Assembly: GCA_000004985.1 (NCBI GenBank)
Contig: GG738853.1
Length of the DNA: 64,000 bases
Direction: 5' to 3' (one strand)
Source: Naegleria gruberi
Taxonomy: Eukaryota
Under the pieces are notes generated by a model. That model was not told the origin of the DNA. It did not search any database and was given only the letters and a program-made list of their open reading frames with translations. This document shows, piece by piece, positions 1-64,000 of this stretch. A program made the translations under genes and the position numbers. How positions within the stretch are numbered: position 1 is the first letter of the stretch; each line of letters opens with the position of its first letter.

Positions 1-1
1 T

Positions 2-796
2 CATTTAGATTTTCCATTCAATTTTGATCCTAGTGAAGAGGAAAAGATTGATAGTGAATTCAAATATTGGGGTCTCTTGTCACCATTTGATAAGAATTCC
101 ATATCGAATGAAATCAAATATTCAAACAAACAAGAACCATGGAAGAGTGCAGAGCTATCATTGATATCGAAACCATTGGAATTTAATTTGGAAAAACAGA
201 AGAATGAGTTAGAGGCAAAGCTTGCTATTTTGAAAGCAATTAAGGAGGTGAAAGAGAAGCTGAAATTCGATTTCTCTTACAAAAAGAAATACAAATCAAC
301 TTTTGAAATGATTTCCGCAGTGAAAGAGAATCTTGAAAACAAGTACGAGGTTATTATTTTGAATCATTTTTATGATGAAAACTTTTTCCTTTTAGGGTCT
401 GACAAGGAATTATTTGAAACTTGTCTTGCACTCTTTGGTGGTCCAGAGTTTGTTTCAGTAAGCAATTTAAAGTTTGTAATGGAATCCAGAGATAGCGAAC
501 AAAATGCATCCTCAGTAATAATATCAGACCAATCTGACATTACTTCCAAAAGCAAATATGATTTTGAAATGCATAACATGGCAAGTAATCTAATTGATGA
601 GAAGAACATTAAAGATCCAAATGAATTAGAAGAAGAGTTGGATTTGTGTGGTCTAAAAGTGAAAGGTATTGACCTTACAACAAAGGCAAGTAAGGAGAAG
701 TCCTGGGAAGGAGAATACAATGATGAATACTATCCAAGTTATTCCCTTTTCAAATTAACAGGAATTTTGATTAATGTAAAACGCTTGCAAGAATAA
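2..796 (+). CDS. Hypothetical Lys/Glu-rich protein, 5'-partial (frame open from window start; first listed start is a TTG at 77)
   Basis: Frame 2 is open from nt 2 to the TAA at 794-796. Charged low-complexity protein with no recognisable domain. Confidence 0.4.
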   Translation, partial: HLDFPFNFDPSEEEKIDSEFKYWGLLSPFDKNSISNEIKYSNKQEPWKSAELSLISKPLEFNLEKQKNELEAKLAILKAIKEVKEKLKFDFSYKKKYKSTFEMISAVKENLENKYEVIILNHFYDENFFLLGSDKELFETCLALFGGPEFVSVSNLKFVMESRDSEQNASSVIISDQSDITSKSKYDFEMHNMASNLIDEKNIKDPNELEEELDLCGLKVKGIDLTTKASKEKSWEGEYNDEYYPSYSLFKLTGILINVKRLQE

Positions 797-1037
797 ACAA
801 AAACATGATTCACAGCAGGCATATGTGATTGTTATTTTCTTAAATGAAAATCTTAGAAATATTTCATAAACTTATTGTATGGAATTGTAAAAAGATCTGA
901 AATCCACTTTCATGAATATGCTCAGCCTGAGTCAATCCATGTTCATTTGAATTGTGTTAGAATGTTACAGCAATTTTCCATCTACTTGTAAAAATTCCTT
1001 AATAATGATGCAACGATTGAGAAATGCCTAAAAATAT

Positions 1038-1110
1038 GCCTCCCTTGGGAATCGAACCCAAGACCTCTGTCTTACTAGGACAGCGCTACTGCCAACTGAG
1101 CTAGGAAGGC
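1038..1110 (-). tRNA. tRNA-Thr(AGU)
   Basis: Reverse complement gives a 73-nt cloverleaf: acceptor GCCTTCC/GGGAGGC, T-arm TTGGG-TTCGATT-CCCAA, anticodon loop cTAGTaa (anticodon AGT). Confidence 0.75.
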
Positions 1111-1210
1111 TTCATGTTCATCTTAACAAAAGTTTTGTTATGATAACACTATTTGATATTCGAACTTCAAATGAAAGGGAAGAACTTATGAACTTTTCAA
1201 AAAGAAAAAA

Positions 1211-2613
1211 ATGGGTCAATCACTGAGCTTGGATGATGAAGCAGACAATGACATGGAGCAAATCCAATCTAGCACCAATCAATCGTCTGAATCGGCTCGA
1301 AACATTTACAATTCCATCTATCAACAAACAAGTGCCATCGAATTAGATTGTTCGGAGGATTTATTCGGATCAGAAAATATTTGGTCCAATCTACCACTTG
1401 ATGCTATCAAGTATATTTTCGAGTTTTTACCATTTTCTGATTTATTTAACACCTCACGTGTTTGTAAGAAATTTAATTCATTGTGTTGGAAACATTTGAC
1501 AGTTATTGATATTTCAAAGGAGAGTAAGAGGTTGGTTTTATGATTGGAATGATGAATTATTAATAATTGGATACATGTTTTGATCGAATGATTATATAAT
1601 TAATTGGTTTAATTAATTAATTGAATGTATGAAATGATTATATGTTATCGCTATATAGTGCTGCTCTCTATGTTAACGATCAAGTTTTAGCAAGAGTGGT
1701 ATCACTCATTCCAAATATCAAACATTTAAGTTTGTGTGGCTGTAGATTATTGACAAGTGATAGTTTAGAATTGATTACTTTTCAAACTAATTTACAAAGT
1801 TTGGATTTGAGTTATGTGCCAAGATTAGAATTGAGTTGTTTATGTAAAATTGCCGATACATGTACACATCTAAAACGTCTAGTTCTTGCAGGAGGTTACA
1901 GATCTTGGGATAGTGGAAACGTAGAAAAGAACTTTCCATTCTTTCCCAACTTGGAAGTATTTGTGTTCAAAAGACCAAATTGCACAACTAAACAATTCAG
2001 GGAATTTTTGAGAAAGCAGTGCAATACATTGAAAGGATTGAACATTGATTCTCCACAAAATTATTCTGCAATAGACAGTGAAATAATTTCAGATATTCTT
2101 TCCAATGAAAAATGCAAAGAACAATTGATATTTCTAAATTTGAATTTTAGAGAGGATGGTTACGCTGCCAGTTCATTCAATAGTAAGGTCGTTGCAAACT
2201 TACAACATTTCAAAAAATTGAAAGGTCTCTCCATCTCAACATTTGTCGATGAAGAAACTTGCAAACTAGTTCTAAAAAGTATTGGAAATCAATTGGAATA
2301 TCTGAATGTTACCAGAACAGGTCCCTCTGCAGAAATAACCTCTACCCTACTCTCTGTTCCAATGAGAAATTTGAAAATTCTCTCACTTCACAGGAATGAT
2401 TTATTACAAGGATCAAATTCTATTCATGTTTCAAATATCAAGAAAATTTTACAAAGTGCTTTGAATAGAGATGGAGATTTGGGTAGATTGGAATGTTTTG
2501 AATTCTGCTATGTGAAACACAATGATAGCATTGATGAATTGACCTCAAAATTCAATCCATACTTTAAGAATATTCGAGAATGGAAACGAAAATTAGGATT
2601 TGAAGATTACTGA
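1211..2613 (+). CDS. F-box / leucine-rich-repeat protein (exons 1211..1530, 1659..2613; 128-nt intron GTTGGT..AG)
   Basis: F-box motif WSNLPLDAIKYIFEFLPFSDLFNTSRVCKKFNSLCW in exon 1. LRR consensus (LxxLxLxxC) repeats in exon 2. A phase-2 splice joins the two ORFs in frame. Confidence 0.55.
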
Positions 2614-2825
2614 AAATTAAATGTGCTCCCAATAATTTCATCTACAAATTTCAACTATTTTACAATACTTACTAACATGGTCATCGCATCTTTTAAAGTG
2701 TTGCCCTTGTAGGAGTTTAATTCTTCCTTTACCGCCTAACTCCGACTCTTGAAAAACAAGTTAAAAAAAATTGCACAACATTTATTTTGAAACTTTTATT
2801 CATACATGAAACTCTTCATTAGAGA

Positions 2826-4683
2826 ATGCAAGAAGGAATAACAACGTCGTATGGCACATCAGCTGATGATGGCAATTATTATTATCATCAGAGTCATCCC
2901 GAAGGAGAAACATCATCTCCTTCAATATTATTAAATTCTAATACTATTAATAATAATAACAATGATGATGATATTACTAGTAGAGAAGAAGAACATGGAA
3001 TGGAACAAGGTAATATTAAAATAGTCAAACGATATGAAGACATGTCGAGCGACATGATTAAATCCTTCAAAAGAAGGGAGAGAAAATTACATTTTGAAGA
3101 TAAAAGTGATAAGACTTCAACGTTGGCAAGGCTTTGGTCTGGAGTGTTTAAAACTAGTAGAAATAACAATGAAGGAAATCAAGAAGAAGAAAGGGATTTA
3201 CTTCATGATGATGATAACGAAAATTCCGAGTTGAACTTTTCAATTAATGAAGAACATTTTGCTTTAAAGAAGGGTAATGGAAATAAGAGAAGGAAAAAGA
3301 GGGATTTTCCATTATTTACGAGAAAGACTAATTTATTCTTGACAGTTTTCAATTTAATTAATGATATCTTGTCACCTGGTACCATGTCTATGAGTCAAAT
3401 GATTTCTCAGAGTGGTGTTTGGATGTCAATTGTTAGTGTAACGTTTTTTGGAATGATTACTTCATTTACTTTGATTTTGTTATATGAAATGTCGAGAGGA
3501 CATTTAAAAACGAGTTTGGCTAGTCTTGCAGAGAAGGCATATGGTAAACCTGGTACAATTTTGACATGGTATGTTGTTTTGCATGTTAATGTACTCAAGT
3601 TTAATTTTCACATAATTTCTGAAACTTTTGAATAATATTCATGAAAATGCATTTTAAACATGCATGAAATATAGTATATTCATATTTATTTTCAATTTTG
3701 GAGGAGCTTGTGGCATGTACATTATGTTTGGAGAAGTTGCTGGAGATTTATTATTATATTTATTTGATGATGTTCCTAATATTTTCATTAGTAGAACTGC
3801 AATCTTGTTGTACTTGACTGCATTTTTGATTCCTATTGCACTAATGAAAAACCTTTCGAGTTTTGCCTTTACATCATTTATTTCGGTTAGTTCAGTCTTG
3901 ATTATTACTGGACTTATTATGTTTGAGTCAATTTTCGGATATAGATCCATTCCTAGTCCATCAGATGCTTACAATTTTGTCCATCCGCAATTTTTATCAT
4001 CCATTGCTGGTTTATCCTTTATTTATGTTTCTCATGATATTGTCTTTCACTGTTTTGGTGAAATGAGAAGACCAACAAGGACTAGATTTTACACAGTCGT
4101 TTTCACAGTTGTCTTTTTAACTATGGCCACCATTTTTGCAATTGGCTTGTCAGGGTATTTCCTCTTTTATGATAAGAATTTAACAGAGGGTAACATTTTG
4201 GATTTATTACCACGTTCATATGGATTGGCAATTGTTGCTCGTTTACTCTTGATTTTGGACATTGCACTCTCAGTACCTTTTGCATTATTCATGCCTCGTG
4301 ATGGTGTCAAGACCATTGTTGAAAGCATCTTTCCAAAGTTTTCAGTTTGGATTAATATGACCAAGTGGAGAAGAGAAACTTACCATGTGATTGTCACATT
4401 GAGTATTGTTGCAATTGCTTGTGGTGTTGGATTGGGAGTTACTGACCTTGGAATGTTCTCAGATCTTTGTGGTGGTGTTTCTGCAACATCATTGGCCTAC
4501 ATTATTCCACCTGCCTTATTCTTGAAATTGGACCCTTGGAAAGGATGCTGCAGTAATAGGACAGGTCTATTCAGAGCAGTTGTTAAGGTTATATGTATTA
4601 TTGTCCTTACAATTGGTGTTACATGTTTTGCTAGTAGTATTTTCAGTGTTATTTATCACACATTCATTCTTCATGATGCTTAA
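2826..4683 (+). CDS. Amino acid transporter, Aa_trans/SLC36-38-like (exons 2826..3568, 3675..4683; 106-nt intron GTATGT..AG)
   Basis: FNLINDILSPG...SGVWM, EKAYGKPG and GGACGMYIMFGEVAGD motifs typical of amino-acid/auxin permeases, followed by about 9 further hydrophobic segments. The splice restores the reading frame. Confidence 0.55.
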
Positions 4684-4794
4684 ATGTCACAATATTGTAT
4701 TTGTGCAAAGTATTTGTGTGAAGTTAAAATTGAATGAAAATAACTATTATTTTACAAACTGTTTCTTGTTTTTTATCTCTTAAACTAATGTTTA

Positions 4795-6075
4795 TTAAAT
4801 AATTTCCAATTTGGCGTGTTTAGCACAAATAGAAACACCAAAAGTGTACTCAAAGTTTGGTAAATTATCAAATGCTACTTTAGGATCATCACCATTAATT
4901 GAGAATAAAAGTGAATTATTCTGTACAATAACTTCCACTACATCTCCAACTTTCATAGGAGATAAAAATGGCGTTCCTTTGCCCGAACATGACTTTTGCC
5001 CATTTAGAAATATCAAACCATAACCATTTTCACTTAAATAAGTGTCAAGTCGTGATGAAGAATTCACAATTCCAAATATGATGCACCATGTATTGGAGCC
5101 TTGAACTAATTGGTGGACTTTGAATTTGATATTGCGAATTTTCCTGTCTTCTACGTTAAATATTTCAGGCGAAATTTTGTAAATATTCCAATTATCTTTG
5201 AAAACCTCCAATATTTTCTCTCCATTTGCAAAACAATGCTTGACAGTTGGAAATGGTAAAATCTTTACGATTTTTCCAATCTTGCCAATTTTGCTAGAAA
5301 TTTCATTAGTTTCAAATTGTTCAATATTGAACTTGTCAATATTTTCCAAGCTAATAAAATTTCCAACTTGTGTTGATATCAATTCGAAACTATCCATAGT
5401 TTGTTTAAATTTGTTAATTTTCCTCTCCATCAATGTATATCCATTCATTGACAAAATGCTTGTTAATTCTCTTTTCAAATCTTCGACTATTTCATGATGA
5501 TTTCGAATAGATGTTACAATATTGCATTGGTTATCCACCAATTCATCTAGATCAACCAATAATTGTTGTTCTCTTTTCTTCAAATCATTCATTAATTCGT
5601 CAAGTTTCGAATGGATTTGCTTTTTCAACTCTTCACCTCTAGCTCTAACTTTTGTAACGCATTCAGTAAGATTATTCTCATCCAATTGATGTTTCTGACT
5701 CCATTCTTCAGACTTAATGATAAACTTTTGCAATTCATCAACTGTTTCCTTTTTTACAGTTGCTTCAATTTCTGAAATTAACGAAACTTGATGTGCTGAA
5801 TGTAAACTAACAGCACATGATGAGCAAATCAACATTTTACAATTACTGCAAAAACAATTGATCGGAATAAAATGATCTTTACACAATGGAGCTGTGTTTA
5901 CAGGATTGTAACTTTCGTCTAGTTTAGAATTATTTGGAATAACAACATGGTTGTTTCTTTCATGTTTTTTAGCATGATAGGTGCAAAGGGCCAACGAGCA
6001 AGAAGAACAACAATGTGTGGCTGGTAATTCTTCTTCCTCTTCCAAACAGCTTGCACAGCTCGCTTGTACTCTCAT
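4795..6075 (-). CDS. B-box zinc finger / coiled-coil / SPRY-like (TRIM-like, no RING) protein
   Basis: Two Cys/His B-box-like clusters (CASC...HCCSSC...H, CKDH...CFCSNC...CSSC...H), a long heptad coiled coil, and a C-terminal beta-rich domain. Confidence 0.5.
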   Translation of the reverse strand: MRVQASCASCLEEEEELPATHCCSSCSLALCTYHAKKHERNNHVVIPNNSKLDESYNPVNTAPLCKDHFIPINCFCSNCKMLICSSCAVSLHSAHQVSLISEIEATVKKETVDELQKFIIKSEEWSQKHQLDENNLTECVTKVRARGEELKKQIHSKLDELMNDLKKREQQLLVDLDELVDNQCNIVTSIRNHHEIVEDLKRELTSILSMNGYTLMERKINKFKQTMDSFELISTQVGNFISLENIDKFNIEQFETNEISSKIGKIGKIVKILPFPTVKHCFANGEKILEVFKDNWNIYKISPEIFNVEDRKIRNIKFKVHQLVQGSNTWCIIFGIVNSSSRLDTYLSENGYGLIFLNGQKSCSGKGTPFLSPMKVGDVVEVIVQNNSLLFSINGDDPKVAFDNLPNFEYTFGVSICAKHAKLEII

Positions 6076-6196
6076 TTTTTAATGTTGAGTTTTGTAAAGT
6101 GGAGCGCTTGTGACAATCCATCAGAGATCTTTATGTAACTATTTCAATGACACAAAGGTTGAATAGGATGCAGAATTCGACACCAAGTGTTAAATT

Positions 6197-7063
6197 ATGC
6201 AACACATAAATAAAAAATTGAAAAACTTTACAAAAAAAATGATGCAAACCATTACTGCTAGAACACGTAAGATTGTTTGTCTTTTGAAAAACTATGAAGC
6301 ACACGCAAAGGAAATGCAAGGAGCTGTTCCTTCATCACCAGAATTCTTTTTAAAGGTTCGTTATTTTCAAATTCCGATCATGGAATTAATTTAAATAATA
6401 TTAAATTATTTGATGATGATCGGAATTATTGAAAATATCTTGATCGGAATATAATGATGATGATGAAAATAATGATGATGATAATAATGCTGAATATATT
6501 AATAGCCAACCACTTCAATTGTTGTTCATGAAAAGGATGGCAAAAATCCAATTCACATTTCATCCATTTCTCATCTCACTCAAGATGTTCATCATGAAGT
6601 TGAGTTGGGAGTTGTGATTGGAAAGAGAGGAAAGAACATTTCACAACAAGATGCATTTTCACATGTGAAGGGTTTCTTTGTTGCTTTGGATTTGACAGCT
6701 AGAGATTTACAAAATAAGGCCAAGAAGAATGGAAAGCCATGGACTGTTGCAAAGGGTTTTGATGATTTTTGTCCAATTGGTTCAGAAATGATTGAATCGA
6801 CAAATCTTGTACAAGATGGAAAGTTGAAGAATTTGACAATTTTCATTAAGATTAATGGACAAGTTAAACAACGTGGATTTACTAATGATATGATTTATAA
6901 TGTACCTCAAGCTATTGAGGCAATCAGTCAAGTAATGACTTTGGAAGAGGATGATCTTATTTTGACAGGTACTCCAGAAGGTGTTTCTCAAATTAATTCT
7001 GGAGATGTTTTGGAATTTGGTGTGGAAGATGTTACTCCAACTTATCAATTCAATGTTGTTTAA
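6197..7063 (+). CDS. Fumarylacetoacetate-hydrolase-family protein, FAHD1-like (exons 6197..6355, 6506..7063; 150-nt intron)
   Basis: KIVCLLKNYEAHAKEM...PEFFLK | PTTS...HHEVELGVVIGKRGKNI...GTPEGV matches the FAHD1/acylpyruvase family. The start may instead be the Met-Met at 6239. Confidence 0.6.
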
Positions 7064-7144
7064 TATTATTGAGCAGCTTTTATACTATAAACTATTGATT
7101 GTAATTCCGTTTACAATTTATTGAGATTTAATGGCAGTTTGTGA

Positions 7145-10100
7145 TTAGTTTAATAATGGAGCTTGTTCCAAGTCTTGTTTCTTTTTAAATAGTTTCTTGA
7201 TATTATTCCAATTAGAGTAGTAAGAAACTTTTCCCTTGATTAAATTCGTCAAAGACTCCTCATCTTGTTGATAAATAATTATCAATGAAACTATTCGAAA
7301 GAAGATACCAAATACTGGAATCAAAACAATGCATAAATTCAAATCTTCAATTTTGTAATCGAATAAATCCAACGAAGATTGAATATCGAAAATGTTCATA
7401 TAGTTTCTAATTTCCATAATGTAGAGAGCTTCTTGTGCGTATCGAATATATGAGACGAAACTTAACCAATACAATGGAGGAACCTCCTGTCTCATCTGAG
7501 CAAGTGTAGGTCTAGAACCACTCACTAATTGCAACACTAACACAAAAATGGCACCTGCCAATTGAATTAATTCCAATTTGATAGTTAAACTGACAAGCAT
7601 TCCAATGCCAAATGTCGTAAAATGCAAAAGGAATAGAATTAAATAATACTCCCAGAATGAGGCAGTTGGAGAGTACAATGAAAAGAATATTGAAAGAAAG
7701 ACAATCGGTCCAAATACCATATTTGGAATCTGTTCTAAATTCTTTGCAATAAAATAGGCAAAAACGGACAAACCACTTGAACGTTCCTTCTTGAAAATTA
7801 CTTGAACTGATTTGGTTCCAAAGGTTCCAAGTGAAGACATGATTCCACATAATCCTAAAACCAAAGGAACAGTACTTGCAACATTGATTATTGGATTGTT
7901 TAAAGGATAGCCACAGATTTTCCTAATTGGGGATGGACACGTATTGATTATATCAACTGGCAATGGACCAATATAAGCATCCTTCAAATAAATCAATCCT
8001 AAACTCAATCCACCAATGTAAACCAACAAGCAATCAATGAAAAACGAAGCAAAATCACGAATTTTCAAAGTGAAAGATCTTTTCACACACATGTAAAAGT
8101 GAATGAGCGAATTTTGATTTCTGGCCTTTTCCTCCTGTTGTAACATCTTAATTGATGGTGTGTTGACTCGATCTTCAATGGTCACAAATTTTTCCCAAAT
8201 CTCAAACATTTCCTTACATGACAAAACTTCCACCGGAATTCCAGTTCTCTCAATTTGTGATTGATAAGTGAATTCTGGATCGTAAATTGCATCTAATAGG
8301 AAATCACTTGGATTAACATATGGAGGAGGAATCAGAGAAAGTTGTTTCTCGAAATAGTTCAATACTTGATTGGATTCGCCCATGTAAACGATTCGTCCAC
8401 CATTTCCCAAAAGAACAACATCGTCAAACATTTGAAAGATTTCGAATCTGGGTTGATGCAACACAGCTACTACTGTAATTCCACTCTCTGCAATGTCTTT
8501 CATGGATTTGGCAACTTCAAAACTACTGTATGCATCTAGTGAGCTAGTAGGTTCGTCCACTAAGTAGAATAAAAATTAGAAGAAACCATGAAAACTAAAC
8601 TTACAGAATAAAATGTAAGGACAAGTAACCAATTCCATTGCAATGCTAACTCTCTTACGTTGTCCACCTGATATACCTCTCTTTGATTCATCACCAATAA
8701 GAGAATGTCTTATATGATCCAAATCCAGATTTTGAATTACTCCGTTTACTATCTGATCTATTACCTTACTTGGAAAATTCAATCTAGTACGAGCGGAAAA
8801 ATAAATACACTCCTCCACAGTCAATTCTCTATACATACAATCTTCCTGTGTGACAAATGCTGTAATATTTTTAAATTCCTTAATTGATGACTTGACGCCA
8901 TTCACAAAAATGTCACCACTCACATTTGCATAACTGGCATTTCCTAAAATTGCTGATAAAAGAGTTGTTTTTCCACTTCCACTTGGTCCCATAATACAAG
9001 TTAACTTTCCAGGTCGAAACTTTCCATTCAAATTATGCAAAATTCGTTTGTTATTCGAAACTAAATCAAGTGACAATTTGTCAAATGAAATTTCCGCCTT
9101 TACATCTTTGTAAAGTCCTTTCATAATTTGTGAAACGGTCAACTTGGGAACAGTTTGAACGTAGGAACTTTCTGTAATGTGCGCCAACTTTCTCTTAATA
9201 AATTCTTCCATTCTTTTTTCTTCTTGTTTCTTGATCCAAAACTTTCTGGAAATGGAATAAATGAAATAGGTCAGAATTACAAGCCCAATAATGGATAAAT
9301 CGATCAAGAATCCAATAGCATATCCATCAAAGGATTTGGTACCTTCTGGACAATTGGAAAAGAGTGGACATGCAATTGGAAGGACAGTTCCTACTGTACA
9401 GTAATGACCTTGCGGACATTTTTTCTTCTCAATCGGAGTGGAACAATAGTAACCCGCTGGACATGGAGATGGGACATAGGATCCAACATCACAATATTGT
9501 GTCAATCGGCAATCTATCTTTGTACTTGGTGATGGACAGTAAAAACCTTTTGGACATGGATTTCTATCGGTGGTTCCAGGTGGACAATATAAAGACACAG
9601 TTTCATTAGGAATGCAAATAGTTGGCTCCATAATGGATGGCTCTTCACAGTAGGTATTCTCTGGACATGCTAAAACAGATCTATTTCCCTCCACAAATCT
9701 TCCTAAATTGCAATATTCTCCAATTGAGCATTCCTTAATTTGGTTATCTTGTAAGAATAAGCCAGGAGAGATTGGAAGAGGCGGGAAATAAGGAGTGATG
9801 CAAATGGTACCGTTGATGCAAGGTTGGGGAGATTCACTTCCTGAGGAGAAACAAGTTTCTGATCCTCGTGGAGTTTTCCATCCAAGATTTGAATATGAAT
9901 TTAAATCACTTTCGTCACTGGCAATTTCACACGAAAGTGGTTTAGTCATACCATCGAATGGACATTGAAAACCTTGAGGACACAACTGTCTAGCTCCACC
10001 ATAACAGAAATACCTCTTCTCACAATATTTCATCTGATTAGGTCGAATCGTATAGAATCCATTAGGAACTTTGTCCATAACCACATCATCAAAAGATGGA

Positions 10101-12058
10101 CACGACATTCCAGTGAAACAACTTGAAGTATATTGCCCAAATTGATTCAGTGTCACTGGTGAAGGTTTCATTGATTGACATTGTTGAGCGAAAGGTTTCA
10201 GAAACAAATCGTCTGGATTCGACTCCAATTCTTTACAAATTTGGTAAAATCGATTAGTGGATTGCAATTCCCATCTTTCTCTACTAATGGTCACAAACAA
10301 GTGTTGAGAATTTGGAGTAATTTCCATAAAATCTGCATCTCCCATTAAACTAATCTTGTTAAAATACGAAAGTATCAACCCATTATTCGAACACATTTCC
10401 TGTTGTAATCCGTAAACCAAAATTTCCTTCCCCGACTTGGAAATAAATATCTGAGAAATCCAATAATTCTGCAAAACATCCTTCATGAAATATTCTCCAT
10501 ATTGGGAAATTAATTCAATAAAGCAATTTGTGTTGTTTAGATATTTTGAGCAAATTATTTCCAATTCGGGAGTTCTGATAATATTTTCACATAATTGTTG
10601 AATATCCACATCTTTTCCAAAGTCTGTATTGAAAAAGGAAGTGTAAATGTCTGGTACATTGTAAAATCGTTGTTTCATTTCTAATATGGTTTCGCCTTTC
10701 ATTAGTTTGATTTCGGTGAATGTTTCGAATGATTTGGTGCATTCTCCTGTTGAAATATCAAAGTAAAAACCATCAGCAATTTGACATGTTTCGTTTCTTC
10801 CAACTGGATTACTGGAATTTCTTTCTGAAAATCTAAAAAAATCATAATTTGCAAATTCCAACAAGTTTCGAACATGTAAACTATTTGTTCCATTCGAAAG
10901 TTGAATGGCAATAATCAAGTTTAGTCCCTGGGCTTGATGAGCAATGACCTTAAAGCATGAAGATTTATAAAAATCGACTCTTCTAATTTCTTCAGCTGCC
11001 AACGAAGCACTCAAAATAGTTTCATCCTTATTGGTGAGATAGAAAGTGGACGAATCTATTTCATTCATATCCAAATACATATTCCTCTTTTGTAATTCAA
11101 TGATTTTCACTTGATCATTGGATGAAATCATCAACAACAATCTTTCGTATTGAAAATAGCTCGTTGTCAAGGCATTTCTAAATCCACCAACTTGATTTTT
11201 AAAACTAAACTGCAAACTATTCAAACTCTTGATGGTAATGTGAAATTCCAATTCATGAGAACAATCTTTCAATTTGTAAAATTTCATTACATTGGTGTCA
11301 TTTGTCAATTTCTCAACAATATTCAAATAAATTGAATCCTCAAATTCGAATATACGAATCATATTCGAAGGATCTGTCAACTCAAATGTTGCACAAGTTT
11401 CAATAGATGAAATATCAAAAGTTTTTGCCTTAAATAATGAAAGACTATTTCCATACGAAATGGTCGCCACAAAATAATCCGTTCCATTTGTAAATGCTGT
11501 CAAAGTTCTGACATTACTGCCGTCACTTGTCTTTCCTACATGAACAGTTTCTCCTGTGTTGAAATTAATTAAAATGATATGTCCAGAAATCAACCCCAAA
11601 ACAATAAATCTCCTTGTTTCATTCTCTTCATCTTGAAATTCAATTGTTGTAATCTTGGAAATGTATTTACATTTATCACGAGGTGAAATTAGTTTGGAAT
11701 AGTCCAGTTTCGAACTGCTATGTGGATGGATCAGTGTGCCATTCATGTAACTGTATACATTCGGATCAGATGTTGAACATATTGCTCCATCTTCAACATT
11801 CAACAAGAAATCTTCATCACTAAACAGAAATGGAACACTCGCAAAAGGATTCGAATATTTACACCACGAAGGTTGTATATCAGAGTTAATTAATTCCTCA
11901 TGTGAACACAACTCTTGTCTAAATGCAGCACCACCACTCTTGTAACACAAATTGCAATTGACCCATTTGATAATTGAAAACAATGAAATTGTGATGAAAA
12001 ATAGAAATAAAAAGCGATGTTTGTTTGAGTTGGAAACACGTGTCGACTTGTGTTTCAT
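7145..12058 (-). CDS. ABCG-type half-transporter with a large N-terminal extracellular cysteine-rich domain (exons 8605..12058 and 7145..8559; 45-nt intron GTAAGT..TTAG)
   Basis: Signal/anchor, then ~850 aa with repeated CPxGxYC/CPEGT cysteine motifs, then one TM. Walker A is GPSGSGKTTL, signature is SGGQRKRVSIAMEL, and D-loop LDEPTSSLD is restored by the splice. A 6-TM domain follows the NBD (ABCG order). Start chosen at the Met preceding the hydrophobic signal (12058); the ORF is open up to 12139. Confidence 0.7.
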
Positions 12059-12316
12059 TCTGTTTTTTTCTCTTAATTGCAAATAGAAAGTTTTGGGAAA
12101 CAAATGAAACAACATAATGTAAATTCCATGATCTTGCAATTATAATTATGAAATTGGAATGTAATTTGAATATAGGATCTAAATAGGAGTTAAAAATGCT
12201 GACAATGACATTTTGTAGTCATGGGGTGGCCATTGAGCAAACCTTTATCTTTGGAGAATCTAAAACTATTAGTTTTTGGATATGGATAACAAAAATTACT
12301 AAAAACATTAAAAGAT

Positions 12317-12399
12317 CCGATGAGACGGAATCGAACCGCCGACCACAGGATAACAGTTACAACTACAGTCCCATGCTCTACCAGCTGAGCTATCATCGG
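12317..12399 (-). tRNA. tRNA-Tyr(GUA) with ~11-13-nt intron
   Basis: Reverse complement: CCGATGA-TA-GCTC-AGCTGGTAGAGC...ACTGTA, then the intron, then GGTTCGATTCC...TCATCGG. Canonical T-loop. Intron immediately 3' of the anticodon, as usual for eukaryotic tRNA-Tyr. Confidence 0.8.
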
Positions 12400-12575
12400 T
12401 TACGTTTTCTTTACTAAAATTTATTTTATAATTATTATGCAAATGAAAGACAATACAGGTTTAAGCAACCTACATCTTATTATTGCATAGTAATTCTTCC
12501 TTTTGCTTTCTCTCAATTTTCAATGAACCACCGAACATCAATTAATTTCTCTCTATTTTTACTTCTGTAAAAAAA

Positions 12576-14190
<1,615 letters not shown>

Positions 14191-14364
14191 AAATTGTAAC
14201 AATAATCTCAGAAATCAATTCTTGTTGATATTTCAATATTAATATTAATATCAACACACGTTTTTATGACTTCAACATTGAAACTGTTTCATATTGCAAC
14301 AATTTGATTGTTAAAATTAGAATTGTTTAACAATTTCAATATTCAATAAACAAGTTGAAAAAAA

Positions 14365-16190
14365 ATGGCAAGAGAAACTTCAAAGGAACGTAGAAAACGT
14401 CAACAAGATGCAAGAAATGAAATAAGAAAGCAAAATAGAACACAAGCCAAGCAAAATAGATTCAACTATGACAACTATGAACAACAACAACAAGAATATA
14501 GAAAACCAAGAGAATACAAACCATATGGAGGAGATGAAAATAGACCAAGATTTTCGGAACGAAAACCATCATCATCGGAATCACAGGAATATGAAAATAA
14601 GAAATATGATAAACCATTTAGAGAAAATAAGGAAAAATCCACAACATCATCATTGCCAATTCCTGAAATTTTGGATATTCAATCGGAATACTTTGAAAAG
14701 GAATATAATCCAAAGAAGATTGCACTTTCGGAGATATCTGAATTGAAATTGAATGGAAAGGGATTTAAAGATATTAAGAATTTGAACTTGATTGTGAATT
14801 TGAAACGATTGGAAGTTATCAAGAACAAACTTTCATCACTCAAGGTTTGTTTTTTAATTGTTTTCATTTGGAAAATTTTAATAACATTGAACTATAGTTC
14901 TTGAAGGGAGTTGATAAAATTCAACACGTAGATGCTCACGAGAATGAAATTGTTTCCTCCGATGAAAATAATACTGAAATTACTCAATTTATTCAAAATA
15001 GCCCACAATTGAAAGTTCTCAATCTTTCACACAATCAATTGACCAAGACAGTTGTTATAAAGGCCAAATTGGCAAAAGCTGCTGAACCAGTTGTGAGTGG
15101 AATTGCTGAAAAATTGAATAGAGGAAAGAAAATTCAACAACAACCAAAGGATAATTTAAATTCTGGATTGTTGGCTATCATTCTGACTGATAACAAGATT
15201 GAGGAATTAAAGTTGGAAGGAAAATTCCAAGTTTTGAATACTATCATTATTAGTAAGAATCCACTTTTGAAAAAGTTTACCGATTATTACTCTGTTCCTG
15301 AATTGACCAAGTTTGGAGCTACTGAAACAGCTCTTGAGCAATTGCATGCATCAGTTTCTACATGTAAACAATTGCAAGAATTGAGACTTTCTCACAATCC
15401 ACAAATTTTTACAAAGGAAACTTGTTTAAAGACCTTGTTGGAAATTGAAAAATTGGATAGTTTGAAATTACTTGCACTCAGTCATAACAAGATTGGAATT
15501 GAATGGACTGTTATGAAATCTCACTTGGTTATGATTATCAAGAAGAATAGAAACTTGAGGAATTTGTCCATTGTTGGAAACTTTGAGCAATATATTGAAC
15601 AAGTTGGAGCTGAAAAGTTTAAGGACGAAGTTTTGAGTTTATTCTCAAAGGAAGGAATTTCCTTGACACATTTGGATGATAAACCTGTTGGAGAAAAGCC
15701 AGTTAAAACTGCTAGACCTGAGAGGACCAGATCAAACAATAGAGAAAGAACCAGTGAGAGAAAGCAATTCGATTCCAATGAAAGAAGAGACAAGAGAGAT
15801 GCCAATAAGGAAAGACCAAGAAAGCAAGACAGAGGAGAGAAACAAACTGAAATGCCAGAAGCCCAAGAAGAAAAGCCAGAAGAGGTCAATAATAATCAAC
15901 AACTCGATGATTACCAACCAATTCAAATCCCTGTTGAAATGCAACTTAAAATGCAAAGGGAATTAATGAAAAGAAAAAAAGAAAATGCAGAACAAAGTCT
16001 CGTCATTCAAAATACCAAAGATCAACAAGAAGAAAAGAAGAGAAAGAGAGAATTATTGGGAGGTTTTGTTGAACAAGATGACAAGCACTCTGGTGTTAAA
16101 AAGTTTGTCAACGTAAATACGTATAAGAAGAGAAAGTCAAATGTTTTCCAAATGCTTGGACAAGATGATCAAGCCGACGAAGGTTGGTAA
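14365..16190 (+). CDS. Leucine-rich-repeat protein with highly charged K/E/R-rich C-terminus (exons 14365..14844, 14898..16190; 53-nt intron)
   Basis: LNLSHNQL, LRLSHNP and LALSHNKI LRR units. Donor AAG|GTTTGT and acceptor CTATAG|TTC join the two ORFs in frame. Confidence 0.5.
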
Positions 16191-16202
16191 TAAATTAATA
16201 CT

Positions 16203-19202
16203 TTACTCAATTTGCACATTGAAGAATTTGATTTTGGAAATGTGGCTGCAGGTAGCTCTGAAATGATCTTCAGCCTTATAATCGATAGTTAGTTCGCTCT
16301 CTTCAACCGGCTCTTCACTTTCGATTGGGAAATAACAGTGATTGAGAGTGATACTCTGTAAGTTATGATTTGTGATAAGATATTTGGCAATTCGTTTGAA
16401 ATCCTTTTCCTGTGGAGGAATGCAACTAACTAAACCAAGACTCTCAAGGGTAGTATTTTGCAGTAACAGGTTGGTGAGAAGCATCTTGTCGAAAACTATT
16501 TGGTTTTGATTGAGTTTGCATCTCTTGATATTCTTTGAGTTTCCAAGCATGTGAAGAGATTTGTTCGTAATTCCACAATTTACAGCTTCAACTTCCTCCA
16601 AACGTTCAAAGGTAAAGAGTACCAGAATTAATCCTTCATCTCTGATATTCAATCCATTTAAAAAGAGCGATTTCAATGACTTTTTCAATGAATGTTGCAA
16701 ATTACCGCAGTGAGCAATTAAACCCTTCAATACATTGACACTCATTGGGTTATAGCTCAAATTTAAGGAATTTAAATTCTTCCAATAGCAAACTGGCGTT
16801 TGGTTTCTTGGAGAGGAAAAGAGTGGTGACTGATTCATAAATCTATCATTGAGCGAATTTCTAGACAAGTCCAGATGCTTGATACGATTGCAGAGTGGAG
16901 AGTTTGGTGAAAGGAGAGGAGCTACCTTGGCATTATCCATTGAACAATTCCTCAAAATTAATTGTCTGATAGAAGTTGACTGACAAATGAGAGACAATCC
17001 CTCAAGAGTAATTGGGTGATTGCTTAAATCCAAAAAGGTCAGCTTTGTGTTGAGCTGAATGTCCTTTAACCCAGGTCCCTGTATCATTGAAAATGAGTCT
17101 GGATTATTGTTATCAGTTTGAATGAGCCTTCCTTTACACTTAAAGTTAGTAACCACATTCTTTCCTGCATTGGTCACAAAGAGATATTGAATGGCTTCAT
17201 CTCTTGTTTCCATACCACTAATATCCAACACACAAAGATTAGGATGATTACTCACACTAATACATATCACATCTCCAATATTATAGTCAGTATTTTTACA
17301 ATAACGTAATGTAAGTCTTTTCAAATTCTTATTTTCTTGGAGTTGGCAAACTGAATTGTGAGAAAGTCTCGATGACAAGTATTCAATCTTCAAGTTTATC
17401 AAGGTAGGAAGGCCAGAGAATAACAATTTGAGTTGGTTTGGTTTGAGCATTACCTTACTGAGTTCCAATGTTGTGCAGGTAAACAGCTCAGGTTGTGAAT
17501 TGAACAATAGCGTACCGTCCACACGTGTTCTCCAAACAAAGTACTTGAGATTTGGCAAGTTTTGAATATTTACAGTTGACATTTCTTTCAAACTACCAAT
17601 TACTAGTTCCTCAATGTTATTCATAATATTATGGACACGGTTTTGATTCAAATTACAGGTTATTTGCTTTGTTTTCCTGTGGAATAGTCCGTGATGTTCC
17701 TTGTGATGAAGTTGAGTGCTCTTGTCATTTGCACCTGTTTTACCACTACTGCTGGCCTCGCCATCCAATAATAATGAATTCATATCATCATTGGTAATGT
17801 ATTCAGTATTAATATAGAGTTTCTTTAGAGATTTCATGTGTTGCAATAGGAAAGGAAGCTTTCCTTTCAAAGTGGAAAGGCAGGAATAGTTGGAATCAGT
17901 TCTAAACTGGATAAAAGAGAGAGATTCAATCTTTGCAAGTGGTACTCCCTTGAAAAGAGGCCCTATTTCCGTAAAATCAATATTAAAATTGTCTGATATG
18001 TAAATATGTTTGAAAATCAAAAAGTAGTCGTGTGTACTAATGTTTCCTCGTTGGAAGAAACCCAATTTAAATTTTCCAAAGAATAATTTGAAATAATTAT
18101 CCTTATTGAAGGATGTTTTTGTTGTTTTGGAGAGGTATCTTCCAAATGGAAGAGAAATAAAGTTCATAATGTACAAAATTAGTTGAGGATTCAAAAATTT
18201 CTTAACATGGGTGGTGATTGGATATTTATCCACTACCAATCGAATTAGAGGAGGTGACATATCATTTCTATGCAAATCACTATCCATATTACTAGTCGTG
18301 AATTTTCCAATGGTTGATTTTCCAGGTTTGTGTTTTTCCTTCAAATCTCTCTTGATGGCTTCTCGTTGTAAAAGTCCTGGATCCAAACTTCTTCTCATAT
18401 CCTCACCTGTATCTGCAATTACTTCCTCACTTGGCACTTTTTTAAGGTCGTTACTAACTTCGGAATCGTGTTGTTTTTCATGATTTCCTCTCGGAGACAG
18501 TTTTTCAATGAATTTCTTTGGTTTGCTCAGAGCATTAAGGAATGATTCTTTAAAACTAACTTTTCTTGGTGTCTTTTTACGTTCCGATGAACCAGATGGT
18601 GGTGATGATGATGAATTAAAACTAGTATTAGGACTTGCTGAACTTCCACTGCTATTAGGTGAAGAACTCAACCCATCTTCAGGTGAATTTGGTGATAAAT
18701 TCAACATGGTCGTTCTTGTTGTGATTGGATTCTGACTACTACTCTTCGGCTGTGCAAAATGTATTAAACTTCCAGATTTAACTCTTGTACTTGTTGTTGA
18801 TGAAATATTCATATCATCCAATGTAGTAGATGTGACTGCTGAATTATTTGATGAATAATTCATCTTCCGAGATGATGATGAAGGTGATAGAGGTGTAGGT
18901 GGATGAGTCGTAATCTCAAAATCACTAATCATTGTCTTTAACTCACAAACACCAACCGATTGGCTTCTTCTATGGCACGGAAGACTTCTCTTCAAAGGCT
19001 GCTTTGGAGGTGATGATTCCATCCCTACTGCCTCCATCATTCCCAAACAACTACTACTACTACAAGAGCTATCACTACTACTCATAATACTTTCACAACT
19101 ACTACTACTACTAAAAATCTGGTTGCTGCTGTTACTCATTGCCAACAGATTTTCCGTTGAAGTGTGGGTACCAGCTAGGGATGCAATATCGTTCCCGCTC
19201 AT
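16203..19202 (-). CDS. Large leucine-rich-repeat protein (999 aa) with Ser-rich N-terminal region
   Basis: Single 3-kb ORF. N-terminal ~250 aa are S/N-rich low complexity. The C-terminal two-thirds are LRR-like units (LxxLxLxxN/C, e.g. LDLSRNSL, LNLSYNPM). Confidence 0.5.
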   Translation of the reverse strand: MSGNDIASLAGTHTSTENLLAMSNSSNQIFSSSSSCESIMSSSDSSCSSSSCLGMMEAVGMESSPPKQPLKRSLPCHRRSQSVGVCELKTMISDFEITTHPPTPLSPSSSSRKMNYSSNNSAVTSTTLDDMNISSTTSTRVKSGSLIHFAQPKSSSQNPITTRTTMLNLSPNSPEDGLSSSPNSSGSSASPNTSFNSSSSPPSGSSERKKTPRKVSFKESFLNALSKPKKFIEKLSPRGNHEKQHDSEVSNDLKKVPSEEVIADTGEDMRRSLDPGLLQREAIKRDLKEKHKPGKSTIGKFTTSNMDSDLHRNDMSPPLIRLVVDKYPITTHVKKFLNPQLILYIMNFISLPFGRYLSKTTKTSFNKDNYFKLFFGKFKLGFFQRGNISTHDYFLIFKHIYISDNFNIDFTEIGPLFKGVPLAKIESLSFIQFRTDSNYSCLSTLKGKLPFLLQHMKSLKKLYINTEYITNDDMNSLLLDGEASSSGKTGANDKSTQLHHKEHHGLFHRKTKQITCNLNQNRVHNIMNNIEELVIGSLKEMSTVNIQNLPNLKYFVWRTRVDGTLLFNSQPELFTCTTLELSKVMLKPNQLKLLFSGLPTLINLKIEYLSSRLSHNSVCQLQENKNLKRLTLRYCKNTDYNIGDVICISVSNHPNLCVLDISGMETRDEAIQYLFVTNAGKNVVTNFKCKGRLIQTDNNNPDSFSMIQGPGLKDIQLNTKLTFLDLSNHPITLEGLSLICQSTSIRQLILRNCSMDNAKVAPLLSPNSPLCNRIKHLDLSRNSLNDRFMNQSPLFSSPRNQTPVCYWKNLNSLNLSYNPMSVNVLKGLIAHCGNLQHSLKKSLKSLFLNGLNIRDEGLILVLFTFERLEEVEAVNCGITNKSLHMLGNSKNIKRCKLNQNQIVFDKMLLTNLLLQNTTLESLGLVSCIPPQEKDFKRIAKYLITNHNLQSITLNHCYFPIESEEPVEESELTIDYKAEDHFRATCSHISKIKFFNVQIE

Positions 19203-19626
19203 TTTTTTTTAGTTTGATTTTATAACGTTGAAAATCCAAACTTTTTCTTTAATTTTCAAAATGGAGAAGGAGCTTTTAGTAAGGCGGACTTTGAGTGGAG
19301 GAATTGGCTGTTGGCGGATGTAAGTGTTGGACATTTTCAACCTGTTGGTTCTGTGGAACTATTACAAGATTTTTGAATTCTACTGAGCTAGGTAAAAGAT
19401 AATGAACTTTTCACAGGAAATTGTAATACGACCAGCATCGCTTAGAATTAGGAGAACAATCCATTTACAGAAACTAAAAATGAAATTTCCCATTGTAATA
19501 TTATGAGAAAGTTCCTTGTTGACCAACAACCATTGGTTGGCTTTGCATTGTTGCATGGAAATAATTTCCTCAACCAAATATATTCATTAGCGTGTTTGTG
19601 GAAAGTGATTGGTGAGTGAAATCGCA
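19203..19626. promoter_or_regulatory. Intergenic region between divergently transcribed LRR gene (-) and cathepsin-B gene (+): putative bidirectional promoter
   Basis: Head-to-head gene starts 424 bp apart. No ORF in this interval. Confidence 0.3.
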
Positions 19627-21162
19627 ATGAAAAGCAACAATAGCTTAGTATTTCATTGGGTCATCCGTAAAAAAATGAGACGTATTCACAAAAACGCCAC
19701 TTGTCAGTATTTCTTCTTGGCTGTTTGTTTAGTTCTCTGTGGAGTGATGGTTGTTCTTGGTGGAAAGCCAAACAATACACCTGCTAATGATCCTTCTTTG
19801 ATTCAAAGAATTAATTCTAAAAATCTTGGTTGGAAAGCAAAAGCTCACAAAATTTTCGAAGGTAAAACTTTAGGAGAATTGAAGAAGATGTTTGTGGTGG
19901 ATCCATCTGTAATGGCACACTTTAAGGATGCCATTGATATGATCAATCAACAGGCTAAGGAGAAGGAAGCAAATCGTGTTGGTAATAACAATAATAATAA
20001 TGGCATTTCCTCCAATGTTTCTAAAAAGAAAGGCGATAGTATCAAGATTAGAAAAACAAAAGGAAATAACAAGAACCCTGGAAAAAAGACCAATCCTTCT
20101 TCCACAAAGAAAAGCACTGCTTTCAAGAAAACTAAATCCAATAAGAAGTCCATGAAGGTTATTCCTCAAAAATCTTCATCACCTCCAAAAAGAAGCAAAC
20201 CTGCCACCAAAACTAAAGTACGCTCTCCAACCAACAGAAGAAAAGTTACCACAACTGTAAAAGCAACTAAGAAAGCAAATAAGAGAACTCTTAGAATCAG
20301 CTCTGGAGGTGCCAGCACACTTGCCGCTGATGGAAGTGGAATACCAGAATCATTTGATGCTAGAACTAAATGGCCAAATTGCAAACCACAAATAAGACAC
20401 CAACTTGAATGTGGTAGTTGTTATGCCTTTACATCAACTGGTGCATTGGCTCACAGATTTTGTGTTGCATCTCGTGGCAAAGTTTATCCAAATTTAGCAC
20501 CAGATTATCTTGTCAGATGCAATTCAGAGACGAAAGCATGTAAGGGTGGAAAGACAACTTCAGCCTGGGATTTTTTGGAAAAGACTGGAGTTCCAACCAG
20601 TGAGTGTGTAAAGTATCGTTCTGGACATTGGAATGTCCAAGCATGTCCAGATGTTTGTGATGATGGAGCCACTCCATTGAAAATGTACAAAACTAAACCA
20701 GGAAGTTTCAAGCAATTGCAAGGAGAAATGGAAATCAAGAGATCAATCATGAATGAGGGCAGTGTCCACACCATCATGATTGCCCTTCGTGACTTTTTGA
20801 CCTATGAAAGTGGTATCTACACAAGGAATTCGGATACACTTGTTGGAATTCATGCTGTGCAATTAATTGGTTGGGGAAAAGAGAAGGGAGAATCTTATTG
20901 GATTGGAGTTAACAGTAAGTTAATTAACTAGTTTTTTGCATCCTAAATGATTTTACAATTTGCTTGATAGGTTGGGGAGAAACTTGGGGATTAAATGTAA
21001 GTAATGCAACTATTAACTTTTAGCCTTATCAATTTCAATAATGTAGGGATATTTCAAGTAAGTTTGTTTTTTGAACGATTTGAATGTTTAACATTTCACA
21101 GAATTAGAATGGGTGAAGTCGCCATTGGTGGTCAAACTCATGCAGCATTACCACAACTTTAA
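19627..21162 (+). CDS. Cathepsin B-like papain-family cysteine protease with Lys/Ser/Thr-rich insert (exons 19627..20914, 20971..20996, 21047..21057, 21102..21162)
   Basis: Signal peptide. QLECGSCYAFTS (active Cys), occluding-loop-like Cys cluster, GIHAVQLIGWG (active His), then WGETWGLN / GYFK / IRMGEVAIGGQ in downstream microexons. Alternative start at 19695. Confidence 0.65.
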
Positions 21163-22027
21163 TATTGTTAGAATAGTAATAAATGTTTTCCAGTAAGATC
21201 CTCGTGGATGGAAAATTTGTGGTGATTAAACCATTAGCATCACTTGGAAGAATCCAAGCAACAATAAATTATTTCGATATAATTGCTCTTTTTTGCATAT
21301 GGGTCCAATTAAGGTATTTGACACGTTGGTATAGAAGAGAATCTGCAAGTTTTTTTGGCTGATTTTCTGAGAGGTTCATTTCGCGCAATATTTGTTTTGA
21401 ATAACACTTTCCTTAATTGATATTCGTTAAATTGGTTGTTTTATTGGCCATACAATTTTCTGAGTATGTTTTACAATCTCGGGGCTGACTTTAAAAATTC
21501 AAATATCTTTTCCCAATCAAATCTCTAAAGACTTTGCGAAGTATTTGATCTAATAGTACCTAGTGCCTTGTAAATTGTTTGAATTGATTTGTTAAAAGTC
21601 AAGAAGAGGATGGAAACAATATGAATTAAAGTTGAAAAGGAAAAATTATTCATCTCTCTATTTTCCCTTAAATGTTTGGTTGACTCACTAAAATGAGATT
21701 TGATCACGTTATATTCTCCAAATTTTCTTGATCTATCTCTCCAAGAGTAACCACTGTTAGGTATTATGATAAGGGAGATACATTATTAATAATGTTGGTT
21801 TTTTGAAAAGGTGCGTGTCCACGCGACTTCAATGGATGGTACTCTACCATCTACGGGTATGTAGTGTAATTTTTAGGAATTGAAGAACAATTCCAGAGGG
21901 AGCACAATTAAGGAAAGCGGTAAATAGGTGTAAAAACACGACCAAAAAGCTCCAGTGATATAGAATGAATCTGTAGAAATTTTTCCAACAATAAAAAAAT
22001 CCTTAATATTCCACTAAGGACCTTGGG

Positions 22028-22963
22028 ATGGGGAACTCACAACCAACCAACATAACTCTATCAAAGAAGGTACCACCATCCTCACGCTCTCCTCAACCAC
22101 AGCCAAAACAACAACAATACAGAGTGCAACCATCCTCTCCAACTAAAATTCTGCCAGCAACAATCATTAATGAAACAATATCATCCTCTCCAAAGAAGAC
22201 CAATAGCAGTAGAAGGTCTTCTCTGGTGAGTGACTATGAAAGTCCAGAGCTATCAAGTTTGGTCTTTGGTTTTGTTGTGGGAACACCTCCAAAACGCTCT
22301 GATTCTCTCTCAAACAATAGTGACACGACTAGTGTTATGAGTTTCGGGAGCCCTCAATCAGCACCTCCAGTCTTTAGCCCATCCAGAAAGAGAAGCCAAT
22401 CATTGTACAAGGAGCAACGAATGGTAAACTCGTGCAAGGAATTGAAGAAGAATAGAATTATTCCTGTCAATGCTGAAGTTGCCTTACCAAAGTCAAGTAG
22501 TATGCATGCCCTTCGTACAGATAAAAATGATGGAATCAGCAGAGGTAGATCATCAACATTAGGCTCTGTTCCAAAAAATGGCATTTCCAGAAGCTCGTCA
22601 TTCAGTAATAATAATGGTGGTATTTCTGCTGTGGTGGCCAATCCTTATTCTATTGTTGGTCCAAGTAGTCCTAGCTCACCTAGATCAATTCCTTCTTCTC
22701 CTTCCTCACCTAGCTCTCCGCTCCTTCTCTCTCTCTTCTCATCATCATCTTCTAATATGATAGCTAGCAGCAATTCGCCTCCTTTGTGTATTGGAATTAA
22801 CAGAAATACTGTTCCATTAATACATGTCTCAACACCTGAAGAACCTCATGCTTATGAGCACTTATCGCCGACAATCCAAGAAGTTCTACTCTCCAAACTC
22901 GATAAAACATCCAAAGATAAGGCATTGAAAAAGCTTTCTAGAGAATCAGCCTTTGTAAAATAG
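22028..22963 (+). CDS. Ser/Pro-rich low-complexity protein (starts MGNSQ, possible N-myristoylation)
   Basis: Single ORF with strong S/P/N bias and no recognisable domain. Confidence 0.3.
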   Translation: MGNSQPTNITLSKKVPPSSRSPQPQPKQQQYRVQPSSPTKILPATIINETISSSPKKTNSSRRSSLVSDYESPELSSLVFGFVVGTPPKRSDSLSNNSDTTSVMSFGSPQSAPPVFSPSRKRSQSLYKEQRMVNSCKELKKNRIIPVNAEVALPKSSSMHALRTDKNDGISRGRSSTLGSVPKNGISRSSSFSNNNGGISAVVANPYSIVGPSSPSSPRSIPSSPSSPSSPLLLSLFSSSSSNMIASSNSPPLCIGINRNTVPLIHVSTPEEPHAYEHLSPTIQEVLLSKLDKTSKDKALKKLSRESAFVK

Positions 22964-23095
22964 TCACACAAATGTGCCATAATAATTCATCCAATGTAAA
23001 TAATAGATTCCATTCCCATCCTAAATGCTTGTATACTAAATGCGTGTATACTAAATGATCATCACTGAATTCTGTAATAAACCGTTCACCCTCTC

Positions 23096-23911
23096 TTATT
23101 TATTCAAACTATTGGCCAATTCTTCTTGTGTGTAAAACCCCTTAACACCTTCCTTGGAAAGGAAATAGTTTGCACATTGGGCTATATTCAAATTGAAACA
23201 TTCCATAATACCTGAGCCAACAGTTTTCAGATAGGATACGTGCGCCTTATTTACAATCTCATCTGAAAAGCAACTTGTTGTGAATGAAATAATTGGACAT
23301 CCATCCACTGGATGGATACCTACAAGTACTATATTCCCATACCAAGTATTAAATAGTTTGTATTCTGCAACTCCTGTTTTCTCTTCCTGCTCCAAACATT
23401 TTCCTACAATTTCATTGAATTGATTATCCAATTTTTGTTGAACAGCATTTCCTCCCTTACTATGACACTCCACATGTCCATTCTCCTGTGAAACAACATC
23501 CACAAATTGTGAATATAATATTTTGTGTATCCTTCCGAGTACTAGATTGTTGAATTCTTGATGAGTATTATTAGCACCATCGAAAAGGCTTGAATGTTCT
23601 TTGTGATTATAAATTTCAAAAGAATTTCCCTTCTGATTCTTCCTAATAAAACAGACACCTCCTCCGTGCCATGTTCTCGACACCCGAGAGAATATCATTT
23701 CATAATTCTTTAATAATATTCCTTCCGAACTCAATGGAGGAGATGAAACTCTTGCTCCACTAATACTAGGAGCATTAGATCCACTTCCTTGTGGTTTGCC
23801 TCCGCATAGATAGACATTAAATCGATCAAGATTGCAATTTGATCCGTATGAACAATACCAAACGTGTTGTTCTTGTTGTTTTTCATCTTGATGATGGCTT
23901 TGTGCTGACAT
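23096..23911 (-). CDS. Hypothetical protein with AIG2/gamma-glutamylcyclotransferase-like YGSN motif
   Basis: The N-terminal VWYCSYGSNCNLDRF resembles the YGSN motif of GGCT/AIG2-fold proteins. The rest is unassigned. Confidence 0.3.
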   Translation of the reverse strand: MSAQSHHQDEKQQEQHVWYCSYGSNCNLDRFNVYLCGGKPQGSGSNAPSISGARVSSPPLSSEGILLKNYEMIFSRVSRTWHGGGVCFIRKNQKGNSFEIYNHKEHSSLFDGANNTHQEFNNLVLGRIHKILYSQFVDVVSQENGHVECHSKGGNAVQQKLDNQFNEIVGKCLEQEEKTGVAEYKLFNTWYGNIVLVGIHPVDGCPIISFTTSCFSDEIVNKAHVSYLKTVGSGIMECFNLNIAQCANYFLSKEGVKGFYTQEELANSLNK

Positions 23912-24458
23912 TTTTTTGTGGTGATGAAATGGATTACAATTTAGTATGAAATGAATTTAGATTACAATGCAGTGAGAAAAGGGAATACGAATATTTTCAT
24001 CATCTTTCTCATTTTAACCACCTCCATTATATTTCAAAACTGTACAACCTGGTTATTCAATATTGCTTACAAGAATCATCTTAAACCTCCGTATTTAATC
24101 CTCTTCACTCCAATAAAAACGAATAAATCCACTTCTTACCTCTTCCATAAAAATCAAGGCATATTCACCTTCCATATTCCTCTTAATCTAAACTAACTCT
24201 CTTTACATCACCTCTCGATTTCTTATGTTCAGTAGCCTTTCCAAAAAAAAGTTCATCAATCCTTCATACGCGTTTCATTGTTGCTCTACTTTGCAAATTT
24301 CATAACCCAAGAATAACCGCACAGAGGCGGATGAATATTCTCGTGTGCTTGTTTGGGCATCGGATGATGAAGACAACCAACGAATTGAAAGAATAACAAC
24401 AATAAGAATAACTTATTTGCTTGGACTGAAATATATATATTTACTTCAGCAAAACAAA

Positions 24459-26312
24459 ATGACTAGAGATATATCCTCTCATCAGATAGTGCTATCGGAT
24501 CAAAGTCTAGCCAACAATCAACAGCAGCATACATCCAATGAAAGTAGTGATGGCAGTAGTACTTGCAACCAGCAACAGCATCACCAGGAGAATAGTCCTA
24601 GACAACAAGAACAACATGTTTCAATTGTAAATAGTTGTCAATCAGAACAGTCTTGGATTGCTTTGACTCCGAGGGATTCTTCAGAGCATAATCATCATTG
24701 GAATAGTAATAACAACAACAACACTCCACCATGCGTACAATCCGTACTTGTGGATGAAAAGAAGGAAGAAATGGAATTAGAAGATGTTTGTGGCAGTTTT
24801 ATTGGAAATCAAAAAGAAAAACAATCAATGAATGAAGAACTGAAAGATATTTGTCAGGAGATGAAGGGTATTGGAATATCACCCAGTGCATTGCAATTAG
24901 AGTTAGCAGAGAAGGGAGAATGTCTTCAAGATGTAGGTCTCATTTCTCAGGTTTCAGTCTTTGGAATTTCATGGTATTACAAGAGGACGAGGTTGCAATT
25001 TTGTTACAAGTGCTGTTTGCTGTCGACTCCATTGTTGTGTCTATGCTGGAGCACAATTCTCTTGCTTACCTTATTCTTTGTTGCATGTTTTGGATACTAT
25101 TCTCACATGCCAATTGATGGCACTGGATCATGTGCTACTCTATACTATAGTGAAAATGTATTTGGTCCTATTGTAACAATGGCTGATTTGAATTTGGAAA
25201 AGGAGAAACTATTCTTCTCCTCTCTGGATTTTATGAATTCTACCACCACTTCAGATAATTTACCAATCAATTATTACAATACTCTCATGACACACAATTC
25301 ATATCATCGAAGAGGAATGATGGCTTCATTCATTCCTTCAATGAATTACGAACACGACTCTTTAACAAATCAACTCAATAGAAATGTTCGAGGATTGGAG
25401 CTGGACATTCACTTGAATAGAAGAACGGAAAGATTTCAGGTTTATCACATTCCACTCATTGATGATAAGAGTAATTGTAATTGTTTTTTAAGTTGCCTTT
25501 TGGAAATTAAGAATTGGATGACAACCAACACCAAAAACAATGACAAACCAGATCTCATCACCATTTTCATAGAGCCAAAGTATGCAAGAGACTTTGTTCC
25601 ATTCTGTAGAAAGGAAGACACACATACCCTTCCAAATTTGATGAATGAAATTCTTAGAGTATTCTCACCAGAGCAAATATTGACACCTGCCAAACTTAAA
25701 GGAGACTATTCAAGTTTGAGAACAAGTGTTAGTGGTAGAGGATGGCCTTTGAAAAGTTCAGTCAAAGGTATGGTTCTTTTTGTTCTCAACTTGTGGGATG
25801 AGAATGATGAATGTAAATATCTACTCAGAAATGAGAAATCATTATATTCCAATAATGTAACCTCCATGGATTTAATATTCTACAGGGAGTATTGGAATAA
25901 TATGGCCTCCGCTAAGAGTGATTCAGTATTCTTTGAGGTTGACGATGCTAGAGTATTCATGAATACGAGTGCTGTTGAACCAATGCTCGTTTCCAATGCT
26001 CTCCTCGATCAGAATACTTTATACGTAGAGGATCCTAGCTATATCATTTCTAGTCCTGTTACAAAGGCAGTCCAACGTGGCTACATGATTCGTTGTACAG
26101 CTGGAGCTGTTACTGAATTGAGAGCTCGAATTTCGATGGCCAAGAAGAAGAATCCAAATCTCAAATTGAAAGATTTGAGTAAAACAGAGGCATGTCTTAG
26201 AAGTGGAGCTCAGTTACTCAACACTGATTATCCCTATGCTGACCTATTTTTATCCCTCTTTACCAATCAAACCTTCCAAAATCCACTCTTTTCAAATAAC
26301 AATAATGGATAG
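24459..26312 (+). CDS. Membrane-anchored PI-PLC X-domain (PLC-like phosphodiesterase) protein
   Basis: TM segment LLCLCWSTILLLTLFFVACFGYY. MTHNSYH...LELDIHLN matches the catalytic His-containing X-box of phosphatidylinositol-specific PLCs. The ORF is open from a GTG at 24345; the first ATG is 24459. Confidence 0.5.
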   Translation: MTRDISSHQIVLSDQSLANNQQQHTSNESSDGSSTCNQQQHHQENSPRQQEQHVSIVNSCQSEQSWIALTPRDSSEHNHHWNSNNNNNTPPCVQSVLVDEKKEEMELEDVCGSFIGNQKEKQSMNEELKDICQEMKGIGISPSALQLELAEKGECLQDVGLISQVSVFGISWYYKRTRLQFCYKCCLLSTPLLCLCWSTILLLTLFFVACFGYYSHMPIDGTGSCATLYYSENVFGPIVTMADLNLEKEKLFFSSLDFMNSTTTSDNLPINYYNTLMTHNSYHRRGMMASFIPSMNYEHDSLTNQLNRNVRGLELDIHLNRRTERFQVYHIPLIDDKSNCNCFLSCLLEIKNWMTTNTKNNDKPDLITIFIEPKYARDFVPFCRKEDTHTLPNLMNEILRVFSPEQILTPAKLKGDYSSLRTSVSGRGWPLKSSVKGMVLFVLNLWDENDECKYLLRNEKSLYSNNVTSMDLIFYREYWNNMASAKSDSVFFEVDDARVFMNTSAVEPMLVSNALLDQNTLYVEDPSYIISSPVTKAVQRGYMIRCTAGAVTELRARISMAKKKNPNLKLKDLSKTEACLRSGAQLLNTDYPYADLFLSLFTNQTFQNPLFSNNNNG

Positions 26313-26319
26313 AATAATT

Positions 26320-27504
26320 TTATTGGTTATTTTCTGATGTGTTCTTCATTCTCTTTTGATAGATTCTGAACACAATAATACATCCAAGAACTTGATTAAT
26401 AATTTGTTGAGCATAGAGCACAAAAACAAGAGCAATTTTGGTGGCATCCCACTCACCATCCTCTTCCATAACATGATAGACCAAAACACCTGAAATAATT
26501 GTATCAATGAAGAGAGCTCCCAATACAAATCCACACATTATCAATCTCTTCTTTACAAGCAAAATTGGAAGAATGGTAACCAAAACACAAGGTATCAAGT
26601 GCACAACTGAATTCACAATGACCATGGCAGCTGTATAAAAGAATAGAATTGAAGTAATGACAATAAAGACAGTCATTAATCTATTCTCCTTCACCCACTC
26701 AATAATATTCCTTGGTTTGTTCTCCACTTCATCTACCTTGATATGGTGTGCCTCAATGTCAACATCAACTGGAGCATGAATAAGAGTTGGTTGAATCATT
26801 TCTGGAGTTTCTCTTGGTAAATCATAGATAATTTGTTGTTGTGGAGGAATCATGACTGGTTGACTGTAATGATTTGGATTAATGTATTCAACAGGTTGAA
26901 ACTCTTGGGTAGTAGTACTGTACGGATTTTGATGATCATAAATAGTGTCATGAACTAAATTGTCATTGTAAGGAACACTTGCTTCTTGATGCATTCCATA
27001 TTCGATTGCAGAAGATTTATACGAATCTTGGCTCATTGGTTGTTGGTAATTGTTATTATTATTACTTGCGTTCATCATTTCTACTGACTGAATTTCTTGG
27101 TTATTGTATTGATTTTCAACTGGCTCTTCTTGTTGAATAGGAGACGAAACTTGAAAATATTGATTTGAAACACTTTTGAAAGATGCAAATTCCAAATCAG
27201 ATTCGTCTATTTCTTCTTCGCTTTGAGAAATGATACTAACTGGTGAATCAAAAGAATTTGAATAATAATTTTGATTAATTTGTAAATTGAGAGAAAGCTG
27301 TGGTTGATTGGACGAAACTGTTTTACTACTATTCGAATAATCAAAAGCTACAGTTGTTGGAGTTGAAGAAGGAGGAGATGATGAATGAATAATAAGAGTT
27401 GGAACTTCCTCTTCGTAATTAGAATCTTCTTGTTGAAAGTAAGGATTGTGGTTTAATTGACTTGTATTTTCTTCAACTGTTTTCTGGTTGTTAATGCGAG
27501 TCAT
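26320..27504 (-). CDS. Hypothetical membrane protein (S/N/Q-rich N-terminus, 4 C-terminal TM segments)
   Basis: Single ORF. C-terminal hydrophobic helices VFIVITSILFFYTAAMVIV, LVTILPILLV, GFVLGALFIDTIISGVLVY and ALVFVLYAQQII. Confidence 0.4.
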   Translation of the reverse strand: MTRINNQKTVEENTSQLNHNPYFQQEDSNYEEEVPTLIIHSSSPPSSTPTTVAFDYSNSSKTVSSNQPQLSLNLQINQNYYSNSFDSPVSIISQSEEEIDESDLEFASFKSVSNQYFQVSSPIQQEEPVENQYNNQEIQSVEMMNASNNNNNYQQPMSQDSYKSSAIEYGMHQEASVPYNDNLVHDTIYDHQNPYSTTTQEFQPVEYINPNHYSQPVMIPPQQQIIYDLPRETPEMIQPTLIHAPVDVDIEAHHIKVDEVENKPRNIIEWVKENRLMTVFIVITSILFFYTAAMVIVNSVVHLIPCVLVTILPILLVKKRLIMCGFVLGALFIDTIISGVLVYHVMEEDGEWDATKIALVFVLYAQQIINQVLGCIIVFRIYQKRMKNTSENNQ

Positions 27505-27648
27505 TTTCTAATTAAATAAATAAAACGAAAATGTTTTTAAAGAATTTGAATCGATTCATGAAAAAGACTATTTTTGTCAAGGAAATTTAAATGCCCCATT
27601 TTTGGAAAGTAGATCAAAAACAAGTACTTTCCTGTTATATAAATTAGT

Positions 27649-28674
27649 TTACAATTTATTATTTGCTTTTAAAATTTGCAAGTAATTTATCTTATTCACA
27701 GGTGCTGATGATTTCTCACTGATCTGTTCCACTTTCAGTTCGGAAATCAAATGCTCAGGATGTTTGTAACGTTTCGAATTTAAACACCAAACTCCAAAAC
27801 CTTTCATTGCTTCCTTAATCGAGTTTCTTACTTGACAAGTTTCCATCCTTTCCAATTCCATAAGAAAATCATACAATCTAGCAATAGTCATCAAGAAACT
27901 CTGTTCTGTCGATTGTTTAGTTTCATTTTGTAAGCAAATGGCATGGTTGACCAAAGTTCCATCCCTCAATTCTTTAGGAAAAGATGCCAAATCATTAATT
28001 AGGAAGAAACATTCATTGGAAATTCGTTGAAACTTTTCAATTTCCAAAGTGGTCACAAAATCGAATTGTAATTTAGCCATTTCCATATATATCGAACCTA
28101 GAGAATCAATTCTTCGCCACTGATCACATTTTTCAACTGAAATTTGACTTCCATCAGCCCAGTAAGTTGCCATCTCCAAGCTTGTTTTGAAATATTTCAC
28201 CATTTCGAATTGTAATGTTCGAATCTGAAACTGTGTGAAGAATGAACAAGAGTTGAATAATTCGTCCATCACATAGAGACCTAAACGAATCGATGGATTG
28301 TGGGTTCTTGAAAAGTACTCTTCTTGACCTTCAAATTTCTCAACCAGTTGTATGTGCGTGATCAACTCCTTTCGAATAGTTTCGTCTACATCTTTCAAAC
28401 AATCACAAGCGTCATCAACAATTGACAAGTACAATGTAATCAATGCAAATATCCTCATAATCTTGTAAGAAACTTGTGGAAACGGTCCACATGCGCATCC
28501 ACAACAATCAGCAATTCCATACTTGTGATAATTATCTGAAGGAAATTTGAAAACTTGAAAACACAAATTTTGTAATTCTGTTGTAATTTCCTTGCAATGT
28601 TTGTTGATTTTTGGTGAAGAAGGATTCCATAGCGTTGTTATTTGTTGATAGTATTCATCGATTGACCAATTCAT
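27649..28674 (-). CDS. Class I terpene synthase (microbial/amoebal-type, ~340 aa)
   Basis: Aspartate-rich motif IVDDACD (DDxxD) at about residue 86. NSE/DTE triad LINDLASFPKE at about residue 228. Spacing and length match single-domain sesquiterpene-synthase-like enzymes. Confidence 0.6.
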   Translation of the reverse strand: MNWSIDEYYQQITTLWNPSSPKINKHCKEITTELQNLCFQVFKFPSDNYHKYGIADCCGCACGPFPQVSYKIMRIFALITLYLSIVDDACDCLKDVDETIRKELITHIQLVEKFEGQEEYFSRTHNPSIRLGLYVMDELFNSCSFFTQFQIRTLQFEMVKYFKTSLEMATYWADGSQISVEKCDQWRRIDSLGSIYMEMAKLQFDFVTTLEIEKFQRISNECFFLINDLASFPKELRDGTLVNHAICLQNETKQSTEQSFLMTIARLYDFLMELERMETCQVRNSIKEAMKGFGVWCLNSKRYKHPEHLISELKVEQISEKSSAPVNKINYLQILKANNKL

Positions 28675-29172
28675 TTCTTCAAGAATAGTTTTCGGTTTCG
28701 TCTATTTTTCTGTTGTTACTTTTTCGAAACTGCTTGTGGATTCTCAAAATAATGGAGCTAGTAAGCAAGGTCGGCTTGTTTACTCAACACCTTGTGTTTG
28801 ATCTATGATGAAAATGAAGCGCTTTTCATGGAGGAACGTCACTTGTCTTGACTCTTTGTGACTTTTATGGACGTAGGAAATAGTAAGTTTGGCAAGTTGA
28901 GCATTGACCCAATTGGGATTTATTCAATAATTATCTTGTTTCCATTCCATATTTACCTATTTTCTTCCATCATTCTTAATAACAATATGAAAAGAAATTA
29001 TTAGAAACTGTAGTTTCATTGTGGTGTTACTGGCAACAGTGTTAGAGAATGATATTGGTTTCAACAATAACGTTTTTCACTGACTAAATGATTATATTGA
29101 AATTTATAAAGTGTTGATTATAATAATTATCATTCAACGCATTGTATGGAAAACATTCCTGATATTAAAAAA

Positions 29173-29290
29173 GACTACAGCACCACAGGTTCCCAAGTTG
29201 TCTCCAACCTCAGTACTGATGTGGCTCGACTATACTTAACTTCTCAAATCGGACGGGATGAGGTGCATTCATCGTGATATGGCCGTAGCC
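29173..29290 (-). rRNA. 5S ribosomal RNA gene
   Basis: Reverse complement reads GGCTACGGCCATATCAC...CATCCCGTCCGATTTGAGAAGTTAAG...GTACTGAGGTTGGAGACAACTTGGGAACCTGTGGTGCTGTAGTC. Helix I ends pair, loop-A GGCCATA, loop-C GATCTG-like, GAAGTTAAG, and terminal GGTGCTGTAG. The GGTTGGAGACAAC block resembles the Dictyostelium 5S as I recall it. Confidence 0.65.
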
Positions 29291-29501
29291 ATTCATAATC
29301 ATAAAATCTGAATTTTAAATGAATTCCCTTGGTCCAGTATTGAAAATTGAGATAGTAATGATGTTGTTCGCCATTCTAAACCTTAAATTAAGGTTTACCA
29401 ATAGTCTCAACCTTAAAAGTAAGCCAAGGCAGTATCCTATGTTATCATGTGTATTAATTTAGGATTCCATGCAAATTAAGCAACTCTTTATTTAATTTTG
29501 A

Positions 29502-30356
29502 TTATTTATCTTTCGAATATTGTTTCTTTTCGGTGAATTTCACAAAATTAAGGTTAGTTCCAATCAATTTATCAATTAAACAATACCACGCCCCATAGCA
29601 GTCTTGATAATGTGTATGATGATAGGTATGCTCACTGGCATCCAATAAAATTGACTTGGTGACAGGACTAGTTCTGTAATATTTCATAAAATCAAATCCT
29701 GAATGAGAATGAATTGCTTCAAACGTCTTAACCACAGTCCAAACAAAAGACCAAAATAAATGAGCATGTGTCAATAAAGGACCACTCATGACAGCTGGCA
29801 CTGTCACTAAAAATTCAATTGGATGAAAATATTGAGAACCAATTGAGACTGAGTATTTGATTTCATGATGAAGGTAATGAACATACTTGTAAACATATGG
29901 AATTTTGTGTAATAGAAAGTGAACTATGAATGTGAAAATGTCATCACATAAAATAAATATTGGAATGATGACTAATTGACTGACAAGTGACTCGTTTTGT
30001 AAATCTTGATAGCTGCGACTGAAAGGAGGTGGAAAGAACACACCCATCAATATACTCACTGGTAATCCAATTAAAATATGAATTTTCCAAACTTGTTTTA
30101 CAATTTTCATGTAAAGTTCTGAATCGAGAGGCGAGTTTTTTGGATTTATCAAGAATTGATCCATAAAATTCAAATATTTGTTGATTATCCAATGAACTGA
30201 ATGTCCATTTAGTTGTCTTGTCTTTGCTATTTGATAAATAACAAAAGGTCCATTCAAAAACCAAAAAGAAATTATTTGACAAATGACAGGATAAATTCCA
30301 TAGCATACCCATGAAGGAACTGATTCAATGTAGGTCTTCCATAAGTACTCCAACAT
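29502..30356 (-). CDS. Fatty-acid hydroxylase superfamily oxygenase (sterol desaturase / C4-methyl oxidase-like)
   Basis: Three His boxes (HKIPYVYKYVHYLHH, HSHSGFD, HTYHHTH) and four hydrophobic segments, typical of ERG3/ERG25/SC5D-type di-iron membrane oxygenases. Confidence 0.6.
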   Translation of the reverse strand: MLEYLWKTYIESVPSWVCYGIYPVICQIISFWFLNGPFVIYQIAKTRQLNGHSVHWIINKYLNFMDQFLINPKNSPLDSELYMKIVKQVWKIHILIGLPVSILMGVFFPPPFSRSYQDLQNESLVSQLVIIPIFILCDDIFTFIVHFLLHKIPYVYKYVHYLHHEIKYSVSIGSQYFHPIEFLVTVPAVMSGPLLTHAHLFWSFVWTVVKTFEAIHSHSGFDFMKYYRTSPVTKSILLDASEHTYHHTHYQDCYGAWYCLIDKLIGTNLNFVKFTEKKQYSKDK

Positions 30357-30742
30357 TATTTACCAATTATTTTCCTAGAATGATGAGTAAATTTGAGTTG
30401 TTTCAATTTTTTTGAGGTGATCACTGAAAAGTTGACAATATTTGCCGTTCTCACATTGTAAACTTTGTTCTGTTGTTGGAAAGTAATCACTTCTCTCTGT
30501 TGAATGTTCCACTGTCGGTATTCTATCCATATTTCCATGATGAAGTTTCACTTTATCTTTCGAATAATGAAAAGTTTAGTTTGCTTTAACTCTTAGTTGT
30601 AAAACTAATTAGAAACATTGTTTTTTTATTAACTTCCAAACAATATTAAGGGTTATATTCTCATATTCAGTTTCCACTTTAAATTGGCGCCAAAATTATT
30701 AAGAGTAAATTTAAATATTAATAAAAAATTATTTAAAAAAAA

Positions 30743-31679
30743 ATGACCAAAGACAATCAGCATCACAACCCAACGGAAGACGATACTACACTCATCAAGG
30801 ATTATCCAACCATTCGAAAAGAAAAGCTAAAATTCCGAAAATCTCTCATCAAAAACGCCCGATCACAATTTTTAACTTTTAATCTTAGATGTCGATTACG
30901 TAAACCACTCACCGATGAAGCAATAATTGCTCTGAAGGATTATCTTGATGTGGAGAAGAATAATTTTACTACTGTTATGCAAACTATTGTAACTATTAGG
31001 GGCTTAGTATCCACTGAAAAGAAGAATGTGTTGCACATGACTTCTGTGATTATTGATAGTGGAATTGCTAATTGTATTTTGGAGTTTTTAAATTGGGATG
31101 CGAGTAAGATTGCTTCTACTATACCGACAAATCAACTGGACAAGTTTTATATGGAAGTCACGTGGATTATTTCCAATATTGCCTCTGGAACAACAGTTCA
31201 CACTCAGTATATTGTATCATCAGGTTGCATTCCAAACATTGTCAACATTCTTGAAACACATACAAATTTATTGGTGAAAGAACAATGTGTTTGGGCTCTG
31301 GGAAACATTGCTGCTGAATCAGTTACCTGTAGAGATTTGGTTTTGAATTTAGATGTAGTGCCCTTAATAGTGGATATTTTAACTATGGAAATCGGTAACA
31401 TTAGTAATAATATTGAACTGGTTAGAACTGGTAAGTTATCATTTACTCATGTATATAATTTGAATCGTTTAAGTGATTTGGTGTTTAAAAAATATGTTGG
31501 AAAAGACTCCATTTCCACCAAAGAAAACAGTTGCAAAAGCAGTACCAATTCTTACAAAGCTGACTGTTTACTCGCAAGACAAGGAGATTATTGATGATGT
31601 TGTTGCAGCTTTACATACTGCTTTTATCATTTTGAAACCTTCAGGTGTTGCAGATGCCTTAAAAGCACAAATTGAATAA
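30743..31679 (+). CDS. Armadillo-repeat protein, importin-alpha-like (exons 30743..31430, 31474..31679; 43-nt intron)
   Basis: ARM consensus KEQCVWALGNIAAES and VVPLIVDIL. Exon 2 has PFPPKKTVAKAVPILTKL...DVVAALH, like importin-alpha ARM 5-6. Shorter than canonical importin-alpha. Confidence 0.45.
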
Positions 31680-32002
31680 TAGGTTTATTGAATATTTGAG
31701 TGGATACTAATTTTTCATTTTCTCTCCATCTAACTTCTAGTTCATTGAATGTTTGGAATTATTTCTTTCAAATTCTCCACTCACAAGAACAGTGGAATTA
31801 AAATTAAGATTTGGTTCTTTAAGAATACAATAGACCAAAAGCTACAATTTTATCGTAAAGTAATATTGTAAAGTGTTAATTAATAACCTGGCCATTGTAA
31901 TTGGATCTTTTTACGATTTAACGAACTCGTTAGGAACATTAGAAATCATTCCAAACATTTGTGGAAAATCCTGATTTTTAATGTTTTTAAAATTGAAAAA
32001 AA

Positions 32003-33871
32003 ATGATCAACATTCGTCTCGATTATCCACAGGCATTATTTGCCCATCCTACAAGTGGTAACATTTATTTTAGTGATATTAATAATAGGAGGCTATTCAA
32101 ATACTGTCCCTTCTCTGCCGAATTAATTACACTTTCCGATAGTGTTGGTACGAAATCCCTCTATGTTACCAAAGATGAACAATACTTGTACTTTACATCA
32201 TCAGACTCACACACTATCAAATTGATGGATTTGAAGAGTGGAAAGGTTACAATTATTGCAGGAATGGAAAATGTTGCTGCTTTTAATGGGGATGGAAAGT
32301 CAGCATTGGAAACTAGTTTATTTTCACCTTCTAGTTTGATAGTTTTTGAAGAGGAGAAGGAGATTTACTTTTATGATATTCAAAATCATCGTGTGAGAAA
32401 GATAACAAGTGGAGGAATTGTTGAAACTGTTATAGATGTTGGAGATTATCCTACTTTTAAAAAGAATTCAATGCAAATTAATTCGTGTTATGGACATATG
32501 AAATTTTCTCAATCAAGAAAGTTCCTCTACATTTCTAATGAAACATACAGTCTCTTTAGAATTGACATGGAAACAAAAGAAGCCACTTGTATTTTCAAGA
32601 AATACGCTTTAATGAACTGGTACCTGACTGACGATCAAATTTATGCAACATGTTATTGTGAGGTTGTTAGAATTGATATTGTCAATTTATCAGCACATTC
32701 AATTATCGATCTTAACTCGAAAGGCGAATTTAAAGATATTGTTATACTTGACAATAACACAGCTCTGATAATGATGAAATATCATGAAAATGAACATGAA
32801 CCAATAAGATTTGTTTGTTGTAAATTGAGACTTTCGGATGGTAATTTGCATTCTACAATTATCAGAACTAGTGCAAACAAACAATATGAGGAACCTAGAA
32901 AATTCTTCTTTGTTGGTAACAGTGCATTCAACATTCCCAAACTACCAAGAGATACCAAAATTGGTAACGTTATTTATTTCGAACCTCTGTTAAAAAAAGT
33001 TGCACCAATATTGTACAAACAAATCCAACAAAGACAATTCGATACAGATGAGATACAATACTTGGTTGACTATTGCATTTATCATAATTACAATGATTTT
33101 AAGGAGGTAAATTCTGAACTTATGAAAGGATTACAAAGTTATTTCAAAACCGAATTTGATCCAATATTTAAACCACTATTGGAATATATTCAGAAAGTTT
33201 CTGGTATGATTCCTCCATCACAAGAACAACATAATAAGAGAAGATTTTTTCAAAAGCCAAACCAGGAATCACCAAATAATGAAGAGCTAAATTTCACAAA
33301 GAATCATCTCCCTGAATTATTTAATGATGTTAATACCTCTGACTTTTCAATCTTTTTGAATGGCAATGAATGGAAATGTCACAAGACTATCCTTTCCAAA
33401 AGCAAATTCTTCAAAACACTGACCGAAAGTTCACACGCATTTTCTGACAAAAAAGAGAATGCCTTTTATATGGATGCAGACACCAATCCAACAACGGCAG
33501 AAATTATTATCAAATACCTATATGATATTCAGCCAAATGTTGATACGTTATCAGCAAGTGATATTTTAGAACTCGTTCAATTATCCAAACTTCATGAATT
33601 GGACTCTCTTGGACATGCTTGCATTCAAAACCTTAATATTACACTCAATCTATTTGACCCTCTTGCTCAATTCATTGAAAAATACGATTTAAATGAGTTC
33701 CCTTCCCTCTATCAAAAACTTGTTCAATTCGCTCTGCAAAACACTCACGAATTGCTTGAGAATATTTATGGAGGAGAGCTTGCTAAATTGCCTTCCTTTG
33801 TGCTGACTCCTCTGTTGGCTAGTCTTCCACAGTGGGCTCAATTTTATCTCCATAAACAATTAAAACAATAA
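32003..33871 (+). CDS. NHL-repeat / BTB(POZ)-domain protein
   Basis: N-terminal SGNIYFSDINNRRLFKY-type NHL/beta-propeller repeats. C-terminal BTB domain DFSIFLNGNEWKCHKTILSKSKFF...AEIIIKYLYD. Confidence 0.5.
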   Translation: MINIRLDYPQALFAHPTSGNIYFSDINNRRLFKYCPFSAELITLSDSVGTKSLYVTKDEQYLYFTSSDSHTIKLMDLKSGKVTIIAGMENVAAFNGDGKSALETSLFSPSSLIVFEEEKEIYFYDIQNHRVRKITSGGIVETVIDVGDYPTFKKNSMQINSCYGHMKFSQSRKFLYISNETYSLFRIDMETKEATCIFKKYALMNWYLTDDQIYATCYCEVVRIDIVNLSAHSIIDLNSKGEFKDIVILDNNTALIMMKYHENEHEPIRFVCCKLRLSDGNLHSTIIRTSANKQYEEPRKFFFVGNSAFNIPKLPRDTKIGNVIYFEPLLKKVAPILYKQIQQRQFDTDEIQYLVDYCIYHNYNDFKEVNSELMKGLQSYFKTEFDPIFKPLLEYIQKVSGMIPPSQEQHNKRRFFQKPNQESPNNEELNFTKNHLPELFNDVNTSDFSIFLNGNEWKCHKTILSKSKFFKTLTESSHAFSDKKENAFYMDADTNPTTAEIIIKYLYDIQPNVDTLSASDILELVQLSKLHELDSLGHACIQNLNITLNLFDPLAQFIEKYDLNEFPSLYQKLVQFALQNTHELLENIYGGELAKLPSFVLTPLLASLPQWAQFYLHKQLKQ

Positions 33872-34300
33872 TATTACAAAATATTGAATGTGAACAATTA
33901 TTTTGTGTTTCTAGTGAAAAATTTGCAGGTGTTGGCTTATTCGACTATGTTGAGGGTGAGGATTTGGGAAAGATTGTGCAAACAGTGAATTTATGCTTAG
34001 CATTACTCCAAATACCAACGTCCACCTCTTGTTTCTGCCCTATATATTCTTCTAAACTGTGTTTAATAGTGCCATTTCTCAAAATTCTTTACCATCTTGT
34101 CTTCATTCAATGCAGGTTCTTCACACTGATACACAACAAAGTTCAAAAATGGCGCCAATGAACCTTATTACAATCACCACAATTTGATGGAAAATTGCAA
34201 TAAAAAACAGCAAAAAAATATTCATCACAACATATCAACCCTCTTCATAGTAGTAACAATAATATTTTGATTAACTAGTAATTTAATATATCATCAAGAA

Positions 34301-35843
34301 ATGACAAAGAAAACCAAAAAAGGAGCAAACATACCACCAACCGATCACTCTTCCGATGAGAAATCAACTCTATTGCACAAATTTGATGCTCTCGATGACA
34401 TTGAAATTATAGGGAAGAACTTGATGAATGTTAGAATATCAGCACTGTTGGCCTTCTATAAACAGTATTTGAAAGAGCAACAGGAAACAGAGAGGGCAAT
34501 AATGTTGCAAAAGAAGAGTCAAAATTCATCTTGTCAAATTCCTGACTTGTATGATATTTATGAAATGTTTCCACACATTCCATCCAAACGTATCAATGTA
34601 TTATATCACGAAGTTTGTAATAATCATGTGGAAGGATTGGTTGATGTCTTGTTAACTCTTGATCCGAATGATTTACAATACACGGAAGATATTGTTGAAG
34701 ACAATTCTTCTGAAATTGATACATATGTAAATAATTATGCTACAGATTTGAAGAGATTTGACATGGCAACTGTAGCCAACCAATATTTAGATCCTGCTGT
34801 TTCTGATCTAGAAAAGGATTATCTGCAAGCTGTAAAGATTAGAAAAATGGCATTCGAAGAGTATGGAATTTATGAGGAGGTTGAAATTCATGAAGAATCA
34901 CAACCAAACATGGATGAAATGAATGATGCAGAAAAGGAATGGTATTATGAAATGAAATTAAAGAAGGAAAAATTAAAAAAGGAACGAGAATTCATTTTGA
35001 AAAAGATGAGAGAAGAGAAAATGTCCAGAAACACCAGATACTATTGTAAAGGAGAAGAGGAATTACTGAATAGTACCTCAAACGAAATCAAGAGATATCA
35101 ATTTACTAGAAATATAACATTTGATTTCGAAGCAGAGTATTTCCACTTTAGAATTGTAGAATCACACTTTGATAGACTCATGAATAGGCAAATTTATGGT
35201 TATCAAGGATATCAACAACCATATCATATTTCAGATGTAGAGTACATTGTAAATCCTGAATGTTTTAGAAAATTCTATGCTTGCAAGAAGGAACTCGCCA
35301 AGAAACACAACTTTTTATACGAATCCATGAATTGCTACTTGCTATTCCATGGTACATCTGATGTAAATATGGAAAATATTATCAAGACAAATTTCATGTT
35401 GAGTAAGGTTGGTTCCAGTACCGATAAGGGATTCTATGGTGGAGGTTTCTACTTTTCAGAAAATCCTAGCATGTCCATGTAAGTTATTTTCAATAATCTC
35501 AAATCATTCTTATTTTCTATAATTTCCAAATCATTCTCAATAGTTCATACTCGAGAGGAAATCCAAACCTGCTGGTTTGTATGGTAATGGTTGGAAAGGC
35601 CTTCCACATGACAAATGTTCAACTGGGAAGAGATTTAGAAAAGGGGCACGATAGTCATGTCAGTCCTGATGGTAAGTTTTATTATTTTCATTATTTCTCA
35701 ATACAATTATTACAATTATTGATTAATCATATCAATTAGGATGTTCTGAGGTGATTATTTTCAATCCTGACCAAGTTATTCCAATGTACAAGGTTAAGTA
35801 TGCTGCTGGTCCTCCTACTTTTGATAACAAACCAAGACATTAA
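34301..35843 (+). CDS. PARP-family ADP-ribosyltransferase catalytic-domain protein (exons 34301..35478, 35544..35671, 35740..35843)
   Basis: LLFHGTS...GFYGGGFYFSENPSMS | ISYS...LLVCMVMVGKAFH...SHVSPDG | GCSEVIIFNPDQVIPMYKVKY is the H-Y-E PARP signature. It spans three exons joined by GTAAGT introns of 65 and 68 nt. Confidence 0.6.
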
Positions 35844-47376: not shown

Positions 47377-47464
47377 TTTGCTCAATTTCTAGTCATTCTT
47401 TTTTGTATTTATCTCCATTAAAATTATATTATTAAATTAATTAATAATTATAAAATATAATAAT

Positions 47465-48502
47465 TTAAATGAATAATGATTTCCAACTATCTGGTAATCG
47501 TTTAAAGAAGGGAATATTTTGGAATGTTTTAGGTTGATAGACAATTTCAATGGATGGTTTCGACTCTAAATCAAAGGCAAATGGCACATCACATTCAACA
47601 TCTAAATAATATTCAATCTTTAAAAAGGTTCCATTGGTGGAAGGTAAAGTTTTTCTAGGAATGAAAAAATTTAAAACTCTCTCAGTATGTGTTTTGGCAG
47701 AAACTCCTTCAAATTTCATTCTGTAAACTTCGACTGGACCTTGCTTAATTGTTCTACGACCTTCTTTATCATTGGTTTCTCCATAAGTGGTAAGTTTGAG
47801 AGCTGCTTCATCACAAGAAATTGTTGCAGTTCTAAATAATTTAACTTTCAATGATTGAACATCTTTCCTTGAATCATTTTGAATGCTCAATTTGATTGGA
47901 ATAACTTCACATGGTTGGAAAAAGTTCTTTTCCATTTCTAGTTTCATTTTCAATTTACCAATACCTCCAAAAAGGAATTTCTTCTCTTTGAAATCAGTCA
48001 CTTGTTCTCTGATAATGTTTGGAGTAATAGGAACAAGCATACTACAATATAAATCTCCAAGTCTTGCAGCTACCTTATAAATAACTGCTCCTTTGTAAAC
48101 ATCTTTACAATCTTTCATTGAAATAAAAGTGCTTGGAAGCAATCCATTGGTTGGTAATTGAATTTCGAATGGAAACGAATAATCACCTGCTTCTATTCCA
48201 CTAGGAAAGCTTTTAACAATCGGTCTCAGGTCAACCAATGCCTTTTTACCATTCAACGAATAAGAGCTAGTTCTAGTATCCAACTGTATATCAGTCACAA
48301 CTAAACCTTTAGGAGTTACACCAATCTCATCATCCAATATATGAAGTTTAGTTCTTTCCTTTCCTTTGAATATGACAATTAAATTATTAGCTGGAGAGAA
48401 TGAAGATGGCAAAAGTGGTTCAGTGAGAGAAAGATTAATTATTCCACTCACCACTTCACCAGGATGATAGAAAGGCTTGGAAAGAGTAATGAAGATTGTC
48501 AT
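47465..48502 (-). CDS. Arrestin-fold protein, paralog B (inverted relative to paralog A)
   Basis: LSKPFYHPGEVVSGIINLSL...FKGKERTKL...KFLFGG.GKLKMK...QGP.EV.RM.FEGV...LPSTNG.LK..Y.LD.ECDV is collinear with 36109..37131 at roughly 45-50% identity. Confidence 0.4.
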   Translation of the reverse strand: MTIFITLSKPFYHPGEVVSGIINLSLTEPLLPSSFSPANNLIVIFKGKERTKLHILDDEIGVTPKGLVVTDIQLDTRTSSYSLNGKKALVDLRPIVKSFPSGIEAGDYSFPFEIQLPTNGLLPSTFISMKDCKDVYKGAVIYKVAARLGDLYCSMLVPITPNIIREQVTDFKEKKFLFGGIGKLKMKLEMEKNFFQPCEVIPIKLSIQNDSRKDVQSLKVKLFRTATISCDEAALKLTTYGETNDKEGRRTIKQGPVEVYRMKFEGVSAKTHTERVLNFFIPRKTLPSTNGTFLKIEYYLDVECDVPFAFDLESKPSIEIVYQPKTFQNIPFFKRLPDSWKSLFI

Positions 48503-49013
48503 CTGCTACTAATTTTTTGTGTTATTATTTGATCAGTGTTAAAGTTCATTGCAAGGTTCTCCAGTATATGTAGACTTGTATTAATGTTGGAATTATTCCG
48601 AAATTTCCTTCAAGCAAATCATGCTGATGATGATCAAGGTATTAAATAATATCGAATATCGTACCACTTGTTTGCTGTGATGATTTTTATTTCAAATTCA
48701 ATCTTGAAAAACTCCAAATATTTGTGCAAGCTTTATATTAATAGAAAAAAAAGGAAAGATCAAATTCTCTCTCTTCTTTGTTCATTCTCGCTTATTTGAT
48801 TTTGTTATTCTTGTGTACACAAAGAGAGGAATTCATCAACATCTTTTTTGAAGACACTTTTGTAAATAGTATATATTCTGTAGTAGAGGTTACATTCTTT
48901 ACATCTTCCGAAGCATTTTGTTGAAGAGTTTGAATTCGCTCTTCTCTCAACAATAGTATTAATTAATATATAGTAGTAGTAGCAGCAGCTAATTTATAGA
49001 GTACAAACTTATT

Positions 49014-52000
49014 ATGAAGTGTACATCATCATCATCATCTCCATTGTCTCCATCCTCACTGAAAAGAAAGCCTTCCGATTGTTTAGATCAAGAACAGGAT
49101 AGTAATATTATGGATCCTCCTTCAAAAAAGCAAAATATTACATCAAAAGCAAATAATTTCTCACATCAACATGGTATTCCATTGTCTTGTTTTATAGATG
49201 AACAAATTGAGGAAAATTTGAACAAGTATGAAGAGGAATTAAAGAATGGAGTATCTCTCAACTTGTTCAAATGTGTTAACAAGATGAAAGTGTCGGAAAA
49301 TGGAATTTATGTCCAATATCCTGGAGAAGCTAATGTTTACAAGACATTCTATGGATTTCTTAGTCTGGTTGATATGTTGCGAGTGGCAGAATTGAATTCA
49401 ATTGATGATTTATTTGGTAGGGATTATGATTCATCGACAGATCACGTCCTTCTAAATAAGATTATGAGATTATGCATTTCTAGTCACAATGCAAAGAATG
49501 GATTTTCAATGATTGTCGTATTCCAAATTATTTATCAGTTAACACAATTCTTAATTGCTGAAAGAAAGGCAGCACTCGAGTATATGGCCAACAATAGACA
49601 TGGAGAAGTAGAGGAAACGAATAATAATAATAGTATTAATTTGGAGGATATTGCTGTGTGTAAAATTGATCGGATATTTGTATCAGAATTTGATCCAAAG
49701 AAGGGAGAACTCATCAAGATTGGAATAACATACAATCAATATCAAAAGGAAAACTCTCACAAGATTTGGAATAGTGAAAGAGAGGCTGTGGAAATCTATC
49801 ACCTCGGAAAGCTTCTATTCGATGTTGTGACTTGGCATTATATTGGTTTGGACACGTTGGGAATGATCATTTTCCAAAAACCAACCAAAGAAGTTACTGT
49901 CCTTCAACAAGTTACTCAACAATTGAGGAATCTGTATTCAAAGAATGGAGAAAAGAGGACCAAGCTTTTTCAAAAAGTATTTACACAATGGAGTGATGAA
50001 CAATTTAAGAAGGATTTGGAAAATTCCAAGTCCAAAGCCCCTAATGACTATTTCTACTTTAACGAGGAATTGGGAAAAACTGTCGAGTGGATGTTTGCCA
50101 AATCTCAGGAGAAATACTATGGAGAATGCATAACAGCAGCACTCTATGAAACGGCAATGAAAAAGAAGAGGAATCTCCCCAAGCAGACTGATCCTTTTTT
50201 CAATTCTTCTTCCATCTTTAATTTCTTCTCGTCAAATTGGCAGAGTTCACAAGTGGTTACCTCTGAAAAGATAATGAGGAGTTTCCTCTTTTCCAAGTCA
50301 AGAATTCAAGACACTCTCCTAACTATTTATTTGAAAAGAAATCCAATCCTCCAGATTAGATACATCAAAAACATCCTTCATGATATGCTGGACAAGTTAC
50401 AGGAGGTTCCATCACAACCTCTCATGGATGGATACAATTATTATTCACTCTTCCCTAACTTGGAGTTTTTCAACAAGTATTCATACTTGTGTAGAGCTCT
50501 TTCCTCCCTGGTCTTTCCAATACCTTCTTTGAGGCTCAAGTTGGATCATTGGTCCTTTGTTGAGTTGCCACAATTCATTTCCAGTTATTCAAGTGTTACA
50601 AATGCTATGGAGAAGGGAAAAATTGCATCATACTTTGCCAAGAATACCTTCTTCAATGACGAAAATTCAAAGGGAACTTTCAATACAGCACTCTCACAAT
50701 ATGGTGTTGCTGATTTTTCTTCCTCTGTTATCATTCTGAAGAATATTGTACAAAGCCATTTGATATCATTGGAGAATATTATTGAGGAAAAGTCATTCAT
50801 TCAATCTTATATACGGGAGGCCAGTGATGCAATTTGTTATCAGGACTTGTTCGATTCATCTTCATTGAGGTTGGAATTAATGTTACAGGAACTAATTCTC
50901 TGTTATTCCTACATGGGCAAAGGATTGACAGAACAGAAGGACTTTGATAATGCAATGAAATATTCCGAGGATTCACTCAAGGCAATAATTATGGCTTGGA
51001 TTATTCTCACCAAGAGAGAGAAGGATTATGAGCAATTGCCAATTTTAATGCACGAAATCAAGACCTCAATAGATGGAGTATCTACCACTGATTTTGATCA
51101 ACTTGCCATTACTGTTGATGAATCAAAGCAAATTATTAAGGAAAATTATCATTCAGAATTGTCAGTTGTTCCTAACTGGTTCATTTCTACTCTCTTCACA
51201 GTGGCATACATTTACGATCACATTGAAAAGTTCAATGATGCTGTGGAAATTTATAGTTATGTAGTCAATGTTTGTCCAACCTATTCTATGGCTTTTAATA
51301 ATAGAGGAATTTGCAAGTATAGAATCTCCTCACCAGCTGTCGAATTTGAAGGTGATACATCACTACGTGAGGAAATGTCTTTCTATGACTATACTCTCTC
51401 TTCAGTTCTCGACTATGCCAATGTGTGTCCTCAGGTAAATAGGGTTTGCCTTCTCAATATTCAATCTAATCTGACCGATTATGATAAAATCGAGTCGAGA
51501 ATTGAACAAATGATCAATTTTTATCAGAATATTGGTTATGAAAACCTTGGAGAGGATTTGGAAAGCTATCTCACTGATGAAGAAGTGGAGATGGATATTT
51601 ATGAATTTTGGGCCAAAGACAGAAAGGAGAGATTGATCAAAGATCTCAATTTTTGTACCATTTACAAACCAACTGATACAATCAATGACATTTCAGAACA
51701 TTTATTCGATAGATCTGTGAATTTCCAATCTTTGGACATGTATGATCAGGCCATTAATGATTTAACCTGGTGTGAAGAATTGTGTAAAATTGAGGAGAAA
51801 CGACAAGTAATTGTTGATGAAGATGAAGAATCAAATTCCTTCTTTGGAGGATTCCCCAACTTTAGATCATTCCAAGCCAATCTCTTTTATAATAGAGCTG
51901 TTTGTTATGATGCTATTGGAAAATATAGAGAAGCCATCGATGATTTGTATCAATTATTGGAAATTGATGGAAATGATGCAGATGCTCGAATGATTTTAGA

Positions 52001-52043
52001 GGAATTGCTCGAGTCAACCAATGTTCAATCAAGAGTTTCTTAA
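49014..52043 (+). CDS. Large hypothetical protein (1009 aa) with C-terminal TPR repeats
   Basis: Single 3-kb ORF. TPR-like units AFNNRGICKYRI and ANLFYNRAVCYDAIGKYREAIDDLYQLLEID. Confidence 0.45.
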   Translation: MKCTSSSSSPLSPSSLKRKPSDCLDQEQDSNIMDPPSKKQNITSKANNFSHQHGIPLSCFIDEQIEENLNKYEEELKNGVSLNLFKCVNKMKVSENGIYVQYPGEANVYKTFYGFLSLVDMLRVAELNSIDDLFGRDYDSSTDHVLLNKIMRLCISSHNAKNGFSMIVVFQIIYQLTQFLIAERKAALEYMANNRHGEVEETNNNNSINLEDIAVCKIDRIFVSEFDPKKGELIKIGITYNQYQKENSHKIWNSEREAVEIYHLGKLLFDVVTWHYIGLDTLGMIIFQKPTKEVTVLQQVTQQLRNLYSKNGEKRTKLFQKVFTQWSDEQFKKDLENSKSKAPNDYFYFNEELGKTVEWMFAKSQEKYYGECITAALYETAMKKKRNLPKQTDPFFNSSSIFNFFSSNWQSSQVVTSEKIMRSFLFSKSRIQDTLLTIYLKRNPILQIRYIKNILHDMLDKLQEVPSQPLMDGYNYYSLFPNLEFFNKYSYLCRALSSLVFPIPSLRLKLDHWSFVELPQFISSYSSVTNAMEKGKIASYFAKNTFFNDENSKGTFNTALSQYGVADFSSSVIILKNIVQSHLISLENIIEEKSFIQSYIREASDAICYQDLFDSSSLRLELMLQELILCYSYMGKGLTEQKDFDNAMKYSEDSLKAIIMAWIILTKREKDYEQLPILMHEIKTSIDGVSTTDFDQLAITVDESKQIIKENYHSELSVVPNWFISTLFTVAYIYDHIEKFNDAVEIYSYVVNVCPTYSMAFNNRGICKYRISSPAVEFEGDTSLREEMSFYDYTLSSVLDYANVCPQVNRVCLLNIQSNLTDYDKIESRIEQMINFYQNIGYENLGEDLESYLTDEEVEMDIYEFWAKDRKERLIKDLNFCTIYKPTDTINDISEHLFDRSVNFQSLDMYDQAINDLTWCEELCKIEEKRQVIVDEDEESNSFFGGFPNFRSFQANLFYNRAVCYDAIGKYREAIDDLYQLLEIDGNDADARMILEELLESTNVQSRVS

Positions 52044-52115
52044 TAAACTTTGAGTTTTTCAAATTTCCTACACCCAAACCAACTTCCAAATAGAAACAAT
52101 TTATTTAAGGTTGTG

Positions 52116-53803
52116 ATGGTGAGATGTTTTTTCAATGTTCAAATAAACTTAAAAATGCAGCAAGAATCGAACAGCGCACAGTTTCAGAATATATCATCTT
52201 CGGAATTGGAGCAAACGAGCACAACGTATGAGAGAAAAGAAGTGAAAATAATCGAATGGAAAGAATGGAAAATTGTCAAGTTTTTTAGAAGAGACAATAA
52301 AGAGAATGGAAATGGACCAAAACTTTACAAGATGAGGTGGATAATATTGCTGATTTTCGCGTTGGCAATGTTAAGTTCGTTTTTGGCTCAGTTGACTTTC
52401 TCTTCTCTTGGGTGAGTATATCGAATATTTCGAATTAAAGCTCATTTTAAATGAAACCATGAATGAAATTGAATTCTACCATTACAATCAGGGTAATTAT
52501 CATGCAGTATTATAAAATTCCACACCAGAATTGGAAAGTCAACATGATGAGTTTGATATTTCTTATAGTTCATCTTCCCTCTTCATTGATAGTGAGTTTC
52601 GTAATGAAACGTTTTGGATTAAGATGTTGCATGATCATATTCGGTTCACTAACATTTATTGGAATGTGGATTCGTTGTTTTGGCTATAAGAAAGGAGACG
52701 AAACCTATTTATGGATTGCATTTTGTGGCCAAACTTTCATTGCTTTTGCCCAACCATTCCTTACGAGCATTTCGGGTCTTTTGGGAGTAAATTGGTTTGG
52801 AGATAAGGAAAGAACACTGGTCCAAGTTGCAGCTCTACTTACGGCAGCTCTCGGAGGCGGAGTCGCATTTGCTATCGGACCTAGTTTAATTACGATGGGC
52901 AAGAGAGAAATGCATGGATCAGAGATTGGAATGCTAGCTTATTTATCTTCCCAGGCCTTTATTTCAACTGCTTGTTTATTGTTGATTGTTATTTTCTTTA
53001 AGGATCGACCACCAACTCCACCAGTACTAATTAAGGAAATTCAAACAATGGAGAAATTGGACGAAAACGAACAAATGTTAACAGAGGAGAGCAGATTGAC
53101 AATTAATTTGACCACTGATGACATCAATATCGAAAAAGGCTTTGAATCTTTCAATTCGAAAGATATTTATCCAGAACAAACTTTTTGGATAGGTTTTAAA
53201 AAGTTAATGACCTCTCCTCATTTCATAATGTTAACAATTTCATCATCCTGTCTGATTTCTGTCTTTCAAACAATGTCCATTCTCGATCAGATCATTAACC
53301 CAAAAGGTTACACCACCTTTGACACTGCAAATCTTAACATTGTCAATTTGGTATTTGTGGTATTTGGATGTTTTGGATTGAGTATTGTATTTGACAAGAC
53401 TAAACGTTTCAAATTGATTTCTTGCATCAGTAGCTTTATGGCATGTTTAGGATTTGCTTGTTTTGCCATTATCTTGCAATGGAACAAGTCAGATTTCACA
53501 ATAATTTTGGTTTATCTGTCAATGGTCGTTATCGGTTGTTCAGCCATTCCCAGTTTACCTCTAATTTCTCAAATGATAGTCTATTCAACCTATCCAATCC
53601 ATCCAGCAACAAGTCTTGTGATATCAAGTGCCTTCAGTACAATTTGGAATGTAATAATGTGGGTCATTGTAAATGTGCTACTGAGCGAGATGAGTAATTC
53701 ATCCAGTGTCATATTGTGGTTGAGCTTTGCGCTATTGATTGTTTCCTTTATAATGACTGTATTATTTAGAGGTAAATTCGATAATATTCTGGTCAATAAA
53801 TAG
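52116..53803 (+). CDS. Major facilitator superfamily transporter (exons 52116..52411, 52492..53803; 80-nt intron GTGAGT..AG)
   Basis: 12 predicted TM segments. The splice joins ...LAQLTFSSLG|VIIMQYY in frame. MFS-type loop between TM6 and TM7. Start could instead be the ATG at 52155. Confidence 0.55.
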
Positions 53804-53888
53804 AAACTGTTCAAAGTTTATTTAGCCAAAGTTATACTTTGTTCATTCAACGTTTTTCGAAAATTGTAAATATGATGAAAATGTGTAA

Positions 53889-53977
53889 GGCGGCTTAGCA
53901 CAGTGGCAGTGCATCAGTCTTGTAGGCAGCAATGCTTAGATAACTGAGGGTCGAGGGTTCAATTCCCTCAGTCGCCT
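53889..53977 (+). tRNA. tRNA-Thr(UGU) with 17-nt intron
   Basis: GGCGGCT-TA-GCAC-AGTGGCA-GTGC-A-TCAGT-cTTGTa, then intron ggcagcaatgcttagat, then a-ACTGA-GGGTC-GAGGG-TTCAATT-CCCTC-AGTCGCC-T. U33 and A37 flank the TGT anticodon. The isotype call depends on the intron position. Confidence 0.6.
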
Positions 53978-54047
53978 TTTGTATTGGTGATTGCCAAGAA
54001 AAACAAGCCTTAATTGTGAATAAGGGATATTTTCTTTTATCAATGTA

Positions 54048-54120
54048 TCCCCCTTAGCTCAGTCGGTAGAGCGTCAGACTGTTAATCTGCAGGTCGGTGG
54101 TTCGAGCCCACCAGGGGGAG
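54048..54120 (+). tRNA. tRNA-Asn(GUU)
   Basis: TCCCCCT-TA-GCTC-AGTCGGTA-GAGC-G-TCAGA-CTGTTAA-TCTGC-AGGTC-GGTGG-TTCGAGC-CCACC-AGGGGGA-G (73 nt). Confidence 0.8.
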
Positions 54121-54590
54121 TTGTTTTGTTTTTGTTTACTCTAAACTTTGAACTATATTTGATATTACGAATAAGCAGAATATTTCTGAAGGCCAATTGT
54201 TATTTTCAAACGAGATATCCCGTCTAGTTGAGCTGGAAAGCTCAAAAGAAGGGAATGTTAAACTAATAAGGATTGGACGTGATATTCCCGTTCCATGATT
54301 TTTTGCGAGTTAAAACCAGTTCCAAAATCAAGCGGTTGTACAAATCAGACAAGCTAACTGGATTTAAGCATACGAACCAACCTGAAAGAAATGTTTTCTA
54401 ATAGAACCTTCCATTGTAAGCTTTCCAGTATACTGAACATTAAAGATCTCAAAGTCTACTAAGTTGAATTACTATTGCAAATCACCATAATGATTGCTGA
54501 TGACATTGCTGCTACTACCACTCATTAAGTGTGTGATTAATTGTTGTTGATTTGTTGGAGAATCAGATAACACAATCAAAAAAACACAAC

Positions 54591-57500
54591 ATGTCTGGTA
54601 AACCAAGATATTCCACACTTGTGGAAATGCTCGAGCATGCAACACAAGAAAGAACATCCTCTCTCATTTACAGACAATTAGATTACTCCAATGATGTGGT
54701 GGGGGAGGAGAAGAAACTTTTCTCTGACTTATTGAAACCTTCAAGTATCAAGGAGATTAGTTATTGTGATTTCTTAAAGAAAGTGAAATCTCTCTCCACT
54801 CTCATTCAAACTCAAGCCAAAAGTGGTGATAGAGCTTTGCTAATCTTTGAACCAGGTATTAACTTTATTGCTGCTTTCTTTGCTACCTTGTTTGCTGGTG
54901 TTATTGCTGTACCTGTCTATCCTCCAAAGAACAAGGAAGAATTCAACAAGTTGAGTAAGATTCTGGCCGATTCTAAACCAAGTTTATTTCTGTTATCCAA
55001 GCTCATTCATCAAAACTTTGAGCAACATGGCATTAACAAGTTTTTTACCAAGATTAATTCTCAACAACATGTCGAGAATCAGGTAATACAAGATGTACTC
55101 AGTGGTTGTCTGGAAACTTATGAAGGTTTTAGTCTTTTGATTTCAGACGCGGTTGACTACAGTGATAAACAATTGTATACATATTGGAAACACCCAAACA
55201 TCGACACAGATTCGGTTGCTTTCCTCCAATATACCTCTGGATCAACCAGTGATCCAAAAGGTGTCATTCTCACTCATAGAAACCTTCTCAACAATCTTCA
55301 TGTTATGAACTATGCCCTACGATACTCTAATCAGAAACATGTTGTGCTCTGGCTTCCTCCTTACCATGACATGGGTTTAATTGCTGGTTTACTTGAAATT
55401 GTCTATTCGAATTGTAGTGCTACTGTATTATCTCCAATCTCCTTCCTGGAAAATCCATTACGTTGGATGTGGGCAATCAATGAATATAGAGCCACATTGC
55501 TGGGTGCTCCTAATTTTGGTTATGATCTCTGTGTAAAGCACTTTCTAGCTCATGAGAAGGAATACAGAGAAAGTTTTAAATTATTCGATTTTAGCAGTTT
55601 GGAAATTGTGGCATGTGGTGCAGAACCTATCAGAGCAGAAACTATGGAAAGTTTCAGTACACTCTTCTCTGAATTTGGATTGAAAAAACAAGCCATGTAT
55701 CCATGTTATGGATTGGCTGAGAGTACTCTCTATGTCACTGGTGTAAACTATATGAAAGGTTTCGACTTTACCACAATTGACAACAAGAACCAATACATTA
55801 TCAAGAATGGAACAGTCGAACAAACACAAACTCATCAAAAATTCGTTAATTGTGGTGTCAACTATGATGAAAATCAATCCATTAAAATTGTCGATCCAGA
55901 ATCTTCTACAGAAATGGAGAATGGAAAGGTTGGTGAAGTTTGGTTGTCAAGTCCAAGTGTCGCTCAAGGTTATTGGGAGAAACCAGAACTTTCTCAAGAG
56001 GTTTTCCATGCACGAGTGGTTGGAGATGATAGGGAGTATCTCAGAAGTGGAGATTTGGGTTTCATGTTGAATGGAAACTTGTACATTACTGGTCGTCGTA
56101 AGGATGTCATTATTTTGAATGGTGTGAATTATTATCCTCAAGATGTAGAATTGGCATGTTCTAAATGTCATGCACAGATTAGAACTGGGTGTGTGGTGGC
56201 TGTTAATATTGCTGATCGTGATGGACAGGATCGATTGGTGATAATTGCTGAAACTAAAGTTGTTTCGAATAGTGAGACACAAGTATTGGAGAGTATTGTA
56301 CAATCCATACGATCTGCAATTGCCGAATCGATGGGAATTCCAATGTATAATGCCCTATCGACCATCCTTCTCATGACTAAAGGAGGCATTCTCAAGACCA
56401 CAAGTGGTAAACTGAGACGTCAACCAACTAAACAAGCATTTCTCAATAACAAACTTCCTCCAAAACTAATCGTTCACAGATGGGATCAGGAGAAACTCTC
56501 AGATAGCGCTTCTCAACCAAGTACTCCAACAGAGATTGGATTGGCTAAAATTTGGAAAGAATTAACAGGAATTGATCCATCACTTTCGAATAACTTTTTC
56601 CTTTTGGGAGGAAGCTCTATGAGTTTGATTCAGCTAAAATCTAGAATCCAACATGTTTTCAATGTAATTATAAGTTTGACTGATTTGGTAATGTCGCCAA
56701 CATTGCAATTGATGGCTAAATTGGTCGATCAACACAGCAATCAATGTAATACTAGCTCTGTACAAATTTCAAAGAGAGAAAGGACAAGTGACACTTTAGA
56801 ATTATCAAACTCACAAACGAGATTCTGGTTCTTACATCACTTGATCGATAATCCTGCCATTCACAATGTTTTTGCAGGTGTTCGTTTGAAAGGTGACTTG
56901 GATAAACAAGCTTTAGAAAATTCCATTACCAAACTTGTAGAACGTCATGAAAGTTTACGTACAAGCTTTCAAGAAACAGAGATGTCACCAATGCAACACA
57001 TTCATTCTGAAATTTCTCTCAAATTAAATTCAATTAGTTTGAAACATCTCACTAGTGAAGAAGAAAAGAATTTGGAATTGAACAAGTTTCTCTTTGATGA
57101 GGTGAACGCACCATTCAACTTGAATGAAGCTCCTCTTCTCAGAGCTAACTTGATCGAAATGTCAGAGTGTGATCATGTTTTGGCCATGACTTTCCATCAT
57201 ATCATAATCGATGGATGGTCCATGAATTTACTTGTTGAAGAGCTAGTTCAATACTATCTGGCTTTTAAGAATCATCAATCGCCAATTCTTCCACAAGTTC
57301 TTCAATATGGTGATTACACACTGTGGAGCAATCAACAACAATCAATGAATGAAACTCAATTAAAATATTGGGAAGAAAAACTCTCCAATTTACCAGAATC
57401 TATCAAATTGCCAACAGAAGGCGAAAACTTATCCAAATCATTTGATGGATCTCATTTCTGGTTTGCAATCCCAGAAACTCTCGTTAACTCCTTAAGAAAG

Positions 57501-64000: not shown

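What the first reader, a model, noticed from the sequence alone, without database searches (positions are those of the whole stretch)
27649..30356. Terpene synthase adjacent to a di-iron His-box oxygenase, with a dispersed 5S rRNA gene between them
The 341-aa minus-strand ORF carries DDxxD (VDDACD) and the NSE/DTE triad (NDLASFPKE) about 140 residues apart, the class-I terpene synthase signature. About 830 bp upstream on the same strand is a fatty-acid-hydroxylase-superfamily enzyme with three His boxes, a plausible tailoring oxygenase for the terpene. If so this is a two-gene terpenoid mini-cluster. A complete 5S rRNA gene (29173-29290, minus strand) lies in the intergenic gap. A chromosomal, dispersed 5S copy next to specialised-metabolism genes is unusual for an organism whose 5S resembles the Dictyostelium type. 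In D. discoideum the 5S is carried on the extrachromosomal rDNA element.
Basis: partly seen in the sequence, partly recalled or inferred. Interest (0 to 1): 0.6.

Follow-up and report, generated by a model that had tools for sequence, protein, structure and literature searches.

The report
Naegleria terpene synthase, oxygenase, 5S gene
This stretch of the amoeba Naegleria gruberi holds a genuine terpene synthase, a neighbouring orphan membrane iron oxygenase that may modify its product, and between them an ordinary copy of the 5S rRNA gene, which in this organism is normally scattered over the chromosomes.

Summary
All three features are real and at the stated coordinates. The window is the Naegleria gruberi NEG-M reference genome, not a Dictyostelium relative. 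ORF 27649-28674(-) is identical to XP_002680653. It matches Pfam Terpene_syn_C_2, carries DDACD, NDLASFPKE and an RY pair, and models as a class I terpene cyclase. ORF 29502-30356(-) matches Pfam FA_hydroxylase and has the full His-box set. A complete 5S gene (Rfam, 98 bits) with a T6 terminator lies between them.

The "unusual dispersed 5S" reading fails. Published work lists 279 putative 5S genes (some partial) scattered over N. gruberi scaffolds, and Naegleria rDNA plasmids carry no 5S. The terpene synthase is also already in published phylogenies.

The two-gene cluster idea is plausible but unproven. The oxygenase is not a canonical sterol enzyme: no relative was found anywhere else. The synthase family occurs only in Naegleria. 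In N. fowleri and N. lovaniensis the synthase is fused, in one uninterrupted ORF, to a different His-box (fatty-acid-desaturase-like) membrane domain. That independently links Naegleria terpene synthases to membrane di-iron enzymes. No co-expression or chemistry data exist, and no other terpenoid genes lie nearby.

The parts
27649..28674 (-). Class I terpene synthase gene, 341 aa, no intron. It is N. gruberi NAEGRDRAFT_54762 / XP_002680653.
   Evidence: ORF. Pfam PF19086 at 44.9 bits. Identical to P0002. AlphaFold model with pLDDT 80.7 and pTM 0.82. Foldseek against PDB puts bacterial and fungal class I sesquiterpene cyclases on top, TM 0.6-0.76.
28402..28416 (-). DDxxD metal-binding motif (DDACD, aa 87-91), at the C-terminal end of predicted helix 70-92.
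   Evidence: Invariant in all Naegleria homologues. Aligns to the DDQCD of T-muurolol synthase.
27970..27996 (-). NSE/DTE metal-binding motif (NDLASFPKE, aa 227-235).
   Evidence: Aligns to the NDVLSLEKE of PDB chain 5nx6_A. N227, D228, S231 and K234 are invariant across the family.
29172..29290 (-). Complete 5S rRNA gene, one of the dispersed chromosomal copies. The T6 Pol III terminator is at 29167-29172 and a TTTAAAA box is at 29313-29319.
   Evidence: Rfam RF00001 at 98 bits, model 1-120. Sequence. The same position is occupied by a 5S gene in a second strain, whose contig L005 starts inside the gene.
29502..30356 (-). FA_hydroxylase-superfamily membrane di-iron oxygenase gene, 284 aa. The reference model XP_002680654 covers only aa 104-284.
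   Evidence: Pfam PF04116 at 62.5 bits. Hydrophobic stretches at aa 16-41, 85-113 and 119-152. The 284-aa ORF is conserved in a second strain.
29616..29921 (-). His-box region of the oxygenase: HFLLH (aa 146), HYLHH (160), HSH (216), HTYHH (243).
28675..29171 (-). 497-bp spacer between the 5S gene and the terpene synthase start. It must hold the synthase promoter.
   Evidence: It diverges 3.6% from the second strain, against 0.4% for the coding sequence. It shares no motif with the oxygenase upstream region beyond chance.

Best explanation
The region is part of the Naegleria gruberi NEG-M nuclear genome and holds three separately transcribed genes.

1. A soluble class I terpene synthase. By inference from the family, its DDACD and NDLASFPKE motifs bind a Mg2+ cluster. 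That cluster ionises a prenyl diphosphate, most likely farnesyl diphosphate judging from its structural neighbours. The carbocation is then cyclised in the alpha-helical pocket.

2. An orphan membrane di-iron oxygenase of the FA_hydroxylase superfamily. By inference it uses O2 and electrons from cytochrome b5 to hydroxylate or desaturate a lipophilic substrate.

3. An ordinary Pol III-transcribed 5S rRNA gene, one of the dispersed chromosomal copies typical of this organism, with no role in the other two genes.

My preferred reading, at about even odds, is that the oxygenase acts on the hydrophobic product of the neighbouring synthase. That would make a two-gene terpenoid pair in which a His-box di-iron enzyme takes the place usually held by a cytochrome P450.

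Shown: gene identities, motifs, fold, organism, and the ordinariness of the 5S gene. Inferred: substrates, the metal chemistry, and the functional coupling.
For: Gene identities:
-.

The 5S gene is ordinary:
- PMC3369914 Table 1 and Table S1 and PMC12482156.
- Assembly of a second strain breaks exactly at the 5S gene, as expected for a repeat.

For the coupling:
- The two genes are immediate neighbours on the same strand, apart from the 5S gene.
- Both are lineage-restricted. The TPS family has only 5 representatives among 1.84 billion proteins, all from Naegleria.
- The window's paralogue is only 24-29% identical to the others and has no counterpart in N. fowleri or N. lovaniensis.
- The oxygenase has no detectable relative outside N. 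gruberi.
- In N. fowleri (L001 10001-12598) and N. lovaniensis (L003 10001-12676) the TPS is fused, in one uninterrupted ORF, to a C-terminal membrane domain. That domain has eight histidines in the HxxxH / HxxHH / HxxHH pattern and matches Pfam FA_desaturase at 33.5 bits.
- Both genes are under constraint: 0.4-0.6% coding divergence against about 4% non-coding.
- Precedent: the DdTPS8-CYP521A1 pair in Dictyostelium (PMC6524965).
Against: - There is no expression, co-expression or product data.
- The fused domain in N. fowleri and N. lovaniensis belongs to a different Pfam family. It shows no detectable similarity to the window's oxygenase by BLASTP or hhalign. It supports only a theme, not orthology.
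- The N. gruberi paralogue closest to the fused synthases (52878-like, 37-41% identical) is unfused. In contig L004 it is followed by a histone H4 gene.
- Co-conservation could be checked only in a second, nearly identical strain.
- A Pol III gene separates the two genes, and they share no upstream motif beyond chance.
- No prenyltransferase, P450 or other terpenoid gene lies within about 15 kb.
- Naegleria genes are densely packed, so adjacency alone is weak evidence.
- The oxygenase structure prediction failed (pLDDT 35.6), so its subfamily is unresolved.
Confidence: 0.5

Rival explanations
1. The adjacency is coincidental. The terpene synthase makes a volatile or otherwise unmodified terpene on its own. 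The FA_hydroxylase-type enzyme is a lineage-specific lipid enzyme, acting on a sterol, sphingolipid, ether lipid or fatty acid, and is unrelated to the synthase. The 5S gene is simply one of the dispersed copies that landed in this intergenic spacer.
For: - The known substrates of the FA_hydroxylase superfamily are mostly sterols, sphingolipids and fatty acids (established knowledge).
- There is no detectable homology between this oxygenase and the domain fused to the synthase in N. fowleri and N. lovaniensis.
- Another N. gruberi paralogue has no oxygenase next to it on the downstream side.
- The two genes share no promoter motif.
- No further pathway genes lie nearby.
- The genome is gene-dense, so any gene has close neighbours.
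Against: - A membrane oxygenase for lipophilic substrates as the immediate same-strand neighbour of a synthase is uncommon by chance. My rough estimate is a few percent per synthase gene, higher once every 'tailoring-like' family a reader would flag is allowed for. This was not computed.
- Both genes are restricted to N. gruberi.
- Sister species physically fuse a synthase to another His-box enzyme.
Confidence: 0.4
2. One or more of the three genes is a decaying or non-functional copy. For example, the 5S copy could be a silent variant among about 280. The oxygenase could be a truncated relic, as the 181-aa reference annotation would imply.
For: - The window's 5S copy has one G·A mismatch in helix II. 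The second strain's contig has a perfect pairing there.
- The 5S stretch diverges 4.2% between strains, as much as the spacer does.
- The NCBI model of the oxygenase is only 181 aa.
Against: - The 5S copy scores 98 bits over the full model and has an intact T-run and a TATA-like box.
- The divergence at the end of contig L005 may be an assembly artefact of a repeat.
- The full 284-aa oxygenase ORF is intact in both strains, with only V54I and I96V changes. It holds the expected N-terminal transmembrane stretches and all His boxes.
- Coding divergence is 7-10 times lower than non-coding divergence.
Confidence: 0.1

Closest known systems
DdTPS8-CYP521A1 terpene synthase/oxygenase gene pair of Dictyostelium discoideum (PMC6524965)
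   Same: A protist class I terpene synthase sits next to a membrane-bound oxygenase that tailors the hydrophobic product. It is a minimal two-gene arrangement.
   Different: There the oxygenase is a haem cytochrome P450 and the conversion was shown biochemically and genetically. Here it is a non-haem di-iron His-box enzyme, nothing has been tested, and the organism belongs to a different eukaryotic supergroup (Discoba, not Amoebozoa).
Microbial class I sesquiterpene cyclases (10-epi-cubebol synthase 7zrn, pentalenene synthase 1ps1/9c7k, T-muurolol synthase 9hqi, BcBOT2 8h6q)
   Same: Single alpha-domain fold (TM 0.6-0.76). DDxxD and NSE motifs about 140 residues apart, with an RY pair near the C-terminus.
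   Different: Sequence identity is only 12-17%. The family is confined to Naegleria in a search of 1.84 billion representatives. Product and substrate chain length are unknown.
Isoprenoid-oxidising members of the FA_hydroxylase superfamily: sterol C4-methyl oxidase (ERG25/SMO), cholesterol 25-hydroxylase, beta-carotene hydroxylase CrtZ
   Same: Matches Pfam PF04116, has the His-box set, and has multiple transmembrane stretches. From my own knowledge, not tested here, the local pattern H-x3-H-x9-H-x2-HH ... HPxE ... HSG ... HxxHH ... GT resembles the SMO/CH25H branch.
   Different: No orthology to any of them is detectable. No relative was found even in N. fowleri or N. lovaniensis. The substrate is unknown.
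Terpene synthase / FA_desaturase-like fusion proteins of N. fowleri (FDP41_010467, 865 aa) and N. lovaniensis (C9374_013610, 891 aa)
   Same: Same Naegleria-specific synthase family (24-28% identity to the window's protein). The synthase is physically coupled to an eight-histidine membrane di-iron domain.
   Different: These are fusions in one ORF rather than neighbouring genes. The partner belongs to PF00487, not PF04116. The order differs: synthase N-terminal there, oxygenase gene upstream here. The fusion loci are not syntenic with this window. The held literature does not describe them.
Dispersed chromosomal 5S rRNA genes of N. gruberi (PMC3369914)
   Same: About 118-119 nt, an upstream TATA-like box, a T-run terminator, and a solitary position in an intergenic spacer.
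   Different: Nothing notable. This copy has one mismatch in helix II.

Membership tests
Class I terpene synthase | Match to a terpene synthase metal-binding domain model above the curated cutoff | tested here: met
   PF19086 at 44.9 bits against a cutoff of 23.7. PF03936 at 23.4 bits is just under its cutoff of 26.3.
Class I terpene synthase | DDxxD and (N,D)D(L,I,V)x(S,T)xxxE motifs about 140 residues apart, plus a C-terminal RY pair | tested here: met
   DDACD at 87, NDLASFPKE at 227, RY at 302. They align to the same motifs in solved enzymes.
Class I terpene synthase | All-alpha class I terpenoid cyclase fold | tested here: met
   AlphaFold2 model with pLDDT 80.7 and pTM 0.82. 280 PDB matches at E <= 0.001; the 50 best listed are all terpene cyclases, TM up to 0.76.
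Class I terpene synthase | Mg2+-dependent conversion of a prenyl diphosphate to terpene | not testable with these tools
   Needs an enzyme assay and GC-MS.
FA_hydroxylase superfamily (membrane di-iron oxygenases) | Pfam PF04116 match above cutoff | tested here: met
   62.5 bits against a cutoff of 31, covering profile positions 3-132 of 132.
FA_hydroxylase superfamily (membrane di-iron oxygenases) | His boxes HX3-4H, HX2-3HH and HX2-3HH after N-terminal transmembrane helices | tested here: met
   HFLLH at 146, HYLHH at 160, HSH at 216, HTYHH at 243. Hydrophobic stretches at 16-41, 85-113 and 119-152.
Canonical sterol C5-desaturase / C4-methyl oxidase orthologue | Conserved orthologues in related species and across eukaryotes | tested here: not met
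   The only hit among 5.8 billion sequences is the N. gruberi protein itself, even at E <= 10. That database holds the N. fowleri and N. lovaniensis proteins returned for the TPS query. Caveat: the search uses a 5-residue word prefilter.
Biosynthetic gene pair (terpene synthase + tailoring oxygenase) | Physical adjacency | tested here: met
   Same strand, 827 bp apart, with only the 5S gene between them.
Biosynthetic gene pair (terpene synthase + tailoring oxygenase) | Linkage conserved across species | tested here: inconclusive
   The arrangement is kept in a second N. gruberi-like sample that is about 99.5% identical in coding sequence. Neither this oxygenase nor an orthologue of this TPS paralogue was found in N. 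fowleri or N. lovaniensis. No intermediate relatives were reachable; two metagenome scans found nothing.
Biosynthetic gene pair (terpene synthase + tailoring oxygenase) | Co-expression, and conversion of the synthase product by the oxygenase | not testable with these tools
   No transcriptome or chemistry is available here.
5S rRNA gene | Full-length match to the covariance model RF00001 above the gathering score | tested here: met
   98 bits against 38, model positions 1-120, one non-canonical pair.
5S rRNA gene | Pol III terminator T-run at the 3' end | tested here: met
   TTTTTT at 29167-29172.

The most novel reading that the evidence does not exclude
Naegleria species tailor terpene synthase products with membrane di-iron His-box enzymes instead of cytochrome P450s, and have arrived at this pairing more than once. 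In N. gruberi it is a neighbouring FA_hydroxylase-type gene (this locus). In N. fowleri and N. lovaniensis it is a covalent fusion of the synthase to an FA_desaturase-type domain. That would be a new architecture for terpenoid biosynthesis. It would point to an undescribed oxygenated terpenoid in free-living amoebae and in the brain-eating pathogen.
Probability: 0.4. Interest if true: 0.65.

Novelty: new member of a known kind. Interest (0 to 1): 0.4.

Why it matters
If the pairing is real, it shows class I terpene synthases recruiting a non-haem di-iron membrane oxygenase as the tailoring enzyme. I know of no characterised example of that for cyclase-type synthases. It would also extend specialised-metabolism gene pairing to Heterolobosea.

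The fusion proteins I found in N. fowleri and N. lovaniensis make the idea directly testable. Expressing one ORF and looking for an oxidised terpene would do it. The fusions also hint at an unknown terpenoid in a lethal human pathogen.

The 5S part does not matter: it is the normal arrangement for this genus. The reference gene model of the oxygenase (181 aa) probably needs extending to 284 aa.

Tried and rejected
- Exact look-ups of N. gruberi reference proteins to obtain the neighbourhoods of the two other paralogues (52878, 65839) failed. The genome is not indexed.
- Two metagenome scans, one with the synthase alignment and one with the oxygenase, found no relatives.
- A repeat of the oxygenase homologue search at E <= 10 found nothing new.
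- Structure prediction of the oxygenase without a real alignment gave an unusable model (pLDDT 35.6), so no fold search was possible.
- The afdb50 fold library was unavailable.
- PDB sequence searches gave no hit for the oxygenase or for the fused desaturase-like domain. NCBIfam gave none for the oxygenase and only an insignificant hit for the fused domain.
- Pfam found the FA_desaturase match only in full-length N. lovaniensis P0011. It did not find it in the excised domain or in the N. fowleri protein. That assignment therefore rests on one marginal HMM hit plus the histidine pattern.
- BLASTP, hhalign and tblastn showed no homology between the window's oxygenase and the fused domain, and no copy of either in the other locus. 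I rejected the idea that they are orthologous.
- I rejected the idea that the synthase was once fused to the downstream 394-aa membrane protein. There is no similarity and no Pfam match.
- A search for shared promoter motifs was negative: a 10-mer match, no better than shuffled sequence.
- Chen et al. 2016 (PNAS) could not be read. Prior listing of N. gruberi synthases rests on its citation in PMC6902781.
Full report
**What is there**

The window has about 33% G+C. On the minus strand it carries three features.
- A 284-aa ORF at 29502-30356.
- A 5S rRNA gene at 29172-29290.
- A 341-aa ORF at 27649-28674.

The 341-aa protein is identical to N. gruberi XP_002680653 (NAEGRDRAFT_54762). The C-terminal 181 residues of the 284-aa ORF are identical to the next-numbered protein, XP_002680654 (NAEGRDRAFT_31446). 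Both lie on a 695,587-bp scaffold. The window is therefore the Naegleria gruberi NEG-M nuclear genome. N. gruberi is a heterolobosean, not a relative of Dictyostelium.

**The terpene synthase (TPS)**

Sequence evidence:
- Pfam Terpene_syn_C_2 matches at 44.9 bits against a cutoff of 23.7.
- DDACD (aa 87-91), NDLASFPKE (227-235) and RY (302-303) are all present.
- They align to the same motifs in solved bacterial cyclases.

Structure evidence:
- An AlphaFold2 model built on seven Naegleria sequences has pLDDT 80.7 and pTM 0.82.
- Foldseek against the PDB returns 280 matches at E <= 0.001, and the 50 best listed are all terpene cyclases.
- The best hits are 10-epi-cubebol, pentalenene and T-muurolol synthases, with TM 0.6-0.76.
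- This is why I infer farnesyl diphosphate as the most likely substrate.

Family distribution:
- A full HMMER scan of 1.84 billion representative proteins found only five family members, all from Naegleria.
- They are three N. gruberi paralogues (54762, 52878, 65839), one from N. fowleri and one from N. lovaniensis.
- The window's copy is 24-29% identical to the others.
- 52878 is 37-41% identical to the N. fowleri and N. lovaniensis proteins and is probably their orthologue.
- N. gruberi synthases are already included in published phylogenies (PMC6902781, citing Chen et al. 2016). The gene as such is therefore not new. I found no report of its product.

**The oxygenase (FAH)**

- Pfam FA_hydroxylase matches at 62.5 bits over the whole profile.
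- The histidine boxes are HFLLH, HYLHH, HSH and HTYHH. They follow three hydrophobic stretches.
- The reference annotation starts at Met104. The full 284-aa ORF is intact in an independent N. gruberi-like sample, differing only by V54I and I96V, and it contains the expected N-terminal membrane segments. The longer model is better.
- It is not a canonical sterol enzyme. Two searches of 5.8 billion proteins, one at E <= 10, returned only the N. gruberi protein itself. NCBIfam and PDB sequence searches gave nothing, and neither did a metagenome scan.
- Structure prediction without homologues failed (pLDDT 35.6), so the subfamily is unresolved.
- From memory only, its local motif pattern resembles the C4-methyl-oxidase / cholesterol-25-hydroxylase branch.

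**The 5S gene**

- Rfam scores it at 98 bits over the full model, with a single non-canonical pair.
- A T6 run sits at the 3' end and a TTTAAAA box lies at -29 to -23.
- The claim that a dispersed chromosomal copy is unusual does not hold for this organism.
  - PMC3369914 reports 279 putative 5S genes (some partial) in the N. gruberi assembly, not located with the rDNA unit. Its Table S1 shows them scattered over many scaffolds.
  - PMC12482156 states that Naegleria rDNA plasmids carry single 18S, 5.8S and 28S genes.
- In a second strain the assembly breaks at this very 5S gene. Contig L005 starts inside it, and L006 ends 75 nt upstream of it. That is the behaviour of a repeat.

**Is it a two-gene terpenoid cluster?**

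For:
- The two genes are immediate same-strand neighbours.
- Both are restricted to N. gruberi.
- Both are under constraint: coding divergence from the second strain is 0.4-0.6%, against 3.6-4.4% in the spacers.
- In N. fowleri (L001 10001-12598; also an independent assembly, L002) and N. lovaniensis (L003 10001-12676) the TPS continues without a stop into a C-terminal membrane domain.
- That domain has HxxxH, HxxHH and HxxHH boxes at the spacing of fatty-acid desaturases. It matches Pfam FA_desaturase at 33.5 bits in N. lovaniensis.
- The fusion shows that at least one Naegleria TPS works together with a membrane di-iron enzyme.

Against:
- The fused domain is unrelated in sequence to the window's oxygenase.
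- The N. gruberi orthologue of the fused synthases is unfused and is followed by a histone gene.
- The two genes share no promoter motif.
- No other terpenoid genes lie within about 15 kb.
- There is no expression or chemical evidence.
- Conservation could be checked only in a near-identical strain.

I put functional coupling at roughly even odds.

**Comparison with what is known**

- The nearest precedent is the Dictyostelium DdTPS8-CYP521A1 pair (PMC6524965), but there the oxygenase is a P450.
- FA_hydroxylase-type enzymes do oxidise isoprenoids such as sterols and carotenoids (established knowledge). I know of none paired with a cyclase-type TPS.
- I found no description of the Naegleria synthase/desaturase fusions in the searchable literature.

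**Verdict**

- The 5S element is ordinary.
- The TPS is a known predicted gene.
- The oxygenase pairing is a reasonable, testable hypothesis. The fusions in sister species strengthen it.

Overall interest is moderate.

Noticed in passing
L001 10001-12598 (N. fowleri VFQX01000006.1), L002 1164-3761, L003 10001-12676 (N. lovaniensis PYSW02000069.1): The terpene synthase is fused, in one uninterrupted ORF (865 and 891 aa), to a C-terminal eight-histidine FA_desaturase-like membrane domain. In P0004 the boxes are at 619, 654 and 808. The held literature does not appear to describe this. A short-chain dehydrogenase gene is conserved a few genes downstream in both species.
   Followed up: partly
window 29502-30356 (-): The NCBI reference model XP_002680654 (181 aa) starts at Met104 of a 284-aa ORF. 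The N-terminal 103 residues hold transmembrane-like stretches and are conserved in a second strain. The reference model is probably truncated.
   Followed up: yes
window 53852-54133 and 60133-60425: Inverted duplication (95-97% identical arms, about 6 kb apart). Each arm carries a tRNA-Thr(UGU) gene of 91 nt, probably intron-containing, and a tRNA-Asn(GUU) gene.
   Followed up: no
window 27649-27700 (-), aa 325-341 of the synthase; alignment A1: A short conserved motif, P(V/I)xYL(D/Q)(V/I)I, follows the synthase domain in four of the five Naegleria family members. In the fusion proteins it sits just before the linker to the membrane domain. It may be a docking or amphipathic helix. It is modelled as a low-confidence helix.
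   Followed up: no
window 29172-29266 compared with L005 1-95: The 5S gene differs at 4 of 95 positions between the two strains, as much as the spacer DNA does. The window copy has a G·A mismatch in helix II (TAGTCG) where the other contig pairs perfectly (TCATCG). This is either relaxed constraint on one copy among about 280, or a repeat-collapse artefact at the contig end.
   Followed up: partly
window 27970-27996 (-) compared with alignment A1: The window's synthase is the only Naegleria family member with the canonical final Glu of the NSE triad and a canonical RY pair. The other four have Asp and RF.
   Followed up: no
window 1037-1110, 12316-12399: Further solitary tRNA genes, Thr-AGU and Tyr-GUA (the latter 84 nt, probably with an intron). 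Together with the 5S gene they show that Pol III genes are scattered singly through this gene-dense region.
   Followed up: no

What the first reader, a model, noticed from the sequence alone, without database searches (positions are those of the whole stretch)
54591..60020. Intronless FAAL-ACP-C-A-PCP nonribosomal peptide synthetase (lipo-initiation module with no release domain) embedded in an intron-bearing eukaryotic locus
The sequence shows every core motif of a complete initiation-plus-elongation NRPS unit. There is an N-terminal fatty acyl-AMP ligase (YTSGSTSDPKGV, GDLGFM..LYITGRRKD..NYYPQDVE). A carrier domain follows (GGSS), then a condensation domain (HHIIIDGWS) and a full adenylation domain with A3-A10 motifs. 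A second carrier domain (GGNS) is next, and the ORF then stops with no TE, R or terminal C domain. By established NRPS logic this architecture loads a fatty acid, condenses it onto one amino acid, and leaves an N-acyl-aminoacyl thioester. That intermediate would be a lipo-amino-acid or short lipopeptide starter, needing trans release or a partner. NRPSs of this bacterial lipo-initiation type are rare to absent in amoebozoan-like or small-eukaryote genomes. The gene has no introns over 5.4 kb, but its codon usage is already AT-rich like its neighbours. That suggests an old horizontal acquisition that has ameliorated, or an unrecognised native family.
Basis: partly seen in the sequence, partly recalled or inferred. 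Interest (0 to 1): 0.85.

Follow-up and report, generated by a model that had tools for sequence, protein, structure and literature searches.

The report
Annotated bacterial-type lipopeptide synthetase in Naegleria
The window is Naegleria gruberi DNA, and the flagged gene is a real, intact, single-exon enzyme of bacterial type that should join a fatty acid to one amino acid. It is already annotated in public databases as a non-ribosomal peptide synthetase, its product is unknown, and it is an ordinary case of an old bacterial gene settled in a protist.

Summary
ORF 54591-60020 (+) encodes 1809 aa with the domain order FAAL, carrier, C, A, carrier, and it stops 5 aa after the last carrier with no TE, R or terminal C domain. 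It is 100% identical to XP_002680530.1/D2V677, "non-ribosomal peptide synthetase [Naegleria gruberi]".

N. lovaniensis has a single-exon orthologue at 54% identity with the same architecture, all catalytic motifs and an identical A-domain specificity code, DVEGTGVIDK. Every other relative found is bacterial or metagenomic, at 30-40% identity. Codon usage matches the neighbours, which include arrestins, a spliced ABCG gene and intron-containing tRNAs. It is therefore neither contamination nor a pseudogene, but an old, fully ameliorated bacterial acquisition.

Four refinements:
- The host is a heterolobosean, not an amoebozoan.
- The C domain and first carrier resemble elongation-type C and PCP domains rather than classical starter-C and FAAL-ACP domains.
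- The specificity code matches none of about 1,050 bacterial A domains. It is nearest to Orn/Lys-type codes.
- The A5 motif is unusual (NVCGGTE).

The gene is also bracketed by a 282/293-nt inverted repeat of tRNA-Thr plus tRNA-Asn, which is absent in N. lovaniensis.

The existence and type of the gene are already known. The product, substrate and release step are not.

The parts
54591..60020 (+). Single-exon NRPS gene (1809 aa plus stop). It equals XP_002680530.1 / EFC47786.1 / UniProt D2V677, Naegleria gruberi.
   Evidence: ORF list and translation. 100% identity over 100% of the length to P0001.
54591..56465 (+). Fatty acyl-AMP ligase (FAAL) domain, aa 1-625. Motifs: A3 YTSGSTSDPKG, YGLAEST, SGDLGF, GRRKD, TSGKLRR.
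   Evidence: NCBIfam FAAL models at E 1e-128 to 1e-122. The best solved structures are FAALs: 7r7e at 1e-120 and 3kxw at 3e-103, aligned through the insertion region. The A5-A6 spacing is 75 aa, against 54 aa in the same protein's amino-acid A domain, which is the FAAL-specific insertion. PF23024 is present.
56508..56765 (+). Carrier domain 1, aa 640-725, with LGGSSM; the predicted phosphopantetheine serine is S676. It is PCP-like rather than FAAL-ACP-like.
   Evidence: PP-binding hit. It scores 63-66 bits against a profile of inter-module PCPs and 33-38 bits against a profile of FAAL-adjacent carriers from 102 bacterial relatives.
56790..58124 (+). Condensation domain, aa 734-1178, with HHIIIDGWS at aa 869-877. 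It is elongation-like.
   Evidence: PF00668 at 333 bits. It is closer to the second (elongation) C than to the first (post-FAAL) C in 105 of 116 bimodular relatives. Profile scores are 460 against 418 bits. Best PDB matches are Txo1/Txo2/TycC6 at 211-246 bits, against 122 bits for the SrfA-A starter C.
58173..59735 (+). Amino-acid adenylation domain, aa 1195-1715. The specificity code is DVEGTGVIDK and the A5 motif is the unusual NVCGGTE.
   Evidence: TIGR01733 at 524 bits, above its cutoff of 317. The code was extracted against PheA, with known Ser/Gly/Ala/Gln/Leu/Thr codes recovered from relatives as a control.
59793..60017 (+). Carrier domain 2 (PCP), aa 1735-1809, with IGGNSI; the predicted serine is S1768. 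The ORF ends here.
   Evidence: PP-binding at aa 1739-1804. The tail after the domain is 0-5 aa in N. gruberi and 4 aa in N. lovaniensis.
53852..54133 (+). Left arm of the inverted repeat. It carries tRNA-Thr(TGT, 91 nt, with intron) at 53888-53978 and tRNA-Asn(GTT) at 54048-54120.
   Evidence: the repeat finder I1/I2, ARAGORN, Rfam, arm alignment.
60133..60425 (-). Right arm of the inverted repeat. It carries tRNA-Asn(GTT) at 60146-60218 and tRNA-Thr(TGT) at 60299-60389.
   Evidence: The arms are 95-97% complementary, with an 11-nt indel in the spacer and 2 substitutions in the tRNA-Thr intron.
52463..53803 (+). MFS transporter gene immediately upstream, outside the repeat. It is a possible exporter, but the link to the NRPS is only positional.
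   Evidence: PF07690 at 6.6e-20. No MFS gene lies next to the N. lovaniensis orthologue.

Best explanation
This is a functional Naegleria gene of bacterial ancestry that encodes a one-module lipo-initiation NRPS.

Shown:
- The domain order and intact catalytic motifs.
- A conserved orthologue in a second Naegleria species.
- Host-like codon usage and a eukaryotic genomic context.

Inferred from standard thiotemplate logic:
1. The FAAL adenylates a fatty acid and loads it on carrier 1 (Ser676).
2. The A domain adenylates one amino acid and loads it on carrier 2 (Ser1768).
3. The C domain makes an N-acyl-aminoacyl thioester on carrier 2.

The amino acid is probably one with a cationic side chain such as Orn or Lys. 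This rests on Glu at code position 239, Asp at 331, and the nearest known codes, and confidence is low.

With no TE, R or terminal C domain, the product must leave in one of three ways: a trans-acting hydrolase or acyltransferase, plain hydrolysis, or, if the residue is Orn or Lys, self-cyclisation to an N-acyl lactam.

The gene entered the Naegleria lineage before N. gruberi and N. lovaniensis split, and it has since fully taken on host composition.
For: Architecture and motifs.

Identity to the annotated N. gruberi protein, and a single-exon orthologue in N. lovaniensis (54% identity, same architecture). Per-domain identity is 49-63% with every catalytic motif retained, and the 10-residue code is identical. 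Together with a 10^-57 chance of an open frame, this indicates purifying selection.

Host-like GC3 and RSCU.

Eukaryotic flanks.

All non-Naegleria relatives are bacterial or metagenomic at 30-40% identity, for the full length, for A-PCP and for FAAL-carrier. Nothing closer exists among 1.84 billion cluster representatives.

Bacterial precedents exist for FAAL followed by a PCP-like carrier and an elongation-like C, for example P0003, P0060 and P0075.

The nearest codes are DVGDTGAIDK (7/10), the Orn-type DVGEIGSIDK, and the Lys-like DxExxGxxxK group.
Against: - No expression, phosphopantetheinylation or product data can be obtained with these tools.
- The specificity code matches no A domain examined, so the substrate call is weak.
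- In the A5 motif the near-invariant Tyr (904 of 930 bacterial domains) is Cys and Pro is Gly. This could alter or weaken adenylation.
- No release enzyme or conserved partner gene lies next to the gene in either species.
- HGT is inferred from hit distribution, not from a rooted phylogeny, and no donor lineage is resolved.
Confidence: 0.7

Rival explanations
1. The protein is only the first subunit of a longer assembly line. The N-acyl-aminoacyl thioester is passed in trans to another NRPS/PKS, or to a stand-alone C or TE encoded elsewhere in the genome, so the final product is larger than a lipo-amino acid.
For: All 116 bacterial relatives analysed are bimodular. Many also end at a carrier domain with a 20-40 aa tail, which is typical of first subunits of multi-protein lines. 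Naegleria genomes are reported to hold many PKS genes (PMC9928731).
Against: No NRPS, PKS, C or TE gene lies in the 54 kb upstream or 4 kb downstream in N. gruberi, or within 10 kb either side in N. lovaniensis. The Naegleria proteins end 0-5 aa after the carrier, so there is no docking tail. Only two Naegleria proteins appeared among the NRPS hits.
Confidence: 0.2
2. The gene is a decaying or functionless relic of an old transfer.
For: The A5 motif is non-canonical. There is no release domain. The gene appears to be missing from N. fowleri, because no third Naegleria hit was found, so it is dispensable in at least one lineage.
Against: The open frames are intact at 5.4 kb in two species that share only 54% identity. 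All catalytic residues and the full specificity code are conserved. The chance of an open frame this long is 10^-57. The deviant A5 motif is itself conserved.
Confidence: 0.06
3. The stretch is bacterial contamination or an assembly mis-join.
For: All non-Naegleria homologues are bacterial.
Against: The codon usage and GC3 are indistinguishable from the neighbours. Intron-containing eukaryotic tRNA genes lie within 500 bp on both sides. An orthologue sits among eukaryotic genes in an independent assembly of N. lovaniensis. The nearest bacterial protein is only about 35% identical.
Confidence: 0.01

Closest known systems
Bacterial lipo-initiation NRPS subunits with an in-cis FAAL (FAAL-T-C-A-T-C-A-T +/- C/TE). 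Examples are metagenomic and genomic proteins of Pyrinomonadaceae/Blastocatellia, Tumebacillus, Scytonema and Corallococcus (P0003-P0120).
   Same: The N-terminal FAAL-carrier-C-A-carrier order is the same, with 30-35% identity over 96-100% of the Naegleria protein. A subset (P0003, P0060, P0075, P0087, P0077) also has a PCP-like first carrier and an elongation-like first C.
   Different: All are bimodular or longer, whereas only the two Naegleria proteins stop after one module. Their A-domain codes are standard (Ser, Gly, Ala, Gln, Leu, Thr and so on), and none has DVEGTGVIDK or the NVCGGTE A5 motif.
Stand-alone and PKS-linked cyanobacterial FAALs (PDB 7r7e, 'Polyketide synthase'), the Legionella FAAL (PDB 3kxw) and mycobacterial FadD32/FadD28
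   Same: These are the best structural relatives of aa 1-625, at E 1e-120 to 1e-50, with the same insertion region and the same DIP2-like C-terminal subdomain.
   Different: They hand the acyl chain to PKS or free ACP partners, not to an in-cis NRPS module. Identity is only about 35-50%.
Classical starter-C lipoinitiation, for example surfactin SrfA-A C1 (PDB 8f7f). From my own knowledge, also daptomycin DptE/DptF with DptA.
   Same: The chemical outcome is the same: N-acylation of the first amino acid of a lipopeptide.
   Different: The Naegleria C domain is much closer to elongation C domains (211-246 bits) than to the SrfA-A starter C (122 bits). The acyl donor here is an in-cis carrier loaded by a fused FAAL.
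   Same: These are eukaryotic genes of the same general build, also attributed to bacterial HGT.
   Different: None of them appeared among the best 120 hits of any of my three searches, so they are not close relatives. The paper gives no architecture, substrate or locus analysis for Naegleria.

Membership tests
Modular non-ribosomal peptide synthetase (thiotemplate) | Adenylation domain scoring above curated thresholds, with core motifs A3-A10 | tested here: met
   TIGR01733 scores 524 bits against a cutoff of 317, and PF00501 scores 465 bits against 29.9. Motifs A3, A4, A7, A8 and A10 are canonical. A5 is the deviant NVCGGTE.
Modular non-ribosomal peptide synthetase (thiotemplate) | Condensation domain with the HHxxxDG active site | tested here: met
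   PF00668 scores 333 bits against a cutoff of 30.6. HHIIIDGWS is conserved in both species.
Modular non-ribosomal peptide synthetase (thiotemplate) | Carrier domains with the GGxS phosphopantetheine attachment serine | tested here: met
   PF00550 hits twice. GGSS (S676) and GGNS (S1768) are conserved in both species.
Modular non-ribosomal peptide synthetase (thiotemplate) | Holo-enzyme formation and product synthesis | not testable with these tools
   This needs biochemistry. No PPTase was found in the window.
Fatty acyl-AMP ligase (FAAL) | Best sequence matches are FAALs rather than acyl-CoA ligases | tested here: met
   NCBIfam FAAL models cover aa 8-622 at E 1e-128, but at 429 bits they fall below the whole-protein cutoff of 775. 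The top PDB hits are FAALs. The named homologues are 'fatty acyl-AMP ligase'.
Fatty acyl-AMP ligase (FAAL) | FAAL-specific insertion of about 20 aa in the N-terminal domain | tested here: met
   The A5-A6 spacing is 75 aa in N. gruberi and 84 aa in N. lovaniensis, against 54 and 52 aa in the amino-acid A domain. The region aligns to the FAAL 7r7e with only short gaps.
Fatty acyl-AMP ligase (FAAL) | Transfers acyl-AMP to a carrier protein and not to CoA | not testable with these tools
   This needs an enzyme assay.
Starter-type condensation domain (Cs) | Closer to known starter C domains than to elongation (LCL/DCL) C domains | tested here: not met
   The SrfA-A starter C (8f7f) scores 122 bits, against 211-246 bits for Txo1/Txo2/TycC6. 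The elongation C2 beats the post-FAAL C1 in 105 of 116 relatives. The profile difference is +31 to +42 bits towards C2.
NRPS chain-release domains (TE, R, terminal C) | Any domain after the last carrier | tested here: not met
   The ORF ends 5 aa after PP-binding. There is no PF00975, NAD-binding or extra Condensation hit. The same is true in N. lovaniensis.
Bacterium-to-eukaryote horizontally transferred gene | Nearest relatives outside the genus are bacterial, with a patchy distribution in eukaryotes | tested here: met
   Only N. gruberi and N. lovaniensis among eukaryotes appear in three searches of 5.8 billion proteins. All other named hits are bacterial. No closer cluster representative exists.
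Bacterium-to-eukaryote horizontally transferred gene | Rooted phylogeny that nests the eukaryotic gene inside a bacterial clade, with an identifiable donor | not tested
   No ML tree was built. Identities of 30-40% to many phyla (Cyanobacteria, Acidobacteria, Myxococcota, Firmicutes) give no clear donor.

The most novel reading that the evidence does not exclude
Naegleria uses a release-domain-free, one-module NRPS to make a previously unseen cationic lipo-amino acid, such as an N-acyl-ornithine or N-acyl-lysine. The A domain's specificity code and A5 motif have no bacterial counterpart. The product frees itself by side-chain lactamisation. The compound would serve in bacterial predation, competition or signalling, and it was lost in the pathogen N. 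fowleri.
Probability: 0.12. Interest if true: 0.55.

Novelty: already known. Interest (0 to 1): 0.3.

Why it matters
NRPS genes are rare in protists, and none from Heterolobosea has a known product. This one is intact and conserved in two free-living Naegleria species, and it appears to be absent from the annotated proteins of the pathogen N. fowleri. A small lipo-amino-acid metabolite of unknown role may therefore exist in these amoebae. That can be tested by metabolomics and by simple A-domain and FAAL assays.

For a genome scan the value is mainly negative. The feature is real, but it is already annotated and is explained by ordinary, ancient HGT.

Tried and rejected
1. Exhaustive HMMER search of 1.84 billion cluster representatives with FAAL-carrier-C. 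The ranking was swamped by giant multi-module NRPSs whose scores add up over modules. The only usable result was that nothing is closer than about 35% identity outside the Naegleria cluster.
2. The full-length bit-score ranking is inflated in the same way by bimodular proteins, so I re-scored domain by domain.
3. Synteny. tblastx of the N. lovaniensis flanks against the window found only a distant ABCG paralogue. There are no tRNAs and no inverted repeat at the N. lovaniensis locus. The tRNA repeat is therefore not an ancestral part of the gene's locus.
4. Literature. Searches on Naegleria with NRPS or non-ribosomal peptide, on the accession numbers, and on the specificity code strings found no study of this gene. 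The supplements of the FAALPred paper are not held.
5. Looking for a release or partner enzyme among all ORFs of at least 150 aa in the window found nothing suitable.
6. The bacterial promoter and terminator scan upstream of the gene was no better than shuffles, and it is irrelevant for a eukaryote.
7. Contamination and pseudogene readings were considered and rejected.
8. Substrate assignment by the nearest whole-domain relatives was rejected. The closest A-PCP hits are mostly Gly-type (DILQLGLIWK), which shows that overall similarity does not track the code.
Full report
**Observation**

The window holds an uninterrupted ORF on the + strand from ATG 54591 (an in-frame TTG lies at 54552) to the stop at 60018-60020, giving 1809 aa. 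With the ORF's own base composition, the chance of 1809 stop-free codons is about 10^-57.

Pfam finds two AMP-binding domains, one Condensation domain (aa 734-1178), two PP-binding domains, the DIP2-like C-terminal subdomain that accompanies FAALs (aa 505-623), and AMP-binding_C (aa 1623-1703). All score far above the gathering thresholds. NCBIfam aligns aa 8-622 end to end with fatty acyl-AMP ligase models (E 1e-128 to 1e-122). It aligns aa 1223-1639 with the amino-acid adenylation model TIGR01733 at 524 bits, against a cutoff of 317.

The protein ends 5 aa after the second carrier. No TE, reductase or extra C domain is present. The next feature, 126 nt downstream, is a tRNA gene on the other strand.

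**Whose DNA it is**

The translated ORF is 100% identical over its full length to XP_002680530.1 / EFC47786.1 / UniProt D2V677, named 'non-ribosomal peptide synthetase [Naegleria gruberi]', on a 696-kb scaffold.

The rest of the window is plainly eukaryotic:
- Two arrestin-domain genes, BTB, PARP, B-box, papain-type protease and PI-PLC genes.
- A lone 5S rRNA gene.
- tRNA-Thr genes of 91 nt that carry an intron.
- An ABCG transporter whose Walker B motif (PYILF|LDEPTSSLD) is split by a 45-nt GTAAGT...TTAG intron at 8560-8604.

The host is a heterolobosean (Discoba), not an amoebozoan.

**Is it a genuine, functional host gene?**

Codon usage of the NRPS is indistinguishable from the other 23 long ORFs in the window. 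Its GC3 is 0.324, within the neighbours' range of 0.23-0.35, and its RSCU correlation with the rest is 0.956, the highest of all.

Naegleria lovaniensis has an orthologue (XP_044549142.1, 1837 aa, 54% identity). It is also a single exon and sits among eukaryotic genes for DnaJ/zuotin, F-box-LRR, a protein kinase, Kelch and ABCG. Per-domain identity is 49-52% for FAAL, carriers and C, and 63% for the A domain. Every catalytic motif is retained: FAAL A3/A5/A7/A8/A10, GGSS, HHIIIDGWS, A-domain A3-A10 and GGNS.

Two intact 5.4-kb frames at this divergence, with conserved active sites, indicate purifying selection. They rule out contamination, a mis-join and a pseudogene for practical purposes.

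**Origin**

I ran three searches of about 5.8 billion proteins: full length, A-PCP and FAAL-carrier. Apart from the two Naegleria proteins, every named hit was bacterial, at 30-40% identity. The phyla include Cyanobacteria, Acidobacteria, Myxococcota, Tumebacillus, Chloroflexota, Legionella and Bdellovibrionales. An exhaustive HMMER pass over 1.84 billion cluster representatives found nothing closer.

No third Naegleria protein appeared, so the annotated N. fowleri proteomes seem to lack the gene. This is an inference, because it depends on those proteomes being in the collection. From my own knowledge, N. lovaniensis is the closest relative of N. fowleri. The simplest history is therefore one bacterial-to-Naegleria transfer before the N. 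gruberi / N. lovaniensis split, full amelioration, and a later loss in N. fowleri.

The donor is unresolved, and I built no rooted tree.

A 2026 survey already notes FAALs in 'two Naegleria species'. It attributes eukaryotic FAALs to HGT and reports FAAL-NRPS fusions in oomycetes, chytrids and chlorophytes (PMC12820801). I found no paper that analyses this gene itself.

**Anatomy in more detail**

1. FAAL. The best solved relatives are true FAALs: 7r7e at 1e-120, Legionella 3kxw at 3e-103, then FadD32, FadD23 and FadD28. The A5-A6 spacing is 75 aa (84 in N. lovaniensis), against 54 (52) in the same protein's amino-acid A domain. That is an extra 21-32 residues where the FAAL-specific insertion lies.

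2. Module number. Among the best 120 full-length relatives, only the two Naegleria proteins are single-module. All bacterial ones are FAAL-(T)-C-A-T-C-A-T, with or without a C or TE. Their high total scores are inflated by the second module.

3. C domain and first carrier. The Naegleria C domain scores higher against the second (elongation) C than against the post-FAAL C in 105 of 116 relatives, with means of 262 and 207 bits. Against class profiles it scores 460 and 418 bits. In the PDB it is nearer to Txo1/Txo2/TycC6 (211-246 bits) than to the SrfA-A starter C (122 bits).

   The first carrier scores 63-66 bits on a PCP profile but only 33-38 bits on the profile of FAAL-adjacent carriers. 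A minority of bacterial relatives (P0003, P0060, P0075, P0087, P0077) share this combination. It is therefore a known bacterial sub-type, not evidence for a special rearrangement. The 'starter-C' expectation is not met.

4. Specificity code. The procedure also returned textbook Ser, Gly, Ala, Gln, Leu, Thr and Asn codes from the relatives. The Naegleria code is DVEGTGVIDK in both species.

   It matches none of 932 A domains from 267 bacterial relatives, nor the A domains of the 120 closest A-PCP hits. The nearest are DVGDTGAIDK (7/10), DVGEIGSIDK and its variants (6/10), and the DxE(D/S/N)xGxxxK group (6/10). From my own knowledge, DVGEIGSIDK is the classical Orn code and the DxE... group is Lys-like.

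   Glu at position 239 together with Asp at 331 suggests a cationic side chain. This is a weak prediction.

5. A5 motif. It reads NVCGGTE in both species. At the Tyr column, 904 of 930 bacterial domains have Tyr and one has Cys. Pro is replaced by Gly. From my own knowledge, that Tyr normally stacks on the adenine ring. The meaning of this conserved change is unknown.

**Mechanism**

By standard thiotemplate logic (inference), the steps are:
1. The FAAL makes an acyl-adenylate and loads Ser676 of carrier 1.
2. The A domain loads an amino acid on Ser1768 of carrier 2.
3. The C domain forms N-acyl-aminoacyl-S-carrier 2.

Release is the open step. Neither species has a hydrolase, C, TE or R gene nearby, and neither protein has a docking tail. 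The options are a trans-acting hydrolase or acyltransferase encoded elsewhere, slow hydrolysis, or self-lactamisation if the residue is Orn or Lys. Hand-over to an unlinked partner synthetase remains the main rival, at about 0.2.

An MFS transporter gene lies just upstream (52463-53803). No such neighbour exists in N. lovaniensis, so the association is only positional.

**The locus**

The gene is bracketed by an inverted repeat: 53852-54133 and 60133-60425, 95-97% complementary. Each arm carries tRNA-Thr(TGT, with intron) followed by tRNA-Asn(GTT), pointing inward. The arms differ by an 11-nt indel in the spacer and by two substitutions in the tRNA-Thr intron. The arms abut the 3' ends of the convergent MFS and GTPase genes.

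The N. lovaniensis locus has no tRNAs, no inverted repeat and no shared neighbours. The repeat is therefore young or homogenised relative to the gene's arrival, and it is not part of the original transfer. Its significance is unknown. It could reflect a local inverted duplication, an insertion into a palindromic tRNA pair, or chance.

**Verdict**

However, the gene is already annotated as an NRPS, and its FAAL has been noted in the literature. It fits the ordinary pattern of an old, ameliorated bacterial gene in a bacterivorous protist.

What remains open is the product, the substrate (an unmatched code and an odd A5 motif), the release step and the tRNA-repeat bracket.

Interest is 0.3. On novelty, the existence and type of the gene are already known.

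Noticed in passing
window 53852-54133 and 60133-60425: The NRPS gene is the only gene inside a 6-kb segment bounded by an inverted repeat (282/293 nt, 95-97% complementary). Each arm is an inward-pointing tRNA-Thr(TGT, intron-containing) plus tRNA-Asn(GTT) pair. The orthologous gene in N. lovaniensis has no tRNAs, no repeat and different neighbours.
   Followed up: partly
window 59058-59078 (aa 1490-1496): The A5 core motif of the amino-acid A domain is NVCGGTE in both Naegleria species. The Tyr found in 904 of 930 related bacterial A domains is Cys here, and the usual Pro is Gly.
   Followed up: partly
window 27649-28674 (-): An ORF of 341 aa matches microbial-type terpene synthase (PF19086, 1.5e-11). 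It is a second secondary-metabolism gene, about 26 kb from the NRPS. A fatty-acid hydroxylase / sterol desaturase family ORF lies next to it at 29502-30356 (-).
   Followed up: no
window 29172-29290 (-): A solitary 5S rRNA gene (98 bits) lies between the terpene synthase ORF and the fatty-acid hydroxylase ORF. It is not linked to other rRNA genes.
   Followed up: no
window 7145-12139 (-): An ABCG-type transporter is split into two ORFs by a 45-nt GTAAGT...TTAG phase-1 intron at 8560-8604, inside the Walker B motif (PYILF|LDEPTSSLD). An amino-acid transporter at 2826-4683 (+) is likewise split into two ORFs.
   Followed up: partly
window 44050-44688 (-): An ORF of 212 aa ends in a SHOCT domain (PF09851, 1e-10). 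As far as I know that domain is mostly bacterial, so this may be another transferred gene.
   Followed up: no
window 36109-37131 (+) and 47465-48502 (-): Two arrestin N+C domain paralogues lie 10 kb apart.
   Followed up: no
window 54489-54527 (+): A short upstream ORF (ATG...TAA, 12 codons) sits in the presumed 5' leader of the NRPS gene, 64 nt before its start codon.
   Followed up: no
L002 19511-23025: In the metagenomic contig that carries the best bacterial relative (P0003), the downstream NRPS region is broken into many short Condensation and AMP-binding ORFs. This is probably frameshift errors of a long-read assembly.
   Followed up: no
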